This document shows positions 1 to 64,000 of a stretch of DNA of 64,000 bases, piece after piece; the first letter of the stretch is position 1, and each line of letters starts with the position of its first letter. The notes under the pieces were generated by a model. The model made no database searches. It had not been told where the DNA came from and saw nothing but the letters and a program-made list of their open reading frames with translations. Source of the stretch: Candidatus Kerfeldbacteria bacterium (lineage in GTDB: Bacteria > Patescibacteriota > Patescibacteriia > SBBC01). The position numbers were made by a program, and so were the translations under genes. The stretch lies in contig JAZDNT010000003.1 in assembly GCA_043799405.1 (NCBI GenBank), positions 15,461-79,460 of the forward strand. Reading direction: 5' to 3'.

Positions 1-246
1 ACGCCGGCCGGGCGGTATGACGATCGGATACTGGTAATTGGCGTCACCACTCCCGGAAGCGAGTTCGACCGTTTGCGACGCAGCGCTGTTTGCCGGGAGA
101 AGGTTATCAAGATTCGTCCCCTCACCCAATCCGTTTCCGTTCGATGCACGTACTACGTGCGGCAAGAACAATGCAAGGGGTTGCACCATCAGGGCAAACA
201 AGGCGATCGTGGTGATCGACTTCCCAATTGCTCTACGAATATTCAT
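1..246 (-). CDS. secreted Rhs/YD-repeat- or Tc-toxin-like protein, N-terminal fragment (continues beyond left edge)
   Basis: ATG at 244-246 (minus) preceded by AAAGGAG. Translation starts MNIRRAIGKSITTIALFALMVQPLALFLPHVVRA (signal peptide) and reaches ...GDANYQYPIVIPPGRR. That resembles the YxYPIxxPPGRxG motif near the N-terminus of SpvB/TcB/Rhs-type proteins. Frame stays open to base 1; absent from the ORF track because it is truncated. Confidence 0.5.
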   Translation of the reverse strand, partial: MNIRRAIGKSITTIALFALMVQPLALFLPHVVRASNGNGLGEGTNLDNLLPANSAASQTVELASGSGDANYQYPIVIPPGRR

Positions 247-402
247 ATGGCTCCTTTCAGGGAGCGCTTGAGAGGTATGCGGACTCCCTGATTACGGACT
301 ACCACGAAAATTGGTTCAGTCAAGGCGCACAGTAACATCAACAAACGAAAGTGGCGTATTTAGGGCAGTACGGCAGTGTAGCAGGATGATTTGTCACAAT
401 TC

Positions 403-429
403 TTGACACTTTTTTCACAACGGTATACT
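403..429 (+). promoter_or_regulatory. candidate sigma70-type promoter (TTGACA-15 nt-TATACT) giving a near-leaderless transcript for the TrmB-like gene
   Basis: TTGACA at 403-408, TATACT at 424-429, ATG at 438. No Shine-Dalgarno in between; the spacer is short (15 nt). Confidence 0.4.
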
Positions 430-437
430 GTCGAGGC

Positions 438-1190
438 ATGCGCATCGAAGAATCACTCTCACAGCTCGACCTTACCCCCCGCCAGGCACAGATCTACGCT
501 GCCCTGCTCGAACTTGGCGAAGCAACGCCGCTCACCCTCTCGAAAAAAACCGGTCTGAAGCGCTCTACGACGTACCTCGACCTCGAAACGCTGCGGAGAA
601 AACAGCTGGCGGGTCTCTCCTTCCATGAACGGAAGACCGTGTACGTTCCAGAGCCGCCGACGCAACTGCTCCGAAGGGTACATAACCAAGAGCGTCTTAT
701 ACTAGAGATGCTGCCTCACCTGCGGGCGATCGAGAACCGCGGCGCAGCAAAACCAGTCATCCGTTACTACACAGATCTAAAAGACATCGAGCGCGTCTGG
801 GTTGAAGAGTGTTACAAAGCAAAAGAGAACTTCTACATCTCCGACTACCTTGCGACGCTCAAGCTCTTCCCTGCGCTTGAACAGCAAACCCTTGAACACC
901 TAAAACGCGGACCGCTCGAAACAGTCCGTGAGATCCATCCTGATACACCGGAAAACCGACGCTTTGCCCGTAATCATACAAAACACGGTCGCCACTTTCA
1001 CTTGCTGCCGAAAGGAACGCCTGTGGATATTGATATCGCCATCTGGGGTCATTCTGTTGCCCTCTACTCCAATCCACGACGCTACATGCTCGTCATTTCC
1101 GACGCCGCGATCGCAAGAGGGTTTCGGATACTGTTCGACGCGGCCTGGGAGATGTCGAGCGATCCGCTCAGGAAGAAAAGAACGCGTTAA
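438..1190 (+). CDS. TrmB-family winged-helix transcriptional regulator
   Basis: N-terminus LTPRQAQIYAALLELGEATPLTLSKKTGLKRSTTYLDLETLRRKQL is a typical TrmB-type HTH; 250 aa. Confidence 0.7.
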   Translation: MRIEESLSQLDLTPRQAQIYAALLELGEATPLTLSKKTGLKRSTTYLDLETLRRKQLAGLSFHERKTVYVPEPPTQLLRRVHNQERLILEMLPHLRAIENRGAAKPVIRYYTDLKDIERVWVEECYKAKENFYISDYLATLKLFPALEQQTLEHLKRGPLETVREIHPDTPENRRFARNHTKHGRHFHLLPKGTPVDIDIAIWGHSVALYSNPRRYMLVISDAAIARGFRILFDAAWEMSSDPLRKKRTR

Positions 1191-1331
1191 TCGTTTCTAT
1201 TAACGTACAAGAAGTCACGCTTTCTGTGTTGTTATTCGCGAACTATTCGCTTACGCTGTGCGTTACGTCCCCGCTCTTCCTAATCCTTCACCCCGCACCA
1301 TCCGCCTGCGGCGGAGGTACGGGGCAGCGCC

Positions 1332-1757
1332 TCAATCTTCCTTGCGATTTCCTTCCTGCCCTTGTTCACTTGAAAAAAATACCTCTAATTCTCCGCCTTC
1401 AGCAATACCAAATGCTTTTCGAAAGTTATCCCGGAAAAAACGCGCGCCGTATCTGTCTGAATCTTCATTTTCAGACATAAACAATCTATTTCCCTCTATG
1501 AATGCGCGATGGCCGGCTGTTCCCGTACCAACGTAAATAGTTGTACTGCCGGTCCTTAAGAGTTCTTCAACATCGCCATCCCGAGGTGGTGTAATCCACT
1601 TGATTTTCGAGTCACCGTGGATCAAGCGTTGAATTTTCTCCAGAACGTCGCGAATGGCGGCTTTATCTCGTTGCGCTAATGCTTGCTGAAGTTCTCTGAT
1701 TGCTCCCATTCCATCCGGGATATGAGCTGCCTCGAATTCTCCTTTACCTTCACTCAT
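1332..1757 (-). CDS. hypothetical protein (141 aa), translationally coupled to proS
   Basis: ATGA start/stop overlap with proS at 1754-1757. No family recognised. Confidence 0.5.
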   Translation of the reverse strand: MSEGKGEFEAAHIPDGMGAIRELQQALAQRDKAAIRDVLEKIQRLIHGDSKIKWITPPRDGDVEELLRTGSTTIYVGTGTAGHRAFIEGNRLFMSENEDSDRYGARFFRDNFRKAFGIAEGGELEVFFSSEQGQEGNRKED

Positions 1758-3001
1758 AGGTCGGTTAGGGCAGATAGATCCCCTACATCAATTTTTCCGT
1801 TTTTCCTGTCTTTCGTTTCATACTTCCCCGCTTTCACCGTTTTCTCGCTTACGACCATGCGCACCGGAATGCCGATGAGGTCGGAATCTACGAACTTTTC
1901 ACCGGCTGATGCATCGCGGTCATCGTGCAACACTTCCTTTCCGGACTTTTCCAACTTCATGACCAGCTCCCCTGCTTCTTTTGTGATCGCCTTGTTGTGT
2001 TTTGGATTCAGCTCAACAACGTGCACGCCGAACGGCGCAATGGAAGTAGGCCACACAATGCCCTTCTCATCTGCGAACAGCTCAACGACCGTTGCCATGA
2101 CACGGCCCGGTCCGATGCCATAACTTCCCATGACGACCGGGTGCGGCTTCCCTTCACTGTCCTTGTAGGTAAGGCCTAAGGGCTCGGAAAAGCGCGTACT
2201 GAGCTTGAATATGTTCCCGACCTCTATCGCGCGCACTTCATCGAAGTCATTTTTTGTCATCCTGAGGTCGCTCAGGATCTCATCGGTATACACTTCTTTA
2301 TTCACAGCCATACTCTTGTCCTTCGCGAGGTAGATCGTGTCCTCGCCGGTTTCGCATACGGTCTGGAACTCATCGGAGAACTTAGAGAACGCCCCGCCCG
2401 ATGCGAACGTACGGTAGGTAGTATTACCGATACCGATGCGCTCCCAGATCTTTGCATACGAAACAGCGGCTTTCTCATAGAACGCGTCGAGGTCAGCTGC
2501 GGTCGCTGAGAACGAGTACAGGTCTTTCATCAGGAACTCGCGGGTGCGCAGGAGCCCGCTCTTTGCCCGGAGCTCGTTTCTAAACTTCGTCTGGAACTGA
2601 TAGAGATAGACCGGGAGATCGCGGTACGATGATACGTAGCTTTTCATCATCCGCGTCAGCGGGTCCTCGTGCGTGATCGCTAAACCTACTTCAGTGTCGT
2701 TCTTGAGCTTCGTTTTGAACCAGACGTCGACGCTCGCATCGTTCCACCGGTCCGTCGTTTTCCAAACGTTCGGGTCTTGTAGGGAAGACATTGAAAGCTC
2801 TATCCCGCCAAGCGTATTCATCTCTTCGCGGATGATAGAAACGATGCGGTTCAAAACCCGGAGCCCTAACGGCAGGAACGAGTATACGCCCGCCATTTCC
2901 TTGTGCACGAACCCGGCGCGCATCAGAAGCTGTGCGCTCTTTACGATCTCGTCCTTTGGCGTTTCCTTCTTCGTCTTTGTGAACAGCTGCGACTGCTTCA
3001 T
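1754..3001 (-). CDS. proS: prolyl-tRNA synthetase, bacterial-type but lacking the INS editing domain (415 aa)
   Basis: N-terminus MKQSQLFTKTKKETPKDEIVKSAQLLMRAGFVHKEMAGVYSFLPLGLRVLNRI matches bacterial ProRS. Class II core and C-terminal anticodon-binding region are present. The length leaves no room for the roughly 180-aa insertion domain. Confidence 0.93.
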   Translation of the reverse strand: MKQSQLFTKTKKETPKDEIVKSAQLLMRAGFVHKEMAGVYSFLPLGLRVLNRIVSIIREEMNTLGGIELSMSSLQDPNVWKTTDRWNDASVDVWFKTKLKNDTEVGLAITHEDPLTRMMKSYVSSYRDLPVYLYQFQTKFRNELRAKSGLLRTREFLMKDLYSFSATAADLDAFYEKAAVSYAKIWERIGIGNTTYRTFASGGAFSKFSDEFQTVCETGEDTIYLAKDKSMAVNKEVYTDEILSDLRMTKNDFDEVRAIEVGNIFKLSTRFSEPLGLTYKDSEGKPHPVVMGSYGIGPGRVMATVVELFADEKGIVWPTSIAPFGVHVVELNPKHNKAITKEAGELVMKLEKSGKEVLHDDRDASAGEKFVDSDLIGIPVRMVVSEKTVKAGKYETKDRKNGKIDVGDLSALTDL

Positions 3002-3250
3002 ACGGGTATTCTGCGTGAAATTTCTCGTTACGTCAAACTAGCGATAAGCATTAAAAATAAAACAAACATCAAAAAAGAATCGCTCCGCGCAGCGGTCGTG
3101 TCAGGGGGTATGAGGTCGTCAGGGGGTAAAGGAGAGAAACTCGGAGTCCCCCTAGGCCCCCTGATACAAAAATCTTCAAGGAGAGAACGCAGTATTGGAA
3201 AACCGCTGACTGCAACATCAACGGTCTCCCTCCTCAGAAGATAACGACGA

Positions 3251-3634
3251 TCAAGCGGTCCGCGTCACCTCGACGGTGACTGGGTACGCTGAAGGCAAAT
3301 GGAGGTTAATGTGCTCATGCTTCTCGACGTTATCCATGAGCTCCCCTGGCAGTAGCTGGCGTGCGCGTGATTCTCCAGCAGACCAGAATGTCCGGATAAC
3401 TTCCTCCGCCGCCTTTGCTGAAATGTCTACTATGACGCTATGATTCTCAGCAGTCGTGAGCGTAAGCGTCGCTGATCCGTGTTTCTCATACATGGGATGC
3501 GCAACATCACCGATGAGAGCCCAAACAGCAACGAGCAACTCGGCCCAGTTATCGGCGGTCTCCTTCCGTGCTTCTCCAATCTCGAGCGAACGGTGTGTGT
3601 GTTCAGACTCTAGCGCTTCCTGCATCGCCTTCAC
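3251..3634 (-). CDS. hypothetical protein (127 aa)
   Basis: Long ORF co-directional with murF and proS. No recognisable motif. Confidence 0.45.
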   Translation of the reverse strand: MKAMQEALESEHTHRSLEIGEARKETADNWAELLVAVWALIGDVAHPMYEKHGSATLTLTTAENHSVIVDISAKAAEEVIRTFWSAGESRARQLLPGELMDNVEKHEHINLHLPSAYPVTVEVTRTA

Positions 3635-3659
3635 CTCCTTCCCTGTTTTGGTACCAAAG

Positions 3660-4943
3660 TCATGGGATAGTAAGCCACGTTGTATCCTGCCGTACGAGGA
3701 GCTCTTCTGCCCGTTCAGGGTCTGCCATAAGCTCCTTGACTGCTTTTTCCATCCGAGCGATCTGTGATCCTTTGATGAGCGCAGTGTCGCCCGGCGTAAA
3801 TCGATCGTGCACTAACTTCGCGGCTGATACGGGATCATCGAACGAGAATATGTGATCTTCGTCCATGCCAGCCTTTCGTGCCTCACTTGCTGCGTGCTTC
3901 ATTGCTTCGCCGACGCCGACGAACACGTCAATGCAGTTTTCAACGACTTTACGGCCGATCTCGCGGTGCGCCGGTTCGGTCGACGCTCCGAGGTCCGCCA
4001 TTTCACCAAGCAGCGCATAGCGCTTCCCTTCGGCTGGGAACGATCTGAGCGTCTCGAGCGCGGCAGTGCACGCGTCAGGCGACGAATTGTATGAGTCGTC
4101 GATGAGCGTCGTGTTCTTCACGCCAGACAACACGCGCATACGGCCCGGAGGCGGCGTATAGCGCGAGAGCGCGGCAACGATGTCAGGAAAGTCCATGTGG
4201 AACGCAATGCCAACAGCAATACCGGCGAGCGCGGCATACGCAGAATGTATTCCAACGACGCCGGGTATGAAGACTGAAACAGTCTCGCGGTTGAACAATA
4301 CCTTGATCATCAATCCGTGCTCGCCGGAGTCGCCCTTCACAACGGCCGCATCGATACAGCGGACGGCAACGCCGCCTGAAAAGCCGAAACTGATGACCGA
4401 TGCAGGCGATACATCAGCGAGCGACCGGACGCGAGGATCATCCCCGTTGAGCACGATCCACCCGTCATGAGCTACCCTCGTTGCGATGAGTGATTTTTCG
4501 GCAAGAACGTTCTCGACCGATCCGAAGTGGTGGAGGTGGGTCGGACCGACGCTTGTGATCACGCCGACGGAAAGCGGAACGATACCGAGGATCGCTTCAA
4601 TGTCGCCAGGCTTATCCGCACCCATCTCAAGAACGAGTACCGGGGGGTAGGGCTTATGAGAAACAAGGTACTGTGCCCCGTGCCAGAGAGAAACGGCAAC
4701 GCGTCTCCATCCCGGAACACCCTTTGCCGTCGGAGCGCCAAGCACGGTAAACGGAACGCCGAATTCATTATTGAAGCTTCCTGCGCTCGACTGAATGTCG
4801 TAGATGTGCGAGAGCACTACCGCAATAGCCTCCTTCGCGCTCGTCTTTCCGTAGGAACCGGTGATACCGACGACGTGCGGGTGGTAGCGCCTGACGACGC
4901 GTCGCGCGAAGAAGGTGAGCAGTGCCTGCGCTATGCGTTTCAT
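3660..4943 (-). CDS. murF: UDP-N-acetylmuramoyl-tripeptide--D-alanyl-D-alanine ligase
   Basis: Mur ligase P-loop GITGSYGKTSAKE plus the NNEFGVP motif typical of MurF. Lies in the dcw-type cluster. Confidence 0.88.
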   Translation of the reverse strand: MKRIAQALLTFFARRVVRRYHPHVVGITGSYGKTSAKEAIAVVLSHIYDIQSSAGSFNNEFGVPFTVLGAPTAKGVPGWRRVAVSLWHGAQYLVSHKPYPPVLVLEMGADKPGDIEAILGIVPLSVGVITSVGPTHLHHFGSVENVLAEKSLIATRVAHDGWIVLNGDDPRVRSLADVSPASVISFGFSGGVAVRCIDAAVVKGDSGEHGLMIKVLFNRETVSVFIPGVVGIHSAYAALAGIAVGIAFHMDFPDIVAALSRYTPPPGRMRVLSGVKNTTLIDDSYNSSPDACTAALETLRSFPAEGKRYALLGEMADLGASTEPAHREIGRKVVENCIDVFVGVGEAMKHAASEARKAGMDEDHIFSFDDPVSAAKLVHDRFTPGDTALIKGSQIARMEKAVKELMADPERAEELLVRQDTTWLTIP

Positions 4944-4978
4944 GTGCCTAAGTGTACGCCGTCAGCACCCTTTTGTCA

Positions 4979-6739
4979 TTACGGTATTGCGTCTTCCGTT
5001 ACGGTCGGCGGAACTTCTAGGTAGTGGAGGATGAAGTTCGCAATCTCGCCGAACAATGGCGCAGCGGACGACTCAGCGAACTGCACGTCGCGCGGCCTGT
5101 CGATCCGTACGACCATGACGAACCTCGGATTCTCGACAGGTCCGAAGCCGGCGAACGTCCCGATCGTGACATCATCCTGGTATCCTGGGCTGTCAGTACG
5201 GGGAACCTGTGCAGTACCGGTCTTACCCGCAATGTAGTACCCGGGAACTCCCGCGCGCGTGCCGTGACCATTCTTGACGACGTTCACGAGCATCGCCCCG
5301 ATCGTCGTTGCGGTCTGCGGGCTTATTGCTTGCCGAACGGTCGTCGGCTGCGTCGTCGTTGTTGTCCCGTCGGGATGCCGCAGTTCCTTTACGATGTACG
5401 GTTTCATGAGTATACCGCGGTTAGCGATCGCAGCAAAAGCCGAAGCGAGCTGGAGCGGCGTTACCGTAATGCCCTGGCCGTACGACGCCGTCGCTGCGTA
5501 GATCTCCTTGCCTGCTTTCAATGTCGATGTGTCCCCGGCTGACTCGCCCTGAAGCTCTATCCTGGTCTTAACCCCGAAACCGAACTTATCGAGGTACGAC
5601 GCGAACGTCTTCGGCCCGATCTGCCGCATCGCGAAGATCGCGCCGGTGTTCAACGACTGCTCAAGGACCTGCGTCATAGTATTCACACCGTGCGCCTTTC
5701 CGTCCGAGTTCTTTATCGTGTAGCTCCCGATCTTCACGAACCCCTCGTCCGTGTAGGTCGTATTCGGCGAGACCTTCCCCTGATCGACAGAGGCCGACAT
5801 CGTAACACCCTTCATGACCGATCCCGGTTCGTACTGATTGAAGATCGCAGGATTCGCGTACACCTTAACGTCCTCCTCATCGGCGTACTCGTTCGGATCG
5901 AAGTCAGGGCTCCCGCACATCGCGAGGATTGCTCCGGTCGACGGCTCGAGGACCACGACGCTCCCTCCGTCGGCGCCGTGCTTCTGCACTGCCTCATCGA
6001 GCTTGACGCACGCCTCGTGCTCAATCGAGCGATCGATGGTCAGGACGATGTCATCGCCGTTCTCAGCAGGAACGAGCGACCGCGCACCGATCGCGATCCA
6101 CCGGCCGGCCGCATCCTTCTCCGCCGAAAGCGCCCCCTGCTTTCCGGTGAGCTTCGTATCGAACGATCCCTCGATTCCGTACTGCCCTTTGCGAAGGTCG
6201 CCGTCGAAACCGAGGAATCCGACGATATGGCTGCCGTAGCGTCCTTCAGGGTACATGCGGACCGACTCATCGACGAACTCGATCCCGGAAAACTGCAACG
6301 CCCGTATCGCGTCGACGTCGGTCTTCCGTACCGCATGCTTCAGCGGTTCGTACAGATCGTCCTGCTTCGCAATGCGTTCGTAGATGACGCCTGGGTCCAT
6401 GTCGAGGATCGGTGAAAGTTCCCGCGCAATTTCTTCAGGATCATTCTTAATCTTCGAAGGGTTCGCGAAGACGAGCGACAGCGGCTCATTGGTCGCGAGC
6501 GGGAACAGCTGAGAGCTCCCCTTCTCGGTCATGTAGATCTTGCCGCGTTCGGGGAACAGCTTCTGGTACAGGCTGTGCTGCCCCTCTGCGAGCGCCTTAT
6601 AGAATCCGTACTGAAGCACCTGTAATGAAAAAAGGCGCAGTATGATAACTACGACGAATATGCCTGCCAATCCGGCTAAGATGCGCGTTCTGTCTCCAGA
6701 ACCGCGTGCCCGTGGCGAGCGTGGGGAGCGAACCGGCAT
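4979..6739 (-). CDS. ftsI: class B penicillin-binding protein (FtsI/PBP2-type transpeptidase)
   Basis: N-terminal membrane anchor. Transpeptidase motifs SVMK (SxxK), SLN (SxN) and KTGTA (KTG). Sits between ftsL-like and murF. Confidence 0.88.
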   Translation of the reverse strand: MPVRSPRSPRARGSGDRTRILAGLAGIFVVVIILRLFSLQVLQYGFYKALAEGQHSLYQKLFPERGKIYMTEKGSSQLFPLATNEPLSLVFANPSKIKNDPEEIARELSPILDMDPGVIYERIAKQDDLYEPLKHAVRKTDVDAIRALQFSGIEFVDESVRMYPEGRYGSHIVGFLGFDGDLRKGQYGIEGSFDTKLTGKQGALSAEKDAAGRWIAIGARSLVPAENGDDIVLTIDRSIEHEACVKLDEAVQKHGADGGSVVVLEPSTGAILAMCGSPDFDPNEYADEEDVKVYANPAIFNQYEPGSVMKGVTMSASVDQGKVSPNTTYTDEGFVKIGSYTIKNSDGKAHGVNTMTQVLEQSLNTGAIFAMRQIGPKTFASYLDKFGFGVKTRIELQGESAGDTSTLKAGKEIYAATASYGQGITVTPLQLASAFAAIANRGILMKPYIVKELRHPDGTTTTTQPTTVRQAISPQTATTIGAMLVNVVKNGHGTRAGVPGYYIAGKTGTAQVPRTDSPGYQDDVTIGTFAGFGPVENPRFVMVVRIDRPRDVQFAESSAAPLFGEIANFILHYLEVPPTVTEDAIP

Positions 6740-6767
6740 AGCCGAGCCAATCTCCTCTTATGCGTCG

Positions 6768-7106
6768 CTACCGTGCTGCGACCGCACCGGATGTAGTGAG
6801 GTACTGGACGTTCTCGACCTGAACGAGATCGAGGCCTTGGCGCGCCGTTTCGAGACGCGAGAGCGACTGGAGCCGGTCGACCGCTGCCTGCAATGTCGAC
6901 CGCTGCGACGAGAGGGTTTCGAGCCGATCGGAGAGCTCTTTCACCTCGAGCCCGCGGGTCGACGTCGTCGACGTCATGACGAGGTAGCCGAATCCGCCTG
7001 CGACGATGACCGCGACAAGAACGATCCGAAACCCAAGCTCCGAAATCTTCAGCCGTTTCCAAAAATCGAGGTGTTCTTTCTTCGTCTCAGTTCTTGTGTA
7101 GACCAT
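6768..7106 (-). CDS. ftsL: FtsL-like cell-division protein
   Basis: 112 aa with a single TM (FRIVLVAVIVAGGFGYLV) followed by a coiled-coil-like segment. Canonical position between rsmH and ftsI. Confidence 0.6.
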   Translation of the reverse strand: MVYTRTETKKEHLDFWKRLKISELGFRIVLVAVIVAGGFGYLVMTSTTSTRGLEVKELSDRLETLSSQRSTLQAAVDRLQSLSRLETARQGLDLVQVENVQYLTTSGAVAAR

Positions 7107-7160
7107 GTTTTTGATTTTTTATATACGTGCTACGAATTAAGTTATGTGAGGAAACTTCTG

Positions 7161-7199
7161 TAAGGGAAGGGGGCATCGGGGGGAAACCGCAGGTTTCCC
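7161..7199 (+). repeat. GC-rich dispersed repeat, copy 1 (TAAGGGAAGGGGGCATCGGGGGGAAACCGCAGGTTTCCC)
   Basis: Homologous to 19876-19918 (TAGGGAAGGAGTGGTATCGGACGAGGAAACCGCAGGTTGCCTC) and related to 15669-15713 inside dinB. Ends in the hairpin GGGAAACC-GCA-GGTTTCCC. Confidence 0.6.
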
Positions 7200-7207
7200 A
7201 ACCGAGT

Positions 7208-8131
7208 TTATTTTCGCACCGTCACCCGGAGTTTCGCACTCCGCGATCGCGGATTGGTTGTGACTTCCGCGAAGCTCGGGGTGACGGGATGCTTCGTAAG
7301 GATGGTGAGGAGCCCCTTCGCTGCCTGCTCTCTAAAGAACCGTTTTACGATCCTGTCTTCGAGCGAATGGAACGTGATGACAGCGAGACGGCCGCCAAAT
7401 GCTAGCGCTGCCACTGCCTGCGGGAGGAAACGCGTGAGCGTACCGAGCTCATCGTTCACGGCGATCCGGAGCGCCTGGAACGCCCTTGTTGCAGGATGTA
7501 TCCGGCCTCTCCTTCCGCCCGTTGCTCCCGGGATCACGTTCAGGAGGTCGCCGACGGTCGCGAATGTTTTTTTACGCCTACTGGTAACGACCGCTTTCGC
7601 GATCATGCGTGACCGGCGTTCCTCTCCATACTCACGGAGGATGCGTTCGATCTCCTGTTCTGGCGATGAATTCAGGAGCTCGGCTGCAGTAGCAGTACCG
7701 CGCGAGGTGTCATAGCGCATGTCGAGGGGGCTCTCTTCGCGCTGGAATGAAAATCCGCGTGAGGCATCAGAGAGCGTCTGCGACGATACGCCGAGGTCAG
7801 CGAGGATGCAGTTTGGTTTCTGGAAACGAGCGTCGGAAATACTGTCGAGGAGTCTGTCGAAACTACCGTGTATGAAGGTGATTCGTTCTGCGAATTGGGT
7901 TAGGTTCTGTTTTGAGGTTTCAAGGGCAGACGCATCGAGATCGATCGCGAGGAGTTTCCCGTCAGGAGCCGTCCGTTCTAGGAGCGCTGTTGCATGACCG
8001 CCTGCTCCGACTGTTGCATCGACACAGGCGTCTCCCGGCTTTGGATTAAGGAGCTTTGTTACCTCTTTCAGGAGGACGGGGGTATGGGCAAGCCCGCCGA
8101 CGTTAGACTGAGGACTTTGGCGGGCAAGCAT
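7208..8131 (-). CDS. rsmH: 16S rRNA (cytosine1402-N4)-methyltransferase
   Basis: MraW-family sequence (HTPVLLKEV..., DATVGAGGHA, ADLGVSS). Directly downstream of mraZ. Confidence 0.93.
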   Translation of the reverse strand: MLARQSPQSNVGGLAHTPVLLKEVTKLLNPKPGDACVDATVGAGGHATALLERTAPDGKLLAIDLDASALETSKQNLTQFAERITFIHGSFDRLLDSISDARFQKPNCILADLGVSSQTLSDASRGFSFQREESPLDMRYDTSRGTATAAELLNSSPEQEIERILREYGEERRSRMIAKAVVTSRRKKTFATVGDLLNVIPGATGGRRGRIHPATRAFQALRIAVNDELGTLTRFLPQAVAALAFGGRLAVITFHSLEDRIVKRFFREQAAKGLLTILTKHPVTPSFAEVTTNPRSRSAKLRVTVRK

Positions 8132-8152
8132 GGTTCCCGCAAATCTTACATT

Positions 8153-8584
8153 TTAAACGCCGAGCTCGCCGAGCGCTTCAGCAATATCTCCGGCTTTCCG
8201 TTCGGTACCTGCCTGATACTTCTGCCATACAGCCGAATCCCAGACCTCAAGCCGGTTCAGGAGCCCTGCAATGACGACCTTCTTTTTCAATTGAGCGTAC
8301 TTTCGTAGGTAGTCCGGAAGGATCACCCGTCCCTGCTTATCAACCTCGAGCTCCATTGCTCCTGCTAGCATCAGGCGCGCGAATGCTCGGGTGTTCGCCT
8401 TTGCCATCGAAAGCTTGCTCAATCGCTCGGCCAAACCCGCCCACTCGGCCTGCGTATATACGAAAAGACAGTTGTCGAGGCCTCGCGTGACCACCACGGT
8501 CTCTCCAATGTCATCACGAAACTTCACGGGTACCGCGAGGCGTCCCTTGTCATCAATCGCGTGGTGATATTCGCCGATGAACAT
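8153..8584 (-). CDS. mraZ: transcriptional regulator MraZ
   Basis: Start moved from the track ORF (8674) to the internal ATG at 8584, giving the canonical MFIGEYHHAIDDKGRLAVP N-terminus. Second repeat is VDKQGRVILP. Confidence 0.88.
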   Translation of the reverse strand: MFIGEYHHAIDDKGRLAVPVKFRDDIGETVVVTRGLDNCLFVYTQAEWAGLAERLSKLSMAKANTRAFARLMLAGAMELEVDKQGRVILPDYLRKYAQLKKKVVIAGLLNRLEVWDSAVWQKYQAGTERKAGDIAEALGELGV

Positions 8585-8671
8585 TGGTCTTTGAAATGCT
8601 AGTCTGTTAATGATGTGGAGCTCCCTCGCCAGTAGCTCGGGATGCCTCAGCTGGTTATACACCAGCCTCGG

Positions 8672-8696
8672 CACTTATCCCCACTTTTGTCCACTT
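8672..8696 (-). promoter_or_regulatory. three AAGTG boxes with exact 10-nt periodicity (candidate MraZ operator)
   Basis: Plus-strand CACTT at 8672, 8682 and 8692. The minus strand reads AAAGTGGAC AAAAGTGGGG ATAAGTGCC, between the predicted -10 and the mraZ start. Confidence 0.5.
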
Positions 8697-8712
8697 TCTC
8701 CCCCTCTTCACC

Positions 8713-8741
8713 ATTTTACACCACAAAACACCAAGGGTCAA
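8713..8741 (-). promoter_or_regulatory. candidate mra promoter (TTGACC-17 nt-TAAAAT)
   Basis: On the minus strand, TTGACC at 8741-8736, a 17-nt spacer, then TAAAAT at 8718-8713. Confidence 0.55.
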
Positions 8742-8763
8742 CCCGTCAAGACCTGTGGATAAA

Positions 8764-8980
8764 CCTTCCCCTTAGTAAGGGGAAGGGAGGAAGTCGAGCG
8801 TAGCGAGACGACGGCAAGGGGTTCTCCCCTCCTTAACTAAGGAGGGGAGGTGAGCTCGAGCGAGGGATATTCAAAATCCCGCAGCGAGAGCCGCGGGGGA
8901 GGTCAACCCTCCCCTTTCAAAGGGGAGGGTAGGAAGACCGACGAAGCCGGGCGACGGAGAGGGGCCGCCCGTCCCCTCCT
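8764..8980. repeat. cluster of four polypurine/polypyrimidine palindromic hairpins
   Basis: 8764-8786 CCTTCCCCTTA-G-TAAGGGGAAGG. 8824-8849 CTCCCCTCCTTA-AC-TAAGGAGGGGAG. 8906-8930 ACCCTCCCCTTT-C-AAAGGGGAGGGT. About 8956-8979 GGAGAGGGG...CCCCTCC. All lie between the tsaB stop and the mra promoter. Confidence 0.7.
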
Positions 8981-8984
8981 CCTA

Positions 8985-9389
8985 CTACGCGCGTCGCTTG
9001 GGTTTCGTAATGTGAGCAGGTCTTCCGTAGAACGGCACGATGATAGTACCGACCTTCGCGATTGGAAGTTTCTTTATTCCCTGTTCTGCAAGACTACGCA
9101 TCAAACATTCACCGCGCACACCTACAGCAGGAATCCTAAGAGCGTAGCTCATCGCATTCGCAACAGCACATGCGCTCCGGAGCGCAGAGAACGGACCAGG
9201 TCCGATCGCTACGATAATGCCTCGCAGATCACGAGGAGACACGCAATGTTTTCGAAGTACTTCATCAATGACATTAAGAAGCTGTCCCCTGACAGGACCG
9301 TCAAACGCTTTCTGCACTGTATGGAGCCTTCGATCTTTGAGGCCGACCCTGATCGTGCCTGTTCGTGTTGTATCGATAAGAAGCGTCAT
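8985..9389 (-). CDS. tsaB: tRNA threonylcarbamoyladenosine biosynthesis protein TsaB-like (short, 134 aa)
   Basis: Start moved to MTLLIDTTRTGTIRVGL (ATGA overlap with the upstream gene at 9386-9389). Motif GIIVAIGPGPFSALRSACAVANAMSYALRIP is typical of YeaZ/TsaB. The C-terminal half of longer homologues is absent. Confidence 0.7.
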   Translation of the reverse strand: MTLLIDTTRTGTIRVGLKDRRLHTVQKAFDGPVRGQLLNVIDEVLRKHCVSPRDLRGIIVAIGPGPFSALRSACAVANAMSYALRIPAVGVRGECLMRSLAEQGIKKLPIAKVGTIIVPFYGRPAHITKPKRRA

Positions 9390-10579
9390 ACAAGTCCGAG
9401 CGACGTACACTGCTGACGGAATCCGGGATACATTCTTGTAAATGGCATTTGATCGATCGTCACCCATCGCAGCGCTGTGTGTTCCCAATCAAGCTTCACC
9501 TTTATCTTTTCTGTTTTAAAAAGATACGGTGTTACGACCCACGTAATATCGAGATCGCGGTCGTGAAGTGCTACCGGAACGCCTTTTTTCACGAACCTGA
9601 CGTCGCGTTTTACAAAACCGGTCTCCTCCTTAAGTTCGAGGAGTGCTTGTATCAGAGGATCAGCGCCGTGCGGAAGGTGTCCCCCGACAACGCCCCAAAA
9701 CCTACGGTACGAGCCAACTGCGTTCGAGCGTTTCATGATGAGATAACGATCGCGCCGACGCACAAACGCGACTACGGCAAGCTTTCTCCTGTTCTTCAGA
9801 TATTCCGCGCACCAACGCCGTACTTCCCGTTCCATAAAAATGTAATCGGATGGCCGCATGAATCCGTGGCGGCCGTTGTGAACGACTGCGAGCGTATGCA
9901 GACCTTCGAGGTTTCGTACAAGAGCACGCGATTCGGAGATCGGAACAAAGCGATCTGCAGTGCCGTGTACTACGAGCACTGGCTGGTGCACATGCGTCGC
10001 CTCTTTGAGCGTATCGATCGTACGCCGATCCATCCAGTACCGGAACCCGAGGCGCAACGGCTTAGAGAGGTGAGGTCGTCTCACAACCAGATACCCGAGC
10101 CTTCGCCACTTCCTGATGACCGCTGGTGTGTACACGTGGCGTTCGTGCGTCTTAATGTCGCCGACTGGCGCCAACAGCACGAGCGTATGGATGTCCGCCC
10201 CGCGCGCACGGGCAAGCAACAGCGTCGTGCCGCCCATCGAGTGTCCAATGCCTGCGATGGCGTGCGGATTGATGCGCGGCTGACGCTGGAGGAACCGAAC
10301 TGCAGCGAAAACGTCCTCGATGCACCGCGTGTAGGTAAAGTTCCTGAACCCGCCGGCGCTCTCGCCGTGACCGTTAAAATCGATCGACAGTACCGCGTAA
10401 CCCTGTTTCGTGAGCGACTGCGTTAACTTCGGAAAGAAAATCCCATGTCGATTCCCCGTGTAGCCGTGCACGAGGAGAATCGCCGGTACACGCTTTCCAT
10501 GCTTGCTGTCTGGATAGGAAAGGTCGCCGACAATAGTGCGGTTATGATGGCGAAAATGTACTACGCGTACTGTAGCCAT
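9386..10579 (-). CDS. alpha/beta hydrolase fused to a C-terminal NUDIX hydrolase domain
   Basis: Start taken at MATVRVV (10579). N-terminal half has the GHSMGG nucleophile elbow and HG oxyanion motif (LLVHGYTG). C-terminal half has a Nudix-box-like GGHLPHGADPLIQALLELKEETGF. Confidence 0.72.
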   Translation of the reverse strand: MATVRVVHFRHHNRTIVGDLSYPDSKHGKRVPAILLVHGYTGNRHGIFFPKLTQSLTKQGYAVLSIDFNGHGESAGGFRNFTYTRCIEDVFAAVRFLQRQPRINPHAIAGIGHSMGGTTLLLARARGADIHTLVLLAPVGDIKTHERHVYTPAVIRKWRRLGYLVVRRPHLSKPLRLGFRYWMDRRTIDTLKEATHVHQPVLVVHGTADRFVPISESRALVRNLEGLHTLAVVHNGRHGFMRPSDYIFMEREVRRWCAEYLKNRRKLAVVAFVRRRDRYLIMKRSNAVGSYRRFWGVVGGHLPHGADPLIQALLELKEETGFVKRDVRFVKKGVPVALHDRDLDITWVVTPYLFKTEKIKVKLDWEHTALRWVTIDQMPFTRMYPGFRQQCTSLGLV

Positions 10580-10655
10580 GCGTGCAGTATAGCAGAAATG
10601 ATGCACCCCGCGCCGTGTAAGAAAACCGACGCGGGGTTGTTGCTCCAAACGGTAC

Positions 10656-11030
10656 TCACCTCCTGCCAGAGGGCGGATCCGTGTGGATGTGGTGGAGGAT
10701 CCGATGCCCCCACGGAATCACTAGGAGGCTGAAGCTAGTGAAGAACCCGAGCGAAGCGAGCGGTCCGTAGAAGATGAGGAACCACTTCGTCGCGTCCTTC
10801 TTGAACTCGGTGACGTGTCCGAGCTGCGACATCAGCATCGTCGAGTTCACTGCCGCGTCAAGCGCGCGGCATCCTTCGCAGGCGACAAACCCGACAATGC
10901 CCACGGTGAATACCACGACGTACAGGAGCGTCCCGAACGCCGCGCACCATAGTGCGCGCCGATAGAACTGCGTTCTCGGTAGAAGCGGCTCGGCGACCTT
11001 CTCGATTCCTTCGATCAATCGGAGAAGCAT
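10656..11030 (-). CDS. small membrane protein (124 aa)
   Basis: Two to three hydrophobic helices (LWCAAFGTLLYVVVFTVGIVGFV; WFLIFYGPLASLGFFTSFSLLVI). No family recognised. Confidence 0.5.
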   Translation of the reverse strand: MLLRLIEGIEKVAEPLLPRTQFYRRALWCAAFGTLLYVVVFTVGIVGFVACEGCRALDAAVNSTMLMSQLGHVTEFKKDATKWFLIFYGPLASLGFFTSFSLLVIPWGHRILHHIHTDPPSGRR

Positions 11031-11218
11031 GCGACCCTCCTTCGAAACGAGCTGGCGGGATTGTCGGATACTGCGGGAACTGAATGGATGAACCTAACAC
11101 TCCCGGGCATTCCCGTCAATACCAAAGCTCCGGGGGCTTGCTTTTTTATACAGGCTGTGCTATTGTGTCATGTCTGACTCGCAGTGAGTTGGACATCACA
11201 CTAAGGGAGGGGTAAGCC

Positions 11219-11506
11219 ATGGAGACCATGCAGTTGCCGCCCGTTGCGGTCACGATCGGAATGCCCACGTCGGGGCACTTGGAAACGGGACAGGAGGTGA
11301 CATTGACCTTCCACGCCATCCCCGACCGGGTGCTGAATAACCTCGGATTCGCCCTGGAGGCGCTCGGTGGACACCTGACTGCCGAGGGCGGCAACGTCGT
11401 CTGCCGTCTGAAGCTGGTGAAGAATGTGACTACCTTCACCCCCGCCCACATCCGCAACGGTGAGATGCAGGGCGAGCGACAGCCCTTCGCCAGCGATGAT
11501 CGTTGA
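11219..11506 (+). CDS. hypothetical protein (95 aa)
   Basis: Strong SD (AGGGAGGGG, 6 nt before the ATG) and a possible promoter TTGCTT-17-TATTGT upstream. Competing antisense ORFs lack an RBS. Confidence 0.4.
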   Translation: METMQLPPVAVTIGMPTSGHLETGQEVTLTFHAIPDRVLNNLGFALEALGGHLTAEGGNVVCRLKLVKNVTTFTPAHIRNGEMQGERQPFASDDR

Positions 11507-11684
11507 TTCAATGAGGCTGCTGCGCCCCGTGTCGGAGAGTTCTTCGGAACAATCTGACATGGGGCTTCTTCTTTTCCAAACAAATAATTACCTATTATTA
11601 GAGCCTTTTTGAAATTTTTAAGTGGGCGGGGGCTCCCGACGGTATTTCCATCAGGAGTTTCGTCTGATTATTTCAATAATACGC

Positions 11685-12374
11685 TTACCACGTCCGAACG
11701 ACTTTTCCATTGACGACCCTCAGGTTCGACATCGGGTACTTCGAGTCCCGAACAAACATGTCGTCCGTAGGATCATAGACCCAGACGCGGATCGATGACT
11801 TCAGCTTATCGACGATCGTTACGAGGCTGTACGTGTTGTCCGATGAAAGACGGATGAATTGCGGAACGACGGATCCGCCTTTCGTCTTGACCGCCGTGAG
11901 CTTCACTTCATTGCCGAGGCCCATGGTCATGAACTTGTAGAGCCGTACGGACAAACCCTTCTTTGTTCCAACCGCGACATAGACAGAATTCGTCATGGTC
12001 TCGACTCTGATGTCGAAGTTCATACCCCACTTCGTGGAAGAGCCGAACGGCTTCACGGTCTGCATGCGCTTGCCTACACCGTTATAGACGTAGACCGCAT
12101 CCTTCGACCATGCGTCCTGCGTCCCAAAGATGTAGAGCGAACCAATGTCTCCGAACGTGACCTGCCGCGCCCATATCTTTCCAGTGTATGTTTTCGAGAA
12201 CGGGCGGATCTTCATTGGAATACCGCTTGCCGGCGTGATCGTGAAAACGCCTTTTGAATCTTTGAGAACGGCTACGGTAGGCGCAAGCGTTTCATCAGCA
12301 TGAGCATGGGAAATCCCGATACTGACGCAAAGAACCGCAGAAGCTGCGATGCCGAGAAGAACGTGTTTGAACAT
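11685..12374 (-). CDS. secreted protein; paralogue of the C-terminal domain of the 13040-14989 protein
   Basis: Signal peptide MFKHVLLGIAASAVLCVSIGISHAHA. The body aligns with residues about 450-649 of the neighbouring 649-aa protein (KIRPFSKTYTGKIWARQVTFG vs KVQPFEKSYKGKIWAKRINFG; VYVAVGTKKG vs VYLAVGTRKAG). Confidence 0.7.
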   Translation of the reverse strand: MFKHVLLGIAASAVLCVSIGISHAHADETLAPTVAVLKDSKGVFTITPASGIPMKIRPFSKTYTGKIWARQVTFGDIGSLYIFGTQDAWSKDAVYVYNGVGKRMQTVKPFGSSTKWGMNFDIRVETMTNSVYVAVGTKKGLSVRLYKFMTMGLGNEVKLTAVKTKGGSVVPQFIRLSSDNTYSLVTIVDKLKSSIRVWVYDPTDDMFVRDSKYPMSNLRVVNGKVVRTW

Positions 12375-12580
12375 ATTCCTCCTTACGATAACGACGAATG
12401 ATACCTCAACACTACGTTCGAAGTACAGCTTTTGTCAACTGATAAAAAGAGTCCCCGCGCCGGATTCTAAAACGAGTTCAGGAGAACCGACGCGGGGCTG
12501 ACGCTGCATGGCACTGGGCACGATGTCCTCGTGGTTCAATGCTGGCAGTAGTGACAGCTAGAGTGCGTCACGATACGACG

Positions 12581-12784
12581 CTACGCTGCTGTACGAACGA
12601 TGCATTCTGGCATGACGCCGGAGTGGCTGCACGAAGCTCCGTCGAGACCATCGTGCTTCACGAGCAACCAGCGTTCCTCGCGGCCTTCCGGAAACGACTG
12701 CCGACCCGGATCCGGGTGCGCTTCGACCGCGTAGTACTGCCTGCACACCTCGCACCATCCCCGTACACCTGCACCGGTACACAC
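12581..12784 (-). CDS. small Cys-rich protein (67 aa), hypothetical
   Basis: GTG start preceded by AGGGAGGTG. Contains CEVC...C...C, possibly a zinc ribbon. Several overlapping alternative ORFs make it uncertain. Confidence 0.3.
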   Translation of the reverse strand: MCTGAGVRGWCEVCRQYYAVEAHPDPGRQSFPEGREERWLLVKHDGLDGASCSHSGVMPECIVRTAA

Positions 12785-13039
12785 AGTTCACCACCTCCCT
12801 TGACGTAAAATGAGCGGTACGCTAGCCACACGTCCGCTTCTTATAGTTACTCCACAACCTCTAGAGGGCTGCGTCCCTTCTGTATTATCACCACCCCTAA
12901 CCATAGTCAAGTCCGCGAACAAACTCAAATTCATCACGCTGCGCTCCCGATTTTTTCCCATCAATGCCTCAGCCACCACAAGAAGCGCGCCCATCGTTCG
13001 GCGGGCGTGCTTAACAATATTGGGTACTGCCCCGAATCG

Positions 13040-14989
13040 TTATTTTAATTTAATGGTGTCACCAGAAATCTTTAGCTTCTTCAATGAGTATGTCTTATCC
13101 TGCGTGAACTTGTTGGTTGCTGGATTGAGCTTCCAAACCTTCATTGTCTGGGCGGAACTATTTACGGCTGTTACCAGACCGTACTGATTAGCATAGAGTT
13201 TCAGAAATTTTACCATTACATTACCGGATGTTTTTCCGACCTTAACGGAATGAACGAACTTCAGCCCTGTCGAACTAACTTCGTACACCACAGCCGTTGT
13301 TCCGGCTTTCCTAGTGCCGACCGCCAAGTAAACAACATCGTTTAGCGGCTCGACAACGATATCAATATTAAACCCCGAAGTGCTGAATCCGCCAAACGGT
13401 TTTACTGTTTTTATCAACGTCCCTTTCGGACCATATACCTTAATGGCACTCTTTGCATACGTATCGGTCGGTGCAAACAAGTAAAGCGACCCAAGACCTT
13501 CTCCGAAATTAATGCGCTTTGCCCAGATTTTGCCTTTATATGATTTTTCGAACGGTTGTACTTTAACGGACTTTCCGGCGAGCGTAACAAGCGAGTATTT
13601 ATTCTTTGATTGCTTTAAGTTAGTGATTACCGGAAGAGCAGTTTGCACACCAAGCACGCGGCCTTTAGAAATAACTTTTACAGTCCGTACTGCTGTTATC
13701 GCGTTTCCACTCGAATCAGTAACGGAATAAGTAACAGAGTAGTCACCAATCACAGCGGTGTTCACAGTCGATGCCGTAGAAATCTTCGAGGTAATGTCGC
13801 CGTTAACGGAGTCAGAAGCAGTAGCGCCTGCATCAGTGTAAACGGCGTTCTTATCGACCGTCACAGGGTTGCTGCCAAGTATCGTAATGATCGGCTTTGT
13901 CGAATCGACAACTTGAACGGTCCGCGTTACCGCAGTTGCAGCGTTTCCAGCTTCATCACTCACATTGTACGTTACAGCATACGTCCCGACTTTTGCCGTG
14001 TTTACTGCATTGGTGACACTGATTCTTGAAGCAATTACTGCGTCGAGATTATCTGTCGCTGATACACCGGAATCGGAATATAAAGACCCTGCTTCTACAG
14101 TCATTGAACCGGAACCGATAAGTGTAAGGATCGGTTTCGTTGCGTCCACCTTGAACGATGCGGTTTTCGTAACCTCGGCATTTCCTGCTACATCACTCGA
14201 GATATATGAAAGCGTATGAGTACCCTCCAAGGCCGCAAAGGGTCCGGCATAGGGGATCAAAACTCCGCTGTCCCAGGTGTAGAACGGTTTATCGACACCG
14301 CTACCACCAACATCGTCGGAAACCGAAAGAGTTATTGTGGGGATTGCCGTGTAATACGAATTACTCCCATTAGGTGCTGAGGGGAAAACCGATAAAACCG
14401 TTGTAGGGGCAGTTAAGTCTGGCTTTTCAATATTCACTTTAACGTCATCAACTAACACAATGGTTTGTTCGGCTGTATCATTTATAATTCCGACAACAAC
14501 CCTCATCGTTTTTCCCTGCGCTGCCGTAACATCACATGATAAATTCGTCCATGTTCCCGGCGCGCCATCGATAACAGGATCTTTTATGATGAGACAGAAT
14601 TCTTCAGTAATATCATTCTTGTTAAATGCCCACATAACATATGCATCGTACCTAGAAAGATATTCGGAGGAATAGAGGGCATACCACCCACTAAACGTTG
14701 CACTTGTAATTCCATTTGGAACAACAATATCTTGCTGGATAAAATCCATTGTATTAATCCTACCCATTAATGCACCGCGACTACCGCCATGCCAAATGAT
14801 AGGTGAAAAAACACCTATGTTACTTCCAGGAGGTTGTTGTACCCACCCTGTTCCAACGGGATCATTTTCAAATCCACCATTAACGACTAAATCCTGTGAA
14901 TAATATGCTTTCGCTTGACCGTTGTGAATGGCGAGCGATCCAGTCAACACAAAAATCGCGATAGACGCGAACATTAGTACTTTTTTCAT
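13040..14989 (-). CDS. secreted multidomain surface protein (N-terminal CBM-like domain, Ig-like domains, C-terminal domain of unknown function)
   Basis: Signal peptide MKKVLMFASIAIFVLTGSLAIHNGQAKA. A GGFENDPVGTGW segment typical of galactose-binding-like/CBM modules. Two tandem Ig-like repeats (PILTLIGSGSMTVEAGSLYSDSGVSATD... and PIITILGSNPVTVDKNAVYTDAGATASD...). C-terminal about 200 aa is paralogous to 11685-12374. Confidence 0.82.
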   Translation of the reverse strand: MKKVLMFASIAIFVLTGSLAIHNGQAKAYYSQDLVVNGGFENDPVGTGWVQQPPGSNIGVFSPIIWHGGSRGALMGRINTMDFIQQDIVVPNGITSATFSGWYALYSSEYLSRYDAYVMWAFNKNDITEEFCLIIKDPVIDGAPGTWTNLSCDVTAAQGKTMRVVVGIINDTAEQTIVLVDDVKVNIEKPDLTAPTTVLSVFPSAPNGSNSYYTAIPTITLSVSDDVGGSGVDKPFYTWDSGVLIPYAGPFAALEGTHTLSYISSDVAGNAEVTKTASFKVDATKPILTLIGSGSMTVEAGSLYSDSGVSATDNLDAVIASRISVTNAVNTAKVGTYAVTYNVSDEAGNAATAVTRTVQVVDSTKPIITILGSNPVTVDKNAVYTDAGATASDSVNGDITSKISTASTVNTAVIGDYSVTYSVTDSSGNAITAVRTVKVISKGRVLGVQTALPVITNLKQSKNKYSLVTLAGKSVKVQPFEKSYKGKIWAKRINFGEGLGSLYLFAPTDTYAKSAIKVYGPKGTLIKTVKPFGGFSTSGFNIDIVVEPLNDVVYLAVGTRKAGTTAVVYEVSSTGLKFVHSVKVGKTSGNVMVKFLKLYANQYGLVTAVNSSAQTMKVWKLNPATNKFTQDKTYSLKKLKISGDTIKLK

Positions 14990-15196
14990 AAGTCTCCTTA
15001 ACTACATTTATTGACGCCACAACCATACCCCCCCCCCGACGTTTCTGTCAAACCTGTTTATCAACTAATTATTCACAATCCATTATTCATCCTGCACCAC
15101 AGTTACTACATCCATTGTGTCACCACTCTTCCCCATCAACCCCTTCTCAACCCCGTTAGAGAGACGCTCAATCACTCGTCAACAATTTTCACTTCA

Positions 15197-16606
15197 TTAC
15201 TCGTATATTAAAAGAGGCTCTCTAACGGGGTCAATCCCTGTAATATCCCACCCAACGGTCTTCCGGTAACCGATGCGGTCAGGCACATGGTGCCCGGCGA
15301 GCCCGAGCATGCTGCCCGGCACGATCACATACTCGCCGTAACGATCATTTATCTCATCCAAGGCCTTCTGCAATCCATAGTCTTTTGGCCCTGCCCCGCA
15401 CCGCTCCGAGCTTAGCGAGGAGCTGGTGCGGGGTTTCCCGAACAGCGACAGCTGCCGCGACACTGGTGCCAAGTCAAACGTGTACACCGCAAAGAAGCTC
15501 GGAATGCCGGTCATATGCTCCCGCCTAAAAATGTCGAGTGCCGTCCGGAACAGCACGCGCGTGTCCGCGGTTCTGTCAGGCAAGCGCACTGACTCTCCAA
15601 AAAAATCCGTCCGAGGGCTGCGGGTCTCGCGGGACCCGAGACCGAGGACACCTTCGGAAACGGGAGGCGTGGGAAGGGAGAAACCGCCAGCATTAGCGGG
15701 GTTTCTCTCTCCCAGTATTCCGAGCGTCGTCCCGAACCCGCACCACAGCGCGCCCGCTTCCATATCCAAACTCCGCAACCGCCTGCCGGTCTTTTCGCAG
15801 AGCTTTAAAAGTACGGCTTCATGGAACCGTTGGTCGTTCGTCCGCCTCCGCAGCACGTGGCTGTGCCCCACGGACTTCGGCGGACGAGGCGTCTGCACGC
15901 GCGACAACTCGATCGCATTGAGATTTGCCCAGAGCTCGTACCCGCGCATGCCGAACGACTGAATAAGGTTTGCGACGGGGTAGCGCTTGAGCTCCAATAG
16001 ATCCCGGATACCGAGGTCCATGAGTTTCGCTGCGGTCCGGTCCGCAATGCCCCAGGCCTCGGTAAGCTCGCGGCCCGTAAGGTACGCGTCGAGCATATCC
16101 GCAGTCAAAACCACTAATCCGCCCTTCTCACACGTGTCAGCGCCGAACTTCGCGAGCCATCTCGTCGCGGCAATCCCCATAGAACAGGTCAGCCACTCCC
16201 CGACCTCGCCCAAGATCCGCTGCTTGATCCGCCGCCCCAGTTCTGATGCGGCATCAAAATCAGCGACGAACCCGGTCAGGTTCACGAACGCCTCATCAAT
16301 CGAGTACGGCTCGATGTCCTCGGAGTATTCGGCGAGTATCGAAAAGATCTTCTCCGTCGTTGACCGATACTTCGGCGGGTCCACCTCCACCAAGATGACG
16401 TTCGGATCGATGGCGCGCGCATCTTGCACGCGGCAACCGACCTTGATGCCCTCTTTCTTCGCTTCCTTTGACGAAGCAATAATGCAGCCGTTCCGCGTCA
16501 TCGTCGCGCACACACCAAGCGGTTTTCCACGATAGAACGGATTCGCCTGCTGTTCTACCGAAGCGAAGTAACTGTTCATATCTAGGTGGAGAATTATTCT
16601 CTGCAT
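15197..16606 (-). CDS. dinB: Y-family DNA polymerase IV with an internal ~40-aa insertion
   Basis: MQRIILHLDMNSYFASVEQ..., YSIDEAFVNLTG catalytic motif, and HhH thumb. 469 aa, longer than I would expect for DinB. The extra segment is LGILGERNPANAGGFSLPTPPVSEGVLGLGSRETRSPRTDFF in the little-finger region. Confidence 0.88.
   Translation of the reverse strand: MQRIILHLDMNSYFASVEQQANPFYRGKPLGVCATMTRNGCIIASSKEAKKEGIKVGCRVQDARAIDPNVILVEVDPPKYRSTTEKIFSILAEYSEDIEPYSIDEAFVNLTGFVADFDAASELGRRIKQRILGEVGEWLTCSMGIAATRWLAKFGADTCEKGGLVVLTADMLDAYLTGRELTEAWGIADRTAAKLMDLGIRDLLELKRYPVANLIQSFGMRGYELWANLNAIELSRVQTPRPPKSVGHSHVLRRRTNDQRFHEAVLLKLCEKTGRRLRSLDMEAGALWCGFGTTLGILGERNPANAGGFSLPTPPVSEGVLGLGSRETRSPRTDFFGESVRLPDRTADTRVLFRTALDIFRREHMTGIPSFFAVYTFDLAPVSRQLSLFGKPRTSSSLSSERCGAGPKDYGLQKALDEINDRYGEYVIVPGSMLGLAGHHVPDRIGYRKTVGWDITGIDPVREPLLIYE
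15623..15713. repeat. GC-rich palindromic element lying in frame inside dinB
   Basis: GGTCTCG-CGGGACC-CGAGACC (15623-15643) and GGGAAGGGAGAAACCGCC-AGCATTA-GCGGGGTTTCTCTCTCCC (15671-15713). The second part resembles the intergenic repeat at 7161-7199 and 19876-19918. Confidence 0.55.
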
Positions 16607-16701
16607 ATTACGAATTCATGCTTGCCCCACACTTGAACGCAGCGAATAGTGCGGGGTCTAAATGTAAGATGATACGTTGCATAGTGTTTTTGTTGTTCTG
16701 G

Positions 16702-16827
16702 GCGCCGCTCCTCCCTCACGCTGTCACTCCGAGGCGGAGCCGAGGAGTCCTGTTCCGGCGCTGTCAGCTTCGGAGCGGGACCTCTCGCTGACGCTCGAGG
16801 TGACGTTGAGGGGAGGAGCGGCGGCGC
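16702..16827. repeat. 126-nt imperfect palindrome upstream of dinB
   Basis: Outer arms GCGCCGCTCCTCCCTCA (16702-16718) and TGAGGGGAGGAGCGGCGGCGC (16807-16827), with further imperfect pairing inward (GTCAC/GTGAC, CCGAG.../...CTCGAGG). Confidence 0.6.
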
Positions 16828-16946
16828 AGCAATCCACGTCTTGACCGGAACGAACATTCAGGGCTACCCTGCAACCGACTGCACAGGAGGGTGCGGATCA
16901 TCCGTGCTCCTTCACAAACCGACTGCCAGACCACGGAGGCAACAAG

Positions 16947-17291
16947 ATGCTAAGCCAAGTTCAGTCAGCCGCGATTGTGCTCTTTCTGGAAGTACTCGTT
17001 CTCCTGATGGGGCCAATCAGCAGGTTGTTCCGCAAGCCAGGGGGCAACTCTTTCAAGGTGGAGGGCGCAGGGTCGCCGGCTACAGGACCAGAGATGCTGT
17101 TCTTCGGCGGGATAATAGTTCTTATCGCTGGGGGCGCACTGTGGAATAACTACCCCCAACAACGAAGTCTACTCACGAATCTGGCGATTGTGCTCGCAAT
17201 TCCGGTAGCGCTTGCCGCCTTCTGGGGTGTTGTGACTGGAGGTGACTACATCATTCGAGAACGCTCACCCAAGTCCCCGACCTCCAGTTGA
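16947..17291 (+). CDS. small membrane protein (114 aa)
   Basis: GGAGG 8 nt before the ATG. Three hydrophobic segments. First of three same-strand small ORFs in a region that looks GC-richer by eye. Confidence 0.5.
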   Translation: MLSQVQSAAIVLFLEVLVLLMGPISRLFRKPGGNSFKVEGAGSPATGPEMLFFGGIIVLIAGGALWNNYPQQRSLLTNLAIVLAIPVALAAFWGVVTGGDYIIRERSPKSPTSS

Positions 17292-17450
17292 GGTTTTGGA
17301 GGGTTGGGAACGACCCTCTGTTACCTCGATCATCGTTGTTCTGTAAACCTTTGGACAGGGAGGACGAGATCCGCAAACCGGCTGGGCAACCGGTGCGATG
17401 GATTCTCGTCTCCCTATCCTGTTCCACTCCCGAAAGCGAGGTGAGACACG

Positions 17451-17945
17451 TTGCGAACGGTCAACGGACTCGTCTGCGTTGCCATATTCAGGGACGCCAG
17501 GGTAAGAATGAATACGCTGTTCGGGCCTCCGACTACGAACCCAGACCTCTACGAATCGCTTGCCACGAACGGCATCAACGCATTCCCTGATCGTCAGTCG
17601 GCTGCCGCGGCTCAACAGCGGCTCCGGCAACGCGCTGACATCGCCAAGGTAGACCTGGCAAGGCTGCGCCTGCGCATCGCCGACAACGACGACGAGATTC
17701 CGATGCTGCACCGTTGCCGATCCCTGATCGTGATCTACGGCATCAGGGAGGGCAGCGACGTGGAGTTCCTCGGACGCGCGGTAACCGGCCGTCCAACCGC
17801 GCACCCCCTCTCCGGCGCATTCCTCTGGACGAACGGGTTGAAACCGTTCCCTAACTTCGCTGATGCCGAATACGCCGCCCGTGAAGCGCACCGACAAGCA
17901 ATGTCCAAGGCGACAATCGCCGCTTTCTCCCTACGGACATGCTGA
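17451..17945 (+). CDS. hypothetical protein (164 aa, TTG start)
   Basis: TTG preceded by AGGTGAGA within a ~40-nt leader that is conserved with the leader of 18049-18342. Confidence 0.45.
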   Translation: MRTVNGLVCVAIFRDARVRMNTLFGPPTTNPDLYESLATNGINAFPDRQSAAAAQQRLRQRADIAKVDLARLRLRIADNDDEIPMLHRCRSLIVIYGIREGSDVEFLGRAVTGRPTAHPLSGAFLWTNGLKPFPNFADAEYAAREAHRQAMSKATIAAFSLRTC

Positions 17946-18048
17946 ACGCACACGGACAGAGAGCGGAAGTGTGATAGGCGCCCGGGCAGTGCCGTCACGT
18001 CGTTCCGTCTCCCTGTCCGCTTCCACCCAGAAAGCTAGGTGAGAGGAA

Positions 18049-18342
18049 ATGCTGATCACTGAAGTCCTCTTCTGCATGGCGCTGATTGCGCTGGCTATCC
18101 ACATATGGAGGAGACGCGAGGCGGTCCTGTCGATCGGTAACATGCTGGGGGTGATCACGGCTGTGGCGTTGTGGTTATTCCTCAGAATCTATGGGCTGCC
18201 GGTCTTCAGAAACTGGGTGATGACGCTATCACCGCCATCGACAGCTCGGCACGCCCTGATATACATGATGACTTTCGTGACGTACGCCGCCGTGCTCGCG
18301 ATCTACCAGATCGTTCGGCAACGCGACTCCACCAGCTCGTAG
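18049..18342 (+). CDS. small membrane protein (97 aa)
   Basis: ATG preceded by AGGTGAGAGG within the conserved leader. Three predicted TM helices. Confidence 0.5.
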   Translation: MLITEVLFCMALIALAIHIWRRREAVLSIGNMLGVITAVALWLFLRIYGLPVFRNWVMTLSPPSTARHALIYMMTFVTYAAVLAIYQIVRQRDSTSS

Positions 18343-18526
18343 TACCCCGCCCTTTCCCCGCCATGCACCAACTGGTACATGGCTCGCGCCCCGACAGATC
18401 CTTGCCGGGGCGTTGTGCTATCACCACCTCCCCTGTCCTCCGGACATCCCCTCCTCAATTGAGGAGGGGTGGCGCGAAGCGCCAGGGTGGTCATGAAATA
18501 CCGCACTCACCTCCTCCAGCGTCCAA

Positions 18527-19504
18527 TTACAACCGTATCTCCTTCTCCAACCACGGAATATGCTCGTGCTTCCTGCGCCAGAATACATCCTCCCAGATGT
18601 AATGAACTGCCAGCATGGCGTATTTCCCATAACACCACTTGATGTCCCTGCTGATCTTTTGTACCGGCACCAAACGTTTTCCATAAAACAGGCGCGAGTA
18701 GATCTTCTGCTGCCACGGCGTAATATGATCGAACGTACCGTCGTGATGCAGCGCCTCAAACAGCAGAATACGAGCGGTTTCCGGACCAACGCCGTACAGT
18801 GCCATCAGCGTCTGTTTCGCTGCTTCTTCCGTTGCACTTCGCAACGCAATCTCGTCAACGGTTTTTTCCACAAAATCCCGCGACAGCCGTTTCAGAAACT
18901 TTGCGCGGTAGCCGATCTTCAGTGCTCGCAAATCATCCTCCGATACATGACGCAATCTCTCCGGCAACCATATCGCATGCAACGTCTTACCGCCGAATGC
19001 AACGGTCATCCCGAACTTTTTCAGCAACGCATCGAGCATCTGGCTGCTCCTGCGTACGGTCGCGTTCTGCAACACAAGACCGACAACCAAAAGTTCATAT
19101 AAATTGAACTGGGCGGCGTTCCGCATGCCAGTCCATTTCCTGAACACCGGAAAGAACCGTCGATCTCGCCTCGCCAACGCATTAAACTCATGAAGGTCCT
19201 TGTCCAGCTCGAAACGGTACGCAATTTCATTCCGCACCGGCTCCAGTTCTTTCGCGGCAAGGGGTTTCCGGGAAAACACGGAAACCTGCATACTCGGCTT
19301 TCGCTGCGTTCCCATGTTCACGAAGATCAGGCCGTAGAGCCGTTCCCCCATGCGCAGCGTCTGCCAGTACTTCCCCGGAATCCAATCTTCGAGTTTCAAC
19401 ATATTGAGAAAATGCGACGGCTTATGGAACGTACCGTCAAAATGAAACGGCGGCTTCGGGTACAAGGTGAATGATGTTCGATGTGCTAGTTTTATAATCG
19501 TCAA
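18527..19504 (-). CDS. HhH-GPD superfamily DNA glycosylase (AlkA/3-methyladenine glycosylase II-like)
   Basis: LVVGLVLQNATVRRSSQMLDALLKKFG and the HhH motif LMALYGVGPETARILLF. N-terminal FTLYPKPPFHFDGTF is typical of this family. Apparent TTG start. Confidence 0.78.
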   Translation of the reverse strand: MTIIKLAHRTSFTLYPKPPFHFDGTFHKPSHFLNMLKLEDWIPGKYWQTLRMGERLYGLIFVNMGTQRKPSMQVSVFSRKPLAAKELEPVRNEIAYRFELDKDLHEFNALARRDRRFFPVFRKWTGMRNAAQFNLYELLVVGLVLQNATVRRSSQMLDALLKKFGMTVAFGGKTLHAIWLPERLRHVSEDDLRALKIGYRAKFLKRLSRDFVEKTVDEIALRSATEEAAKQTLMALYGVGPETARILLFEALHHDGTFDHITPWQQKIYSRLFYGKRLVPVQKISRDIKWCYGKYAMLAVHYIWEDVFWRRKHEHIPWLEKEIRL

Positions 19505-19526
19505 AAGTCAAATGTTACGTGTTTTC

Positions 19527-19775
19527 TCATACCCCACTCACCTCTTCCAACGTCCACACCAACGATTCCGGATCGTACACGAGCACAAAACTATTTCCCT
19601 CGTCCGACACGGCAAAGCACCACACGAACCGCTTACCCACGCGTTTCCGGTACACCAGGTTCACGCGCTGCACCTCGTACTTCCTCCCGGCACGCACGAA
19701 CGCGATCGGCCGAACCTGGCTGCCGTTGAAATCCGCGAACACCCGAACGTTTTCGTGCACTTTCTCAGTTTCCAT
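19527..19775 (-). CDS. small conserved-looking protein (82 aa), function unknown, upstream of the glycosylase
   Basis: Start moved to METEKVHENVRVFADFNG; the upstream part of the 143-aa track ORF runs through a repeat element. It lies 22 nt upstream of the glycosylase start and diverges from lexA. Confidence 0.5.
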   Translation of the reverse strand: METEKVHENVRVFADFNGSQVRPIAFVRAGRKYEVQRVNLVYRKRVGKRFVWCFAVSDEGNSFVLVYDPESLVWTLEEVSGV

Positions 19776-19875
19776 AATGTTCTCAACGTATTCCGTTGCG
19801 CCGCAGCGGCGAGGATCAGGGTGGCGGGCTTTGCCCGACGGGACCCTAGCCGAGACGCAAGGCGCGACACCATAG

Positions 19876-19918
19876 TAGGGAAGGAGTGGTATCGGACGAG
19901 GAAACCGCAGGTTGCCTC
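19876..19918 (+). repeat. GC-rich dispersed repeat, copy 2
   Basis: TAGGGAAGGAGTGGTATCGGACGAGGAAACCGCAGGTTGCCTC aligns with 7161-7199. Confidence 0.6.
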
Positions 19919-20036
19919 GCCGAATTTTGACCCGAATAAAACCCGAAGTTATCCACACCGTACCACTCGCCTGCGGCTCGTGTACGGTGCAGGCGCGTTA
20001 TTTCCTTTAAAAAGGGCTTATCTTAGGATACTTGAC

Positions 20037-20052
20037 TTCGGTTTTTCTTCGG
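20037..20052 (+). promoter_or_regulatory. TTCGGTTTTTCTTCGG 16-mer upstream of lexA (candidate operator/promoter element)
   Basis: Exact copy of 20845-20860. Preceded by TTGACT and followed by TATACC. Internally a direct repeat, TTCG-N7-TTCG. Confidence 0.45.
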
Positions 20053-20168
20053 TATACCCTTACAGTATCGCGATAACGGACTGGGGTCAAGAGCCAAAAG
20101 AGCGCGGACGAGGAAACTCCCAAACTCAAGCTCTTCCTCCCCTTCCACCATTCATTAGAGGAGGCACT

Positions 20169-20801
20169 ATGGCGCCAGTACTACCACGTCAGAAGCAAAA
20201 AATCCTTCAGTATCTGAAGGACTACATCGGTTTGCATGATTATGCGCCGACGCTTACCGAGATCGCAAAGGAGTTCAATCTTTCGTCGCTCGCGACAGTA
20301 CATGAACACCTCGGCTTTCTCGAGGATCGCGGGTTTATCCGGCGTATTGCCGGCGAGGACCGCGGTATTAAAATCATAGAACGAAAAGCTGATGAACCCG
20401 AGGGAGACTGGAAACCAAGCGTTTTACTTCCGCTTGTCGGTGTCATAACCGCTGGCAAGCCCATTGAAGCAGTTGAGCGGCCTGATGAAACAATCGCTGT
20501 TCCCGAGGAGATCGTACGGAGGAAGAACGCCTACGTTCTTAAGGTTCGCGGTGATTCCATGATCGAAAGCTTGATCGCTGATGGCGACTACGTCGTTGTC
20601 GAGAAGACGGACTATGCGCGTGACGGGGACATGGTTGTTGCCATGCTCGATGACGGAACTGCGACGCTTAAGAAGATCTTCCGAAAGAAAAACTTTGTCC
20701 GCCTGCAGCCGGCGAACAGAGCATATAGGCCGATCGATGTGCCGAACGTTATTGTACAGGGTAAGGTGCTCGGCGTACTGCGTTCTTATCAGCCGGTGTA
20801 A
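20169..20801 (+). CDS. lexA: LexA repressor
   Basis: Start moved to GGAGGCACT-ATG (MAPVLPRQKQKILQYLKDYIGLHDYAPTLTEIAKEF wHTH). Cleavage-site-like ITAGKP. Ser/Lys dyad context RGDSM ... LKK. Confidence 0.9.
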   Translation: MAPVLPRQKQKILQYLKDYIGLHDYAPTLTEIAKEFNLSSLATVHEHLGFLEDRGFIRRIAGEDRGIKIIERKADEPEGDWKPSVLLPLVGVITAGKPIEAVERPDETIAVPEEIVRRKNAYVLKVRGDSMIESLIADGDYVVVEKTDYARDGDMVVAMLDDGTATLKKIFRKKNFVRLQPANRAYRPIDVPNVIVQGKVLGVLRSYQPV

Positions 20802-20844
20802 CGTTATGGATCACAGCAGACATCTTTTTTATTTGAACACAACG

Positions 20845-20860
20845 TTCGGTTTTTCTTCGG
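20845..20860 (+). promoter_or_regulatory. second exact copy of TTCGGTTTTTCTTCGG
   Basis: Lies 4 nt upstream of the ATG at 20865, preceded by GAACACAACGTTC and followed by CTATAT. Confidence 0.45.
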
Positions 20861-20864
20861 CTAT

Positions 20865-21476
20865 ATGAACATACTACGAAACATCATCGCGATCCAAACC
20901 GAGCGCCGAACTGATCTTGGCCCGGCTCTCCCCTACCTGTCACGTATCGGGGTGCTTGAAGTACGAAGCACATCTATCATTGTCGATGCTGGTCCTGATA
21001 TTGGAATGAAACGGCTTCGCAAAAAGCTGATCATGCTTCGAAGCGCTCTTCACGTTATACTCGGCAATCCAGTACGGATCGGTGCGGGATCGGGTACAGT
21101 TGTCAGTCTTGTTGCAGCTAAAAGATCAATGCCCGGAGGTATTACCATTGTACCGCCAGGCAATGAACCATCGTTCCTCGACCGAACGGCCATTGACCTC
21201 CTCCCCGGTATCGGGCGGAGGACAGCGACATATCTAAGAAATCGTGGTGTACGGACGATCGGACAATTTAATAAACTTTCACAGTATGCTGCGGTCAAAC
21301 TTTTCGGAATATCCGGTATCGTTTTACACGACTACAGCCGTGGTAATGATCCGCGCGAAATCATCGCTATAGGTAACAGTGAGCCTGATGTATCTGGACG
21401 ACAATCGCTCTTTTCGGTCTTTTCAAAAAAGCATCATCCTGCCTTAGGTGTTGCAGCAGGCATGGATATTGCTTGA
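20865..21476 (+). pseudogene. truncated, catalytically degenerate Y-family polymerase fragment (palm end + thumb only)
   Basis: VRIGAGSGTVVSLVAAKRSMPGGITIVPPGNEPSFLDRTAIDLLPGIGRRTATYLRNRGVRTIGQF matches the DinB palm/thumb HhH region. The SIDEAF position reads RSTSIIVDAG (acidic residues lost). No N-terminal catalytic region or little finger. Start codon uncertain. Confidence 0.5.
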
Positions 21477-22375
21477 GGTTTCTGTGGAATCGCATTGTTC
21501 GTCTGCTGTACTTTGAATATAGCAAAGACGAGAACGATACCGGCAACGATCTGCTGCCATACGAGCAACTCATGCAGGAAGATCCAGTTAAAGAGCACGG
21601 CAGAGAAAGGATAGGCAAGCTCAACAATCGTTGATACGCTCGCACGCGTTGTTTTAAGGCCTTTGTAGTATATGAGGATCGGGATGGTGCCTGACATGAA
21701 GACGATCGCAATGATCCGTAATAGCGATTCACCATTGACGCTCGAGACAGTTCCGAGCGTTCCCTTCATCGCCATGATCGCAGTAACGGTCAACACCGCA
21801 ACAATGAAACGCAACGCACTCATCGTAACGAAGGAGATTTTTTTTATCGCATAGCGGCCAAATACGGTCGATGCTCCCCAAAGGAATGCCGCGGAAAGCG
21901 CAAAAATGATCCCGCGCGTTCCGTTGTCATAGAACGACCACGCGATCCGCAAATCCGGAAAGGAGATAACGTATGCTGATGCGATCGCGACGACTGCCCA
22001 TGCCCAGAACCGGGGATTAAGCCGCTCACGGAGCACTACGTACGCGAAGATGATCGCAGAGAGCGGCTGAACCTTCTGCAGGAGTATGGCAACCGACGGA
22101 TTGACGTACCGAAAAGAGCTCGTGAACAGAATCGTTGCGAGCGCAGATCCGCCGATCCCGACCGCGCACACGGCGAACCAGTCAGACGAATTCAGCTTTT
22201 TGAGCTCCCGTAGTCGCGGAATGAGGAGCGGAATGAGGATCCCAAGACCGAAAAGGTGCTCGAGGAGCACGATGGTGGTGCTATCGAGTACGCCGGTGAG
22301 CGGTTTGCGGAACAGCGCGTCCGTGCTCCAGAGGATCGCTGCCAGCAGTATGAAGTACGGACCGTAATTTCGCAT
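21434..22375 (-). CDS. EamA/DMT-family transporter
   Basis: 10-TM pattern with two EamA-like halves (MRNYGPYFILLAAILWSTDALFRKPL...). Confidence 0.82.
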   Translation of the reverse strand: MRNYGPYFILLAAILWSTDALFRKPLTGVLDSTTIVLLEHLFGLGILIPLLIPRLRELKKLNSSDWFAVCAVGIGGSALATILFTSSFRYVNPSVAILLQKVQPLSAIIFAYVVLRERLNPRFWAWAVVAIASAYVISFPDLRIAWSFYDNGTRGIIFALSAAFLWGASTVFGRYAIKKISFVTMSALRFIVAVLTVTAIMAMKGTLGTVSSVNGESLLRIIAIVFMSGTIPILIYYKGLKTTRASVSTIVELAYPFSAVLFNWIFLHELLVWQQIVAGIVLVFAIFKVQQTNNAIPQKPQAISMPAATPKAG

Positions 22376-22398
22376 GCTGTACCTTTAAACTCCCGTTG

Positions 22399-22995
22399 CT
22401 ACGGTGTTACGACGTCCTCGTGTTCCCGGAGGTGCATCTTGTCGACGATGACGATCTTCGGGCTCTCAAGGATCGTGTACAAGAAACGATCGGTGAGGTC
22501 GTTCCGGTACTTGAACTCTGCGGGTGTCATCACGGTGTAGGAGATCTCGTGATCGAAATCGTGCTGGAAACGCCGGAGCAACCGTCGCAGCCGCATACGA
22601 TTGATGCTTCCGACGATAAGGACATCCGTCATCGTGTAATCGAGCCCGGAAAAATATCCGGTCAGCGCGAGGTATCGTATCCTGCCGATCCTCTGAAGTT
22701 CTCGGAGCGTCTGCTTCTGCTGCAGTATCTGAGCTTTAAAGAGCAACGATTTGATCTCAGGGTAGAGCCCATGCTCAGTGTTCACCTTAAAAAACCGTTT
22801 TTTGCCGACCATCTCCTCCGAGATCAGTTCGCACGATAAAAGGTTCTCGACCTCACGACGGATCGAATTGAGGTGTTCGCCGGTTCTTCGCACGATCTCC
22901 CGAACGAAGTACGACTGGTCGGGATTGAGGAAGAAAAGCTTTAAGAGCTTTACCCTCGTTCTCGAACTCAAAAGTTGTTCAAGCATTGAGTTCAT
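22399..22995 (-). CDS. winged-helix DNA-binding protein with C-terminal nucleotidyltransferase-like region
   Basis: N-terminal SRTRVKLLKLFFLNPDQSYFVREIVRRTGEHLNSIRREVENL resembles ArsR/MarR-like wHTH. Confidence 0.6.
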   Translation of the reverse strand: MNSMLEQLLSSRTRVKLLKLFFLNPDQSYFVREIVRRTGEHLNSIRREVENLLSCELISEEMVGKKRFFKVNTEHGLYPEIKSLLFKAQILQQKQTLRELQRIGRIRYLALTGYFSGLDYTMTDVLIVGSINRMRLRRLLRRFQHDFDHEISYTVMTPAEFKYRNDLTDRFLYTILESPKIVIVDKMHLREHEDVVTP

Positions 22996-23039
22996 TGGAC
23001 GGTCATTACTACCTCGAGTATACTAGAAAAGCAGGATCA

Positions 23040-25292
23040 ATGGAAGCCATGCCGACCCTACGAACAGAATCCGATACTCTCCTCCTTTCCGACCCGACAC
23101 GCAGCCGGAGCACCGTTCACATCGGAATAGCGCACCCGACGCCTCTCGAAGAGGCGGCGTTCGGTAAACTGCACCTCATCGTCGAAATAGAGAGTACAGA
23201 ACGTATCAACCATGACATCATAAGCGCCCTGCAGGAAGAGCTTCGAACCGTCTACTACCGATCAACGGAATTCACACTTGAAAACGCTTTCGAAGTAGCA
23301 CTCCATCGCGGCAACGAGCGACTCCACCGTTTCATCACCGAAGGGATCACGCAGTGGACGGACCATTTCAACGCCATCGTTGCGGTCGTAAAGAACGACC
23401 TGCTGACGTTCAGCTCTATCGGAAGGATTCATTCGTTCCTCTTCAGGGGTAACCGCATCACCGACATCATTGGAAAGGGAGGGCTGGTCGAAGAGCGGCG
23501 GAACCCCCTGAAACTGTTTTCGACTATCTTAAGCGGTCACCTTCAACCGAACGACCGGATACTGTTATGCACCTCATCGCTTCTCGATTACTTCTCGCAG
23601 GAAAAGCTGAAGCGCCTGATCATTGATGACCTTCCGTCCGCAACAGTCTCAAACATTGAGAAAAGCTTGCTTACGAACAGCGCGACCGCTTCGTTCGGTG
23701 CGATCTTCTTCGCGTTCCTGCCCCAGGAAAACGTTACGAGCGATCAGCCGATCGTAATGCAGGATTCGCTCCGTCAGGCATCAGTACCCGAACGATCCAT
23801 GGAAGAGCTCATTAGTAAGGAACGTACGACCGAGCAGCTCCTATCGCCTTCGGTAATGCCGAATATTAAGGCGTTCATTTCTGAGAGCGCTACGGCAGTC
23901 GGATCGTTCGTTCGAACAATGATCCTCCGACAGCCGCCACGTCGTCGAGTGCCGCGAGGCGCTGCGGAGCTGCCGACTACGATGAGGCCGGTAACAACGA
24001 AGAATAAGTTCTCGCGATCGATCAAGCAGGCCGTGGTTCGATTGCTCATCGCTCTCCTCTCGTTACCCCGTGCGATCGCGAACGTTTTTCGCTATCAGAA
24101 GAAGGTCGTAAGCAACGTTAGGGCTATTCCTACAAAAACGACGGAGCGAACAAACCGAATTGTCCGATGGGTGCAAACCATGACGGCTGGTCAGCGTATT
24201 ATCGCGATTCTGGCGATCGTTGCGCTCTTCGTTCTGAGCCAAGGTATCGTATCTCTGACGACAAATCGTGCGCACGTCGTCCGCGGCGACGAGGCAGCGA
24301 ACGTTGCTGCGACCATTGAGGATAATATAAGCAAGGCTTCTGCCGCGCTTACGTATGGTGACTACGATGGCGCGAAAAAGCTGCTTGACGAATCAGGTAC
24401 GCTCCTTTCGACCCTAGCGAACAAATCCAAGAAAGAAAAAGAGGCGGTTTCATCGCTCCAGCAAAAAATCGATGCCGTTAGAGTGCAGACCCGCCGGATA
24501 GCTACCCCGAGCATCACAGCGGTCGCTAATCTTGCGAGTACCCTGCAGAACGCTCTTCCTACATCCCTCGCGATCGTTGGATCGAACGCGATCGTCACGA
24601 CGAACAAACCAAACCTCCTCATTACCGCCAGTATCTCAAAAGGAACAGTGACAACAAACGCTGACGACACGAACCGGCTTGCGTTCGCTGTTCCGCTCGA
24701 TACGCAAACGGCCGTCCTTGGAACGTCAGAAAGTACGCTCCAAACGTTCTCGCTCACAACGAAACGCATCACGAACGCGGACGTAACCTTCGAGAACGCC
24801 GACCGTTCGATCGTCGCTGCTGCTGTCTTCCAATCTCGCCTCTACCTCCTTGATACAAAGAACCAATCGATCCTACGTGCGCTCCGGACCTCGGCAGGCT
24901 TCAGCCCGGCAACGCAGTGGCTCAAACAGCGCTACCCCGACCTTACAGACGCGACCAGCATTGCCGTGGATGGGAGCATCTACGTTGCGCTCGCGAACGG
25001 TGACATACAACGGTTCACCGCCGGAATAAAAGATGACAGCGCGCTAGAATTGGTCGAACCAGCACTGCACACTCTAACGAAGATCTGGACGACGAGCGGA
25101 TCAACGACGCTCTACATCCTTGAACCGTCCGAAAAACGACTGCTTCTATATACGAAATCGTCGAAAAAATTGAAGGTTCAGTACGTCGATGATCGACTCG
25201 GTGATGCGATCTCATTCGCAATCGATGAAAAGAGCAAGGTCGCATACGTCGTCCTGAAAAACTCAATAATAAAATTCACTGTCGCGCCTTAG
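23040..25292 (+). CDS. large membrane protein, unknown function (possible degenerate PP2C/SpoIIE-like N-terminal domain, one TM, beta-rich C-terminal domain)
   Basis: Long ORF. The ATG at 23040 is preferred over the TTG at 22986, which overlaps the divergent gene. TM helix is IIAILAIVALFVLSQGIVSL. Confidence 0.65.
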   Translation: MEAMPTLRTESDTLLLSDPTRSRSTVHIGIAHPTPLEEAAFGKLHLIVEIESTERINHDIISALQEELRTVYYRSTEFTLENAFEVALHRGNERLHRFITEGITQWTDHFNAIVAVVKNDLLTFSSIGRIHSFLFRGNRITDIIGKGGLVEERRNPLKLFSTILSGHLQPNDRILLCTSSLLDYFSQEKLKRLIIDDLPSATVSNIEKSLLTNSATASFGAIFFAFLPQENVTSDQPIVMQDSLRQASVPERSMEELISKERTTEQLLSPSVMPNIKAFISESATAVGSFVRTMILRQPPRRRVPRGAAELPTTMRPVTTKNKFSRSIKQAVVRLLIALLSLPRAIANVFRYQKKVVSNVRAIPTKTTERTNRIVRWVQTMTAGQRIIAILAIVALFVLSQGIVSLTTNRAHVVRGDEAANVAATIEDNISKASAALTYGDYDGAKKLLDESGTLLSTLANKSKKEKEAVSSLQQKIDAVRVQTRRIATPSITAVANLASTLQNALPTSLAIVGSNAIVTTNKPNLLITASISKGTVTTNADDTNRLAFAVPLDTQTAVLGTSESTLQTFSLTTKRITNADVTFENADRSIVAAAVFQSRLYLLDTKNQSILRALRTSAGFSPATQWLKQRYPDLTDATSIAVDGSIYVALANGDIQRFTAGIKDDSALELVEPALHTLTKIWTTSGSTTLYILEPSEKRLLLYTKSSKKLKVQYVDDRLGDAISFAIDEKSKVAYVVLKNSIIKFTVAP

Positions 25293-25308
25293 CGCACCTG
25301 ATATAAAA

Positions 25309-25336
25309 ACGAGACCGCCATACCAGGCGGTCTCGT
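25309..25336 (-). terminator. rho-independent terminator of rplL (hairpin shared with the convergent gene)
   Basis: ACGAGACCGCC-ATACCA-GGCGGTCTCGT, followed on the minus strand by TTTTTAT. Confidence 0.8.
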
Positions 25337-25352
25337 TCGAATACTTACGTAA

Positions 25353-25760
25353 TTACTTCAAGGTGACCGTTGCTCCTGCATCCTCGAGCTTCTTTTTCAG
25401 CTCTTCCGACTCTTCTTTCGTCGCGTTCTCCTTTACGACCTTCGGCGCTGCATCAACGAGGTCTTTCGCCTCTTTCAGTCCTTTGCTCGTGACCTCACGC
25501 ACAACCTTGATGACAGCGATCTTGTTCGCGCCGGACGATGTGAGTTCGACATTGAACGAAGTCTTCTCTTCTGCAGCAGCGGCTTCGCCTGCCGGTGCAA
25601 CCGCAACAGCTACTGCCGGTGCAGCCGCTGAAACACCGAACTTGCTCTCGAGGACTTTTACCAGCTCCGCGAGATCGAGCACGGACAGTTTCTCTATCTG
25701 ATCGACGAGCGCCTTGAACTTCTCTGGCACTTCGACGGTCTTCTGTTCGTTATCTGGCAT
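25353..25760 (-). CDS. rplL: 50S ribosomal protein L7/L12
   Basis: Ala-rich hinge and C-terminal [24 protein letters not shown]...[11 protein letters not shown]. Confidence 0.95.
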
Positions 25761-25799
25761 AGTATCTCCTTATCTTATGATGTAGAGTGTATTAATAAA

Positions 25800-26339
25800 T
25801 TACGCTACGGGCGTGCCAGCGTGTTTTGACCGATACCCATCGAGCACCCTGACGAGACCGGTGATATTTCCGCTGATGACGCGAACGAAACCGCTGAGCG
25901 GAGCAGCTACCGAGCAGGCGATGCGCGCGAAAAGGTCGTTCCGGCTCGGAAGCAACGCGAGTGCTTTTACCTGATCTGCGCTCAGTAACGAACGCTCCAT
26001 GATACCGCCCAGAAACGTCAACGACTCATGCGTCTTTGCGAACACAGCCAAGAGCTTTGCAGGGGTAACTTCATCATTGTAACCGAACGTAATTGCCATA
26101 CTCTGCGTGAACGGTGAAACATCGATGTTAGTAAGCGACGCCTGCTCGATTGCGCGCTTGATGAGCGTCTTCTTTGCTACGACATGGTCAATGCCCTCGT
26201 TCCGGAGGATCGTCCTTAGCTGGTTCGCATCCTTTACCTTAAGGCCTGCCGTGGTCGAAAAGACAGCAACCTTCATACGACCGAACTTTTCGGATAGAGC
26301 GCTTACTTCGCTCTGCTTCTTTTCACGTGATTTTGCCAT
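25800..26339 (-). CDS. rplJ: 50S ribosomal protein L10
   Basis: Start moved to MAKSREKKQSEVSALSEKF. Immediately upstream of rplL. Confidence 0.9.
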   Translation of the reverse strand: MAKSREKKQSEVSALSEKFGRMKVAVFSTTAGLKVKDANQLRTILRNEGIDHVVAKKTLIKRAIEQASLTNIDVSPFTQSMAITFGYNDEVTPAKLLAVFAKTHESLTFLGGIMERSLLSADQVKALALLPSRNDLFARIACSVAAPLSGFVRVISGNITGLVRVLDGYRSKHAGTPVA

Positions 26340-26520
26340 AGTGATCGCTGTACTAATTGGATATGAAACACCGGAGCACAATGAACCCCGGGAGAATGGC
26401 CGTTTGCCTGCGTCGGCGCCGTTTTTGGCATTACCTCCGCCTTAGTCCCGCGGAGCGGGACGACGGTGGAGACCGACGGTCTTGGGGTTCAAACGGAACA
26501 AGAAATAGTGTAGCCTACCG
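26340..26520 (-). promoter_or_regulatory. structured 5' leader of rplJ (possible L10-type autoregulatory leader)
   Basis: About 180 nt untranslated with hairpins GTCCCGC-TCC-GCGGGAC and GACCG-TC-GGTC, plus long-range CCGTTTG/CAAACGG complementarity. The family assignment is not verified. Confidence 0.3.
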
Positions 26521-26643
26521 CCAATAACTCGTCAACTCAGCACCACTTTTTACCTACAAGTACATACCAAATATAAACTATCATTATGACAATCTAAAAA
26601 GCGCTGTCGGGAATACCCCACAATGGCAAAAAGTGGTGCTGGG

Positions 26644-27321
26644 TCAAGACAGGCCGATCGTAGTTCCGACAAACGGCTTTCCGGCTATCACCTTGCGGAG
26701 ATTGGCAAGATTAGACGAGACGACGAAGACGGTGAGCTGGTGTCGCGCAGCATACCTGCTCGCAGCAGGATCGAACGGAGCGTGCATACTCGGCTTCAGC
26801 GGTCGATCGAACACGCGTCGGTACTCCTTCCACGTCATACGGTCGATCAACCGCGCGTGGCGCGACGTATCTGGGTCGGCGGTGTACACCCCTTCGACGT
26901 CGGTCACGTTGATGATCGAGTTCGCTCCGAGCGCACGGGCAAGGACAACGGCGCAGTAGTCAGTCGTCCCGCCCGGCTTCCTCCCTGCCGCGACGATGAT
27001 ATTCCCCGTGAATCGGGTGTGTTCGCTGTACGAGGTCATAACAGGCCGACGGACGCCGAGAGCGATGCGGATCAGTTCGGAGTTTACTACGGTTTGTCGG
27101 ATTCCGATCCAGTGCAGATCCTCATCGCGTCGGGCACCGAGCTTTTTCGCAATACGGACCATGGTGCGCGACTGCGCGCCACCACCACAGGTGATCGCAA
27201 AACGCCTTTTTTGCGAGAGGCGCTTTATCATCGTGGCGAATCTCGAAACGAACCTAACGTCAACATCACGGGGAACTACGACCGAGCCCCCGAGCGAAAT
27301 GACTAACGCTGAATTGTTCAT
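26644..27321 (-). CDS. pyrH: amino-acid-kinase-fold protein, archaeal-type UMP kinase-like
   Basis: LVISLGGSVV..., ITCGGGAQSR, GRKPGGTTDYCAVVLARALGANSIINVTDVEGVYTADP. 225 aa. Confidence 0.72.
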   Translation of the reverse strand: MNNSALVISLGGSVVVPRDVDVRFVSRFATMIKRLSQKRRFAITCGGGAQSRTMVRIAKKLGARRDEDLHWIGIRQTVVNSELIRIALGVRRPVMTSYSEHTRFTGNIIVAAGRKPGGTTDYCAVVLARALGANSIINVTDVEGVYTADPDTSRHARLIDRMTWKEYRRVFDRPLKPSMHAPFDPAASRYAARHQLTVFVVSSNLANLRKVIAGKPFVGTTIGLS

Positions 27322-28355
27322 CGCAGGTACTGCTGCTTATTCGCAAGGTGCTCCTCATACGTCATCGCGTAGTGCACAGAACCCGACGCATCGGTAAGGA
27401 AGTACAGGTAGGAGTTCGGCTGCGGATTGTTCGTCGCCGAAATACTTACGAGTCCCGGATTGCTGATAGGTCCCGGCGGTAGGCCTCTGTTCACGTACGT
27501 ATTGTACGGCGAACCTACGGAGATATCTGATTCTGTCGGCTGGAGCGCCTTTTTTCCCGTTACGAAGTTGACTGTCGCATCGGACTGAAGCGGCATGCCT
27601 ACGGCGAGCCTCCGCCAGAAGATATCAGCGACCATCTTACGGTCTGTTTCGCTCCGGACCTCGAGCTCGACGATAGAGGCGAGGGTAACGACGTCATAGA
27701 GCGTTTTTCCCTTCGAAACGATCTCATTACGCGTAGAGCTCATGACCTTCGTTCCGAAGTTCGTCAGCATTTTTTTTATGATATCGGCGGTGCTCGCGTT
27801 CGGAAACACACGGTACGTATCCGGGAACAGGTACCCCTCGAGCGTCGCCGTTGCCGGCCTTCCAGCTAAGAAATCAAAGCGATCATCGGGGAGTATTGTC
27901 CGTGAATCGATCGTACTGGCGGCAGTAACGAACTCCTCTTTCATACCGATCCCCTTTCCCTGCAGGTACTCGCCGATCTGCGAACTCGTCCATCCCTCCG
28001 GGATCTGAATTGTGACGTCCGTTGCCGATGGCTTTACCAACGCTCGCGCGATCGCCGTTGCGCTCATCGACGGTGACAGCTCGAACGTCCCGGCACGCAG
28101 GTCCTTCCCCAGTCCGGCGAGAACGACGGTCGCCTCGAAAATGTACTCATTGCGGATGAGCTTCGCCTCAGCAAGCTGTTGTGCGATGCTTCTGACACCG
28201 CTCCCCTGAGGGACGGTGAACGTCTGTGTATCCTTGTTCCCCGAATTCACTGGCCGAAGTTCAGTAAAGAACCACCACACTGCAACGCCGATGAGGATGA
28301 CCGGAACGACGAAGAGGATCGCGCTTATGACCGGTGAGGTTCGTCGGTGTCGCAT
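27318..28355 (-). CDS. mltG: endolytic murein transglycosylase MltG (YceG family)
   Basis: N-terminal TM, LASIVELE, LQSDATVNF, SPYNTYVNRGLPPGPISNPG. Confidence 0.88.
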   Translation of the reverse strand: MRHRRTSPVISAILFVVPVILIGVAVWWFFTELRPVNSGNKDTQTFTVPQGSGVRSIAQQLAEAKLIRNEYIFEATVVLAGLGKDLRAGTFELSPSMSATAIARALVKPSATDVTIQIPEGWTSSQIGEYLQGKGIGMKEEFVTAASTIDSRTILPDDRFDFLAGRPATATLEGYLFPDTYRVFPNASTADIIKKMLTNFGTKVMSSTRNEIVSKGKTLYDVVTLASIVELEVRSETDRKMVADIFWRRLAVGMPLQSDATVNFVTGKKALQPTESDISVGSPYNTYVNRGLPPGPISNPGLVSISATNNPQPNSYLYFLTDASGSVHYAMTYEEHLANKQQYLR

Positions 28356-28356
28356 A

Positions 28357-29433
28357 TCAGAGGAGGTGATGGAGCTGCTGGCGCTCGAGCTCGGTAACGA
28401 TCTTTTTGACGTCCTGCGCGCGGTCCTTCGGACAGATCAACAGGGCATCCTCCGTGTCGATCACGACCATATCGGTCAATCCGGCCGTGGCGATGAGTTT
28501 ACCGGTGTAGCTATAGACGATGTTGCCGCGGGAATCGATGTGCACGTGCTTGCCGTGCGTAACGTTCGCGTGCTGGTGCGGCGCACGCATTTCGAACACC
28601 TCGCGCCAGCTCCCTATGTCCGCCCAGGTGAGGTCGAGCGGCATGACGAGCATCGACCGGTCGTGTTCGTTGATGCCGTAGTCGATCGCGATCCTATCCA
28701 TCTTCGGGAATAGCCGCTTGAGCGTCGCAGACTCACTGCGCGTCCCGATCGTCTTTGCGATCCTCATGAGGAGCGCGTAGCTCTTCGGAAGCCAACGGCG
28801 GTACTTCTCGAGCATAGCGTCGACCCTGAACGCGAACGAACCGATGTTCCAGAGGTACTCCCAGCGTGAGACGAACTTCCGCGCCGTTGCGAGGTCCGGC
28901 TTTTCGACGAACCGCTTTACGGAGAACACCTCGTACGGCCCGAAACGGTCTACCTGACTTTCCATCATGATGTACCCGAGGCCGGTGTGGGGGTAGCGCG
29001 GCTTGACCCCGAACAGCAGCGTCCGGTCCGGATGCTTCGCGACGATCCGGCCCGCCGCCCGGATCGCACGGTTGTACGCGACCTCTTCCTTGAAGTAGTG
29101 GTCCGAGCTCACCGTAACCATAATGTCCTTCGGATTGCGCTTCCAGAGATACGTCGCGATCAATCCGATCGCCGCAGAGGTGTCGCACCGCAACGGTTCA
29201 ATGATATAGTGACCCTTGCCGAGCGTCGGCAGCTGTTTTCGGATCGCTGGAGCCTGCGCTTCATTCGTTGCGACAAAAATATCAGCATTGTTCCAGCTGC
29301 GGCGGAGCCGCCGGTACGTTTTTTGCAGCAACGAATCGCGGTCGCCGAACGGCTGCACCTGTTTCGGAATGTTCTTGCGCGAGACAGGCCAGAGCCGTGT
29401 ACCGCTCCCTCCCGCTAAAATAACAACCTTCAT
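28357..29433 (-). CDS. mannose-1-phosphate guanylyltransferase-like nucleotidyltransferase
   Basis: Start at MKVVILAGGSGTRLWPVSRKNIPKQ. Length and C-terminal beta-helix region fit ManC/CpsB type. Confidence 0.82.
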   Translation of the reverse strand: MKVVILAGGSGTRLWPVSRKNIPKQVQPFGDRDSLLQKTYRRLRRSWNNADIFVATNEAQAPAIRKQLPTLGKGHYIIEPLRCDTSAAIGLIATYLWKRNPKDIMVTVSSDHYFKEEVAYNRAIRAAGRIVAKHPDRTLLFGVKPRYPHTGLGYIMMESQVDRFGPYEVFSVKRFVEKPDLATARKFVSRWEYLWNIGSFAFRVDAMLEKYRRWLPKSYALLMRIAKTIGTRSESATLKRLFPKMDRIAIDYGINEHDRSMLVMPLDLTWADIGSWREVFEMRAPHQHANVTHGKHVHIDSRGNIVYSYTGKLIATAGLTDMVVIDTEDALLICPKDRAQDVKKIVTELERQQLHHLL

Positions 29434-29465
29434 GTCGTATAGTCTACCATGGTACACTATTTCGA

Positions 29466-30101
29466 TTAAGCGGTGATTAGTGGCACGAACTGGAATCCGG
29501 GGAACCGCTGTTCACGGTAGTTACCCTTCCCCTGCTTCTCGACGAGAACCATGTCCTGCGCGTACTCACCGACGGGAATGACGAGCCTGCCGCCGACCTT
29601 CAGCTGATCGAGAAGCGCAGAAGGGATCTCGTTTGCTGCAGCGGAGACAAGGATGCGGTCAAACGGCGCAAACTCAGAGAGTCCCCTGCTTCCGTCTCCG
29701 GCGAACAGCTCAACCGTCGTATACCCTGCGCGTCTCAAATTCTCCTCGCCGAAATTTTTCAGCTGCGGAATGAGTTCCATCGCGTACACCTTTCCCGCCT
29801 TCCCAACGATCTCAGCGAGCAGTCCCGTTGTCCACGCAGAACCAGAACCGACGTCGAGGATCTTGTCCCCCTCCTGCGGCTGCAGGAGCTCGAGCATGAA
29901 CGCAACGGTCAATGGCTGGGAAATGGTCTGCCCGTATCCGATCGGCAGCGGCTCATCAACGAGCGCGTCCTCGGAATACTCTGGTTTCACAAAACCAGCC
30001 CTATCGACGATCTCGAACGCCCGTATGATCGACGGGGATTTCAGAATGCCCTGTTTTCGAAGCTTTTCAATGAGTTCCTTCACATGAACAGTATACTCCA
30101 T
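29466..30101 (-). CDS. pcm: protein-L-isoaspartate O-methyltransferase
   Basis: Start at MEYTVHVKELIE. Motifs GYGQTISQP and ILDVGSGSAWTT. Confidence 0.88.
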   Translation of the reverse strand: MEYTVHVKELIEKLRKQGILKSPSIIRAFEIVDRAGFVKPEYSEDALVDEPLPIGYGQTISQPLTVAFMLELLQPQEGDKILDVGSGSAWTTGLLAEIVGKAGKVYAMELIPQLKNFGEENLRRAGYTTVELFAGDGSRGLSEFAPFDRILVSAAANEIPSALLDQLKVGGRLVIPVGEYAQDMVLVEKQGKGNYREQRFPGFQFVPLITA

Positions 30102-30305
30102 TATACGCAGAGAAACGAAATAATCGCTAGGATAATGCGTACTAAGTTGCACACTATAAGCATTAAGAAATTTTTCAGGCTGTGGATAAATCACAGCAAA
30201 CCCGCTAGGGATTCAGCTGTCTCCAAAGACAACGCATCAATTTATTGGTATCTATTGCGAAAAGTATCTGTGCACGGTACACTATTCCAGTCAGGGGAAT
30301 AACCC

Positions 30306-30334
30306 TTGACAAAAATAAAACAAACTTGTAAGGT
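30306..30334 (+). promoter_or_regulatory. promoter P1 of surface-protein operon (CCCTTGACAA-17-TAAGGT)
   Basis: TTGACA 30306-30311, TAAGGT 30329-30334. Same hexamers and flanks as 34304-34332. Followed by a leader of roughly 280 nt. Confidence 0.6.
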
Positions 30335-30616
30335 TTGCTGGCTATTATCGTTCGTTGATCCCCAACAAACCGGAACTTTCATGGGGCAGTTCCAAAGCTC
30401 ATTAACTACACGCTCGTTTTAGACGGGTCGAAAGCACCCGAAATCGCACGTTCGCACGATACCTCTGGAGGGGGAGAGAAAGCCAACAAAACTATATAAG
30501 AAATTTCACGACCTACTGTGCGTGATATTTCTAAAAATCTTATGCAGTTTTGCTGGCTTTTTTACTTACGTTACGACTACTAACACCATATTATAAGCAT
30601 CTAAATAGGAGCACTT

Positions 30617-31459
30617 ATGAAAACCGTACGAACGACCGCACGAAGGGTCCGCAGCAATCGCCGCCCAACCGGGCTAGTGGCTATAACCAGGTTCGTGGCT
30701 GTCTCGATATGCCTGCTCGCGCTGATTTCAGCCGGTTTCATCTGGACTGCGCTCCGGCCGTCAGCAGCCAGCGCCTCGATCCCAACGACCGGTACTATCT
30801 CCGGAGTGGTTTGGCACGACCTGAACGGCAATAAGCTGCGCGATGCCGGCGAACCGGGAATGCCCAATGTCATGATCTTAACCACCCGCGGCAATAAGAC
30901 CATCACCGCGGCTGACGGCAGTTATACTTTGACCAACGTTCTGACCGGCCGTGTCTTCGTCATTGAAGCCACTCCCGCGGGTTACGTGAACACCAACGCT
31001 AACAACGTCATCATTACCAATGCGGTCGCTGGTCAAACCACCGCCAACATCAATTTCGGAAATTACCAGACCCTGAACACGCATTTCACCGGCGGCGTTT
31101 ACAACGATGCGAACGGGAACGGTCATCGTGACACCCCCGGCGACAAATGGGTTAAGACGGGATTGACCGTGACGTTATGGCAGTTCGACATCTGGTATTT
31201 TAACCACCCTGAATTATACGGAGCGAATGACGGTTACCTAGAATACGCAACCACGACAACTAATTCCGGTGGGCAATACGATTTCAGCACCATCGATCCT
31301 GGAAAATATAAGTTGACCGTCACGCCGGATGCCGGATACGCCATGACCGAACCGGCTAGCGGACAGTACATCGACGTTCTGCCACGTTCCGGTGGTTCAG
31401 TGGGTCCTCTTGATTTCGGAGTTCATTCGAGTACGGTCATGCAACTATTAGATAGATAA
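30617..31459 (+). CDS. membrane-anchored protein with SdrD-B/Cna-B-like domains
   Basis: N-terminal anchor LVAITRFVAVSICLLALISAGFIW. ISGVVWHDLNGNKLRDAGEPGMPNV...DGSYTLTNV is typical of SD-repeat B-type folds. Confidence 0.75.
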   Translation: MKTVRTTARRVRSNRRPTGLVAITRFVAVSICLLALISAGFIWTALRPSAASASIPTTGTISGVVWHDLNGNKLRDAGEPGMPNVMILTTRGNKTITAADGSYTLTNVLTGRVFVIEATPAGYVNTNANNVIITNAVAGQTTANINFGNYQTLNTHFTGGVYNDANGNGHRDTPGDKWVKTGLTVTLWQFDIWYFNHPELYGANDGYLEYATTTTNSGGQYDFSTIDPGKYKLTVTPDAGYAMTEPASGQYIDVLPRSGGSVGPLDFGVHSSTVMQLLDR

Positions 31460-31479
31460 TCATTTTAAAAGGAGACGCT

Positions 31480-34227
31480 ATGAAAACATTAACAAGAATC
31501 GCACGGCGAAAGTCATTCAGACTGGCCGTGTGGAAAACCTTAAGTGCCGTCGTTGGGGTAGTGACGGTATTCAATGTCAGTCTTATCGGTGTAGTATTTG
31601 TGCCAAGAAGCGCTGTCGAGGCAGGAGTTGGAGGAGGCTCAGGGGCGATTTGGACCAACACTGGACCATGTGGCGACCCACAAAATGTGAATGAATATGC
31701 GGTCGGTGATGATGTATATATTCATGGCTCAGGTTTTGATCCAGGAACATACAATTGGGATATAACTGGCCAACCTCACTCTGGTGATCCTAGTTCAATT
31801 GTTGCCTCTGGAACAATAACACCGGACACGAGTGGTGGTTTTTGCTTTATTGGTTACACGATTCTTAGTGGTGATTTTGGTGTCTATAAATACGGAGTCG
31901 GCAATAAAAACGACAACTACCATGTAAATGGTCTAACGACTGGATCGCTGCTTTTTACCAAGATGGTTGATAGCGGATCGGTTAACGCGGATTCTTTTAG
32001 CTTTACAATCTCTCCTGATCCACAAAGTGTGGGAACAATTAATACGTCCAGTGGGACGTTTACCTTTGAGGGTTTGACCGCTGGTCCTTACACGGTTACA
32101 GAACAACCAATGGCGGGCTACCATCAGGTTTCCTCAACCTGTACAAACATTGCAGTAGTTGCCGGTCAACAGGCTACTTGTGTAATCCACAACGCCATCG
32201 ACCCGACACAGCCATCCCTCACGGTGAATAAAACTGTTAATGGAGTAAAAACCAATTCTGCTGCACCGGGCGCAACACTGAACTACGCGATTACCGTGAC
32301 GAACGGCGGTGACCTTCCAGCAACGAACGTCACTATCACGGATACGGTCCCGGCGCACCTCACTGTGGTAACGCCAATCCCCGACGGAGGCGTTCTCTCG
32401 AGCAATACCGTAACGTGGACCGGCATTACTGTCCCGGGACACAATTCAATAACGCGTACCTTCCAGGCGACGATAGATACGTTCATGCCTCTCGGCACGA
32501 CGGACCTTACGAACACCGCGGAGCTCGGTTGCCAGCTTACAACCCTAACTCTGAGCACATTGGCGTTCAGGGTCTGTCCTTGGGGTGGTCTTACCTCGAG
32601 TGCAACAACGACCGTTGAAGTTGTACCCACATACGACCTCCACGGCCAGAAATTCAACGACCTGAACGGCAACGGCACCTGGGACCAAGGTGAGCCGGCC
32701 CTTAATGGTTGGAACATCTTCATCGATAAAAACGCTAACGGCGCTCTCGATACTGGCGAGCCATCAATGATAACGCAGAATCATAGCGGTCAAGATGGTT
32801 GGTACTGGTTCGAGGGTCTACCTGCCGGTACCTACTCGCTCTGCGAAGTGCCGCAGGCGGGATGGGGCCAAACGTACCCCGCCAATGCTAACCACAACTG
32901 CCATACGGTCACGCTTCCGTTCGGCCAAGGCGAAAACACCTGCTTCGGCATCGGAGACCTCAGGGGAGCTGTGTCTGTAGTAAATGCAGTAGTCGCCCCG
33001 ACTTGCAACTTCGGTAACAAAGGAATCCCGACCATAGCATTAAGCAAGTCCGCGACAGCAACGGTCGCAGCAGGCAGCAACATCACGTACACGTTGACCT
33101 GGTCAATCGGTGGAAACGCACCGGCAACGAACCTTATACTCACCGATCCCCTGCCGACAAACACCACGTTTGTCTCGGCGGACAACGGCGGCACGAATGT
33201 CGCGGGTACTGTGACGTGGAACCTCGGGACGAAGAATCCCGGCGATTCCGGAACGCTCACGCTTGTCGTGAAGAGCAATTCCCCGCTCGACAACGGCACG
33301 GTCATCACGAACACGGCAACGCTCACCGCTAGTGGTCTGACCCCGATCAGCAAGACTGCAACGACAACGGCGACCGGAGCCCCGACACTCTCGCTCACGA
33401 AGACCGTTGATGCTTCAACTGTGAAGCCGAACCAGACGGTCAACTACACGATCACCTGGAGCGTTGCCGGCAACTCGAAGGCGACTAACGTCATCCTGAC
33501 CGACTCGCTTCCTGCAACTCTAAATTTCGTGTCAGCGGATAACGGCGGAACGTTCGACGTGACGACCCGGACGATCACCTGGAACCTCGGCACGAAGGAT
33601 CCGGGAAACACCGGAAGCGTCCACGTCGTTGCAACGACGTTCGCGACAATGGCGAACGGGATCACGATCACCAACAATTCGGCGATCAAGGCAACGGAGA
33701 CCGACCCGAAGTTCGCGTCAGCATCATCGACCGCGGTTGTTCCGCAGGTGCTCGGTGCTACCATAACGCCAGGACTGTCGATCACGAAGGTCGCAAACGT
33801 GAAGACCGCGAAGCCGAACACCTCGGTCACCTACACGATCACGGTGAAGAACACCGGTGACGTCGGAGCAACAAACGTCGTCGTGACCGATACGATCCCG
33901 AGCGGGCTCTCGTTCATCGGGGCATTAGGAAAGACGCAAACCTGGGAACTTGGTACGCTCGCTGCCAGCGAAACACGGACGATTACTGTCGACGTACGGG
34001 TAAACAGCACGATACTGGGCGGAAGCTACACGAACGTCGCGTCAGCGGTCGCTGACGACGTCGCCATGGTACAGGCATCCGCGACCATTAAAGTACCGAC
34101 TGTTCTCGGTCTCGCAACGACCGGCACAAGCTGGTTCGACTACCTGATCGCCATGATCGGCGCAGCGCTCGTCGCATTCGGTCTGTTCGGCCTTAAGAAA
34201 CCGAAACGCGTAAGAGTACAAAATTAA
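31480..34227 (+). CDS. LAxTG-anchored surface protein (915 aa) with DUF11-type repeats and SdrD-B-like domain
   Basis: Signal/anchor N-terminus. Repeated xLTKxxxxxxVxPGxxVTYTIxxxNxGxxxATNVxxTDxLP modules. C-terminus is VLGLATTG + hydrophobic helix + KKPKRVRVQN. Confidence 0.85.
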   Translation: MKTLTRIARRKSFRLAVWKTLSAVVGVVTVFNVSLIGVVFVPRSAVEAGVGGGSGAIWTNTGPCGDPQNVNEYAVGDDVYIHGSGFDPGTYNWDITGQPHSGDPSSIVASGTITPDTSGGFCFIGYTILSGDFGVYKYGVGNKNDNYHVNGLTTGSLLFTKMVDSGSVNADSFSFTISPDPQSVGTINTSSGTFTFEGLTAGPYTVTEQPMAGYHQVSSTCTNIAVVAGQQATCVIHNAIDPTQPSLTVNKTVNGVKTNSAAPGATLNYAITVTNGGDLPATNVTITDTVPAHLTVVTPIPDGGVLSSNTVTWTGITVPGHNSITRTFQATIDTFMPLGTTDLTNTAELGCQLTTLTLSTLAFRVCPWGGLTSSATTTVEVVPTYDLHGQKFNDLNGNGTWDQGEPALNGWNIFIDKNANGALDTGEPSMITQNHSGQDGWYWFEGLPAGTYSLCEVPQAGWGQTYPANANHNCHTVTLPFGQGENTCFGIGDLRGAVSVVNAVVAPTCNFGNKGIPTIALSKSATATVAAGSNITYTLTWSIGGNAPATNLILTDPLPTNTTFVSADNGGTNVAGTVTWNLGTKNPGDSGTLTLVVKSNSPLDNGTVITNTATLTASGLTPISKTATTTATGAPTLSLTKTVDASTVKPNQTVNYTITWSVAGNSKATNVILTDSLPATLNFVSADNGGTFDVTTRTITWNLGTKDPGNTGSVHVVATTFATMANGITITNNSAIKATETDPKFASASSTAVVPQVLGATITPGLSITKVANVKTAKPNTSVTYTITVKNTGDVGATNVVVTDTIPSGLSFIGALGKTQTWELGTLAASETRTITVDVRVNSTILGGSYTNVASAVADDVAMVQASATIKVPTVLGLATTGTSWFDYLIAMIGAALVAFGLFGLKKPKRVRVQN

Positions 34228-34238
34228 TATCAACTGCC

Positions 34239-34275
34239 CTGGAGGGGGTGGCCAACCTAGGTCACCCCCTTCCAG
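34239..34275 (+). terminator. hairpin terminator after the 915-aa gene
   Basis: CTGGAGGGGGTG...CACCCCCTTCCAG inverted repeat. Confidence 0.55.
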
Positions 34276-34303
34276 TAGGGATTAGAAGGCTCTGTGAAAA
34301 CCC

Positions 34304-34332
34304 TTGACAAACTACAACAATTCAGCTAAGGT
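34304..34332 (+). promoter_or_regulatory. promoter P2 of giant adhesin gene (CCCTTGACAA-17-TAAGGT)
   Basis: TTGACA 34304-34309, TAAGGT 34327-34332. Paralogous to P1. Confidence 0.6.
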
Positions 34333-34491
34333 CAAACGTTTTCCACTCACCGTGATCCAACCCAATAAATAGGACATCCAGCATGATAGAAATATTTCGC
34401 AGTATAAAGCCAACAACTGGGCATCAACTCGGCGTGGCGCGCAGTTGCTTACTTTATATACATAATTATAGAGGAGTTTAACGAAACGCTT

Positions 34492-37400
34492 ATGACAATC
34501 AATTTCATACAGAAGAAATCGTTCAAGGAAAAATTCGGAAAGGCGCTGAGCATCGTCGTCGGCGTGACGACCGTGCTTAACGTCAGCATGGTCTGGGCGC
34601 TAGTCCCGACAGCACAGGCAGTCCCGCCTCCGCTCCCGAACTTTGCGGCTGTTTCCTGGTCTCCGTACCAGCTCAATGGCCACAATGTTACGGACTACGA
34701 GGACAACGTCTGCGGCATCAATGACAGCTCGCACGGACCTGCGAACGTAGCGCCGGACAGCGTCGACCTTGCATCGAACGCGATACCAGACCCCTGCCCG
34801 CCTGGGCAGAACCCCGGTACTGCGCCGACGCTCTTTACTGGCGCTGACGCTGATTACTTCTACTTCCGCGTCCGGCTTGCCGATACGCCGCTCTCCCCCG
34901 GGGGCGGAGCAAAATACGACAGCTATCACTGGGACGTCCTGATTGATACGAACAACGACCACTACAGCAACTACGTATTCGACCTGTTCGGAACGAGCTC
35001 GGTTTTCGGGAGCGGTTCGACTCGAAAGGGCGCACTCGGCCTCTATAAGAACGATCCGAATGCGCAGACCTACGATCCTAACGTTCCGGCAAATGTCGTC
35101 TGGCAGGCAGAAGCAAGCGCAACGACCGACCTCTACACGAACCTCTCCGTGACCCCAGAGAACGCACTCCAGTACTTCCTCGACCTCGCACTTCCGAAGT
35201 CAGTCGCGCCTTTTACGTCGTACGCGAATCTCTTTGCAAGTACGTCAGCATCGAACACTGATCCGCTGCAGAAGGACTGGATGTCGAACGAGGCGTTTTT
35301 CCTTGAACTCACGCAGCATAAGTCGGTCGTGAACCTCACTCGCCCAGGTGCATTGACGGTAAGCAACCCGGTAAAGCCGGGTGACACGCTCCGCTACACG
35401 CTCACTGTTGCGAACACCGGAACAATCGCGGCTCCTGCATACATCGTGACCGATGACCTTTCTGACCTCGTCGATTATACCGGCGCGCCGTTCAACATCT
35501 CGAACACCGGGTCATACAACGGGACCACGCACTTCATTTCCTGGCCCGCGGTCACGATCAATCCTGCAACGACCATCACACGGACATTTGACGTCACCGT
35601 AAAACCGTACACAGAGTGGCCTGGAAGCGGCGATTTTGACATTACAAACGTCTACGGCGACCGGATCGACCTTAAGCTCTGCAACCTCACGATCACAAAA
35701 TCAGTCAACAAGACATCGGTACAACCTGGCGACCAGATCACCTATACCGTCAACTACTCAAACACAGGAACAGCGAACTGCACCGGTACCGGCGTCCGCA
35801 TCGATGATGCGATCCCCGCCGGTTCGACGTACGTAAACGGCAGCAATACGCAGAACGTCACCGGCGATACTGATGGTCAGGGCATCGACTTCGGCTACGG
35901 CGACACAAAATTCAGCGGATTTGCTAATCCAACTGGTTACAATGGAACGTACGTTTCGTGGAACGCGCACACCGTCTCGCCCGGCGAATCCGGAACAGTG
36001 ACCTTCAAGGTTACGGCGAACGCTCTTGCGGAGTGCGGCCAGGCAGACATCACGAACAAGGCGAAGATCTACAGCGACCAGTTCACCGCAGGTATCGAAA
36101 GCAATATGGTGACGACACACAGCACAGCAGATTGCTTCACCACGCTCACGGTCATCAAGCACGTTGTGAACGACAACGGCGGAACAAAGAACGCTTCTGA
36201 CTTCCAGCTGCACATCAGCGGAACCGTCGGCAATCATGACGTCACTGGCGCAGAAGCGCCTGGCGTTACCGTGAACGTCAATCCCGGAACGTACAACGTT
36301 ACCGAGGATCCTGTGTACGGTTATGCAGCGTCCTATAGCGCAAACTGCTCCGGAACGCTCAACCCAGGAGACGACAAGGTCTGCACAGTCACGAACAATG
36401 ACATCCAGCCCAAGCTCACCGTTACGAAGGTCGTTGTGAACGACAACGGCGGGACAAAGCAGGTTTCTGACTTCCCGCTGTTCGTCGGCACAGCGTCGGT
36501 AACGAGCGGGGTCGAGAACGGCTTCAATGCCGGTCCCTATGTTGTCAGCGAAACACAGCAGTTCGGTTACGATTCGGCTATTACCGGCGACTGCGATACG
36601 AACGGCAACGTCCGGCTATCGGTTGGTGACGACAAGCACTGCACCATCACGAACGACGACATTGCCCCGTTGCTCACTGTGACGAAGACCGTCGTGAACG
36701 ACAACGGCGGCAACAATTCTGCTCCTGACTTCACCATGAACGTCACAGGCACGAACGTCTCGAATCCGTCGTTTGCAGGTAGTGAAGCAGGAACGACCGT
36801 GACCCTCGACCAGGGCTCCTACGGCGTCGACGAGTCGCCTTTCTCGGGCTACACGAAGACGCTCGGAACCGACTGTGTCGGAACGATCAGCGTCGGCGAG
36901 CACAAGTACTGCACGATCACGAACGACGACCAGTCTGCTTCGATCACGTTGATCAAGTCCGTCACGAACAACAACGGCGGAACAGCAGGCGTCAATGACT
37001 TCGGCCTGACGATCGGCGGCATAGCAGTCAACTCCGGTGATACTCGCAATGTCAACGCCAACACAGCCATAGCACTCAACGAAGCTGGGCTCTTCGGCTA
37101 CAACTTCGTGTCGCTCACGGGTGACGCAAAGTGCCCGACAGTGCTCGGCGGTACAGCAACGCTCAACGAAGGCGAACACATCACCTGCACGATCACGAAC
37201 GATGATGTGGCGCCGCTCCTCACCGTTACAAAGTACGTCAATAACTCGAACGGCGGAACAGCGGTTCCTTCTGACTTCACGATGAACGTAACCGGCTCAA
37301 GTCCGGCGCCAGCTTCGTTCCCAGGAAGCTCTACGGGTACGCTGGTCGTACTCAATACAGGATCGTACAACGTTACTGAATCGGGCCCGAGCGGGTATAG

Positions 37401-40400
37401 CCCGGCGTTCTCCGCCGACTGTACGGGTTCACTAAGCGTTGGCGAGCATAAGTACTGTGTCGTTACGAACACAGCGATCGCTCCGCAGCTCGTCGTTATA
37501 AAGCACGTCATCAACGACAACGGCGGGACAAAAGAGGCTGATGACTTCACGATGAACGTCACAGGAACACATCCGTCGCCCGCATCCTTCCCCGGCAGTG
37601 AAGCTGGAACCTCAGTTACCATTGATCTCGGTTCATTCAGCGTGGACGAGAACTACGATGCCGGCTATGCAAAGTCCTTCAGCGGAGACTGCAGCGGCAC
37701 CATCGCTCTCGGCGAGGTGAAGTTCTGCACCATCACGAACGACGACATCGCCCCAGAGCTCACGGTCATCAAGCACGTCGTGAACGACAACGGCGGCAAC
37801 AACACGGCCCCTGACTTCACCATGAACGTCACAGGCACGAACGTCTCGGACCCGTCGTTTGCCGGAAGCGAAGCAGGAACGACCGTGACCCTGAACCAGG
37901 GTTCGTACGGCGTCGATGAGTCACCTTTCTCGGGCTACACGAAGACGCTCGGAACCGACTGTGTCGGAACGATCAACGTCGGCGAGCACAAGTACTGCAC
38001 GATCACGAACGACGACCAGTCTGCTTCGATCACGTTGATCAAGTCCGTCACGAACAACAACGGCGGAACAGCAGGCGTCAATGACTTCGGCCTGACAATC
38101 GGCGGAACACCGGTGAACTCTGGTGATACGCTGAACGTCAACGCCAATGCGGCCATAGCCCTCAATGAAGCAGGGCTCTTCGGCTACAACTTCGTCTCGC
38201 TCACTGGCAACGCAAAGTGCCCGACAGTACTCGGCGGTACAGCAACACTCAACGAAGGCGAGCACGTCACCTGCACGATCACGAATGATGATATAGCCCC
38301 ACAGCTAACTGTCATCAAGTACGTCTCCAACAACCACGGCGGCAATAATGTCCCGGCCGATTTCACCATGAACGTGACCGGTACCAACGTGTCCGATCCC
38401 TCGTTCCCGGGTGATGATGCCGGCACTACCGTCACGCTCGACGCTGGTAGTTATGCGGTCGATGAAACTGGACCGTCTGGATACACAGCAAATAAATCTC
38501 CGGATTGTACTGGTTCAATCGCCGTCGGTCAGCACAAAACCTGTACCATCATCAACTGGGACATCGCGCCGATGATCACCCTTAACAAAGTGGTGAACAA
38601 CAACCATGGCGGCACCGCGGATGTTAATGACTTCGGTCTGACTGTCGGTGGCACGTCGGTTGATTCTGGCCAGACGATTCATGTCAACTCAAATACCCCG
38701 ATCGCACTGGATGAAGCCGGCTTATTCGGTTACCAGTTTGTATCGATCAGTGGTGATGCTGGATGCCCGTCAGTACTGGGCGGTACGGTCACTCTAAACG
38801 AAGGCGAGTACATCACCTGCACGATCACGAACGAGGATGTCCAACCGACACTGACAGTTACGAAGGTTGTGAACAACAACCACGGCGGCAACGCAGTGGT
38901 CGGAGACTTCCCGCTGTTCGTCGGCACAACCTCAGTAACGAGCGGCACGCAGAACGGCTTCAACGCTGGCGCGTACCTCGTTTCTGAATCGCAGCAAACC
39001 GGCTATACCCTCGTTTCTATCACTGGAGACTGCGATACAAACGGCAACGTTTCGCTTGCGGTCGGTGAGAACAAGGCTTGTACGATCACGAATGAGGACA
39101 TCGCCCCGAGGATCACGCTTATCAAGGATGTGATCAAGGACAACGGCGGAACAGCCGGAGTAAACGACTTCGGTCTCACGATTGGCGGAACACCGATGAA
39201 CTCTGGTGATACGCTAGACGTTAACGCGAATACACCGATCGCACTCAATGAAGCCGGCCTCACGGGCTACAGCTTCGTCAACATCACTGGCGACGAAGAG
39301 TGTCCGTCAGTCCTTGGCGGAACAGTAACGCTCGATGAAAGTGCTGCTATTACCTGCACGATCCACAACGATGATATTGCACCGCAACTCAACGTTGTGA
39401 AGCACGTCGTACTGAACGGGTATGAACAGCATTCTGCCGCTGACTTCACCATGAATGTCACAGGCGCGAACGTCTCGAACCCGTCGTTTGCTGGCAGTGA
39501 ATCTGGTACTACAGTTACGCTCAATCAGGGTTCATACAGCGTCGATGAAGCCGGTACCCCCGTGGGTTATACGAAGTCCTTGAGCGCTGACTGCTCAGGT
39601 ACGATCTACGTCGGCAACACAAAGACCTGCACGATCGAAAATACCCGCGACACGGGTACAATCATCGTCCACAAGCAGATCGACACGAACGGCGATGGCA
39701 CCGTTGATGTGACTGATGACGCCGTTGCTACTAGCACCTACGGCTTCATGTGGTCGCTCGACGGCGGCGCAACGAACCGCAACATGGGTTCGAACGCGAC
39801 CGTAACGACCCTCGATACACACACGGTCAGCGAAAACACCGTCCCGAACTACCACTACGTCGGATACTTCATCGGTGAAGGCACGTGCAACGATCCATCG
39901 GTCCAGCAGCTGCCGGTAAGCTTCACCGTTGCTAAGAATGGTGAAACCCACGTCACGCTCTGCAATGCGCGCGACACCGGTACGCTCATCGTCAAGAAGC
40001 ACGTCATTAACAACGATGGCGGACAGAAGGTCGCGATCGACTTCACTATGGACATTGCCGGCGTTACCGTTCTTGGTACTTCGTCATTCCCTGGTGAAGA
40101 GGCCGGAACGACACGTACGGTCACGACCGGAGTATACAACGTCACGGAGACTCAGCTGCCCGGATACACCGCGAGCTTCTCTGCTGACTGTGCGGGAACC
40201 CTCGCATTCGGCGAAACTAAGACCTGCACGATCACGAATGACGACATTGTCTCAACGATCGGTCTTGTAAAGACTGCAACACCAGCAGTCGTGAGCGCTG
40301 GCGGAAATATAACGTACACGCTTGCATGGTCAGTCACCGGCGTAAACCCGGTCCACGACGCGATCATCACCGATCCGATCCCTGCGAACACCACGTTCGT

Positions 40401-41460
40401 AACGGCAGGATGCGGAACGACAACAGGAACCTGCACGATCAATTCTGCAACGTCGACCGTTAGCTGGAGCCTCGGCACCCGTAACGCGGGCGAATCCGGA
40501 ACGGTTACACTCGTCGTGAAGACTGCATCCCCGATTACGAATGGCACAGTGATTACCAACACAGGAACCTTCGACACGACGGAAACCCCGCCGGTCACCT
40601 CGACCGCGGTTACGCCGGTCACCTCGGCTCCTGACCTCACGATCGTAAAGACGGTTAGCGTCGCTCCCCCGTCGTTCACCAATCCAGGTAAAGCAGTGAC
40701 CTACACAGTCGTCGTGACCAATAAGGCAACCGCGACCGACACGGCGAAGAACGTCGTCCTCACCGATACGCTCCCCGCAGGGTTCACCTTTGCTTCAGAC
40801 GGAACGACAACGAAGAGCTTCCCGATCGGTAACCTCGCTCCGGGGCAATCAGCGACCGTCACGTACCTCGTGAACATCAGCGGTACGCAAACGGCAGGCA
40901 CGTACAACAACTTCGCAAAAGCGAAGGGTGATAACACATCGGAAGTAACCGCTGTTGCGCCTGTCGAGGTACGTATACCGACCGTACTCGCAGCGACGTC
41001 TCCTGACCTCACGATCACTAAGGTCGCGAACAAGAAAACGGTCAAACCGAAGGACATCGTCACCTACGCCATTACGATCAAGAACATCGGTGATGGCGAT
41101 GCGACCAATGTCGTTGTAACGGATACGCTCCCGAGTGGCCTCTCATACGTCAATATCACTGGTAAAGTCGCGACCTGGTACCTCGGCACGCTCAAACCTG
41201 GCCATACGCGCGAGATCAACGTCGACGTACGCGTGAACTCGACAGCCAAGGAAGGGAACTACACGAACGTCGCGACCGTTACGGCAGACGACGTGCCGCA
41301 GAAAGAAGCACAAGCGACCGTTACGGTCCCGAAGGTCCTCGGTCTTGCAACGACCGGTATCGGCTTCAGGGATTACCTGATCATGCTTCTAGGCGTAGTA
41401 CTCGTGGCTGTCGGAGCCCTTGGCCTCCGCTCACGCGAACGACAGGGCGTCACCGCGTAA
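34492..41460 (+). CDS. giant LAxTG-anchored repeat adhesin (2322 aa)
   Basis: N-terminus is similar to the 915-aa protein (KKSF..K.LS.VVGV.TV.NVS). About 15 tandem ~95-aa two-Cys repeats of two types (..LTVxKxVxNDNGGxxxxxDFTMNVTG..CTITNDD and ..ITLIKxVxNNxGGTAGVNDFGLTIGG..CTITNxD). C-terminal DUF11-type domains, then VLGLATTG + TM + RSRERQ. Confidence 0.9.
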   Translation: MTINFIQKKSFKEKFGKALSIVVGVTTVLNVSMVWALVPTAQAVPPPLPNFAAVSWSPYQLNGHNVTDYEDNVCGINDSSHGPANVAPDSVDLASNAIPDPCPPGQNPGTAPTLFTGADADYFYFRVRLADTPLSPGGGAKYDSYHWDVLIDTNNDHYSNYVFDLFGTSSVFGSGSTRKGALGLYKNDPNAQTYDPNVPANVVWQAEASATTDLYTNLSVTPENALQYFLDLALPKSVAPFTSYANLFASTSASNTDPLQKDWMSNEAFFLELTQHKSVVNLTRPGALTVSNPVKPGDTLRYTLTVANTGTIAAPAYIVTDDLSDLVDYTGAPFNISNTGSYNGTTHFISWPAVTINPATTITRTFDVTVKPYTEWPGSGDFDITNVYGDRIDLKLCNLTITKSVNKTSVQPGDQITYTVNYSNTGTANCTGTGVRIDDAIPAGSTYVNGSNTQNVTGDTDGQGIDFGYGDTKFSGFANPTGYNGTYVSWNAHTVSPGESGTVTFKVTANALAECGQADITNKAKIYSDQFTAGIESNMVTTHSTADCFTTLTVIKHVVNDNGGTKNASDFQLHISGTVGNHDVTGAEAPGVTVNVNPGTYNVTEDPVYGYAASYSANCSGTLNPGDDKVCTVTNNDIQPKLTVTKVVVNDNGGTKQVSDFPLFVGTASVTSGVENGFNAGPYVVSETQQFGYDSAITGDCDTNGNVRLSVGDDKHCTITNDDIAPLLTVTKTVVNDNGGNNSAPDFTMNVTGTNVSNPSFAGSEAGTTVTLDQGSYGVDESPFSGYTKTLGTDCVGTISVGEHKYCTITNDDQSASITLIKSVTNNNGGTAGVNDFGLTIGGIAVNSGDTRNVNANTAIALNEAGLFGYNFVSLTGDAKCPTVLGGTATLNEGEHITCTITNDDVAPLLTVTKYVNNSNGGTAVPSDFTMNVTGSSPAPASFPGSSTGTLVVLNTGSYNVTESGPSGYSPAFSADCTGSLSVGEHKYCVVTNTAIAPQLVVIKHVINDNGGTKEADDFTMNVTGTHPSPASFPGSEAGTSVTIDLGSFSVDENYDAGYAKSFSGDCSGTIALGEVKFCTITNDDIAPELTVIKHVVNDNGGNNTAPDFTMNVTGTNVSDPSFAGSEAGTTVTLNQGSYGVDESPFSGYTKTLGTDCVGTINVGEHKYCTITNDDQSASITLIKSVTNNNGGTAGVNDFGLTIGGTPVNSGDTLNVNANAAIALNEAGLFGYNFVSLTGNAKCPTVLGGTATLNEGEHVTCTITNDDIAPQLTVIKYVSNNHGGNNVPADFTMNVTGTNVSDPSFPGDDAGTTVTLDAGSYAVDETGPSGYTANKSPDCTGSIAVGQHKTCTIINWDIAPMITLNKVVNNNHGGTADVNDFGLTVGGTSVDSGQTIHVNSNTPIALDEAGLFGYQFVSISGDAGCPSVLGGTVTLNEGEYITCTITNEDVQPTLTVTKVVNNNHGGNAVVGDFPLFVGTTSVTSGTQNGFNAGAYLVSESQQTGYTLVSITGDCDTNGNVSLAVGENKACTITNEDIAPRITLIKDVIKDNGGTAGVNDFGLTIGGTPMNSGDTLDVNANTPIALNEAGLTGYSFVNITGDEECPSVLGGTVTLDESAAITCTIHNDDIAPQLNVVKHVVLNGYEQHSAADFTMNVTGANVSNPSFAGSESGTTVTLNQGSYSVDEAGTPVGYTKSLSADCSGTIYVGNTKTCTIENTRDTGTIIVHKQIDTNGDGTVDVTDDAVATSTYGFMWSLDGGATNRNMGSNATVTTLDTHTVSENTVPNYHYVGYFIGEGTCNDPSVQQLPVSFTVAKNGETHVTLCNARDTGTLIVKKHVINNDGGQKVAIDFTMDIAGVTVLGTSSFPGEEAGTTRTVTTGVYNVTETQLPGYTASFSADCAGTLAFGETKTCTITNDDIVSTIGLVKTATPAVVSAGGNITYTLAWSVTGVNPVHDAIITDPIPANTTFVTAGCGTTTGTCTINSATSTVSWSLGTRNAGESGTVTLVVKTASPITNGTVITNTGTFDTTETPPVTSTAVTPVTSAPDLTIVKTVSVAPPSFTNPGKAVTYTVVVTNKATATDTAKNVVLTDTLPAGFTFASDGTTTKSFPIGNLAPGQSATVTYLVNISGTQTAGTYNNFAKAKGDNTSEVTAVAPVEVRIPTVLAATSPDLTITKVANKKTVKPKDIVTYAITIKNIGDGDATNVVVTDTLPSGLSYVNITGKVATWYLGTLKPGHTREINVDVRVNSTAKEGNYTNVATVTADDVPQKEAQATVTVPKVLGLATTGIGFRDYLIMLLGVVLVAVGALGLRSRERQGVTA
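36655..37205 (+). repeat. ~550-nt block, near-identical copy A (partner 37741-38291, offset 1086 nt)
   Basis: GACGACATTGCCCC... vs GACGACATCGCCCC.... The encoded peptides differ at only a few positions. Antisense track ORFs 36849-37079 and 37935-38165 are almost identical. Confidence 0.85.
37741..38291 (+). repeat. ~550-nt block, near-identical copy B
   Basis: See 36655-37205. Confidence 0.85.
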
Positions 41461-41477
41461 ACCCATTGCAAAAATCA

Positions 41478-41518
41478 GGGGGATTCGGTAGCATCGTAAG
41501 TGTACTACCGGATCCCCC
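41478..41518 (+). terminator. hairpin terminator after the giant adhesin gene
   Basis: GGGGGATTCGGTAG-13 nt-CTACCGGATCCCCC. Confidence 0.55.
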
Positions 41519-41570
41519 GCAGGGGATACGAAAAACCAATCAACTTGATTAATCAGGGAGGAAACGACAT

Positions 41571-42236
41571 ATGACCAAAAACCACCTACGCCTCATAACC
41601 GCAGTCCTCAGCATCATCGGGATCGTCGGGATCGCAGCGAACGCATATGGCGAAGAGCCGCTTGTGCCGGGTGACAAAATTCTGCTTTTAAAGCCGACAC
41701 TTGTTGTATCTAACGAGGCCGATCTTTCTGTCGCTAAACCTGGAGACCTCGTTACCTATACGGTCACGATCATGAACGTCGGCAGTGGCGCAGCGACGTC
41801 AGTAATGCTCCATGCGGTACTCCCAGAAGGCTTTACGCTTTCAACGGACGGAGCAGCGACGTACGACTATACGTTCCTTGCGCTCCTTGAACCCGGAACG
41901 AAGGTCGCGGCGTCGTACACCGCAAAGATCGGCGATGGCGTGGTTCCTGGTACCTATACGAGCAATGCGACCGTAACCGCGGCATCTGTCGATCCGCTCA
42001 CCTCGGCAGCATCGGTCATGGTAAAACAGCCGGAAGTCCTTGGTATCCAGGAGGAAATCGCGCCGCCCGTCGATTTCACTGTTCCGGCAGTCTCCATTCC
42101 GCGACCGCAGGTTCTCGGAGTATCAGATGAGCTCGCAGCGACCGGACTCGGCCAGCTTGACGTACTGATCGCGTTCCTCGGGTCATGCTTTGTCGCTGTT
42201 GGCGTGTTCGGACTTCTACGGACCGTGCGAGCGTAA
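41571..42236 (+). CDS. small LAxTG-anchored DUF11-domain surface protein (221 aa), possible pilin-like subunit
   Basis: Signal peptide. ADLSVAKPGDLVTYTVTIMNVGSGAATSVMLHAVLPEGF. C-terminus is LAATG + hydrophobic helix + RTVRA. Confidence 0.8.
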   Translation: MTKNHLRLITAVLSIIGIVGIAANAYGEEPLVPGDKILLLKPTLVVSNEADLSVAKPGDLVTYTVTIMNVGSGAATSVMLHAVLPEGFTLSTDGAATYDYTFLALLEPGTKVAASYTAKIGDGVVPGTYTSNATVTAASVDPLTSAASVMVKQPEVLGIQEEIAPPVDFTVPAVSIPRPQVLGVSDELAATGLGQLDVLIAFLGSCFVAVGVFGLLRTVRA

Positions 42237-42293
42237 CGCTCGCAAACCAACGAAGCTTCAGAGGGACTGCCTAACGATGACGATGCTCGTACC

Positions 42294-42935
42294 ATGAGAA
42301 CACAGGTGGGTCCCCTGTCTCGCTGGTGGTGGCGGATATCGAAAAAAACGAGAATCGCCCTATCGGTAACCTCGATCATCCTCGGTATCGTCATCCTTGC
42401 GATACCATTCTCCCCGTGGATCCTCTTCCATACCTTCAAACCCTCGCCGGTATACCCCTACCCGACGAAGCTATCGGGTACGTCGTACCTTCCCGCCATA
42501 CCTGACAAACAGAAAGAGCCATCTTCGCAGCAGCTTCCAAAAGGCAACAGGCTCGTCATTCCAAAGATCGGCGTCGACGTCGAGATCGTCGAGGGAAAGG
42601 ACGAACGCGCGCTCTACCGGGGTATCTGGCACTATCCAACAAGTTCAATACCTGAGAGAGGCGGTAACACCGTACTGACCGGTCACCGATTCCAATACCT
42701 TGCCGGTCCTCGAACCCTCTACCTCCTTGACCAGATGCATGTCGGCGACGTCATCATCGTATACTGGAAAGGTACGGAGTACGACTATACGGTTCGACAG
42801 AGAAAAATCGTAAATCCTACCGCGGTAGAAGTACTCGACAATACGCCGAATGCCCAGCTCACCATCTTCACCTGTACGCCGCTCTTCTCTACGAAACAAC
42901 GTCTTGTCCTCATAGCAGATCCAATTAATACCTAA
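42294..42935 (+). CDS. sortase (class E-like)
   Basis: N-terminal TM. Catalytic His in VLTGHR, Cys in LTIFTCTP (TLxTC), Arg in KQRLVLIA. The neighbouring substrates carry LAxTG, the motif reported for class E sortases. Confidence 0.85.
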   Translation: MRTQVGPLSRWWWRISKKTRIALSVTSIILGIVILAIPFSPWILFHTFKPSPVYPYPTKLSGTSYLPAIPDKQKEPSSQQLPKGNRLVIPKIGVDVEIVEGKDERALYRGIWHYPTSSIPERGGNTVLTGHRFQYLAGPRTLYLLDQMHVGDVIIVYWKGTEYDYTVRQRKIVNPTAVEVLDNTPNAQLTIFTCTPLFSTKQRLVLIADPINT

Positions 42936-42945
42936 GGAACACTTT

Positions 42946-43983
42946 ATGCGACTACGTACCCTCGGAGGGATCACTATCGCTCTTGTCGTCGGTTGTGTGG
43001 TGTTTATTCATCCCGTTCGTGCTATTGGGCCGATCGTTAAGATAACCATATCTCCAGCAACAGTTGAGCTCTCCGCAGGATCGAGTAAGGCGTTTACATC
43101 GCAGGGGCAGGACGCCTCTGGCGCAACGACGGATTTTACGGTGAACACCGTTTTCACGACGACCGATCCCCTCGGAACGGTTTTAGCGGCCACGTATTCC
43201 CCCGGAAAGGCCGGTTCCTGGGTTGTCACGGCAACCTATAATGATCTCAGCGCTGACGCGCAGGTAACGGTAACGCCAGGACCGGTCAAAGAGATAGCGA
43301 TCAATCCAAACTCAGAACCGGAGTATGTGATGAAGGGGAAGACCAGAACCTTTACGGGTGAAGCGTTTGACGCATTCAACAACGCTGTTGATGTCGCGCC
43401 AATCGAGTGGACGATCGATGGAGATATTGGATCGCTCACTGCCATCAACAAAACTGCAACGCGGTTTACGGCAAAAGAAACCGGTAGCGGCAGCCTCACC
43501 GCTTTTAGCGGCGACGCACGCAGCACCATAGACATCGTCGTAACAAAACCCGTCGTTACGAATACTAACGCAAATACGAACGCTGCAACGACAAACAAAA
43601 ACGCCAGCGCGAATGCCTCGAACGCGAACAGCAACACGAACAGCGAGACCATCGTACCTGTCAATGAAAATACGAATGCGTCGCCTTCTTCGACGACTTC
43701 CTCGTCCTGCAAGGCGTGGTCGCGGTCAGTGTGGCTATGGATATTCATCGGCTACCTCGTCCTTCTCATGCTCAGTCTCTACCCGATCAGGAAAATGCGG
43801 CTGATCTGGTGGTGGGTTGCGCCTCTCATTCTGACAATTGCCGCTCTCTGGATCTACTTCCAGTTCCGATGCTACCCGGTATACCCCGCTCTCCCCTACC
43901 TCATCCTTCTCGGCGGCATTATCGCGACATCGTGGTACAACTGGCAACGAACTGCTCCGCCTGTCCAGAGGTTACCGATGTAA
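42946..43983 (+). CDS. membrane protein with two Big_2-like Ig domains, Asn/Thr/Ala-rich linker and C-terminal multi-TM region
   Basis: ITISPATVELSAGSSKAFTSQG... and IAINPNSEPEYVMKGKTRTFTGEA... resemble bacterial Ig-like group 2 domains. Low-complexity TNTNANTNAATTNKNASANASNANSNTNS. Three to four C-terminal TM helices. Confidence 0.75.
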   Translation: MRLRTLGGITIALVVGCVVFIHPVRAIGPIVKITISPATVELSAGSSKAFTSQGQDASGATTDFTVNTVFTTTDPLGTVLAATYSPGKAGSWVVTATYNDLSADAQVTVTPGPVKEIAINPNSEPEYVMKGKTRTFTGEAFDAFNNAVDVAPIEWTIDGDIGSLTAINKTATRFTAKETGSGSLTAFSGDARSTIDIVVTKPVVTNTNANTNAATTNKNASANASNANSNTNSETIVPVNENTNASPSSTTSSSCKAWSRSVWLWIFIGYLVLLMLSLYPIRKMRLIWWWVAPLILTIAALWIYFQFRCYPVYPALPYLILLGGIIATSWYNWQRTAPPVQRLPM

Positions 43984-44004
43984 CGAACAACAGTAGAAAA
44001 CTCC

Positions 44005-44028
44005 AAACGCTCCCGAAAGGGGGCGTTT
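44005..44028 (+). terminator. GAAA-tetraloop hairpin terminator
   Basis: AAACGCTCCC-GAAA-GGGGGCGTTT. Confidence 0.55.
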
Positions 44029-44062
44029 GCGATACCTACAACCATATTGCTATACTACATTC

Positions 44063-44503
44063 GTGGAATACCCAAAAATAATACTCATTCCGATCATCGC
44101 AGGAATTATCGCGCAGGCCTCAAAGGTTGTCGTTGAAGCATTTAAAACGGGCCACATCGATCTCCGGCTCCTCAACCGCTACGGCGGCATGCCGTCGTCC
44201 CACACCGCGCTCGTCGTATCGCTCACAACGGTCGCGGGACTTATCGATGGTATCAATTCGACCGCGTTCGTCATTGCGTTCATTTTTTCGCTCGTCACGA
44301 TCCGCGATGCTATCGGTTTTAGGATGTACCTCGGTCAGCACGCATCACTCATAAACAAGCTCATCAGCGAGCTTCCAGACGCCGAAAAGATCAAATTTCC
44401 GCAACATATCATCGAACGCATCGGCCACACGCAGCTCGAAGCGCTCATGGGCGCCCTCATCGGGCTTGCCGCAACGTTCATCCTCTGGGTCATCGTTCCC
44501 TAA
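44063..44503 (+). CDS. divergent PAP2-family (acid phosphatase/vanadium-haloperoxidase-related) membrane protein
   Basis: GGMPSSHTALV motif and four TM helices. GTG at 44063 is preferred because the TTG at 44027 lies inside the upstream terminator. Start uncertain; possibly leaderless after TATACT. Confidence 0.7.
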   Translation: MEYPKIILIPIIAGIIAQASKVVVEAFKTGHIDLRLLNRYGGMPSSHTALVVSLTTVAGLIDGINSTAFVIAFIFSLVTIRDAIGFRMYLGQHASLINKLISELPDAEKIKFPQHIIERIGHTQLEALMGALIGLAATFILWVIVP

Positions 44504-44532
44504 AACCCAGAATATAGAGCGTACACGGACGT

Positions 44533-45735
44533 TCACATCGTACCGTCGAGTATATTCGACCTGCAGACCAATGCAAACCAACGCGCACTTGGACGGATCG
44601 TGCGCTGTTGAGTTTGAAAGTCGACCTCGACCAATCCGAACCGCTTCGTAAAACCCTCTCGCCACTCGAAATTATCGAGGAACGACCAATAAAAATACCC
44701 GCGTACGTCAACGCCGCATGAAATCGCTCTATAGAGCTCTTTGAGCTCATTCATGATGAACTCTCTGCGCCACTGGTCGTGTGCGTCTGCAAGCCCGTTC
44801 TCGGTGATGTAGAGCGGCATACGGTACCTCCCAAGAGACGTTAATACCTTGTACATAGCCTCCGGACAAATGCCCCATCCATAATCAGTCAACGGTTCGC
44901 CACGGGGTTCGGTGACAACCGGATGTTTCAGCGACTGCACTCGTATTCCCTGCCGGAAGTAGTGGTTCACGCCGATGAAATCGAGCTCGTTGAGGGTACG
45001 CTCGATGAACCAACGGTTGTACCACCGGTCGCAGAACCGTACCATCCAACGGTCGAGCACGGACGAAGGGCGCGCGGGTACATAGTCGATCGCGCTGTTG
45101 GCGATGCCAACCGACGACTTCGGGTTGGCGCGCTTGATCGCCGTGTATGCGAGCCGATGGGCTTCCGCCATGGTCCGGTAGACACGCAGCGCCCGCCGCC
45201 ACTGCTTCACCTCGGGCGGCCAATAACCCACGAGGTACGAGAGCAGCGCGTAGACGTTCGGTTCATTCAGCGTCATCCAGAACTTCACGTCAGGAAGAGC
45301 CCTAACGACCCGTTGCGCGTACCGAGTGAACAGTTCCGGCGCCTGTGGCGACTCCCACCCGCCGAGTTTCATGAACCACCGAGGGTTCGTAAAGTGCCAC
45401 AGCGTCACGAACGGTTCAATACTGCGCTCCTTAAGAGCACGCACGACGTTACGGTAGTGAGCAAGCGCTGCATCGTTCCATTCGCCAGGCATCGGCTCTA
45501 CCCTGCTCCACTCGATCGATAAACGATGCGCGTTATGGCCGAGCTCCTTCGCACTATCAAAATCCTCGGTGTACCGGTTCCAGTGATCACATGCTCTTCC
45601 CGAACGTTCTCCGCCCGATACCTTGCCGAGCTTTTCCCACTCGCTCCAATCGTTGCTCTGCCCGCCTTCAACCTGATGGCTCGAGGTCGCTGCACCCCAG
45701 AAAAAACCATCGGGGAACTTGAGCGTACCTGCCAT
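44533..45735 (-). CDS. GH1-family beta-glucosidase
   Basis: FPDGFFWGAATSSHQVEGG, acid/base TLNEP, nucleophile ITENG. Confidence 0.9.
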   Translation of the reverse strand: MAGTLKFPDGFFWGAATSSHQVEGGQSNDWSEWEKLGKVSGGERSGRACDHWNRYTEDFDSAKELGHNAHRLSIEWSRVEPMPGEWNDAALAHYRNVVRALKERSIEPFVTLWHFTNPRWFMKLGGWESPQAPELFTRYAQRVVRALPDVKFWMTLNEPNVYALLSYLVGYWPPEVKQWRRALRVYRTMAEAHRLAYTAIKRANPKSSVGIANSAIDYVPARPSSVLDRWMVRFCDRWYNRWFIERTLNELDFIGVNHYFRQGIRVQSLKHPVVTEPRGEPLTDYGWGICPEAMYKVLTSLGRYRMPLYITENGLADAHDQWRREFIMNELKELYRAISCGVDVRGYFYWSFLDNFEWREGFTKRFGLVEVDFQTQQRTIRPSARWFALVCRSNILDGTM

Positions 45736-45749
45736 ACAAAGATCGTCCT

Positions 45750-47048
45750 CTACCTGTCTTCAAGGTGCGTGATCGGATCCTCGCCGGCTAACACCCTGAT
45801 GGTGTTCTTGAACTTCAGCTGCTGGATAAAGAGGTCATGTTCAGGAGGTAACGCGTCGATGGTGAGCGGGGACTTGAAGTAGAAACTGAGCCACTCTTGT
45901 ACGCCGGAATAGCCTGCGCGCGCAGCGAGATCGAGGAACAGTACGAGGTCGTGGACAACGGGCGCTGCTAAGATCGAATCGCGGCAGAGAAAGTTCACCT
46001 TGACCTGCATCGGATACCCGAGCCAGCCGACAAGATCGATGTTGTCCCAGCTCTCTTTTTCATCGCCGCGCGGCGGGTAGTAGTTGATCCGTATCTTGTG
46101 GTAGAGGTCTCCGTAGAGCTCAGGGTATAGCTCCGGCTGAAGGATCGTATCGAGCACTGAGCCCTTCGTAACCTCTTTCGAACGGAACGATCCTGGATCG
46201 TCGAGCACTTCGCCGTCACGGTTACCGAGGATATTGCTCGAGAACCAGCCACGAATACCAAGCATACGCGCTTTAAAACCAGGGGCGAGAATGGTTTTTA
46301 CAAGCGTCTGCCCTGTCTTAAAATCCTTGCCGATCATTGGCGTGTTCGTCTTTGCCGAAAGTTCGCGGAGTGCCGGAATTTCGCAGTTCAAGTGCGGCGC
46401 TCCGTTTGCGTAGGGTATGCCCGAACGTAACGCGGCGTACGCGTAGAGCATGCTCGGGCTAATGGCGTGGTCGTCGGCATCGAGCGCATGCTCGAATGCA
46501 TCAAGCGACTTATGGACATCGACAGGCTCATGGTACACCTCGGTGCTTCCGCACCAGATCATAACAAGACGATCGCATTGATTCGTTTTGCGGAACCGTT
46601 CGATATCATCAATGAGCGCATTCACCAATTCGCGCCGCGTGCCCTTTTTTACGTTCGGACCATCGAGCTTTTTAACGTACTCTCGGTCGAACGCAGCGGA
46701 TAGTGGCATGATCGGTTCAAGGTCGTTCCGCAAAGGATCGAGGTGCTCACGTTTCAATACTCCCGCCTTTTCCGCTGCTTCAAAAGCATTGTCAGGAAAG
46801 ATATCCCATCCGCCAAAAACGATATCAGCTAGATCCGCGAGCGGTACGACCTCTCGGATACGGGGATTCCGGTTATCTGCTCGCTTTCCAAGACGGATGT
46901 GAGCAAGCTCAGCGACCGATCCGATCGGACGCCCGAGATTCCTTCTAACCGCGCACACCCCGGCAATGTAGGTAGTCGCTACAGCGCCAAGTCCAGGCAG
47001 GAGCACACCGAGACGGCCTTGCGCTGGCCGAATGGAATGTTTACCCAT
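45750..47048 (-). CDS. myo-inositol-1-phosphate (inositol-3-phosphate) synthase
   Basis: N-terminal Rossmann GVLLPGLGAVATT, SNILGNRDG motif, about 430 aa. Confidence 0.85.
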   Translation of the reverse strand: MGKHSIRPAQGRLGVLLPGLGAVATTYIAGVCAVRRNLGRPIGSVAELAHIRLGKRADNRNPRIREVVPLADLADIVFGGWDIFPDNAFEAAEKAGVLKREHLDPLRNDLEPIMPLSAAFDREYVKKLDGPNVKKGTRRELVNALIDDIERFRKTNQCDRLVMIWCGSTEVYHEPVDVHKSLDAFEHALDADDHAISPSMLYAYAALRSGIPYANGAPHLNCEIPALRELSAKTNTPMIGKDFKTGQTLVKTILAPGFKARMLGIRGWFSSNILGNRDGEVLDDPGSFRSKEVTKGSVLDTILQPELYPELYGDLYHKIRINYYPPRGDEKESWDNIDLVGWLGYPMQVKVNFLCRDSILAAPVVHDLVLFLDLAARAGYSGVQEWLSFYFKSPLTIDALPPEHDLFIQQLKFKNTIRVLAGEDPITHLEDR

Positions 47049-47376
47049 AGGGGGTCGATTCGTTTTTTCCCATGATCTCTAGCCAGTCGCCCCGAGCCGC
47101 ATCCCATCGGAACGCCCGTACCGTATGCACTTTTTCGGTTGCCGAGTATTGGTACTTGACACTGACGTTGCTTCCGATACGTTTCGAACCGAGCGCGGTT
47201 TTTCCGATGACGCGAGGTTTACTGACGCGTTCAAGTTTCATCCGTCCCTGGGGTGTTTCGAATTCGATTACCTCAAGGTCGCCCGATGCTTCATCGCCCC
47301 GGGTCACCTCATGCCGCTCAACCTTAAACGTATCCTGAATCCGACCGATTGTGTCCTTCCACTGTTCATCGTGCAT
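47041..47376 (-). CDS. hypothetical protein (111 aa)
   Basis: ORF overlapping the MIPS start by 8 nt. No family recognised. Confidence 0.5.
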   Translation of the reverse strand: MHDEQWKDTIGRIQDTFKVERHEVTRGDEASGDLEVIEFETPQGRMKLERVSKPRVIGKTALGSKRIGSNVSVKYQYSATEKVHTVRAFRWDAARGDWLEIMGKNESTPYG

Positions 47377-47388
47377 GTTACGTATGCG

Positions 47389-48438
47389 TTAAAAGTACGT
47401 GCTCAGTTTATCGGGGTCGACCATACGATTTTTCGCTGTTGTTTCGCTGATACGACCGGCAAGGTACAACTGACGCAGTGCTACATCCATCGTCCGCATC
47501 CCTTCCTTTGTCCCCATTTGCATTGCCGATGGGATCTGAGCGATCTGGTTCTCACGAATCATGTTTGCTATCGCTGGCGTGTTGATGAGCACCTCGCGAA
47601 CCGCGATCCGGCCTCCGCCTACCTGAGGAACGAGTTGTTGCGCAACGATCGCACGAAGGACGCTCGAGAGCTGAACGCGGGCTTCATCCTGCTGGTAGGG
47701 AGGGAACATATCGATGATCCTGTCGACCGTCTGCGCAGCGCTCGGTGTATGGAGCGTGGAAAGAACGAGGTGTCCGGTCTCGGCAGAGGTAAGGGTCGCC
47801 TGGAACGTCTCGAGGTCGCGCATCTCGCCGACGAAGATGACGTTCGGATCCTGCCGTAACACGCGCTTGAGCGCTGATGAGAACGAGTGCGTGTCAATAT
47901 CGACCTCTCGCTGTTCGATGATGCTCTGCTTCGGCGTAAAAATGAATTCGATCGGATCCTCGATGGTAATGATGTGCGCTCGCCGTTCCGAGTTGATGAT
48001 ATCGATCATCGCCGCAAGCGTCGTAGACTTCCCCATGCCGGACGCTCCTGTGACGAGCACTAATCCCGAATTGATGTGCGTCAGTTCGTACAACGTCTCA
48101 TCGAAGTCAAGCTCTTTTGCGTCGGGAATGACGTGCGGAACGATACGAACAGCGACCGCGACGCTCCTGAGTTCGAAGTGGAGATTGATCCTGAACCGAC
48201 TGACGCCGGAAAGATCGAACGAGAAATCGTACTCCTGTTCGTTCTCGAACCGCTTGATCTGGTCGGCGGTCAGGATGCTGTAGATGAGCGAACGCGTATC
48301 ATCGGATCTGAGGCGTGGTTGGCCCTTGATATGCTCAAGCTCCCCGTCGATGCGAAGCGTCGGAGGTTCGCCGACGATCAGGTGCAGGTCTGATGCGCGG
48401 CTGTCGACCGCTTTCTTCATCAGCTCTTGTATCGTCAT
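47389..48438 (-). CDS. pilT: type IV pilus retraction ATPase PilT-like
   Basis: ASDLHLIVGEPPTLRIDGEL, Walker A GASGMGKST, and Asp/His boxes typical of the PilT/PilU subfamily. Confidence 0.88.
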   Translation of the reverse strand: MTIQELMKKAVDSRASDLHLIVGEPPTLRIDGELEHIKGQPRLRSDDTRSLIYSILTADQIKRFENEQEYDFSFDLSGVSRFRINLHFELRSVAVAVRIVPHVIPDAKELDFDETLYELTHINSGLVLVTGASGMGKSTTLAAMIDIINSERRAHIITIEDPIEFIFTPKQSIIEQREVDIDTHSFSSALKRVLRQDPNVIFVGEMRDLETFQATLTSAETGHLVLSTLHTPSAAQTVDRIIDMFPPYQQDEARVQLSSVLRAIVAQQLVPQVGGGRIAVREVLINTPAIANMIRENQIAQIPSAMQMGTKEGMRTMDVALRQLYLAGRISETTAKNRMVDPDKLSTYF

Positions 48439-49124
48439 ATCAACACTCTAGCATAGTTCCTTGTATGCTTTCCAGCGGGTCTCGGTGTCTTTATGGAATA
48501 CTGGCACCACCGCCGGATAGGACAGCGCCAGCACTGGGGCGTAATGGGGCGACACACGTCTTTACCGAACTTTACGAAAACGTCATTGACCGTCGACCAC
48601 TGCGCACGTGGAACGATCCTCAGAAGCGCCGTTTCCGATTGTTGCGGCGTTCGTGTTGTGATCCATCCTAACCGGTTACTGATACGATGGACGTGAACGT
48701 CAACAGCTATTGCAGGAACGCCGAATGCGAGTGATCGAACGATGTTCGCCGTCTTTCTGCCAACGCCCGGTAACGCCATGAGCGACTGCGTATCCCTCGG
48801 TACGTGGCCGTGATGGCGTGAAATGAGCAACTGAGATGTATGAAGTATATTCTGAGCTTTTACACGAAAGAACCCGATCTGATGTATAACGCGCTGTATA
48901 TCAGTTGTACGGGCACGTGCAAGAGCCCGAGGCGTCTTGTATCGAGAAAAGAGCGCATGAGCAACACAGTGCGTCGTCTCATCCCTTGTCCGTGCAGAGA
49001 GGATGGTCGAGATAAGGATCTCGAACGGTACTGAGCGATCAGAGGCTGATATACTCTTTCCGTGATACCGTCGCGCAAGGACCTTCAGGACGGGACCGAT
49101 GGTTGTTATACGGGACGTACTCAT
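48435..49124 (-). CDS. nth: endonuclease III
   Basis: HhH-GPD core (LMALPGVGRKTANIV) and a C-terminal 4Fe-4S cluster motif CRPITPQCWRCPIRRWC. Confidence 0.88.
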   Translation of the reverse strand: MSTSRITTIGPVLKVLARRYHGKSISASDRSVPFEILISTILSARTRDETTHCVAHALFSRYKTPRALARARTTDIQRVIHQIGFFRVKAQNILHTSQLLISRHHGHVPRDTQSLMALPGVGRKTANIVRSLAFGVPAIAVDVHVHRISNRLGWITTRTPQQSETALLRIVPRAQWSTVNDVFVKFGKDVCRPITPQCWRCPIRRWCQYSIKTPRPAGKHTRNYARVLI

Positions 49125-49861
49125 TCAATTCGGTCGCTTCTGATCAGACGGTTCATGACGCTTGACCATGGAATCTTAAAGATCGCATACACGAGTATGG
49201 TCAGCAGCATCAACGTCCCGAATTGATAGAGCAGCGCCGTTGAAACGGCGCTCAAACGCGTTGCACCCTGAACAAGCCGAGCGCTGAAAGCAATCGCCAA
49301 TCCGGCGCCGATCTTACCGGCAAGCGATGGCACGATAAGCTTCCAAGCAGAATAGCGGAGCATGCCAAGCGGTATGAACAGCACGTCATCCGGAAATGGA
49401 AGCAGTGAAAACGTGAAGAGGAGCGCGGGAACAACAGCAGGACGGTGCTCGACGATGCGTTTTAGGGCGGCATATTCAACCGGTCGACGGCGTTCCACGG
49501 AACCGGAGCTAAAACGACCGATACAGTAGCCGGACAGTTCGCCGATCACCGCACCGATGCCGGTTAGCACCCCGAGGAACACCGGGTTCAGACCGGCAGA
49601 TGCTAAAAAGAACGTCACGATCGTATAGGGCAAAACGATAACAACCGTAAGGTTCCCGACGAGGGCAGCGATGAATGCGCCAAAATATCCGTAGTGGACC
49701 GCCCATACGGTCCATGCCTCATAGAGCCGTTGGTTCCAGAAAGCAAATGTCTCGCTGGTAGCGACGAGTGCCGCACTAACGGCAAGCGCTGCGAGTATGC
49801 TCACCACCGCCCACTCGGGTTTTCCGAAACGCACATGCCGCTGCTGGGCCATACCGATCAT
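49121..49861 (-). CDS. DedA/TVP38-type (VTT domain) membrane protein
   Basis: Start placed at the ATGA overlap at 49858-49861. YGYFGAFIAALVGNLTVVIVLPYT and LPFPDDVLFIPLG are typical of the SNARE-associated/DedA fold. Confidence 0.65.
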   Translation of the reverse strand: MIGMAQQRHVRFGKPEWAVVSILAALAVSAALVATSETFAFWNQRLYEAWTVWAVHYGYFGAFIAALVGNLTVVIVLPYTIVTFFLASAGLNPVFLGVLTGIGAVIGELSGYCIGRFSSGSVERRRPVEYAALKRIVEHRPAVVPALLFTFSLLPFPDDVLFIPLGMLRYSAWKLIVPSLAGKIGAGLAIAFSARLVQGATRLSAVSTALLYQFGTLMLLTILVYAIFKIPWSSVMNRLIRSDRIE

Positions 49862-50157
49862 ACGAACGGCGGCTGACGCCCTCGTTCCCGCCATCGTCCG
49901 AGCGTTTCGACGACCGTCCAGAAACACACCGACACGCCGATGGTCCAGAGTACGTTCACGACGAACGGAACAACCTCGAACACCGGCCCGCCGGGACTGT
50001 ACGGGGAGAACGGTGTACGGAGAAACACCGGGAAACCAAATACAACGGTATCCACCGCGCATTTCGGCGTACAACTCTCTCTCCACATCGAGAAAAGCGT
50101 TGCCGCGACGAATAGTGCTGCGGCCGTAATGAGATACCTCCTGAATCTAGCGAACAT
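49858..50157 (-). CDS. small membrane protein (99 aa)
   Basis: ATG at 50157 preceded by GGAG. MFARFRRYLITAAALFVAATLF plus a second TM. Overlaps the rarA stop by 11 nt. Confidence 0.4.
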   Translation of the reverse strand: MFARFRRYLITAAALFVAATLFSMWRESCTPKCAVDTVVFGFPVFLRTPFSPYSPGGPVFEVVPFVVNVLWTIGVSVCFWTVVETLGRWRERGRQPPFV

Positions 50158-51439
50158 TTCCCGCTCCTTTCGGCCCAGGCGTATAGTACTTCGCATTTCG
50201 AAGGGCGTCCGGAAGGTACTGCTGATCCGCATCCTCGGGCGCATAGTCGTGTGAGTACTTGTACCCCTTGTGGTAACCGAGCTCTTTCATAAGATCGGTC
50301 GAGGCATTACGAAGGTTAAGGGGGACCGGCTCATTGAGCGTCCGCTTCACGTCCTCAACCGCTTTTCCGTATGCTACGTATGTATCATTCGATTTCGTAG
50401 CACACGAAAGGTATACAGCGACGTGCGAAAGGTTTATCTTGCACTCAGGCATGCCGATCATATCGCACGCCTGCATGCACACTACGGCAAGCGGTAACGC
50501 GTTCGGATCCGCAACGCCGATATCCTCGGATGCAAAAATGATCATGCGCCGTGCAATGAAGAGCGGGTCCTCTCCGGCCTCGAGCATGCGTCCGAGGTAG
50601 TACAGCGCTGCATCCGGATTGCTCCCGCGCATTGATTTGATGAACGCAGAAATGACGTTGTAGTGCTCCTCGCCTGACTTATCATAGAGGAGCGCCCGGT
50701 GCTGGAGGGCTTCAGCGACTGTTTCAAGCGTCAGCGTCCGAACCTTCTTCGCATCCGGTTTCGTCGCCTTTGCGCTGATCTCCAGCGCATTGAGCGCTGT
50801 CCGCGCATCTCCGTTCGCGACCGTCGTGAGCAAACGCATCGCCTTCGGTTCTACAGAGACGTTCATTGTCCCGAGTCCCCGCTCAGTATCCTTTATAGCC
50901 ATCTCGACAATCGTTTGAAGGTGCGCTGGATCAAGCCGTTTCAGCACGATGACGCGGGTTCGCGACAGTAAGGGGCTTATGACCTCGAAGCTTGGATTTT
51001 CCGTTGTCGCACCGATGAGCGTGACGATCCCCTGCTCGACGTAGGGAAGGAGCGCATCCTGCTGCGCTTTGTTCCATCGATGGATTTCATCGATGAAAAG
51101 AATGGTTCGGCTTCCATGCATTTTTCTGCGCTCAGTAGCCGCTTTGACGATCCTCCGTAGATCCTCTTTACCGCTATCAACTGCGGATAAATGTATGAAT
51201 TCGGATTTCGTTAGTCCTGCGACGATCGAAGCGATTGTTGTTTTCCCCGATCCCGGTGGTCCCCAGAACAGTATTGAGAACAGCTCGTCATTCTCGACAG
51301 CACGTCGTAATATGGTCCCCTTCCCAACGGCTTCTTGTTGTCCAAAAAACTCATCGAACGTACGCGGGCGCATTCTGTCCGCTAACGGAGCATTGACGCG
51401 GAGATCTTTCTCAAGTTTCGTATCGAATAGGTCTGCCAT
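50147..51439 (-). CDS. rarA: replication-associated recombination protein A (AAA+ ATPase)
   Basis: Walker A GPPGSGKTT, Walker B LFIDEIHR, MgsA-type C-terminal domain. Confidence 0.9.
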   Translation of the reverse strand: MADLFDTKLEKDLRVNAPLADRMRPRTFDEFFGQQEAVGKGTILRRAVENDELFSILFWGPPGSGKTTIASIVAGLTKSEFIHLSAVDSGKEDLRRIVKAATERRKMHGSRTILFIDEIHRWNKAQQDALLPYVEQGIVTLIGATTENPSFEVISPLLSRTRVIVLKRLDPAHLQTIVEMAIKDTERGLGTMNVSVEPKAMRLLTTVANGDARTALNALEISAKATKPDAKKVRTLTLETVAEALQHRALLYDKSGEEHYNVISAFIKSMRGSNPDAALYYLGRMLEAGEDPLFIARRMIIFASEDIGVADPNALPLAVVCMQACDMIGMPECKINLSHVAVYLSCATKSNDTYVAYGKAVEDVKRTLNEPVPLNLRNASTDLMKELGYHKGYKYSHDYAPEDADQQYLPDALRNAKYYTPGPKGAGNVR

Positions 51440-51563
51440 GCGTTGTTTTCATTATGCTCTGAAGGTACTGCGTAAGTGTACCAAAACCGAAGAAAAGCCG
51501 AAAGATACTCCAGCATCTTTCGCCCCGAGCAACTGCGAGGGGCCTCACACACCAGTGCTTGAC

Positions 51564-52262
51564 CTACTTTCCCCCGAACCGCCGCTCGCGCCGAGAATAT
51601 TCAGCGAGCGCCTCATCAAAATCTTTCGGAGTAAAGTCTGGCCAGAGCTTTGGCGAAAACACGAACTCGCTGTATTCAGCCTGCCATGCCATGAATCCCG
51701 AAAGCCGCATTTCCCCGCTCGTACGGATAATGAGCTCGGGATCGGGTATATCCGGCTGATACAGGTGTTTCGAGATGAGCGAGGTATCGATACGGTCAGG
51801 ATCCGGTTTCGACCGTACGATCGCACGGATAGCATCGACGAGTTCGGTCCGTCCTCCGTAGTTTAAGAGCACGTTGAGAACGCCCCCCGTATTCTGTCGT
51901 GTGAGATTCATTGCGTCCGCAACGAGATTCTGCAACCTCGTAGACAGCTCATGGATCCTGCCGGTAACGACGAGCCTTACGTTCTTCCGATGGAAATCCG
52001 CGACCTCCTCGCGAAGCACCCACTCAAGAAGGCGCATGAGGTACTGGACCTCGCGCTTCGCTCGCTTCCAGTTCTCGGTCGAAAAAGCCCAGACGCTTAG
52101 GTACTTCACGCCACGGTCGAGCGCCGCGTCGCCGATCCTCTTCAAGGTCTGGTAACCGATGCGATGACCTTCGAGCGCGGGTTTTCCGTGCTTCCGTGCC
52201 CAGCGACGGTTACCATCCATGATGATGGCGACGTGCTTCGGCACGGTATGAACTGATGACAT
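51564..52262 (-). CDS. uppS: undecaprenyl-diphosphate synthase (cis-isoprenyl transferase)
   Basis: Start moved to MSSVHTVPKHVAIIMDGNRRWA. The upstream part of the track ORF is translation across tRNA sequence. Confidence 0.9.
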   Translation of the reverse strand: MSSVHTVPKHVAIIMDGNRRWARKHGKPALEGHRIGYQTLKRIGDAALDRGVKYLSVWAFSTENWKRAKREVQYLMRLLEWVLREEVADFHRKNVRLVVTGRIHELSTRLQNLVADAMNLTRQNTGGVLNVLLNYGGRTELVDAIRAIVRSKPDPDRIDTSLISKHLYQPDIPDPELIIRTSGEMRLSGFMAWQAEYSEFVFSPKLWPDFTPKDFDEALAEYSRRERRFGGK

Positions 52263-52285
52263 ATGGATAGTATACACCTTTCGTT

Positions 52286-52340
52286 TGGTCGGGGTACCGG
52301 GACTCGAACCCGGGACCTCAGTTCCCCCGCACCACAATTG
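52286..52340 (-). pseudogene. tRNA-Pro-like 3' half, copy a (ends in CCA) with GTGGTGCGGGG helper strand
   Basis: Minus strand reads CAATTGTGGTGCGGGGGAACTGAGGTC CCGGG TTCGAGT CCCGG TACCCCG A CCA. Confidence 0.6.
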
Positions 52341-52367
52341 ACTGCTAAATGTCTTACTCACGCTTCC

Positions 52368-52423
52368 TGTCGGGGTACCGGGACTCGAACCCGGGACCTC
52401 AGTTCCCCCGCACCACAATTTTG
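52368..52423 (-). pseudogene. tRNA-Pro-like 3' half, copy b (ends ACA), contiguous with the trailer of inner tRNA-Pro
   Basis: Same 50 nt as copy a. Preceded by ACAAAATTGTGGTGCGGGG, which pairs with the leader at 52496-52514. Confidence 0.6.
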
Positions 52424-52495
52424 TCGGGGATGCGAGATTTGAACTCGCGACCTCTCGGTCCCGAACCGAGCGCGCTACCACTGCGCCAATCCCCG
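52424..52495 (-). tRNA. tRNA-Pro(CGG), complete cloverleaf, no encoded CCA
   Basis: CGGGGAT TG GCGC AGTGGTA GCGC G CTCGG TTCGGGA CCGAG AGGTC GCGAG TTCAAAT CTCGC ATCCCCG A. Confidence 0.85.
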
Positions 52496-52518
52496 ACAAA
52501 ATTGTGGTGCGGGGCGGG

Positions 52519-52576
52519 CCGAACCGTGCGCGCGGACTTTATCCCGCCGTATGGCGGGGAACTGCGCTATACCCCG
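52519..52576 (-). pseudogene. tRNA-Pro-like 5' portion (acceptor, D arm carrying a CCCCGCC-ATAC-GGCGGG hairpin, anticodon stem 5' strand and TTCGG)
   Basis: CGGGGTA TA GCGC AGTT CCCCGCCATACGGCGGG ATAAAGTCC GCGC G CACGG TTCGG, then CCCGCCCCGCACCAC.... The acceptor matches the 3' halves, but the 3' halves lack CCGTG to pair with CACGG. Confidence 0.5.
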
Positions 52577-52667
52577 AAGCAATACGTGGATTGTGAATTT
52601 ACGGCGCCCTGCCAACGGAGTTTATCCCGAGCTACCGCGAGGGACCATGCCCCGATGGTATCTAGTC

Positions 52668-52913
52668 TGGCAGGGGTGCCAGGGCTCGAACCTGGAATAA
52701 CGGTTTTGCCTGCCCGCCGTACGGAGGTATTTTTTAATGTGTACTGTATCAATGTCATTAATTGGCAGGGGCGGAAGGTGTCGCACCCTCATTACCGGTT
52801 TTGGAGACCGGTGTTCTACTGCTGAACTACGCCCCCATCAACTAACGACAGATTGTTTTCTCCGTACTCCGGCAGGCGGGGAGACCGTTGTGATACCGTT
52901 TCACTACACCCCC
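52668..52913 (-). tRNA. interrupted tRNA-Trp(CCA) (outer gene): exons 52881-52913 and 52668-52708 separated by a 172-nt insertion
   Basis: Joined exons give GGGGGTG TA GTGA AACGGTA TCAC A ACGGT CTC|CAAA ACCGT TATT CCAGG TTCGAGC CCTGG CACCCCT G CCA, a canonical cloverleaf. The insertion sits at anticodon position 34/35 (or 35/36 by sliding). Confidence 0.6.
52763..52836 (-). tRNA. tRNA-Trp(CCA) (inner gene) with a non-canonical elbow
   Basis: GGGGGCG TA GTTC AGCAGTA GAAC A CCGGT CTCCAAA ACCGG TAAT GAGGG TGCGACA CCTTC CGCCCCT G CCA. The D loop lacks GG, and the T loop has G where U55 is expected. Confidence 0.75.
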
Positions 52914-53002
52914 ATCAAAACTGGTGCTGGATTGAAAACTATTCCTGCCCGGCGAAGCCGGGTCCGGCTCTGCCGGAAACGACGCTCCCGCGATTGTAGC
53001 TC

Positions 53003-53164
53003 TCATTTCAATTTCGCTTCTTTATGGAGCGTATGTTTCTTGCACCACTTGCAATACTTCTTCAGTTCGATCTTCACCTTGACCTTTTTCTTGTTACGTC
53101 TCGAAAAGTAATTGACGTGCTTGCACACACCGCATGAGAGACCGATAAGATTGTCTTGGGACAT
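53003..53164 (-). CDS. rpmG: 50S ribosomal protein L33 (53 aa, zinc-ribbon type)
   Basis: Own translation: MSQDNLIGLSCGVCKHVNYFSRRNKKKVKVKIELKKYCKWCKKHTLHKEAKLK. Below the ORF-track size cutoff. Confidence 0.85.
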   Translation of the reverse strand: MSQDNLIGLSCGVCKHVNYFSRRNKKKVKVKIELKKYCKWCKKHTLHKEAKLK

Positions 53165-53198
53165 AAGGAATGGTTAATTAGGAATTGTGTTCGTTCAG

Positions 53199-53570
53199 TT
53201 AATTAAGGTGGCGGGCTTTGGCAAGATACTTAATATATGCATTGAGTCCGATCAATAGGCCTTCGTACTCGTGATCAAATGAATTGAATTCTTCTTCAGG
53301 CAGATACCCCAGACCCTCGGCAACTTTTAGATGACTTCTTGTTTCAAACACCTCGCCACGAGATTGGTAGAGAACTCGAATTTTATCGTTAAATGAATGC
53401 CTTCCCTGGCTTTCAGCGATATTCGCGATAATGGCATTAGCCGACCGTCTTAGCTGATCTATCAGACCATATCGTTCAGATGTTGGAAAGCGCTCAGTTA
53501 TCCGATAGACGTTGAGAACGAGCGTATATCCGTTCTTCCAGATATCGAGTTGATAGAATGATTGTGGCAT
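53199..53570 (-). CDS. four-helix-bundle protein of the 23S rRNA intervening-sequence (IVS) protein family
   Basis: MPQSFYQLDIWKNGYTLVLNVYRITERFPTSERYGLIDQLRRSANAIIANIAESQGR... is the typical signature of this family. Confidence 0.8.
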   Translation of the reverse strand: MPQSFYQLDIWKNGYTLVLNVYRITERFPTSERYGLIDQLRRSANAIIANIAESQGRHSFNDKIRVLYQSRGEVFETRSHLKVAEGLGYLPEEEFNSFDHEYEGLLIGLNAYIKYLAKARHLN

Positions 53571-53638
53571 AACTTTTCTTTCTTGCCACCAATCTTTAGT
53601 TTCTTAATTAACTTAATTAACTATTATCTTCCTGCTGA

Positions 53639-53869
53639 AGCCGGTGGTCGGATTTGAACCGACGACCTACTGTTTATCCCGATGTTCTCAAAATCTTGCC
53701 GGTGGAGCCGGAGAGCGGATTCGAACCGCTGACCTGCTGTTTACAAAACAGCTGCTCTACCGCTGAGCTACTCCGGCAAGATTTTGTAAGAACATCGAGG
53801 ATCCCGCGTACTATACCTTATTTATCGGAGCGGGACAAAACAGTTGCTCTACCACTGAGCTACACCGGC
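53639..53869 (-). tRNA. interrupted tRNA-Thr(UGU) (outer gene): exons 53835-53869 and 53639-53675 separated by a 159-nt insertion; no CCA
   Basis: Joined exons give GCCGGTG TA GCTC AGTGGTA GAGC A ACTGT TTTGT|AA ACAGT AGGTC GTCGG TTCAAAT CCGAC CACCGGC T. Confidence 0.6.
53703..53777 (-). tRNA. tRNA-Thr(UGU) (inner gene), CCA encoded
   Basis: GCCGGAG TA GCTC AGCGGTA GAGC A GCTGT TTTGTAA ACAGC AGGTC AGCGG TTCGAAT CCGCT CTCCGGC T CCA. Confidence 0.9.
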
Positions 53870-53906
53870 GTGGCGGACGCGTCCGAACATCGGACAATCC
53901 TCTGCT

Positions 53907-53935
53907 TGTATACCATTTTTCCGGTGCATCTTCAA
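53907..53935 (-). promoter_or_regulatory. candidate promoter for the Thr(UGU) unit (TTGAAG-17-TATACA)
   Basis: On the minus strand, TTGAAG at 53935-53930 and TATACA at 53912-53907, about 35 nt upstream of the outer tRNA 5' end. Confidence 0.4.
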
Positions 53936-53965
53936 CAGTCGCAGAATGATGAGAAGGGTTATTAC

Positions 53966-54273
53966 TGGTGGGCAGGGTAGGATTTCTCACCCCGCACCAC
54001 TTTCTTTCGTGCACTGGTGGGTGGAGTAGGATTCGAACCTACGAAGGCCGGAGGCCACCTGATTTACAGTCAGGTCCGTTTGACCGCTTCGGTATCCACC
54101 CTGGCCTTAGAAATTCTCCATCATGGTTGTGAAAGAAAGTGGTGCGGGGCGGGCCTACGAAGGCCGGAGGTCACCTGATTTATGCCGCCGTTGGCGGCAT
54201 CCCGCCTTCCTTAGATTGCTTGAGGAATTGTGGCGGGACAGTCAGGCCCGTTTGACCGCTTCGGTACCTGCCC
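53966..54273 (-). tRNA. interrupted tRNA-Tyr(GUA)-like (outer gene) in three pieces: 54238-54273, 54154-54181, 53966-53989
   Basis: GGGCAGG TA CCGA AGCGGTCAAA CGGG CCTGA CTGT | 56-nt insertion | AAA TCAGG TGACCTCCGGCCTTC GTAGG | 164-nt insertion containing the inner tRNA-Tyr | TGAGAAAT CCTAC CCTGCCC A CCA. The resulting T loop is non-canonical. Confidence 0.45.
54015..54101 (-). tRNA. tRNA-Tyr(GUA) (inner gene), long variable arm, CCA encoded
   Basis: GGGTGGA TA CCGA AGCGGTCAAA CGGA CCTGA CTGTAAA TCAGG TGGCCTCCGGCCTTC GTAGG TTCGAAT CCTAC TCCACCC A CCA. Confidence 0.88.
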
Positions 54274-54274
54274 A

Positions 54275-54527
54275 TGGAGCCGATGCGCGGATTTGAACCG
54301 CGGACCTACTTGCCCAGCATCCAATGTGATACTGGGCTACTTACCCCCGTATTACGCCCGCGTCAAGTGCGGTCGTACGCGGGGCAAGCATGGAGTTGCG
54401 TCATTCACCCCGCCGCTTCTGGAGCCGATGCGCGGATTTGAACCGCGGACCTACTCCTTACCATGGAGTTGCTCTACCAACTGAGCTACATCGGCAGAAG
54501 CGGCGGGGCCAACTGAGCTACATCGGC
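54275..54527 (-). pseudogene. degenerate outer tRNA-Thr-like gene enclosing inner tRNA-Thr(GGU)
   Basis: 5' piece GCCGATG TA GCTC AGTTGG (54509-54527) and 3' piece AGGTC CGCGG TTCAAAT CCGCG CATCGGC T CCA (54275-54309) are identical to the inner gene. The middle keeps GC A ACTCC ATG, but I cannot reconstruct a D-stem 3' strand or an anticodon-stem 3' strand. Confidence 0.4.
54420..54495 (-). tRNA. tRNA-Thr(GGU) (inner gene), CCA encoded
   Basis: GCCGATG TA GCTC AGTTGGTA GAGC A ACTCC ATGGTAA GGAGT AGGTC CGCGG TTCAAAT CCGCG CATCGGC T CCA. Confidence 0.9.
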
Positions 54528-54552
54528 GAATAGTGTGTCTATTGTATACGTG

Positions 54553-55476
54553 CTACGCCCGTCGATGAACGTTGGTCAACATCGTATCGATCCGAGAGGT
54601 GAATTCGGCGAGTTTTTGGTTTTCCGGATTTACCGATCGGAGCTTTTCGAGCGTTTCGAGCGCCCACTCTCGTTTTCCGGCGACGATGCTCGCCTCGACG
54701 AGCGCGTCGAGGAACTTCGGGTTGTTCGGTTCGAGTTCCACCGTCCGCCTGCTGCTCTCAAACGCCCCGATACTATCACCGAGGGCAAGCTGAACCCTCG
54801 AGAGATCGAGGTAGTGCTGCGCAACGTGGCCGTTGATCACGATCGACTTCTCGAAATCACGGCGTGCTTCATCATATTTCCCTTCTCCTGAAGCGACGAG
54901 TCCGAGCTCCGCGTATAGTTCATCATCCTCTACCTTGAGACGCTGAATGACGAACTGCAGCGTTTCGCGGGCATGTTCATAATCCTTCTGTTCGATGTAT
55001 ATTAATGCGAGCTGTCGGTATGCAGAAACGCTCCGTGGGTCGATGCTGATCGCAGCGATCGTCCGCTGTTCCGCTGCTGAAAGGTCGCCTGCCGTCATTG
55101 AGCTTCTCGCGTCATCGAGGAGCTGTTCTATCTTCTGTACTTTCTCTGCTTTCGCTTCCGGCGTCAGGACTTCTTCCTGCAACGTTCGTGCACGGTATCG
55201 CTTTTCAAGTTCAAGGAGTTTCTGGTACTGTGACCGTAAGAACCTTCCTGCCGACGATGCAACAGGCCGAAGCGCCTTGCCGGTCGTTCTCGTAACATTG
55301 GATAACTTCCTCCGGAAACGTTGTTCAATGAGTTTTGATTTCAGCTCATCGTGCTGCTCTGCAGGAATGCTCTTCGTATCAATGACCGCAAGTTTCGGGA
55401 ACTTACGAACGACAATGACGATAATCATTACAAGCGCACTGACCGCGAGGATGGCAACGATGATATCAATCAACAT
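54553..55476 (-). CDS. membrane-anchored TPR-repeat protein
   Basis: N-terminal TM MLIDIIVAILAVSALVMIIVIVV. C-terminal TPR-like repeats (AYRQLALIYIEQKDYEHARETLQ...). Confidence 0.72.
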   Translation of the reverse strand: MLIDIIVAILAVSALVMIIVIVVRKFPKLAVIDTKSIPAEQHDELKSKLIEQRFRRKLSNVTRTTGKALRPVASSAGRFLRSQYQKLLELEKRYRARTLQEEVLTPEAKAEKVQKIEQLLDDARSSMTAGDLSAAEQRTIAAISIDPRSVSAYRQLALIYIEQKDYEHARETLQFVIQRLKVEDDELYAELGLVASGEGKYDEARRDFEKSIVINGHVAQHYLDLSRVQLALGDSIGAFESSRRTVELEPNNPKFLDALVEASIVAGKREWALETLEKLRSVNPENQKLAEFTSRIDTMLTNVHRRA

Positions 55477-55481
55477 ACACG

Positions 55482-56069
55482 CTAGAGCGATAGTCTTACG
55501 AACTCTCTCACCTGGATGTTCTCGCCTAACTTTTGAATTGCTGCAGTGATAAGGTCACCGATGGTCATCGATTCATCCTTTACGTACGGTTGGCGTACAA
55601 GACAGGTCTCCTTAAAGAACGTCTCCAGTTTCCCTTCAATGATTTTTTCAACGACCGCTGCGGGTTTCTTACTGCCGGCTACCTGCGCCCGAACTATCTC
55701 GCGTTCCTTCTCAAGCACCTCTTCTGGGACATCCTCGGGCTTCACATAACGGGGATTCAAAGCTGCGATATGGAGAGCGATATCATGAACCAGCTGCTTA
55801 AAATCATCTCCTCGAGCGACAAAGTCGGTCTCACAAGTGACGACAACGAGTGCGGCGACCTTACTATTGGCATGTACGTAGTGCCCGATGAGACCTTCGC
55901 GCATCTGACGGGTCAGTTTGCTCGCGGCAACTTTCTTGCCGGATTTTCTGATCACCTCTACAGCCTTATCAAAGTCACCATCGGCCTCCTCGAGCGCCTT
56001 CTTCGCCGCAGAAACGCCGATACCAGTCCTTTCACGAAGACGGGCGACATCGCTAATAGTAACGTTCAT
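55482..56069 (-). CDS. tsf: elongation factor Ts (short form)
   Basis: UBA-like N-terminus ISDVARLRERTGIGVSAAKKALEEADGDFDKAVEVIRK and CETDFVARGDDF. Downstream of rpsB with an ATGA overlap. Confidence 0.9.
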   Translation of the reverse strand: MNVTISDVARLRERTGIGVSAAKKALEEADGDFDKAVEVIRKSGKKVAASKLTRQMREGLIGHYVHANSKVAALVVVTCETDFVARGDDFKQLVHDIALHIAALNPRYVKPEDVPEEVLEKEREIVRAQVAGSKKPAAVVEKIIEGKLETFFKETCLVRQPYVKDESMTIGDLITAAIQKLGENIQVREFVRLSL

Positions 56070-56887
56070 ACCGTACCCTCCTTCTGTGCCGGTGGTAACG
56101 AACTTGTTGCGATAACTTCCTCTTTTTTTTCTACAACGGGAAGCGGGATAGTGTCGTCTGTTGGCGGTGTCGGCACGTCAGATGCGCCGGCTGCGCTACT
56201 CGGGCGGGCGTGCGTACCTTCTTCAACCGCCTCTGCGATCGCTTCAGTAAGGAGACTGATCGACTTAGTCGCATCATCATTCGCGGGTATTGGATAGGCG
56301 ATACCTTCAGGATTGACGTTGGTGTCGACGAGGGCAACGATCGGAACCTTTACTTTCAGCGCTTCCTTGACCGCCGTCTTTTCCTGCTTCGCATCGACGA
56401 CGAAGATCGCTTCGGGTATCTTTGACATTCGTTCGATCCCGCCAACCAGCTTCTCAAGCCTTTTGATCTCATCGTTGAAGGTAAGCTGTTCTTTCTTCGT
56501 GTACTTTTCAAGGTGCCCGCTCGCGCGTTCCTCCTTAAGGTAGGTAAGACGCTTCGTCATCTTCGAAATGGTCGGGAAATTCGTGAACGTCCCGCCGAGC
56601 CAGCGTTCGATGACGTACGGCATTCCGACGTTCGTTGCCAGCGACTGTATGATCGGACGCGCCTGTCGCTTTGTCCCGACAAAGAGGACCGTACCCCCCT
56701 TCGCAACGATATCACGAAGGAATTCTTGGGAACGCTTGAGTTGTTCGCTCGTCTTCTCGAGATCGACGATGTAGACGCCCGCTCGTGACGTATAAATGAA
56801 CGGACGCATCTTCGGATGCCAACGAGAGACATGGTGGCCGAAGTGCACGCCCGATTTCAGTAGTTCGATGAGTGGTATTTCGCGCAT
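56066..56887 (-). CDS. rpsB: 30S ribosomal protein S2 (with Pro/Glu-rich C-terminal tail)
   Basis: Start moved to MREIPLIELLKSGVHFGHHVSRWHPKM, with AAGGA upstream. Confidence 0.9.
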   Translation of the reverse strand: MREIPLIELLKSGVHFGHHVSRWHPKMRPFIYTSRAGVYIVDLEKTSEQLKRSQEFLRDIVAKGGTVLFVGTKRQARPIIQSLATNVGMPYVIERWLGGTFTNFPTISKMTKRLTYLKEERASGHLEKYTKKEQLTFNDEIKRLEKLVGGIERMSKIPEAIFVVDAKQEKTAVKEALKVKVPIVALVDTNVNPEGIAYPIPANDDATKSISLLTEAIAEAVEEGTHARPSSAAGASDVPTPPTDDTIPLPVVEKKEEVIATSSLPPAQKEGTV

Positions 56888-57133
56888 GATTGTTTCCTTG
56901 TTGCCGCTACCCTCTTCTTCCGCTCTCCCCATCCCGGCGATCAGCCGGGCAGGACGGGGAAACGTCCAAGGGTATGGGTGATTAGTAGTACTGTGCTGAA
57001 AAAGCTAAAAAACATGCGAAATGTCAGCGTGAAGAGCATAGCATGCGCTGCGAAACAGCACAAGACCTTGCTCTAGATCGAATACTCTGCTACACTCATT
57101 TCGCATTAATTTTCGACTCTTCGCCGTACCTAC

Positions 57134-57403
57134 ATGAAAGAATCCACTCATCCGAAGTACCACGATAAAGCCAAGATCGTCTGTGCCTCATGCGGCGCAG
57201 TTCTCGTTACTGGCTCAACCGTTCCAGAAATGCGGATCGAGGTTTGTTCGAACTGCCACCCGTTCTATACCGGAAAACAGCACCTGATCGATACCGCTGG
57301 ACGCGTTGATCGCTTCCGGCGCATCGTCGGCCGCGGCGATTCTGCGCGTGCTGCACGCACAAAAAAGAAGAGCAGCACAAAAGAATCTAAGACCGAAGCG
57401 TAA
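57134..57403 (+). CDS. rpmE: 50S ribosomal protein L31
   Basis: [29 protein letters not shown]...[12 protein letters not shown]. Possible promoter TTGCTC-17-TACACT upstream. Confidence 0.9.
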
Positions 57404-57452
57404 CAGTAACGAGAGAGTCTGCGATATTAATTCGTAGGCTTTTTCCCTTTCT

Positions 57453-58514
57453 ATGAAAGAGGCGATGAAGCGCGTTACAGCGCGCTACCACGAACTCGAA
57501 AAGCAACTCCAGGATCCGAAGACCATCAAGGACCGTGGTCGTTTTTCCTCGCTCTCAAAGGAGTTCTCCGAACTCGCCAGTGCGATCCGGTCGTACGACG
57601 AGCTTTGTTCGCTCGAACAAGCGCTCAACGAGACACAGAACGTCCGGCAAACGAGCACGGACAAAGATATGCAGCGGCTTGCAGATACGGAGATTCGTTC
57701 GCTCAAAGATCGAATCGCCAGTCTCCACGAGGCAATAACAGTTGTCATCGAACCACCAGATCCCCACGACCGTAGGGACATTGTCGTAGAAATCAGGGCT
57801 GGCGTCGGGGGTGATGAGGCGGCGCTCTTCGCCGCTGAATTGCTGCGCATGTACCTCCGATACGCTGAACGACATGGATGGAAATCGCAATTCGTAAACG
57901 AATCGCGAACCACGCTCGGCGGATACAAAGAGGTCATTGTCGAGCTTCGAGGCGGGCCGATCTATCGCGACCTTAAGTTCGAGGGCGGGGTCCACCGCGT
58001 CCAGCGTGTACCGGAAACCGAAAAATCCGGACGCGTCCATACCTCGACAGCGACCGTCGTAGTCCTCCCTGAAGCCGAAGAGCAGGAGGTTTCGATCGAT
58101 CCGAAGGACCTTGAATTCACAGCGACGACCTCAAGCGGCCACGGCGGTCAATCGGTCAATACCACGTACTCCGCAATCCGGCTGCTCCATAAACCATCCG
58201 GCATCGTCGTCAGCTGCCAGGACGAGAGGAGCCAGATGCAGAACCGGGAAAAAGCGCTCAGGATACTCCGCACACGTCTCGCTGCCTACGAAGAGGAAAA
58301 ACGGCGTAAAGAGGCGTCAACGAAAAGGAAATCAATGATCGGATCAGGAGACCGTTCGGAAAAGATACGAACCTACAACATACCGCAGGACAGGGTTACC
58401 GATCACCGGATCAAAGAAAGTTTTCACGGCATGACACGGATCCTCAATGGAGAGCTTGAACCGATTATCGAAAAACTCCGCGCAGCGGAAAAAGCATTGC
58501 GCGCAAATACATGA
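57453..58514 (+). CDS. prfA: peptide chain release factor 1
   Basis: GGQ motif ([12 protein letters not shown]). The tripeptide-region context [14 protein letters not shown] is of RF1 (PxT) type. Confidence 0.9.
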
Positions 58515-59329
58515 GGCACCGCGCCTGCGACATTGACCGCCGTGAGGTGACTCTCCTCACGGCTCATGTGCTACATAAACCGTACGAGCACGTACTCGCA
58601 CATCCTGATCAACCTATCTCAGTCAAGCAGCGCCGAACGATCGAACGGCTCATACAAGGACGAGCCAGCGGTATTCCCCTGGCGTACCTTACGGGAACGA
58701 AATGGTTCTATGCTAACGCTTTCTCGGTCGGACCGGGAATCCTCATTCCACGACCTGAAACAGAGCTGCTCGTCGATACGGTGCTCAAAATGCTGCCCTC
58801 GACGTTCTCCGGTACCATTGTTGACGTCGGAACCGGGTCAGGATGCATTGCGCTATCGCTTGCTGCACTATTTCCCCGGGCACGCTTCTTCGCAACTGAA
58901 CGATCACGCCGAGCGCTTCGCTATGCAAAACAAAACGCGAAATCCCTCGGCTGTCAACGGCGAGTATCGTTTCTCAACGGTGATTTACTGACACCGCTGC
59001 AAAGAAAAAAAATCGTGCCGGATATTATTGTAGCGAACCTCCCCTATGCAACACCACAGGAATACAATGCGGTACGGCATGAGCCACAATCAGCGATCGT
59101 TGGTGGCTTTGATGGCATGTCTCTCATTCGCCGTTTCTTCTTACAACTCAAGCGTTATCGCTTTAGGATACCGTGCATTCTCGAGATCGATCCAAGGCGA
59201 CGCTCAGCAGTCGCTGCACTAGCAATACGGGCGCTGCCAAAGTCAGTCATCACGACGAAAAAAGATCTTGCGGGTCGTTACCGCGCGATCGTCATCGAGC
59301 CACAACCGGTGGTCTCTGGAACTAACTGA
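58511..59329 (+). CDS. prmC: release-factor glutamine N5-methyltransferase
   Basis: SAM motif [11 protein letters not shown] and NLPY (NPPY-like). ATGA overlap with prfA. Confidence 0.85.
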
Positions 59330-59423
59330 ACATCAAGCCCCATCCGGTAATTGCTCCAATGAGGAGCACGATACCGATGAGTGTCGATGCAACAATGACA
59401 ATCCAGCCCACCGGATTCTTCAT
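59322..59423 (-). CDS. possible 33-aa single-TM peptide
   Basis: Own translation: [41 protein letters not shown] lies about 16 nt upstream, which is rather far. Weak call. Confidence 0.25.
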   Translation of the reverse strand: MKNPVGWIVIVASTLIGIVLLIGAITGWGLMFS

Positions 59424-59482
59424 TGTTATCGGGAGCTTTCTCTCCTTAGCCATTCGTTCTGCAGACTCCTGATGTAAGAGTG

Positions 59483-60829
59483 TTACTTTACGGTTACCTG
59501 CTGATCAGGAGGCACGACCTCGACCCACGTCTGACCGGCATTGAGCTCTACGGGCGTCCCGTCATCCTTGAGGAGCTGCAGGGGGTCCTGCGGTGAATCC
59601 TTCTTCCATGTGCCCTTCAGAACTGTGCCGTCGAGGAAGAACTGGGCTGTGCCCTGACCGACCGTGTCCATCTCGAGACGGCCGTGGTTACCAGTGACCG
59701 GCTGTTCGAGGCGACGGTTAACGGTTATTACGACGACGTTCTTCGGACGCAGCTGTTCGCCATCGCGCATGACGTGCGGTTTTTCTGCGACCGACCGAAC
59801 GTAATCGTTCTGGACCGGATCGTACTCGTAGTCCACCTTATAGCTGAACGTCGAGAAGTTGATCGTGATGTGCTGGCTCGACTGCCGTTCGGAAGAAAGC
59901 GCATCCTGCTTGTACTTCCATGGTTCAAAGTCGCCGGTCGTCGGTATCTTCTTATCGATGAGCGCGAGTGACATCAGGTAGTCGGACGTGTAGAGCGTAT
60001 GCTCTGATGCGACATCGCGCGTCTTATCCCTCCAAAAATACTGGCTATTGAAGAACTGATTGAAATCACGGATGCCTGTCTGGCTGATGCGAGCAAGCGC
60101 CTTCGGACTCCCTCCGATATGTACGTAGAGAGCGTTGTATGCCCGTGCCCAGTCGACGTAGTACGGACGCGCTGAACGTACCGGTCCGATCTCTTTCACC
60201 GGGCTCGTAATTGTGAAGATCGCGAGGAAACGGGTTATCCCGCCCTCAGCGAGCGCTTCGTAGACTATGTTCGCCTTTGTAAGTCCGGACTGCGGCCGCG
60301 CAGCAGTGTAATTTTCTACCATGATCGCCACGGGGAACTTGTTCTGGTTCTGCGGAGAGTCAAGGACGCCATCGATCCTCCTCGCAACGAGCTGCTTTAC
60401 GGTATCGGTGCTAACGACGGCGGAGTTCGTCGTAGTTTCATCATTATCGGAACGACCGAACATGAAGTACCCGCCCACAGCAACTCCGACAAGCACAACA
60501 CACAGTACAGTTATCAGAATAATGAGTTTGCGGTTTTTGCCTTGCTTTCTGTCTTCCTGCGGCTCTTTGTCTGGCGGGGGTTTCGTAGGCGATTTCTGAG
60601 AAGCGTTCTTCAACTTAGGGGCTTCTTTCTTCCCTTTTTTACCTGTCGCTGCTGAACGAGAGTTCGATTCTTTCTTTCCTTCCGTATCCTGATTCGCTGA
60701 AGACTCCTGTTCGTCGCCCTTCTCTTCTTCCGGCTGCTCCTTTTCGTCGTGCTCATTCTCTTCCTCGTTGCTGTCATCGAGCGCCTTTAACACCTCTTCA
60801 CGCTCATTGATCGGCTGTTTTTTCGGCAT
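59483..60829 (-). CDS. DUF3048 (YerB-like) domain protein with Lys/Glu-rich N-terminal region and one TM
   Basis: FPVAIMVENYTAARPQSGLTKANIVYEALAEGGITRFLAIF is characteristic of the family as I recall it. Confidence 0.7.
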   Translation of the reverse strand: MPKKQPINEREEVLKALDDSNEEENEHDEKEQPEEEKGDEQESSANQDTEGKKESNSRSAATGKKGKKEAPKLKNASQKSPTKPPPDKEPQEDRKQGKNRKLIILITVLCVVLVGVAVGGYFMFGRSDNDETTTNSAVVSTDTVKQLVARRIDGVLDSPQNQNKFPVAIMVENYTAARPQSGLTKANIVYEALAEGGITRFLAIFTITSPVKEIGPVRSARPYYVDWARAYNALYVHIGGSPKALARISQTGIRDFNQFFNSQYFWRDKTRDVASEHTLYTSDYLMSLALIDKKIPTTGDFEPWKYKQDALSSERQSSQHITINFSTFSYKVDYEYDPVQNDYVRSVAEKPHVMRDGEQLRPKNVVVITVNRRLEQPVTGNHGRLEMDTVGQGTAQFFLDGTVLKGTWKKDSPQDPLQLLKDDGTPVELNAGQTWVEVVPPDQQVTVK

Positions 60830-60852
60830 GGTTTTGTATATTAATTACTCGG

Positions 60853-61581
60853 TCATCCCTTTTTCTCTTCTTTCTTGTCTTCTGTCTTCTTTTCTCCCTG
60901 ATCTGAAGGCTGTCCTTCTTCCGCCACCTGCTCTTCCGTTTGCTCCTCCTTCTTGATGCCTTCCACAGCCTCAACCGCCGCTTTCTCATCCGTTGTCTTT
61001 TCCAGTTCTGCAAGCTCCTCCTCGCTCCGTGGAGGGGTAACGAGTACAACGACCTCATCCGCTCCATCGAGTACGGTGATACCCTTCGGAAGGACGAGAT
61101 CTCTTACGTGGATACTGTCATCGAACGTTTTGAGCTTCGATACATCAACGGGTATCTCTGAAACGAGGTCAACCGGGAGAACTTCAACTTTAACGCGGCT
61201 GATGTTCTTAACGAGTATGCCGCCAAGTTCCTTAACTGCAGGCGCGTCGCCGGTGAACGCAAGCTCGATTTCCGTGTGCAGTTTTTCGGTCATTCGGACC
61301 TGATGAAAATCGACGTGCAGTATCTTCCCGGAGATCGGGTGGCGCTGAACATCCTGTACGATTACCTTGACCGGTTTCTCATCTTGGACAATAAGATCGA
61401 TGAGCGTGCTCTCGCCCGCTGTACGGTATACTTTTTGGAACTCAGCAACAGCTACCGTCAATGAACGGGAAGAAAGCCCGTGTCCATACAGAACAACGGG
61501 AAGGCTCCCTGAAGAACGCAAGGATTTCGTCTTTTTCCCCAGCACGGTTCGCGCCTGGGCAGTGAGCGTTAGTTCTGACAT
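60853..61581 (-). CDS. rplY: 50S ribosomal protein L25/general stress protein Ctc (long form)
   Basis: LTAQARTVLGKKTKSLRSSGSLPVVLYGHG... plus a second beta-domain and an acidic/Lys tail. Confidence 0.85.
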   Translation of the reverse strand: MSELTLTAQARTVLGKKTKSLRSSGSLPVVLYGHGLSSRSLTVAVAEFQKVYRTAGESTLIDLIVQDEKPVKVIVQDVQRHPISGKILHVDFHQVRMTEKLHTEIELAFTGDAPAVKELGGILVKNISRVKVEVLPVDLVSEIPVDVSKLKTFDDSIHVRDLVLPKGITVLDGADEVVVLVTPPRSEEELAELEKTTDEKAAVEAVEGIKKEEQTEEQVAEEGQPSDQGEKKTEDKKEEKKG

Positions 61582-61587
61582 AGCGTA

Positions 61588-61938
61588 CTAGTGTGGAAGA
61601 GGCGGAACGAGGTGCTGGAGCAACGATCCATCTGTTAAGAGTGAGTGAAAGACGATAGCATCATCCGCGCTCACAGCAGAAGCCTGTAAGAAGGGAGCCA
61701 CCTCATCATGTGTAAGGTCGGTGATGACACCTACGGATTGCGATCCGAACCCACCGGGAATAATAAGAGCTATGATCGACCCTCCGCAGTGCCGACATTC
61801 AATGTGAACGACATGGGCGTCATCTTTCTGTGCGATGACGCGTGCTGCCCGTATTGAGTAATTCGTATTGCAAAATGGACATGCGGTCAGCACCCGCAAA
61901 TCCCCTTCCCCGGACATAAACGCGTCTATAGATTGCAT
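61588..61938 (-). CDS. hypothetical zinc-ribbon protein (116 aa)
   Basis: CPFCN...CRHCG four-Cys arrangement. Confidence 0.45.
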   Translation of the reverse strand: MQSIDAFMSGEGDLRVLTACPFCNTNYSIRAARVIAQKDDAHVVHIECRHCGGSIIALIIPGGFGSQSVGVITDLTHDEVAPFLQASAVSADDAIVFHSLLTDGSLLQHLVPPLPH

Positions 61939-62033
61939 TTCTTCTAGTTATTTCCTAGGTATCGATGCTCATAGTATACCACAACAACGATGTTCGTCAA
62001 GACTCAATGATCAATACGACGTTATCAATACTA

Positions 62034-63137
62034 TCAATACGATGAAGACCGTGTTAAAACGCTCAAGGCAACACCGACGGCAAGTATGCTCGATATCAAC
62101 GCACTTCCTCCATAGCTAAGAAACGGGAGCGGGATACCAGTCAGAGGCAGTAATCCTAGGTTTCCGCCGATATTGAGTACTATTTCCAGCGAAAACAGAG
62201 TTGCAATACCGGCAAGGAGATAGTTACCGAAGATATCGCGACCTCTCGAAATCCCCCGAATGAACCGAGATAAGAAAATACCAAACAATCCAAGAAGGAC
62301 CGCGGTTCCAACGAAGCCGAGCTCCTCGGCAATGACCGAAAAAATGAAATCGGTATCTTGCGTCGGAAGAAAATTCAACTGCGACTGAGTACCGAGCCCG
62401 AGGCCCCTTCCGAAAAGCTTCCCGGATCCGATCGCAACGATCGCCTGACGAACGTTGTATCCGCTCCGTAACGGATCGCGGGTCGGATTGAGAAACGTCA
62501 GTACGCGTTCGCGCTGGTAGTCAGCGAGACCGAACCACCCGATACATGCTACGACCGCGATCCCTACTAGTATCGTTACGAACCGTCTCAACGGTATTTT
62601 TAGGAACAACAACATGCCTAACCACACCCCGATGAGCAGCGCGGCAGAGCCAAGGTCGGGCTGGAGCACAACGAGAAGCGTAGGCGCGGCAACAAGCGCT
62701 CCCGAGGTGCGGATGACGCGCCAGCTCGCCCCTTCGTCAACGTGTTCGGCAAAGTACCGTGCGAGCACGATGACGAGCAGTACCTTTACGATCTCAACCG
62801 GCTGGAACGTCGAGCCAAACAAGGCAAACCACCCTGTCGTACCGCGGATGGTCGTACCGAGTATCAGTACGGCGGAGAGGAACCCAAGGGAAACGCCGTA
62901 CAGTACCCACGCGTATGATCTGATTTTTCTGAAATCGGTCGAAACGACAAACAGCAGCAGCACCAGACCGATGCCGAACGAGATGAGCTGTCGATAGAAC
63001 TTGTCAATGCGCGGCAGCTCAACGTTTAGGGTGATGCTATAGAGCGTCGCAATACCTATCGCAACGAGAAGGATGGTTGCGCCGAGCAACAACCAATCAA
63101 ACCGGCGGAACAGCCTGATGGAAGTAAACGACGCCAT
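62034..63137 (-). CDS. SEDS-family peptidoglycan glycosyltransferase (FtsW/RodA)
   Basis: 10-TM protein with TDFIFSVIAEELGFVG and LPLTGIPLPFLSYGGSA motifs. Confidence 0.85.
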   Translation of the reverse strand: MASFTSIRLFRRFDWLLLGATILLVAIGIATLYSITLNVELPRIDKFYRQLISFGIGLVLLLFVVSTDFRKIRSYAWVLYGVSLGFLSAVLILGTTIRGTTGWFALFGSTFQPVEIVKVLLVIVLARYFAEHVDEGASWRVIRTSGALVAAPTLLVVLQPDLGSAALLIGVWLGMLLFLKIPLRRFVTILVGIAVVACIGWFGLADYQRERVLTFLNPTRDPLRSGYNVRQAIVAIGSGKLFGRGLGLGTQSQLNFLPTQDTDFIFSVIAEELGFVGTAVLLGLFGIFLSRFIRGISRGRDIFGNYLLAGIATLFSLEIVLNIGGNLGLLPLTGIPLPFLSYGGSALISSILAVGVALSVLTRSSSY

Positions 63138-63140
63138 GCG

Positions 63141-63971
63141 TTAGAGGTAGGAATCCTTATCGGTAAGATCAAGGATGGGGAATATCGTTGCTTCCGATGA
63201 GGTGGGGAGTGTCGAAAGCCACGAGACCTCGATGGTTCGCTCTTCGAGTGGTTTAAACCGCTCGACAATGACGTCACTGACGGCAACGACCGCTCCCTCT
63301 GCTTTTAAAATCACTCCGAAGCGCACGGACCGGAACGAGTACACCGACTTGTTCTGTACGGTTGCGGTGAGCCTTGTCGCAGTAACATCCGACGCAAGTC
63401 CTGTAATCGGTCGGATGGATACGTTACTAACGGGAAAGGAAACATCGCTGGTGTACCGCTGTAAATCGTCCGGCCGCTGCCACTGTACATCAATGATCGT
63501 TACGCTCGGCGTTGCACCGGTTTCAGGCACCTTAAGAGCAACGTTGGCCTGCGTTAAGAAGCTCTCCGAACCCGGCCAGAGCGTCGTTATGTCATCTCGC
63601 GTTGTTTCACCGTAGGTAAAGTGGTACCTGACCTGCACCGCAGCCCAGTGCTCGTTGGAGTTCGTTACCGGTGCGACAAAATCGTACCGCCCATTACCGC
63701 GGTTCAGTACGACCGCGGTACCGGTCACGAGGTTCACCGGAGCAATAATCTTCTTTAGCGCAGGTGAGACCAGCGGTTGCGCCATTGCGCCGATGCCTTG
63801 AACCGTTTTCGTCATTCCGAACGAGTACGTAGCAAAAACGACGAAGAAGTACACGAGGAGTAGCGCATCACACACGAGGATCGCAATCGCCCACCAGGTA
63901 CGAAGCTGATCACGGTGCACAGCGAGCCAGTAGCCGAGTCGTAAGGAAATGTCGTCTTTTTGTTCAGCCAT
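63141..63971 (-). CDS. hypothetical membrane-anchored protein (276 aa)
   Basis: N-terminal TM WWAIAILVCDALLLVYFFVVFATY followed by a beta-rich extracytoplasmic part. Lies 3 nt from the SEDS gene. Confidence 0.5.
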   Translation of the reverse strand: MAEQKDDISLRLGYWLAVHRDQLRTWWAIAILVCDALLLVYFFVVFATYSFGMTKTVQGIGAMAQPLVSPALKKIIAPVNLVTGTAVVLNRGNGRYDFVAPVTNSNEHWAAVQVRYHFTYGETTRDDITTLWPGSESFLTQANVALKVPETGATPSVTIIDVQWQRPDDLQRYTSDVSFPVSNVSIRPITGLASDVTATRLTATVQNKSVYSFRSVRFGVILKAEGAVVAVSDVIVERFKPLEERTIEVSWLSTLPTSSEATIFPILDLTDKDSYL

Positions 63972-64000
63972 TACTCCGAGTGTAGCATAGGGCGTCCAGT

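Follow-up and report, generated by a model that had tools for sequence, protein, structure and literature searches.

Each of the five tRNA genes in the window (the whole 64,000-nucleotide stretch of Candidatus Kerfeldbacteria DNA analysed here) lies between pieces of at least one older tRNA gene of the same identity, and we consider it about two-thirds probable that small, non-autonomous palindromic (hairpin) DNA insertion elements, some of them tRNA-bearing, have repeatedly hit cognate tRNA genes and left relic shells behind. ARAGORN and the Rfam tRNA model RF00005 (59–74 bits) agree on five tRNAs and no more, each on the minus strand, and place them where a first-pass annotation of the same DNA had put them. 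The nested layout is confirmed as a genuine observation, with insertions of 159 nt (Thr-UGU), 172 nt (Trp), 164 nt (Tyr), 113 nt (Pro) and 101 nt (Thr-GGU). An assembly chimera is excluded: a homologous nested locus is base-for-base identical across contigs of five independent sequencing runs (L123–L127), further nests are present in four NCBI MAGs, one JGI contig and several other Logan contigs, and the layering in these independently assembled relatives is alike, with a depth of up to three. Leader-trailer duplexes have z-scores down to -7 in the nested clade and of ~0 at the syntenic tRNA cluster of outgroups, and folding of whole nests gives z = -8.7 for Thr-UGU and z = -5.7 for Trp; the pattern of nesting and arms thus exceeds chance.

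At two loci the outer gene is intact (coordinates here and below are on the minus strand, except in dinB). In Thr-UGU, the 5′ half (53835..53869, up to position 36) and the 3′ half (53636..53675, from position 37, with a TTCA rather than a TCCA end) flank a cassette (53676..53834) containing a CCCGC...GCGGG hairpin (53834-53803), a left arm (53802-53778), the functional tRNA-Thr(UGU) (53777-53703) and a right arm (53702-53676). In Trp, the 5′ half (52881..52913, up to position 34) and the 3′ half (52668..52708, from position 35) are separated by a cassette (52709..52880) with left arm CCCGCCTGCCGGAGTACGGAG (52880-52860), inner tRNA-Trp(CCA) (52836-52763) and right arm CCTCCGTACGGCGGGCAGG (52727-52709); the inner tRNA has an unusual D loop (AGCAGTA) and an unusual T loop (TGCGACA), and the cassette termini are those that flank the Thr-UGU cassette in the related contig L122. 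Both outer genes had been described as canonical when joined, and ARAGORN accepts them as tRNA-Thr(UGU) and tRNA-Trp(CCA). Between Thr-UGU and L33 there is a separate armed insertion (53189..53621) with a 23S_rRNA_IVP family gene (PF05635; 53570-53199), which has an AT-rich inverted repeat on either side (53621-53603 and 53207-53189) that was previously overlooked; this insertion is missing in L121, L137 and L140.

The other three outer genes are broken, and ARAGORN does not recognise their joined pieces as their tRNA, which agrees with the earlier description of the Pro and Thr-GGU genes as partly degenerate. The outer Tyr gene is in three pieces, as first described. Its 5′ and middle part (54154..54273; pieces 54273-54238 and 54181-54154) has a 56-nt tRNA-less double-hairpin insertion in the anticodon loop (54237-54182; junction 35|36), and the cassette (53990..54153) lies at T-loop position 53|54, with CCCG and left arm CCCCGCACCACTTTCTTTC (54153-54131), a spacer, the functional tRNA-Tyr(GUA) (54101-54015), a second spacer and right arm GAAAGAAAGTGGTGCGGGG (54008-53990); the 3′ piece (53966..53989) has an aberrant 8-nt T loop, TGAGAAAT. 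The Thr-GGU relic starts with a 19-nt 5′ fragment (54509..54527) that has the same sequence as the beginning of the inner tRNA; the relic's D loop holds the cassette (54408..54508), with left arm CCCCGCCGCTTC (54508-54497), functional tRNA-Thr(GGU) (54495-54420) and right arm GAAGCGGCGGGG (54419-54408). The remainder (54275..54407) has a middle fragment with a damaged D arm (54407-54389), two tRNA-less hairpin insertions (54388-54345 and 54339-54311) on either side of a 5-nt exon scrap (54344-54340), and a 3′ fragment (54310-54275) that matches the inner tRNA at 36/36 positions; part of the anticodon arm is gone. Small tRNA-less hairpins within outer genes had not been noted before.

The Pro nest has at least three layers, which the first-pass annotation had missed. 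The outer relics (52519..52654), with homology to L123 and L135, include a 10-nt outermost scrap, cggggcatgg (52654-52645), the relic of a further 5′ shell, and the 5′ part of a middle shell (52576-52560 and 52542-52519) with a 17-nt hairpin, CCCCGCCATACGGCGGG, in its D loop (52559-52543); the anticodon stem of the outer gene is broken. The cassette (52406..52518), at anticodon-loop position 36|37, has CCCG and left arm CCCCGCACCACAATTTTGT (52518-52496), the functional tRNA-Pro(CGG) (52495-52424) and right arm ACAAAATTGTGGTGCGGGG (52424-52406), and the arm helix stacks directly onto the acceptor stem. The relic 3′ halves follow (52286..52405), copy 1 at 52405-52370 and copy 2 at 52324-52289 with a CCA after it, together with a trailer spacer (52369-52339) and an older right arm, ATTGTGGTGCGGGG (52338-52325), both homologous to L123, L121 and L135. 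The end of the right arm and the 3′ half make a 52-nt direct repeat (52288-52339 and 52369-52420) that is 100% identical. As for the arms reported previously at the five loci, the perfect 19 bp helices of Pro (26 bp if the acceptor stem is included) and Tyr and the long bulged helix of Thr-UGU all stand, the 12 bp of Thr-GGU extend to a perfect 12–14 bp, and Trp has ~10+8 bp, not 6+8.

The arms mark a family of elements with termini of the form CC[C/T]G-CCCCGCACC…GGTGCGGGG and a variant (T)CCCGCC…GGCGGG(A); CCCCGCACCAC with no more than one mismatch has 10 matches against 0.98 expected. Each element has two complementary arms, with the outer ~11 nt conserved and a variable interior, and some are empty and others contain a complete tRNA gene. 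In an alignment of nine members 97% of cells are paired, the outer 11 nt are conserved, 11 of 19 arm pairs have changed on both sides, and arm covariation is 0.509 versus 0.168, a value reached by none of 500 shuffles. Insertion is precise, with target bases neither duplicated nor lost, and within tRNA genes the landing sites are in the D, anticodon or T loop; the junctions seen in the window and its relatives are 31|32, 34|35, 35|36, 36|37, 37|38, 38|39, the D loop, 53|54 and 55|56. Once joined, the shells of Thr-UGU and Trp in the window and of Thr-UGU in L137 are canonical, as is a Pro shell in L141 after three insertions are taken out. The arm motif is also present outside of the tRNA cluster, which had gone unnoticed. 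One example is a 45-nt empty member (CCCTG-CCCCGCACCGCTCC...GGAGCTGGTGCGGGG) on the plus strand in dinB (15389..15433), which is in-frame and without target duplication; a second dinB insertion, of 114 nt, has the same two properties, and both are missing from 8/8 of the closest orthologs. A further example is an intergenic member (26535..26644) with arms ACCCAGCACCACTTTTTGCC and GGTAAAAAGTGGTGCTGAGT, between which lie 70 nt of AT-rich, non-tRNA sequence. The window itself has no gene for a transposase, recombinase, reverse transcriptase, RNase III or RNA ligase.

Comparison of syntenic loci indicates that the nested state is derived. The outgroup L140 has identical gene order, similar GC and five plain, tightly packed tRNAs, and the tRNAs of more distant Patescibacteria are plain too. 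Cassettes also move between lineages. Neighbouring genes in the window and L123 share 69–78% DNA identity (56% at L33 third positions) and the other tRNAs 77–87%, whereas the 5′ part and inner tRNA of the Thr-UGU cassette are identical at 130/132 positions (98.5%). The inner Tyr tRNA of the window is nearest to that of L137 (85/87) and matches L123 at 71/87, and the inner and outer Tyr allele types have swapped roles between the window and L123. Outer copies decay, acquire further hairpins, undergo partial gene conversion with the inner copy as donor, or disappear by deletion. In L123, both the 3′ half of the Thr-UGU shell and the 3′ part of the intron are missing, and the shell's 5′ half has 3/35 changes, versus 2/132 in the cassette, and the Trp shells of L122 and L137 are down to 12–38 nt plus 21 nt. 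Signs of conversion are the Thr-GGU fragments, which match the inner tRNA at 19/19 and 36/36 positions even though the shell is broken, the 52-nt repeat in Pro and, in L135, a 45-nt repeat taken from the 3′ part of the inner gene. Three layers are seen in L121 Pro, L122 Tyr, L139 Thr-UGU and L135 Pro. Every one of the ~24 nested loci examined has an uninterrupted cognate tRNA inside it, and no tRNA was found that needs an insertion to be taken out first.

The outer genes are therefore best read as relics rather than spliced genes, since three of five are degenerate, their halves are lost in relatives, and an uninterrupted cognate lies within each. The first-pass annotation had itself named decay of the outer halves in relatives as the mark of inert relics, and such decay, loss of pieces and disappearance is what we find. 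Among its three readings, which it left unranked, that of a tRNA-carrying module landing in the cognate gene is favoured, because the arms are the ends of mobile elements that are also found without tRNAs in dinB and between genes, because cassettes are exchanged, and because shells decay. Excision with ligation is not supported as a general explanation, as no tRNA can come from three of the five outer genes; it may hold for the intact Thr-UGU and Trp genes. Processing without ligation, in the manner of an intervening sequence, is probably a correct account of what happens to the transcripts, with the outer halves as waste and not a working fragmented tRNA.

One alternative, which we regard as unlikely, is that the insertions are genuine tRNA introns, of a bacterial type that is new and requires proteins. 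An endonuclease would cleave the two strands at the foot of the arm helix, the halves would be ligated, for instance by RtcB, to give a working tRNA, and the excised piece would mature into a second tRNA; the two copies would be redundant, so that either may decay later. This would account for the perfect cloverleafs that the outer Thr-UGU and Trp genes of the window and Thr-UGU of L137 form after exact removal of the insertion, for the conserved and covarying arms, for the folding of the precursors into outer cloverleaf, arm helix and inner cloverleaf at the z-scores given above, and for the canonical outer Trp beside an inner Trp with an unusual elbow (A18/G55). L137 shares the Thr-UGU intron of the window, at an unchanged position, and the outer genes of the two, both intact, are about five double compensatory stem changes apart, a number similar to that for functional inner tRNAs; this divergence would be easier to explain if the outer genes were under selection, or by site-specific homing into different alleles. 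The Thr-UGU arms, with only four differences in 52 nt between the two, are unusually conserved, beyond the needs of a mere processing helix, and both this and the divergence of the outer genes count against our preferred explanation. However, horizontal exchange of cassettes is another explanation for intact shells of differing sequence, the uninterrupted inner cognates and the deletion of outer halves in relatives speak against introns, and three of the window's outer genes give no tRNA whatever boundaries are chosen. As first proposed, no features of group I, group II or bulge-helix-bulge (BHB) introns were found; unlike in BHB introns, the two junctions here are directly opposed at the foot of an unbroken helix. 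The element family also inserts in dinB, where both insertions are multiples of 3 nt and keep the frame continuous, which fits translation and not splicing, and there is no candidate endonuclease or ligase gene within the window.

Formation in place, by duplication of a tRNA into itself or by tandem triplication with deletions, followed by gene conversion and with arms evolving later as processing stems, requires no mobile element and seems to us decidedly improbable. It explains trivially why inner and outer identities match, and the identical Thr-GGU fragments and the Pro and L135 repeats would be natural products of it. But the outer halves break at exactly complementary points in many loop positions with no base lost or duplicated, unlike tandem copies with random deletions, and the inner and outer Thr-UGU, Trp and Tyr genes differ by compensatory stem changes and so diverged as separate functional genes. 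In addition, arm termini are common to different tRNA identities and genomes and to the dinB and intergenic elements, cassette similarity is incongruent with genome divergence, and occurrence of the same cassette at unrelated sites or lineages is partly shown by the window-L123 comparison. Least credible of all is that the layers are footprints of since largely deleted phages, ICEs or plasmids: tRNA loops are classic integrase targets, with the gene restored by tRNA sequence on the integrating element, and there are direct repeats of tRNA 3′ parts in Pro and in L130 (17 nt of Trp, ~100 nt downstream of the gene), but the insertions are just 101–172 nt and bounded by complementary arms instead of att-type direct repeats, complete genes are preceded by 5′ fragments, a product that integration by an integrase does not leave, no integrase gene is present in the window or at the relatives' loci, and arm-pair scans of viral contigs gave chance-level matches, none with a tRNA.

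Under the hairpin-element explanation, an enzyme with its gene elsewhere would move the elements in trans, through an activity that makes no target duplication (ssDNA/HUH-type or recombinase-type), or the elements might enter by recombination following DNA uptake. Insertion into a single-copy tRNA gene would inactivate it, and only insertions with cognate cargo would survive, so that inner and outer identities always match. No cassette with a non-cognate tRNA was seen, dead shells included, which could point to homology-dependent targeting, and selection alone may be insufficient as the reason for the ever-cognate cargo. We know of no previous case in which tRNA genes are replaced in such a manner. 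The element family is found in a subclade of Candidatus Kerfeldbacteria, where the tRNA cluster would be transcribed as one unit and the paired arms would form a long helix isolating each inner pre-tRNA; a double-strand RNase such as RNase III, together with RNase P and 3′ trimming, would then release the working tRNA, and the outer halves would be discarded. Insertion has occurred repeatedly and has built up to three layers.

The window contains exactly five tRNA genes by both ARAGORN and the Rfam tRNA model, all on the minus strand and all as read in the first-pass annotation: tRNA-Pro-CGG (52495-52424), tRNA-Trp-CCA (52836-52763), tRNA-Thr-UGU (53777-53703), tRNA-Tyr-GUA (54101-54015), and tRNA-Thr-GGU (54495-54420). 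Minus-strand reading and repeat analysis bear out two further claims: each of these genes (the inner tRNA) sits between fragments of a second tRNA of the same identity (the outer tRNA, or shell), and complementary leader and trailer strands (the arms) flank all five. When the outer pieces are joined in silico, those of Trp and Thr-UGU give canonical cloverleafs with intact anticodon loops by ARAGORN, as had been proposed, with joined junctions ...GGTCTC/CAAAACCG... and ...GTTTTGT/AAACAGT... respectively (a slash marks the junction). The joined outer Tyr, Pro and Thr-GGU genes are not recognised by ARAGORN as their tRNA; Tyr has an 8-nt T loop (TGAGAAAT), the anticodon stem of Pro is broken, and in Thr-GGU the D arm is damaged and a portion of the anticodon arm is missing, in keeping with the earlier description of the Pro and Thr-GGU copies as partly degenerate. 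None of the outer genes was recovered by the intron mode of ARAGORN over the region. Two features had been overlooked. First, the outer genes also contain small hairpin insertions without a tRNA. Second, there are more than two layers at Pro, with a 10-nt scrap of an additional 5′ shell at 52654-52645 and a perfect 52-nt direct repeat, found by repeat analysis, that comprises the end of the right arm and the 3′ half. The insertions are 101-172 nt long, of which the inner tRNA occupies 72-87 nt, and all those that can be delimited fall in D, anticodon or T loops.

Folded whole as RNA, the nests of Thr-UGU and Trp are predicted to form an outer cloverleaf, an extended anticodon stem, the arm helix, and an inner cloverleaf, with folding z-scores of −8.7 and −5.7 respectively against shuffled sequences. 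We note that the inner tRNA-Trp (52763-52836, minus strand) has the D loop AGCAGTA and the T loop TGCGACA, giving A18/G55 and not the near-universal G18/U55, whereas the elbow of the outer Trp is canonical; the A18/G55 combination could reflect covariation of a tertiary pair or the onset of decay. A match to a sigma-70-like promoter (TTGTCC, 17 nt, TATAGT; 53810-53838, minus strand) spans the 5′ junction of Thr-UGU, and its −35 hexamer is a product of the insertion. Promoter and terminator scans gave counts equal to the shuffled expectation and this site is not significant, so that the notion of cassettes (the hairpin-armed insertions with their tRNA cargo) bringing or creating promoters is a hint only.

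The tRNAs lie in a cluster of conserved order: S2 – EF-Ts – TPR protein – tRNA-Thr/Tyr/Thr – (IVP) – L33 – tRNA-Trp/Pro – UppS – MgsA. By its L33 and UppS proteins the window belongs to the Patescibacteria (CPR). Exact look-ups of the IVP and L33 proteins of the window gave no match, and syntenic loci of relatives were recovered via L33 and UppS, plus one DNA-pattern match, the contig L135, which was the single result of a metagenome scan with the Pro arm/shell junction. The nested locus of one relative was assembled from five separate sequencing runs (contigs L123–L127) with every base identical across 2 kb, and the nests are not an assembly artefact, a concern raised when they were first noticed. 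Nests are also present in four NCBI metagenome-assembled genomes (L121, L137, L139, and L141), the JGI contig L135, and the Logan contigs L122 and L128. The nested arrangement is real and unusual. Full-text literature searches returned no description of a bacterial tRNA nested in a cognate tRNA, of nested tRNA genes, or of an intron-encoded tRNA. In the outgroup L140, whose gene order matches that of the window, whose GC content is close to it and whose UppS is 67% identical, there are five plain tRNAs and the tRNA gap is 403 nt, compared with ~980 nt in the window, and the tRNAs of more distant AT-rich Patescibacteria are also plain. Judged from these comparisons, nesting is a derived state that originated within Kerfeldbacteria. 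Leader-trailer complementarity at the inner tRNAs reaches z-scores down to −7 in the nested clade; plain tRNAs at the syntenic cluster of the outgroups are without arms, and the sole armed tRNA at an outgroup locus is the nested Pro of L141. Only tRNAs were found by Rfam in the loci of nine relatives.

There are three layers in L121 Pro, L122 Tyr, L139 Thr-UGU, and L135 Pro. The junctions are confined to loops of the outer cloverleaf; those in the anticodon loop are at 31/32, 34/35, 35/36, 36/37, 37/38 and 38/39, and others are in the D loop or in the T loop at 53/54 and 55/56. In outer genes that are still whole, the two halves meet precisely, with zero bases lost or duplicated. Among the relatives, outer copies span all stages of decay, and many shells carry additional hairpins. 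One example is L123 Thr-UGU, where the 3′ part of the intron and the entire 3′ outer half are gone. A second example is provided by the Trp shells of L122 and L137, which are down to 12-38 nt plus 21 nt, and L121 Thr-UGU is uninterrupted, with only a possible 7-nt shell scrap (ggcttca) downstream. Allele types also change places between layers: a Tyr type beginning GGGCAGG... is the outer gene in the window and the inner one in L123, and a 3′ relic of the inner Tyr type of the window (…TCCACCC) lies outside the inner Tyr of L123. Fragments of the broken Thr-GGU shell are identical to the inner gene (19/19 and 36/36 positions), and L135 Pro has a 45-nt repeat of the inner 3′ part together with shell halves of different allele types. 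Gene conversion has partly homogenised the layers.

Several other features of the relatives are of note. The distant Kerfeldbacterium L141 (UppS 57% identical) has its nested tRNA-Pro at a different genomic place (3420-3720), with a junction at 34/35 and two D-arm hairpins in the shell. It is followed after 186 nt by a stand-alone GIY-YIG gene of 87 aa (3841-4104), but no relative of it is near any other nest and we judge it incidental. GC-rich non-coding stretches are present between uppS and a methyltransferase gene in L137 (6697-7131, ~430 nt) and L139 (2219-3016, ~800 nt); they have no Rfam match at gathering threshold, are absent from that place in the window, and could be an unrecognised structured RNA or an insertion pile-up. 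In L130, an AT-rich distant relative with otherwise plain tRNAs, a 17-nt repeat of the tRNA-Trp 3′ end (gattccttccgcccccg) is found ~100 nt downstream of the gene (11782-11970) and could be the footprint of an integration or of an eroded nest. In L135, the closest relative of the window, the region upstream of tRNA-Pro (1-840) is rearranged and has several decayed tRNA-Trp 3′ ends (…cccctgcca), a membrane-protein ORF replaces rpmG and the Trp nest, and ARAGORN identifies no intact tRNA-Trp in the 1.7-kb contig.

Comparison of the window with L123 at the DNA level shows that the cassettes have a history of their own. The EF-Ts, UppS, TPR and L33 genes are 69-78% identical (56% at L33 third codon positions), the IVP gene 83%, and four of the inner tRNAs 77-87%. 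The 5′ part of the Thr-UGU cassette with its inner tRNA, however, is identical at 130/132 positions (98.5%), the non-tRNA part of it at 55/57 and the 5′ half of the shell at 32/35, and identity is 67% in the 60 nt upstream of the shell. The inner Thr-UGU of the window matches that of L123 at 75/75 positions and that of L137 at 64/75, whereas its inner Tyr matches L137 at 85/87 and L123 at 71/87. The nearest relative changes from tRNA to tRNA, and the cassette genealogies are therefore incongruent with those of the genomes. These sequence comparisons indicate that cassettes have been transferred horizontally between lineages.

The insertions start with (T/C)CCCGC and finish with GCGGG(A/G), and there are two recurrent end types common to different tRNA identities and genomes. 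One, CC[C/T]G-CCCCGCACCA…TGGTGCGGGG, has Pro and Tyr cargo and is present in the window, L121, L123 and L135; its right arm reappears next to Trp relics in L128. The other, CCCGCCTGCC…GGCGGGCAGG, is seen at Trp in the window and at Thr-UGU and Tyr in L122 (the latter ending GGCGGGAAGG). The left arm CCCCGC-A-CCA resembles a tRNA 3′ end, but the resemblance is not general. In an alignment of nine members the outer 11 nt of the arms are conserved in sequence, and the inner 8 positions are variable yet complementary; 97% of cells are paired (45-56% in slid registers), 11 of 19 pairs are altered on both sides, and the covariation score is 0.509 compared with 0.168 in shuffles, none of 500 shuffles reaching it. 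The interior ranges from 11 nt to a whole tRNA gene. There are at least five copies with CCCCGCACC-type ends in the 64 kb, plus variants, and CCGC...GCGG hairpins are modestly enriched across the window (12, compared with 1-7 in shuffles), although most are unrelated.

Members of the family are also found outside of tRNA genes. The dinB (Pol IV) gene (15197-16606, minus strand) has two in-frame insertions that are unique to this genome in an alignment with the eight closest orthologs. One is an empty arm element at 15389-15433 (45 nt, 15 residues; CCCTG-CCCCGCACCGCTCC…GGAGCTGGTGCGGGG) and the other, at ~15599-15712 (114 nt, 38 residues), consists of other small GC-rich hairpins. The empty site inferred from the eight orthologs joins gtcttttgg directly to tttcccgaac without duplication. 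Both lengths are multiples of three and the reading frame is kept, which argues that these insertions are translated and not removed from the RNA. A further armed element lies at 26535-26644 (minus strand), starting right after the stop codon of an amino-acid-kinase-family gene and upstream of rplJ; its arms are ACCCAGCACCACTTTTTGCC and GGTAAAAAGTGGTGCTGAGT, its 70-nt AT-rich interior is not a tRNA and has promoter-like hexamers, and it has no Rfam match.

Neither the 64-kb window nor ~130 kb of relatives' loci yielded an autonomous element or transposase sharing these ends, and Pfam searches of ~40 window ORFs gave no reverse transcriptase, recombinase, transposase, RNase III, or RNA ligase. 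An ORF of 444 aa at 19467-20801 (plus strand) has LexA DNA-binding and S24 peptidase domains from residue 239 onward, and it would have either a long N-terminal extension or a GTG start called too far upstream. When a genome collection was scanned with CCCGCCCCGCACCAC, one of 120 loci had a tRNA within 400 nt (an Actinomycetota tRNA-Ala); among GC-rich genomes the motif is not specific enough. Viral contigs scanned for arm pairs with 10-141 nt spacing gave 38-55 matches per scan, approximately the chance number, with no enclosed tRNA and extended hairpins that look unrelated, and a phage vector for the cassettes is unsupported.

The best-supported explanation is that these are a new variant of palindromic insertion element, an IVS- or MITE-like hairpin with a tRNA inside that replaces the cognate gene by inserting into it and leaves layered relics behind. 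The elements form a hairpin-armed, non-autonomous family with a variable interior that can be a tRNA. They insert precisely, without target-site duplication, and into loops when in tRNA genes, the junctions of which rejoin exactly; invasion is serial and is followed by decay and gene conversion of the outer copies. A plausible series of events is that the only cassettes to survive would be those whose cargo matches the disrupted single-copy tRNA, that the arms would form a helix in the transcript that is cut by a double-strand RNase, that RNase P and 3′ processing would complete the inner pre-tRNA, and that the outer halves would be waste. Candidates for the means of targeting are loop structure, homology of the cargo, and recombination through the shell halves after DNA uptake.

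The first-pass annotation had given prominence to splicing of the nested tRNAs, and as a general rule this is not supported. Among ~24 nested loci in nine lineages, each interrupted tRNA encloses exactly one uninterrupted cognate, and cargo-less hairpins occur only in copies that already have an uninterrupted backup. Selection would yield this pattern if the insertions inactivate the gene, and it is the strongest argument against general splicing. For two loci the idea stays alive. On this reading, those outer tRNAs that are intact (at least Trp and Thr-UGU of the window and the Thr-UGU of L137) would be expressed, with new bacterial machinery cutting at the base of the arm helix and ligating the halves, such that each transcript gives two tRNAs. 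The window and L137 have a homologous Thr-UGU intron at the same site, with 4 differences across the 52 nt of the arms, one compensatory pair among them, and the outer tRNA is intact in both, with about five double compensatory stem differences between them, as many as between the inner tRNAs. The same pattern would also result if a mobile cassette homed site-specifically into different alleles, or if whole nest alleles recombined. The unusual elbow of the inner Trp beside a canonical outer one could likewise point to a working outer tRNA, although the coordinated change of the tertiary pair is equally compatible with function and with decay. Overall, we regard ligation of the outer halves as improbable even at these loci.

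There is no group I or group II signature at gathering threshold over the window, nor at E≤10 over 52150-54650, where the five tRNAs are the only significant Rfam matches and other ribozyme and intron families are absent. Group I introns have ~200 nt or more of intron-specific structure; the insertions are 101-172 nt, and the earlier remark that they are too short is upheld. There is no bulge-helix-bulge (BHB) motif at the junctions either, in line with the earlier failure to fold one. A BHB has two 3-nt bulges on opposite strands with a 4-bp helix between them; in the predicted structures the two junctions face each other where a single uninterrupted helix begins and adjoin an asymmetric internal loop, and at Thr-UGU the exon bases of the would-be central helix (TTTT) are unable to pair with the intron CGGG. 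No match to an EndA-type splicing endonuclease or an RtcB-type ligase was found among the ORFs scanned in the 64-kb window.

Returning to insertion of palindromic elements with replacement of the cognate gene, the closest architecture is that of the rRNA intervening sequence (IVS), a hairpin-armed insertion at stem-loop tips that is selfish, spreads horizontally and is excised by RNase III without ligation, and whose interior is sometimes empty and sometimes a PF05635 ORF (PMC4990558). As in the IVSs of the 23S and 16S genes of Salmonella, Leptospira, Campylobacter and Coxiella, the cassettes are inserted at stem-loop tips of a structured-RNA gene, their complementary ends form a long, extended helix, the interior is empty or has cargo, and no ligation is expected; both are sporadic, horizontally transferred, and regarded as selfish (PMC4990558, PMC11270868). 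The rRNA genes of CPR bacteria have many short uncharacterised insertions at the tops and bases of stem-loops (PMC11270868). The differences are that the host gene here is a tRNA, useless as fragments, that a complete cognate tRNA is carried as cargo and takes over the function, and that repeated invasion gives nested layers. No function is expected of a tRNA that has been cleaved within the anticodon or T loop, and because of this the working of the host RNA as fragments, typical of IVSs, probably does not transfer to these loci.

The cargo of an rRNA IVS is often a PF05635 'IVP' ORF, and there is such a gene in the same cluster here. The 23S_rRNA_IVP gene (PF05635, Avd-like) with its inverted-repeat flanks occupies 53189-53621 (minus strand), between tRNA-Thr(UGU) and rpmG, and the flanks are the AT-rich inverted repeat TTAATTAAGTTAATTAAG / CTTAATTAACTGAAC. 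L123 and L128 share this insertion, whereas L121, L137 and L140 lack it. PF05635 is homologous to Avd, the accessory protein of diversity-generating retroelements (PMC10053308). A retroelement route through the Avd-like protein was dropped, and the connection is a lead only, because no reverse transcriptase was found.

Another likeness is to Rickettsia palindromic elements (RPEs) and MITEs, which are also small non-autonomous palindromes with conserved ends and several copies per genome. The elements here have terminal inverted repeats, are small, lack transposase coding capacity and are present in several copies. The hallmark of RPEs is that they enter the protein-coding genes of a reduced genome without breaking the frame (PMC10969869), and the 45- and 114-nt insertions of dinB do likewise. 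Unlike MITEs, they show no target-site duplication, and neither a transposase nor a parent insertion sequence was found; MITEs that enter tRNA loops with a tRNA as cargo are not described, and a review of these elements does not mention tRNAs.

Integrative elements of tRNA genes (phages, ICEs, archaeal viruses, and plasmids) follow the same logic, in that the disruptor supplies the sequence that keeps the function, and partial tRNA repeats mark past events. However, they are kilobases long, encode an integrase, supply the 3′ part only and leave direct repeats, whereas the cassettes here are 100-170 nt, with inverted arms, a whole tRNA, and both 5′ and 3′ relics. An element of the integrase type was rejected, there being no integrase in the window, inverted arms and not att-type direct repeats, and 5′ relics upstream of complete genes. 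Archaeal BHB tRNA introns (including those that transpose in Thermoproteales) and split or tri-split tRNAs are similar in having multiple non-canonical insertions in D, anticodon and T regions, related insertions common to different tRNAs, and GC-rich complementary sequences that keep the halves together (PMC10714607). They differ in that here the host is a bacterium, there is no BHB, a full tRNA lies inside, and most outer genes are dead. The tRNA introns described in Patescibacteria are of group I only (PMC13011429); those of Patescibacteria and cyanobacteria share with the nests the phylum and the anticodon loop, including non-canonical positions (PMC13011429), but the nests have no group I core, are too short, and have instead a hairpin and a tRNA. 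Integron attC-type sites and P-nucleotide-like hairpin opening were dropped as unsupported, as were IS200/IS605-type ends, there being no constant flanking tetranucleotide here, and conservative site-specific recombination of a minicircle, the junctions having no common core.

These elements represent a route for the invasion and replacement of essential single-copy RNA genes: destruction of the resident tRNA gene is affordable for a miniature selfish cassette that itself supplies a functional gene for that tRNA. The exact insertion of a hairpin, whatever its cargo and without duplication, is a pointer to a DNA-insertion activity that may be worth seeking. Annotators should bear in mind that layered relics may lie behind tRNA halves and behind 'missing' or 'extra' tRNAs in Patescibacteria. 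If the outer tRNAs were spliced after all, this would be the first protein-dependent tRNA splicing in Bacteria, with mobile tRNA-carrying introns, and would provide bacterial RNA ligases, RtcB for example, with a natural substrate. Replacement by cassettes explains how tRNA alleles can move horizontally among streamlined CPR genomes; the genealogies of the tRNAs in this cluster are incongruent with that of the genome. A single kind of loop-seeking hairpin links rRNA IVSs, the short insertions known from the rRNA genes of CPR bacteria, and the palindromic insertions that proteins carry in frame.

What the first reader, a model, noticed from the sequence alone, without database searches (positions are those of the whole stretch)
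52286..52576. One tRNA-Pro 5' portion but two tandem 3' halves, each carrying the same helper strand
Downstream of the inner tRNA-Pro(CGG), the 3' half (GGGGGAACTGAGGTC CCGGG TTCGAGT CCCGG TACCCCG A) occurs twice.
- Copy b (52368-52423) ends ACA.
- Copy a (52286-52340) ends CCA.
- Both are preceded by AATTGTGGTGCGGGG, which can pair with the single CCCCGCACCACAATT strand after the 5' portion (52519-52576).

The acceptor strands match (CGGGGTA / TACCCCG). However, the 3' halves lack a CCGTG strand to pair with the CACGG anticodon stem. Instead, GCGGGGGAACTG is complementary to CAGTTCCCCGC in the D region.

The layout recalls split tRNA genes, where halves are brought together by complementary GC-rich flanks, but here everything is in cis and duplicated.
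Basis: seen in the sequence. Interest (0 to 1): 0.6.

Follow-up and report, generated by a model that had tools for sequence, protein, structure and literature searches.

The report
Nested tRNA-Pro gene remnants around replacement cassette
The two tRNA-Pro 3' halves and the lone 5' portion look like wreckage of older tRNA-Pro genes, broken by small palindromic DNA cassettes that each brought a replacement tRNA, and this tRNA-inside-tRNA layering recurs in related Kerfeldbacteria and seems undescribed.

Summary
A 52-nt exact repeat (52288-52339 = 52369-52420) puts two tRNA-Pro 3' halves downstream of the intact tRNA-Pro(CGG) at 52423-52495 (minus strand). Each half is preceded by AATTGTGGTGCGGGG, which matches the single CCCCGCACCACAATT.

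The split-tRNA reading is not supported.
- The "helper strands" are the terminal inverted repeats of a palindromic cassette (ends CCCCGC...GCGGGG) that carries the intact tRNA.
- The outer Pro pieces cannot form a tRNA-Pro: the D loop is replaced by a hairpin and the anticodon stem is broken.
- They match, base for base, an allele that is still intact in relatives.
- Copy b, its 29-nt trailer and the right arm are homologous to the inner gene, trailer and arm in relative L082. Copy a is therefore the 3' remnant of an older layer.

All five tRNAs of this cluster are nested in the same way. Relatives show one to three layers, or clean single genes. Every fully covered nest encloses one intact tRNA of its own isoacceptor.

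Elements with similar ends also interrupt the dinB-like gene here, and all cassette stems are perfect Watson-Crick. Both points indicate DNA-level insertions.

Best reading: repeated disrupt-and-replace insertion followed by decay. The enzyme is unknown. RNA-level splicing of the two still-perfect outer genes, Thr(UGU) and Trp, is not excluded.

The parts
52423..52495 (-). Innermost, intact tRNA-Pro(CGG), here called type B (acceptor CGGGGAT/ATCCCCG). It is the only functional-looking Pro gene at the locus. CCA is not encoded; the gene is followed by ACA.
   Evidence: ARAGORN. Rfam tRNA model, 69.8 bits.
52499..52518 (-). Left arm of the palindromic cassette, CCCG-CCCCGCACCACAATTT. The stretch GGCCCGCCCCGCACCAC is identical to the left end of the Tyr cassette.
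   Evidence: I1, I6, D14; coordinates.
52406..52420 (-). Together with AA and the ACA/TGT bases it forms a 26-bp perfect helix continuous with the acceptor stem of the inner tRNA.
   Evidence: I1: 26 nt, 100% complementary. The fold uses this helix.
52519..52576 (-). 5' portion of the previous resident tRNA-Pro, type A (CGGGGTA...CACGG TT CGG). The D-loop bases GGTA are replaced by the hairpin CCCCGCCATACGGCGGG (52559-52543) plus ATAAAGTCC. The gene is cut after the anticodon CGG.
   Evidence: It is 100% identical, in the segments it retains, to the intact inner Pro of L082 (sequence).
52369..52405 (-). 3' half, copy b: GA-ACTG-AGGTC, T arm, TACCCCGAC, then A (the ACA end). It corresponds to the 3' part of the cassette-borne type A gene, which is still intact in L082.
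   Evidence: D6. blastn of copy b + trailer + right arm against the L082 inner gene + trailer + right arm gives 83% over 96 nt, E = 3e-18.
52340..52368 (-). 29-nt trailer/spacer AGGAAGCGTGAGTAAGACATTTAGCAGTC between copy b and the distal right arm. It is homologous to the trailer inside the L082 cassette.
   Evidence: same alignment; sequences.
52325..52339 (-). Distal right arm AATTGTGGTGCGGGG, the "helper strand" of copy a. It is the right-hand end of an earlier cassette layer.
   Evidence: I6: 15 nt, 100% complementary to 52500-52514.
52286..52324 (-). 3' half, copy a, ending in an encoded CCA 23 nt upstream of the uppS start codon. It is the 3' remnant of the outer, original chromosomal tRNA-Pro. 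It carries the same derived lesion as copy b (GAACTG instead of GACCGTG).
   Evidence: Uninterrupted orthologues L086 and L251 end ...CCCCGACCA just upstream of the next gene.
52606..52629 (-). Possible older, degenerate tRNA-Pro 5' remnant, CGGGATAAACTCCGTTGGCAGGGC.
   Evidence: The local alignment score equals the 95th percentile of shuffles. However, window positions about 52659-52600 align over about 60 nt with the outermost Pro remnant of L085 (one search gives 83% over 30 nt).
52668..52913 (-). Nested Trp. The outer tRNA-Trp(CCA) halves are 52913-52880 and 52707-52668. They are split inside the anticodon by a palindrome-flanked insert that carries the inner tRNA-Trp (52836-52763).
   Evidence: The in-silico spliced outer gene is a perfect tRNA-Trp. 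The uninterrupted orthologue is in L251.
53636..53869 (-). Nested Thr(UGU). The outer halves are 53869-53835 and 53675-53636. The insert sits exactly between positions 36 and 37. It consists of the hairpin 53834-53803, the arms 53802-53778 and 53697-53676, and the inner tRNA 53777-53703.
   Evidence: The same cassette occurs in L083 and L087. The empty site is seen in L082.
53966..54273 (-). Nested Tyr. The outer tRNA-Tyr is interrupted in the anticodon by two hairpins (54237-54182). It is also interrupted in the T loop by a cassette with arms 54153-54131 and 54008-53990, which carries the inner tRNA-Tyr (54101-54015).
   Evidence: (I2: 19 nt, 100%). The spliced outer gene is not recognised by ARAGORN at default settings.
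54271..54527 (-). Nested Thr(GGU). The outer copy is split in the D loop by a cassette with arms CCCCGCCGCTTCT/AGAAGCGGCGGGG, which carries the inner tRNA (54495-54420). Further hairpin inserts lie downstream.
   Evidence: (I8). The spliced outer gene is not a tRNA.

Best explanation
**What it is.** The stretch is the debris of earlier tRNA-Pro(CGG) genes wrapped around the one working gene. In this branch of Candidatus Kerfeldbacteria, small palindromic DNA elements occur whose ends read (C/T)CCCGC...GCGGG(G/A). Their loop can hold a complete tRNA gene. They sit inside the resident tRNA gene of the same anticodon, mostly in its anticodon loop. The insertion destroys the resident gene, and the cargo tRNA replaces its function ("disrupt and replace"). 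Repetition gives an onion of gene remnants that then decay.

**The Pro locus.**
- The working gene is 52495-52423.
- Its palindrome arms are 52514-52500 and 52420-52406.
- The 5' portion (52576-52519) and copy b (52405-52369) are what is left of the previous gene, allele "A", which is still intact in relatives.
- Copy a, with its own right arm (52339-52286), is the right-hand junction of a still older layer, the original chromosomal gene with its encoded CCA next to uppS. The left-hand partner of that layer has been lost or has decayed.
- The two 3' copies share a derived lesion, so they are copies of one another, made by recombination or gene conversion involving the block arm + 3' half. They are not alternative exons.

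**Shown:** the anatomy; homology to intact alleles and to layered relatives; the defects in the outer Pro; one intact tRNA of the matching isoacceptor inside each fully covered nest; elements with similar ends interrupting a protein-coding gene.

**Inferred:**
- The order of events.
- Mobility of the cassettes, with survival only of insertions whose cargo matches the gene they destroy.
- That in the transcript the 26-bp helix serves as a processing stem, isolating the inner tRNA for RNase III, RNase P and RNase Z.
- The inserting enzyme is unknown.
For: 1. **Repeat and palindrome anatomy.** Established.

2. **Match to an intact allele.** The retained outer segments are 100% identical to the intact inner Pro of L082. 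Copy b + trailer + right arm aligns with the L082 inner 3' end + trailer + right arm at 83% over 96 nt, E = 3e-18. The junction CACGGTTCGG + CCCGCCCCGCACCACAAT is identical over 33 nt (sequence).

3. **Shared lesion and end signatures.** Both 3' copies, and the homologous L082 layer, carry GA(A/G)CTG instead of GACCGTG. Copy b ends ACAGG like the L082 cassette-borne gene. Copy a ends ACCA like the outer L082 layer and like the uninterrupted genes of L086 and L251.

4. **The outer Pro is not a tRNA.** It is not a tRNA-Pro after in-silico removal of the inserts.

5. **All five tRNAs of the cluster are nested in a copy of the same isoacceptor**.

6. **Relatives.** They show clean single genes (L086, L251, L088), two layers (L083, L211) or three or more layers (L082, L085, L087). 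Outer copies are progressively truncated; for example the outer Trp of L083 lacks its T arm.

7. **One intact tRNA per nest.** ARAGORN finds one intact tRNA of the matching isoacceptor inside each nest that the held sequence covers fully, and never a second intact copy of that isoacceptor at the locus. The outer Tyr of L085 runs off the contig start, and L082 shows no Thr(GGU).

8. **Same cassette, different targets.** The same Thr(UGU) cassette arms sit at exactly 36|37 in three different outer Thr alleles (window, L083, L087). L082 has the window's outer allele uninterrupted, which is the empty site.

9. **Motif enrichment.** CCCCGC is enriched roughly 6- to 10-fold in the tRNA region, 6 observed against 0.6-0.9 expected.

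10. **Perfect stems.** All cargo-flanking stems (12-25 bp, ten or so loci) are perfect Watson-Crick with no G.U pairs.

11. **A protein gene is interrupted too.** The dinB-like gene carries a 45-nt in-frame CCCCGCACC...GGTGCGGGG hairpin that is absent from 8 homologues. It also carries an 82-nt ACCCCGT...ACGGGGT palindrome that introduces a stop, while the downstream frame still encodes the homologues' EKxLMGK C-terminus.

12. **Precedent.** Disruption of an essential tRNA gene rescued by an element-borne tRNA of the same isotype is described for phages (PMC10865867).
Against: - No transposase, integrase or nuclease was found near the cluster or in the parts of the window that were scanned. 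How a cassette moves is therefore unknown.
- No consistent target-site duplication or target motif was found.
- The cassette arms differ between loci except for the 6-11 terminal bases, which is unlike typical copy-and-paste MITEs.
- The outer Thr(UGU) and outer Trp are still perfect cloverleaves once the insert is removed. The outer Thr alleles of the window and L083 differ by compensated stem changes. This would also fit functional, spliced outer genes.
- Some hairpins in outer remnants are conserved between genomes whose UppS proteins are only 72% identical, such as the Tyr anticodon hairpins in the window and L085. That is more conservation than expected for neutral debris.
- The 100% identity of copies a and b needs an extra step, gene conversion or block recombination.
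- There are no expression data.
Confidence: 0.6

Rival explanations
1. RNA-level nested genes. The palindromic inserts are a new kind of bacterial tRNA intron. The inner tRNA is cut out by RNase P and RNase Z (or RNase III), and the outer halves, held together by the arms, are trimmed and ligated. One transcript would then give two tRNAs. At the Pro locus the two 3' halves would be alternative 3' exons.
For: - Inserts sit exactly in loops without loss or gain of exon bases in the outer Thr(UGU), Trp and Tyr anticodon loops.
- The spliced outer Thr(UGU) and Trp are perfect tRNAs.
- The outer Thr alleles of the window and L083 differ by compensated changes, while the intron arms are nearly identical.
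- The inner Trp of the window is atypical (D loop AGCAGTA, T loop TGCGACA), whereas the outer Trp is canonical.
- Group I introns at unusual anticodon-loop positions are already known in Patescibacteria (PMC13011429).
Against: - The outer Pro, Thr(GGU) and Tyr of the window, and many outer copies in relatives, lack arms or have broken stems.
- Each nest fully covered by the held sequence still encloses an intact copy of its isoacceptor.
- The stems have no G.U pairs.
- Elements with similar ends lie in a protein-coding gene, one in frame and one creating a stop.
- There is no Rfam intron or ribozyme hit even at E <= 10.
- There is no bulge-helix-bulge geometry.
- No splicing enzyme is known in bacteria for such junctions.
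Confidence: 0.13
2. No mobile cassette. The layers arise in place by homologous recombination or gene conversion with imported DNA from related strains (allelic tRNA genes A and B). The palindromic arms are made by fold-back (snap-back) repair synthesis at breaks in the hairpin-rich tRNA DNA. The two 3' halves would be a local recombination product.
For: - The arms are unique per locus yet perfectly complementary.
- The same arms enclose cargo A in L082 but cargo B in the window, with the A and B roles swapped.
- Both 3' copies share the same lesion, so the block arm + 3' half was copied as a unit.
- In Thr(GGU) the inner and outer copies are identical in their shared parts (D7).
Against: - The conserved termini CCCCGC/GCGGGG occur at unrelated sites, including dinB.
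- The same Thr cassette sits at the same position in three different alleles.
- The patchy distribution among relatives fits invasion.
Confidence: 0.17
3. Scars of integrase-mediated integration of a phage or integrative element into the tRNA-Pro gene. The duplicated 3' halves would be attL/attR-type repeats left after the element was deleted.
For: Integration into tRNA genes typically duplicates the 3' part from the anticodon loop onward. Here the repeat starts at the anticodon loop.
Against: - Only 29 nt lie between the repeats, and no integrase or phage genes are nearby.
- The repeats are each preceded by one arm of an inverted repeat that encloses a complete tRNA. att recombination does not produce this.
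- The 5' halves are also layered.
- Scans of viral contigs with the arm sequences gave only chance hits.
Confidence: 0.05
4. Assembly artefact. The layered repeats would be a chimera of strain variants in a metagenome-assembled genome.
For: The window comes from a MAG. Identical 52-nt repeats 81 nt apart are the kind of place where assemblers can err.
Against: Nested arrangements with the same logic occur in independent assemblies from different projects: GCA_040960375.1, GCA_005239865.1 plus a Logan assembly of SRR6943130, GCA_016207275.1 and GCA_016193315.1. The repeat unit is shorter than a read.
Confidence: 0.03

Closest known systems
tRNA-dependent lysogeny of actinobacteriophages (Guerrero-Bustamante & Hatfull 2024, PMC10865867)
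   Same: The logic is the same. [quoted passage not shown]
   Different: There the element is a whole temperate phage with a tyrosine integrase and an attP/attB core. Here the element is a cassette of about 100-190 bp with no protein gene and with palindromic arms. It is often inserted in the anticodon loop and stacked repeatedly.
Palindromic insertion elements: Rickettsia palindromic elements, Correia elements and other MITEs (from my own knowledge of the literature)
   Same: These are short non-coding elements with terminal inverted repeats. They fold into hairpins, insert into RNA genes and in frame into protein-coding genes, and have a patchy distribution among relatives.
   Different: Only the 6-11 terminal bases are shared between copies. 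The rest of each stem is unique but perfectly paired, and no regular target-site duplication was seen. Some copies carry a complete tRNA gene and sit inside the cognate tRNA gene. No parent IS has been identified.
Archaeal split, tri-split, permuted and multi-intron tRNA genes (reviews PMC4090602, PMC3978253)
   Same: tRNA coding sequence is interrupted at the anticodon loop, D loop or T loop. GC-rich complementary sequences lie next to the halves.
   Different: Those halves are joined at bulge-helix-bulge motifs by the splicing endonuclease and a ligase, they are the only source of that tRNA, and they rebuild a full cloverleaf. Here the organism is a bacterium, the junction is a perfect continuous helix, an intact copy is always enclosed, and the Pro halves do not rebuild a tRNA.
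[quoted passage not shown] 2026, PMC13011429)
   Same: The phylum is the same, and the insertion positions in the anticodon loop (around 35/36 to 36/37) are unusual in the same way.
   Different: Those are self-splicing ribozymes recognised by group I models. The inserts here give no Rfam intron hit, are too small apart from the enclosed tRNA, and carry a tRNA.
Integration of mobile elements at tRNA genes with 3'-half duplication (from my own knowledge)
   Same: There is a direct repeat of the tRNA 3' part that starts in the anticodon loop.
   Different: There is no integrase and no element between the repeats. Inverted-repeat arms and layered 5' halves are not produced by att-site recombination.

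Membership tests
Split / BHB-intron tRNA genes (archaeal type) | The exon halves rebuild a complete cloverleaf tRNA of the stated identity. | tested here: not met
   The 5' portion joined to copy a or copy b gives only a bogus Val(cac) call with a defective D arm and no Pro anticodon arm. The anticodon-stem strands are CACGG and ACTG.
Split / BHB-intron tRNA genes (archaeal type) | There is a bulge-helix-bulge motif at the exon-intron junctions. | tested here: not met
   The junction helix is a continuous perfect duplex of 15-26 bp. The MFE fold shows only a small asymmetric internal loop at its base, not two 3-nt bulges separated by 4 bp.
Split / BHB-intron tRNA genes (archaeal type) | The interrupted gene is the (only) source of that tRNA. 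| tested here: not met
   An intact tRNA-Pro(CGG) lies inside. One intact tRNA of the matching isoacceptor is found inside each fully covered nest. Only this locus could be examined, not whole genomes.
Split / BHB-intron tRNA genes (archaeal type) | A tRNA splicing endonuclease (EndA) and a ligase are present in the genome. | not testable with these tools
   Only 64 kb of the genome is available, and not every ORF of the window was scanned. The ORFs that were scanned gave no such hit.
Group I intron in tRNA | A conserved group I catalytic core is recognisable by the covariance model. | tested here: not met
   cmscan of 52200-54650 at E <= 10 gives no intron or ribozyme family.
MITE-like / palindromic insertion element | Terminal inverted repeats are shared by several copies. 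| tested here: met
   The termini (C/T)CCCGC...GCGGG(G/A) are shared by the Pro, Tyr and Thr(GGU) cassettes, small hairpins, the dinB insert and the relatives' cassettes. The shared part is short, 6-17 nt.
MITE-like / palindromic insertion element | Presence/absence polymorphism occurs at orthologous sites (filled versus empty). | tested here: met
   Empty sites are seen for Thr(UGU) in L082, for Trp and Pro in L251, and for the whole cluster in L086. The dinB inserts are absent from 8 homologues.
MITE-like / palindromic insertion element | There is a target-site duplication of fixed length. | tested here: inconclusive
   There is no duplication at the Thr(UGU), Trp or Tyr anticodon sites. A TG/TG repeat flanks the 82-nt dinB palindrome. 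Other junctions are ambiguous.
MITE-like / palindromic insertion element | A related autonomous element or transposase exists in the genome. | not testable with these tools
   None was found among the window ORFs scanned. The rest of the genome was not available. A GIY-YIG ORF lies next to the nested Pro of L211, but no link has been shown.
Disrupt-and-replace insertion (as in tRNA-dependent lysogeny) | [quoted passage not shown] | tested here: met
   This holds for five of five nests in the window and for the nests in L082, L083, L085, L087 and L211.
Disrupt-and-replace insertion (as in tRNA-dependent lysogeny) | The element is a phage with an integrase and an attP/attB core. | tested here: not met
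   There is no ORF inside the cassettes and no integrase nearby. Viral-contig scans gave only chance matches.
Integrase att-site scar at a tRNA gene | Direct repeats of the tRNA 3' part flank an integrated element that encodes an integrase. | tested here: not met
   The direct repeat is present, but the copies are separated by only 29 nt, and no integrase was found.

The most novel reading that the evidence does not exclude
The palindromic inserts are removed at the RNA level by an unknown bacterial pathway. Under this reading, the outer genes that are still perfect, Thr(UGU) and Trp here, are functional, and one precursor yields two tRNAs, a gene nested in the anticodon loop of another. The Pro locus would be a decayed example of that system. 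A slightly less radical version is that the cassettes are an active, self-rescuing selfish element that homes specifically to the anticodon loop of the tRNA it carries.
Probability: 0.13. Interest if true: 0.9.

Novelty: new variant of a known kind. Interest (0 to 1): 0.66.

Why it matters
**If the reading is right.** These small-genome bacteria carry a class of tiny palindromic DNA elements that can overwrite essential, apparently single-copy tRNA genes by bringing their own replacement. They leave a readable stratigraphy of dead tRNA genes. Three consequences would follow.
- It would be a minimal, protein-free form of the "disrupt and replace" strategy, known so far from whole phages.
- It gives a route for horizontal replacement of tRNA alleles. 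That may be relevant to arms races with tRNA-targeting toxins or with elements that integrate into tRNA genes.
- It is a practical warning for annotation. tRNA finders report only the inner genes, and the debris can be mistaken for split or intron-containing tRNAs.

**If the outer genes are instead spliced.** It would be a new bacterial RNA-processing pathway.

**Testability.** Either outcome can be tested directly with tRNA-seq of samples that contain these organisms.

Tried and rejected
1. **Metagenome scan.** All were chance matches in high-GC genomes, and none had a partner arm.

2. **Viral-contig scans.** Scans for CCCCGCACCACAATT and TCCCGCACCATCCTGG gave only chance hits without the inverted partner.

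3. **GTDB genome scan with UppS.** No relative was closer than 52% identity, and the top loci had no syntenic tRNA cluster. Closer relatives had to be reached through the protein database.

4. **Context look-ups.** The look-up of the window's own UppS (P0001) for gene context was not on record. The look-ups of P0005, P0008, P0012 and P0020 returned loci without the tRNA cluster upstream of uppS. P0036 (L211) is likewise non-syntenic, although it carries a nested Pro elsewhere in the locus.

5. **Group I, group II or ribozyme intron.** Rejected: no Rfam hit at E <= 10.

6. **Simple 81-bp tandem duplication.** Rejected. The 29-nt spacer occurs only once, and it is homologous to the cassette trailer of L082.

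7. **Functional pairing of the D-region CAGTTCCCCGC with GCGGGGGAACTG.** Rejected as a conserved feature. It is built from two unrelated element termini plus 5 nt, and it is absent from L082.

8. **Promoter and terminator scan.** No more sites than in shuffled sequence.

9. **General excess of perfect hairpins in the window.** None overall: 17 against 9-15 in shuffles. The signal is specific to the CCCCG-ended elements.

10. **Resemblance to a CRISPR type I-E repeat.** The D-loop hairpin (GTTCCCCGCC..GGCGGGATAAAG) resembles the E. coli repeat as I recall it. I treat this as a coincidence of GC-rich hairpins. There is no array structure.

11. **Literature searches.** Searches for nested tRNA genes, palindromic elements in tRNA genes, and Kerfeldbacteria tRNA found no description of this arrangement.
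Full report
**Observation.**
All relevant features are on the minus strand. ARAGORN and Rfam find five intact tRNAs in the window, all within one cluster:
- Thr(GGU) at 54495-54420
- Tyr at 54101-54015
- Thr(UGU) at 53777-53703
- Trp at 52836-52763
- Pro(CGG) at 52495-52423

Downstream of the Pro gene there is a 52-nt direct repeat at 100% identity, 52288-52339 = 52369-52420 (D6). Each copy consists of AATTGTGGTGCGGGG followed by a tRNA-Pro 3' half (GA ACTG AGGTC CCGGG TTCGAGT CCCGG TACCCCGAC). Upstream of the Pro gene lie the complementary strand CCCCGCACCACAATT and, before it, a tRNA-Pro 5' portion (52576-52519). The proximal pair of arms forms a 26-bp perfect helix that is continuous with the acceptor stem of the inner tRNA (I1). 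The distal arm matches the same left arm over 15 nt (I6).

Two corrections apply:
- The D-region complementarity needs a one-base bulge, and six of its pairs are just the conserved element ends.
- A further, degenerate 5' remnant lies upstream at about 52629-52606.

**Context.**
The neighbouring genes are ribosomal protein S2, EF-Ts, a TPR protein, the tRNAs, rpmG, the tRNAs, uppS and an MgsA-type ATPase. The UppS protein is 100% identical to one from a Candidatus Kerfeldbacteria MAG contig of 495 kb. This is a CPR/Patescibacteria bacterium.

Reading the minus strand shows that every one of the five tRNAs lies inside a second, interrupted copy of a tRNA with the same anticodon.
- The inner genes are flanked by inverted repeats that begin CCCCGC and end GCGGGG.
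- Smaller hairpins with the same ends sit in loops of the outer copies: the D loop of Pro and the anticodon loops of Tyr and Thr.
- On the tRNA strand, CCCCGC occurs 6 times in the 2.4-kb cluster against 0.6-0.9 expected from the window as a whole.

**Anatomy of the Pro locus.** Reading 5' to 3' on the minus strand:
- a possible old remnant (52629-52606)
- the type A 5' portion CGGGGTA TA GCGC AGTT, in which the D-loop bases GGTA are replaced by CCCCGCCATACGGCGGG-ATAAAGTCC, followed by GCGC G CACGG TT CGG
- the left arm CCCG-CCCCGCACCACAATTT
- the inner type B tRNA-Pro
- the right arm
- 3' half copy b, ending ACA
- a 29-nt trailer
- the right arm again
- 3' half copy a, ending in an encoded CCA, 23 nt before the uppS start codon

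**The outer Pro cannot function.**
- Its D loop has lost G18/G19.
- Its anticodon loop is interrupted.
- The 3' strand of its anticodon stem reads ACTG instead of CCGTG.

After in-silico removal of the inserts, ARAGORN calls only a spurious Val(cac) with a defective D arm, whichever 3' copy is used. The MFE fold of the whole transcript pairs the 5' acceptor strand with copy a and keeps the inner tRNA on its long helix. The z-score is -6.2, but the fold contains no Pro anticodon arm for the outer molecule and no bulge-helix-bulge.

**Comparative evidence.**
GTDB representative genomes contain no close relative. UppS homologues from the large protein collection led to syntenic loci.

| Locus | UppS identity to window | State of the tRNA cluster |
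|---|---|---|
| L086 | 67% | Clean, single genes (Thr-Tyr-Thr-rpmG-Trp-Pro-uppS) |
| L251 | 72% | Clean, single Trp and Pro; only the rpmG-Trp-Pro-uppS part lies on the contig |
| L083 / L084 | 77% | Two layers |
| L082 | 78% | Three layers at Pro |
| L085 | 72% | Three or more layers |
| L087 | 75% | Three or more layers |
| L211 | 57% | Different synteny; also has a nested Pro with hairpins in its D arm |

Four observations tie the window to these relatives.

1. The retained parts of the window's outer Pro are 100% identical to the intact innermost Pro of L082.
2. Copy b + trailer + right arm aligns with the L082 inner 3' end + trailer + right arm at 83% over 96 nt, E = 3e-18. The junction CACGGTTCGG + CCCGCCCCGCACCACAAT is identical over 33 nt.
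3. Copy b and the L082 cassette-borne gene both end ACAGG, without an encoded CCA. Copy a, the L082 outer layer and the uninterrupted genes of L086 and L251 all end ACCA.
4. Both window copies and the homologous L082 layer carry the same derived lesion, GA(A/G)CTG for GACCGTG.

Copy b therefore corresponds to the 3' part of a cassette-borne type A gene. Copy a corresponds to the 3' remnant of the gene into which that cassette had gone. The block "right arm + damaged 3' half" has been copied as a unit.

The single 5' portion can be explained in two ways:
- a deletion between the repeated left junctions, which are at least 33 nt identical; or
- a recombination that replaced leader + type A 5' part with type B cargo + right arm, using the left junction and the 3' half as homology.

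I cannot tell these two apart.

**What the palindromes are.**
In all loci the stems that flank cargo tRNAs are perfect Watson-Crick duplexes of 12-25 bp, with no G.U pair in any true stem. This is unusual for helices maintained only at the RNA level and points to DNA-level palindromes.

Elements with similar ends also interrupt a protein-coding gene. The window's Y-family polymerase (dinB-like, 15197-16606) is 469 aa, against 405-430 aa in the eight homologues that were aligned.
- It carries a 45-nt in-frame insert that is the hairpin CCCCGCACC...GGTGCGGGG (15394-15433).
- It also carries an unrelated 111-nt in-frame insert.
- An 82-nt palindrome with a 14-bp perfect stem, ACCCCGTTAGAGAG...CTCTCTAACGGGGT (15150-15231), is flanked by TG/TG and introduces a stop codon. 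The frame downstream still encodes EKGLMGK, which is the homologues' C-terminal consensus.

These are insertions into DNA, not tRNA-specific introns. Filled and empty orthologous sites exist:
- Thr(UGU) is uninterrupted in L082.
- Trp and Pro are uninterrupted in L251.
- The whole cluster is clean in L086.

The same Thr(UGU) cassette, with arms ATCCTCGA(A/T)GTTCTT(A/T)CAAAATCTT, sits exactly between positions 36 and 37 of three different outer Thr alleles: the window, L083 and L087. That argues for site-specific spread rather than a single inherited event.

**Are the outer genes functional?**

*Against function:*
- The outer Pro, Thr(GGU) and Tyr of the window are not recognisable as tRNAs after removal of the inserts.
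- The outer Trp of L083 and L085 has lost its T arm.
- Outer layers in L085 and L087 are chimeric or have a hairpin in place of the T arm.
- ARAGORN finds one intact tRNA of the matching isoacceptor inside each nest that the held sequence covers fully, which is what one expects if interrupted copies cannot substitute. The outer Tyr of L085 runs off the contig start, so its enclosed or upstream copy cannot be checked, and L082 shows no Thr(GGU).

*For function:*
- The outer Thr(UGU) and Trp of the window become perfect cloverleaves when the insert is removed.
- Outer Thr alleles differ between genomes by compensated changes.
- Some hairpins in outer remnants are conserved between fairly distant genomes.

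I read the perfect outer genes as recent victims. The window's outer Trp is the orthologue of the sole Trp of L251, with two compensated pair changes. Splicing cannot be excluded without RNA data.

**Most likely mechanism.**
The best-supported explanation is repeated "disrupt and replace". A palindromic cassette with a tRNA gene in its loop enters the cognate resident tRNA gene. Insertions are tolerated only when the cargo matches the essential gene that is destroyed, because these small genomes appear to keep one copy per isoacceptor. The dead outer copy then collects cargo-free hairpins, deletions and recombination products. The next cassette enters the new inner gene.

The Pro alleles A and B alternate between layers in different genomes:
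- window: B inside A
- L082: A inside B inside an A-like gene
- L085: A inside B
- L083 and L087: B inside an A-like gene

This suggests exchange between lineages.

Status of the parts of this account:
- *Shown:* the anatomy, the homologies, the defects, the filled and empty sites, and the occurrence in a protein gene.
- *Inferred:* mobility, the survivorship filter, the order of events, and the idea that in the transcript the long helix acts as a processing stem that isolates the inner tRNA. From general knowledge, RNase III would cut the long stem and RNase P and RNase Z would then finish the ends.
- *Unknown:* the enzyme. No transposase, integrase or nuclease was found among the window ORFs scanned. 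The only hint is an 87-aa GIY-YIG ORF directly downstream of the nested Pro in L211.

**Rivals.**
- RNA-level nested genes with a new splicing pathway, about 0.13.
- In-place generation by recombination with imported alleles plus fold-back repair, about 0.17.
- Integrase att scars, about 0.05.
- Assembly artefact, about 0.03. The same logic recurs in at least four independent assemblies.

**Comparison with what is known.**
- The logic matches tRNA-dependent lysogeny (PMC10865867), but without a phage or an integrase.
- The vehicle resembles palindromic insertion elements such as Rickettsia palindromic elements or Correia elements (my own knowledge). It differs in having very short shared ends, unique perfect stems, no regular target duplication, and a tRNA as cargo.
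- It is not a split or BHB-intron tRNA: three defining features were tested and not met.
- It is not a group I intron of the kind recently described in Patescibacteria tRNAs (PMC13011429).
- Searches of the held literature found no description of tRNA genes nested in cognate tRNA genes in bacteria. This is an absence in that library only.

**Verdict.**
The specific finding, two 3' halves with "helper strands", is explained as layered debris and not as a tRNA assembled from pieces. On its own that is ordinary pseudogene material. It does, however, expose a lineage-wide and apparently undescribed way in which tRNA genes are overwritten. I rate it a new variant of known kinds: palindromic insertion elements combined with the disrupt-and-replace logic. 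Interest is moderately high, and a smaller chance remains of something more unusual, namely RNA-level nested genes.

**Limits.**
- Only one locus per genome could be examined.
- No expression data exist.

Noticed in passing
window 52668-54527 (minus strand): All five tRNAs of the cluster, not only Pro, are nested inside an interrupted copy of a tRNA with the same anticodon: Thr GGU, Tyr, Thr UGU, Trp and Pro. The outer Thr(UGU) and outer Trp become perfect tRNAs if the insert is removed.
   Followed up: yes
window 15150-15231, 15394-15433 and about 15598-15712 (dinB-like ORF 15197-16606, minus strand): The Y-family DNA polymerase gene carries three inserts that are absent from its closest homologues. 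The first is a 45-nt in-frame CCCCGCACC...GGTGCGGGG hairpin. The second is a 111-nt in-frame insert of another kind. The third is an 82-nt palindrome with a 14-bp perfect stem, flanked by TG/TG. It introduces a stop, while the downstream frame still encodes the homologues' C-terminus.
   Followed up: yes
window 53189-53621 (minus strand): A 123-aa 23S rRNA intervening-sequence protein gene (PF05635, four-helix bundle) lies between the outer Thr(UGU) and rpmG. It is bracketed by AT-rich inverted repeats containing TTAATTAA. In relatives L082, L083, L085, L086 and L087 no gene is called between the last Thr gene or remnant and rpmG. It therefore looks like a separate insertion.
   Followed up: partly
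window 52763-52836 (minus strand): The inner tRNA-Trp is atypical. Its D loop is AGCAGTA (A in place of G18) and its T loop is TGCGACA (G in place of U55), a possible covariation of the G18-U55 tertiary pair. The interrupted outer Trp is canonical.
   Followed up: no
L211 2841-3104: An 87-aa GIY-YIG domain ORF (PF01541, E = 1e-13) lies about 100 nt downstream of the nested tRNA-Pro of a more distant Kerfeldbacteria genome. It is a candidate nuclease for cassette homing, but no link has been shown.
   Followed up: partly
L251 45-149: Even the uninterrupted tRNA-Trp of this otherwise clean relative is flanked by a 24-nt inverted repeat (83% complementary) ending CCAGCACC/GGTGCTGG. This is a variant of the cassette ends, which suggests a cassette whose outer remnants have disappeared.
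   Followed up: partly
window 53810-53838 (minus strand): A sigma-70-like promoter match (TTGTCC, 17 nt, TATAGT) spans the outer Thr anticodon and the loop of the first hairpin, about 35 nt upstream of the inner tRNA-Thr(UGU). The number of such matches is no higher than in shuffled sequence.
   Followed up: no
window 52543-52564 (minus strand): The D-loop hairpin with its flanks (AGTTCCCCGCC ATAC GGCGGGATAAAG) resembles the E. coli type I-E CRISPR repeat (GAGTTCCCCGCGCCAGCGGGGATAAACCG, from memory). There is no array structure, so this is probably coincidence.
   Followed up: no
window 49121-50086 and 19467-20801: The longest ORF for the VTT-domain protein is 321 aa, against 239-246 aa for the genes called in relatives. 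The longest ORF for the LexA-like protein is 444 aa, with the LexA domains only in residues 239-434. These may be further insertions or simply mis-chosen start codons.
   Followed up: no
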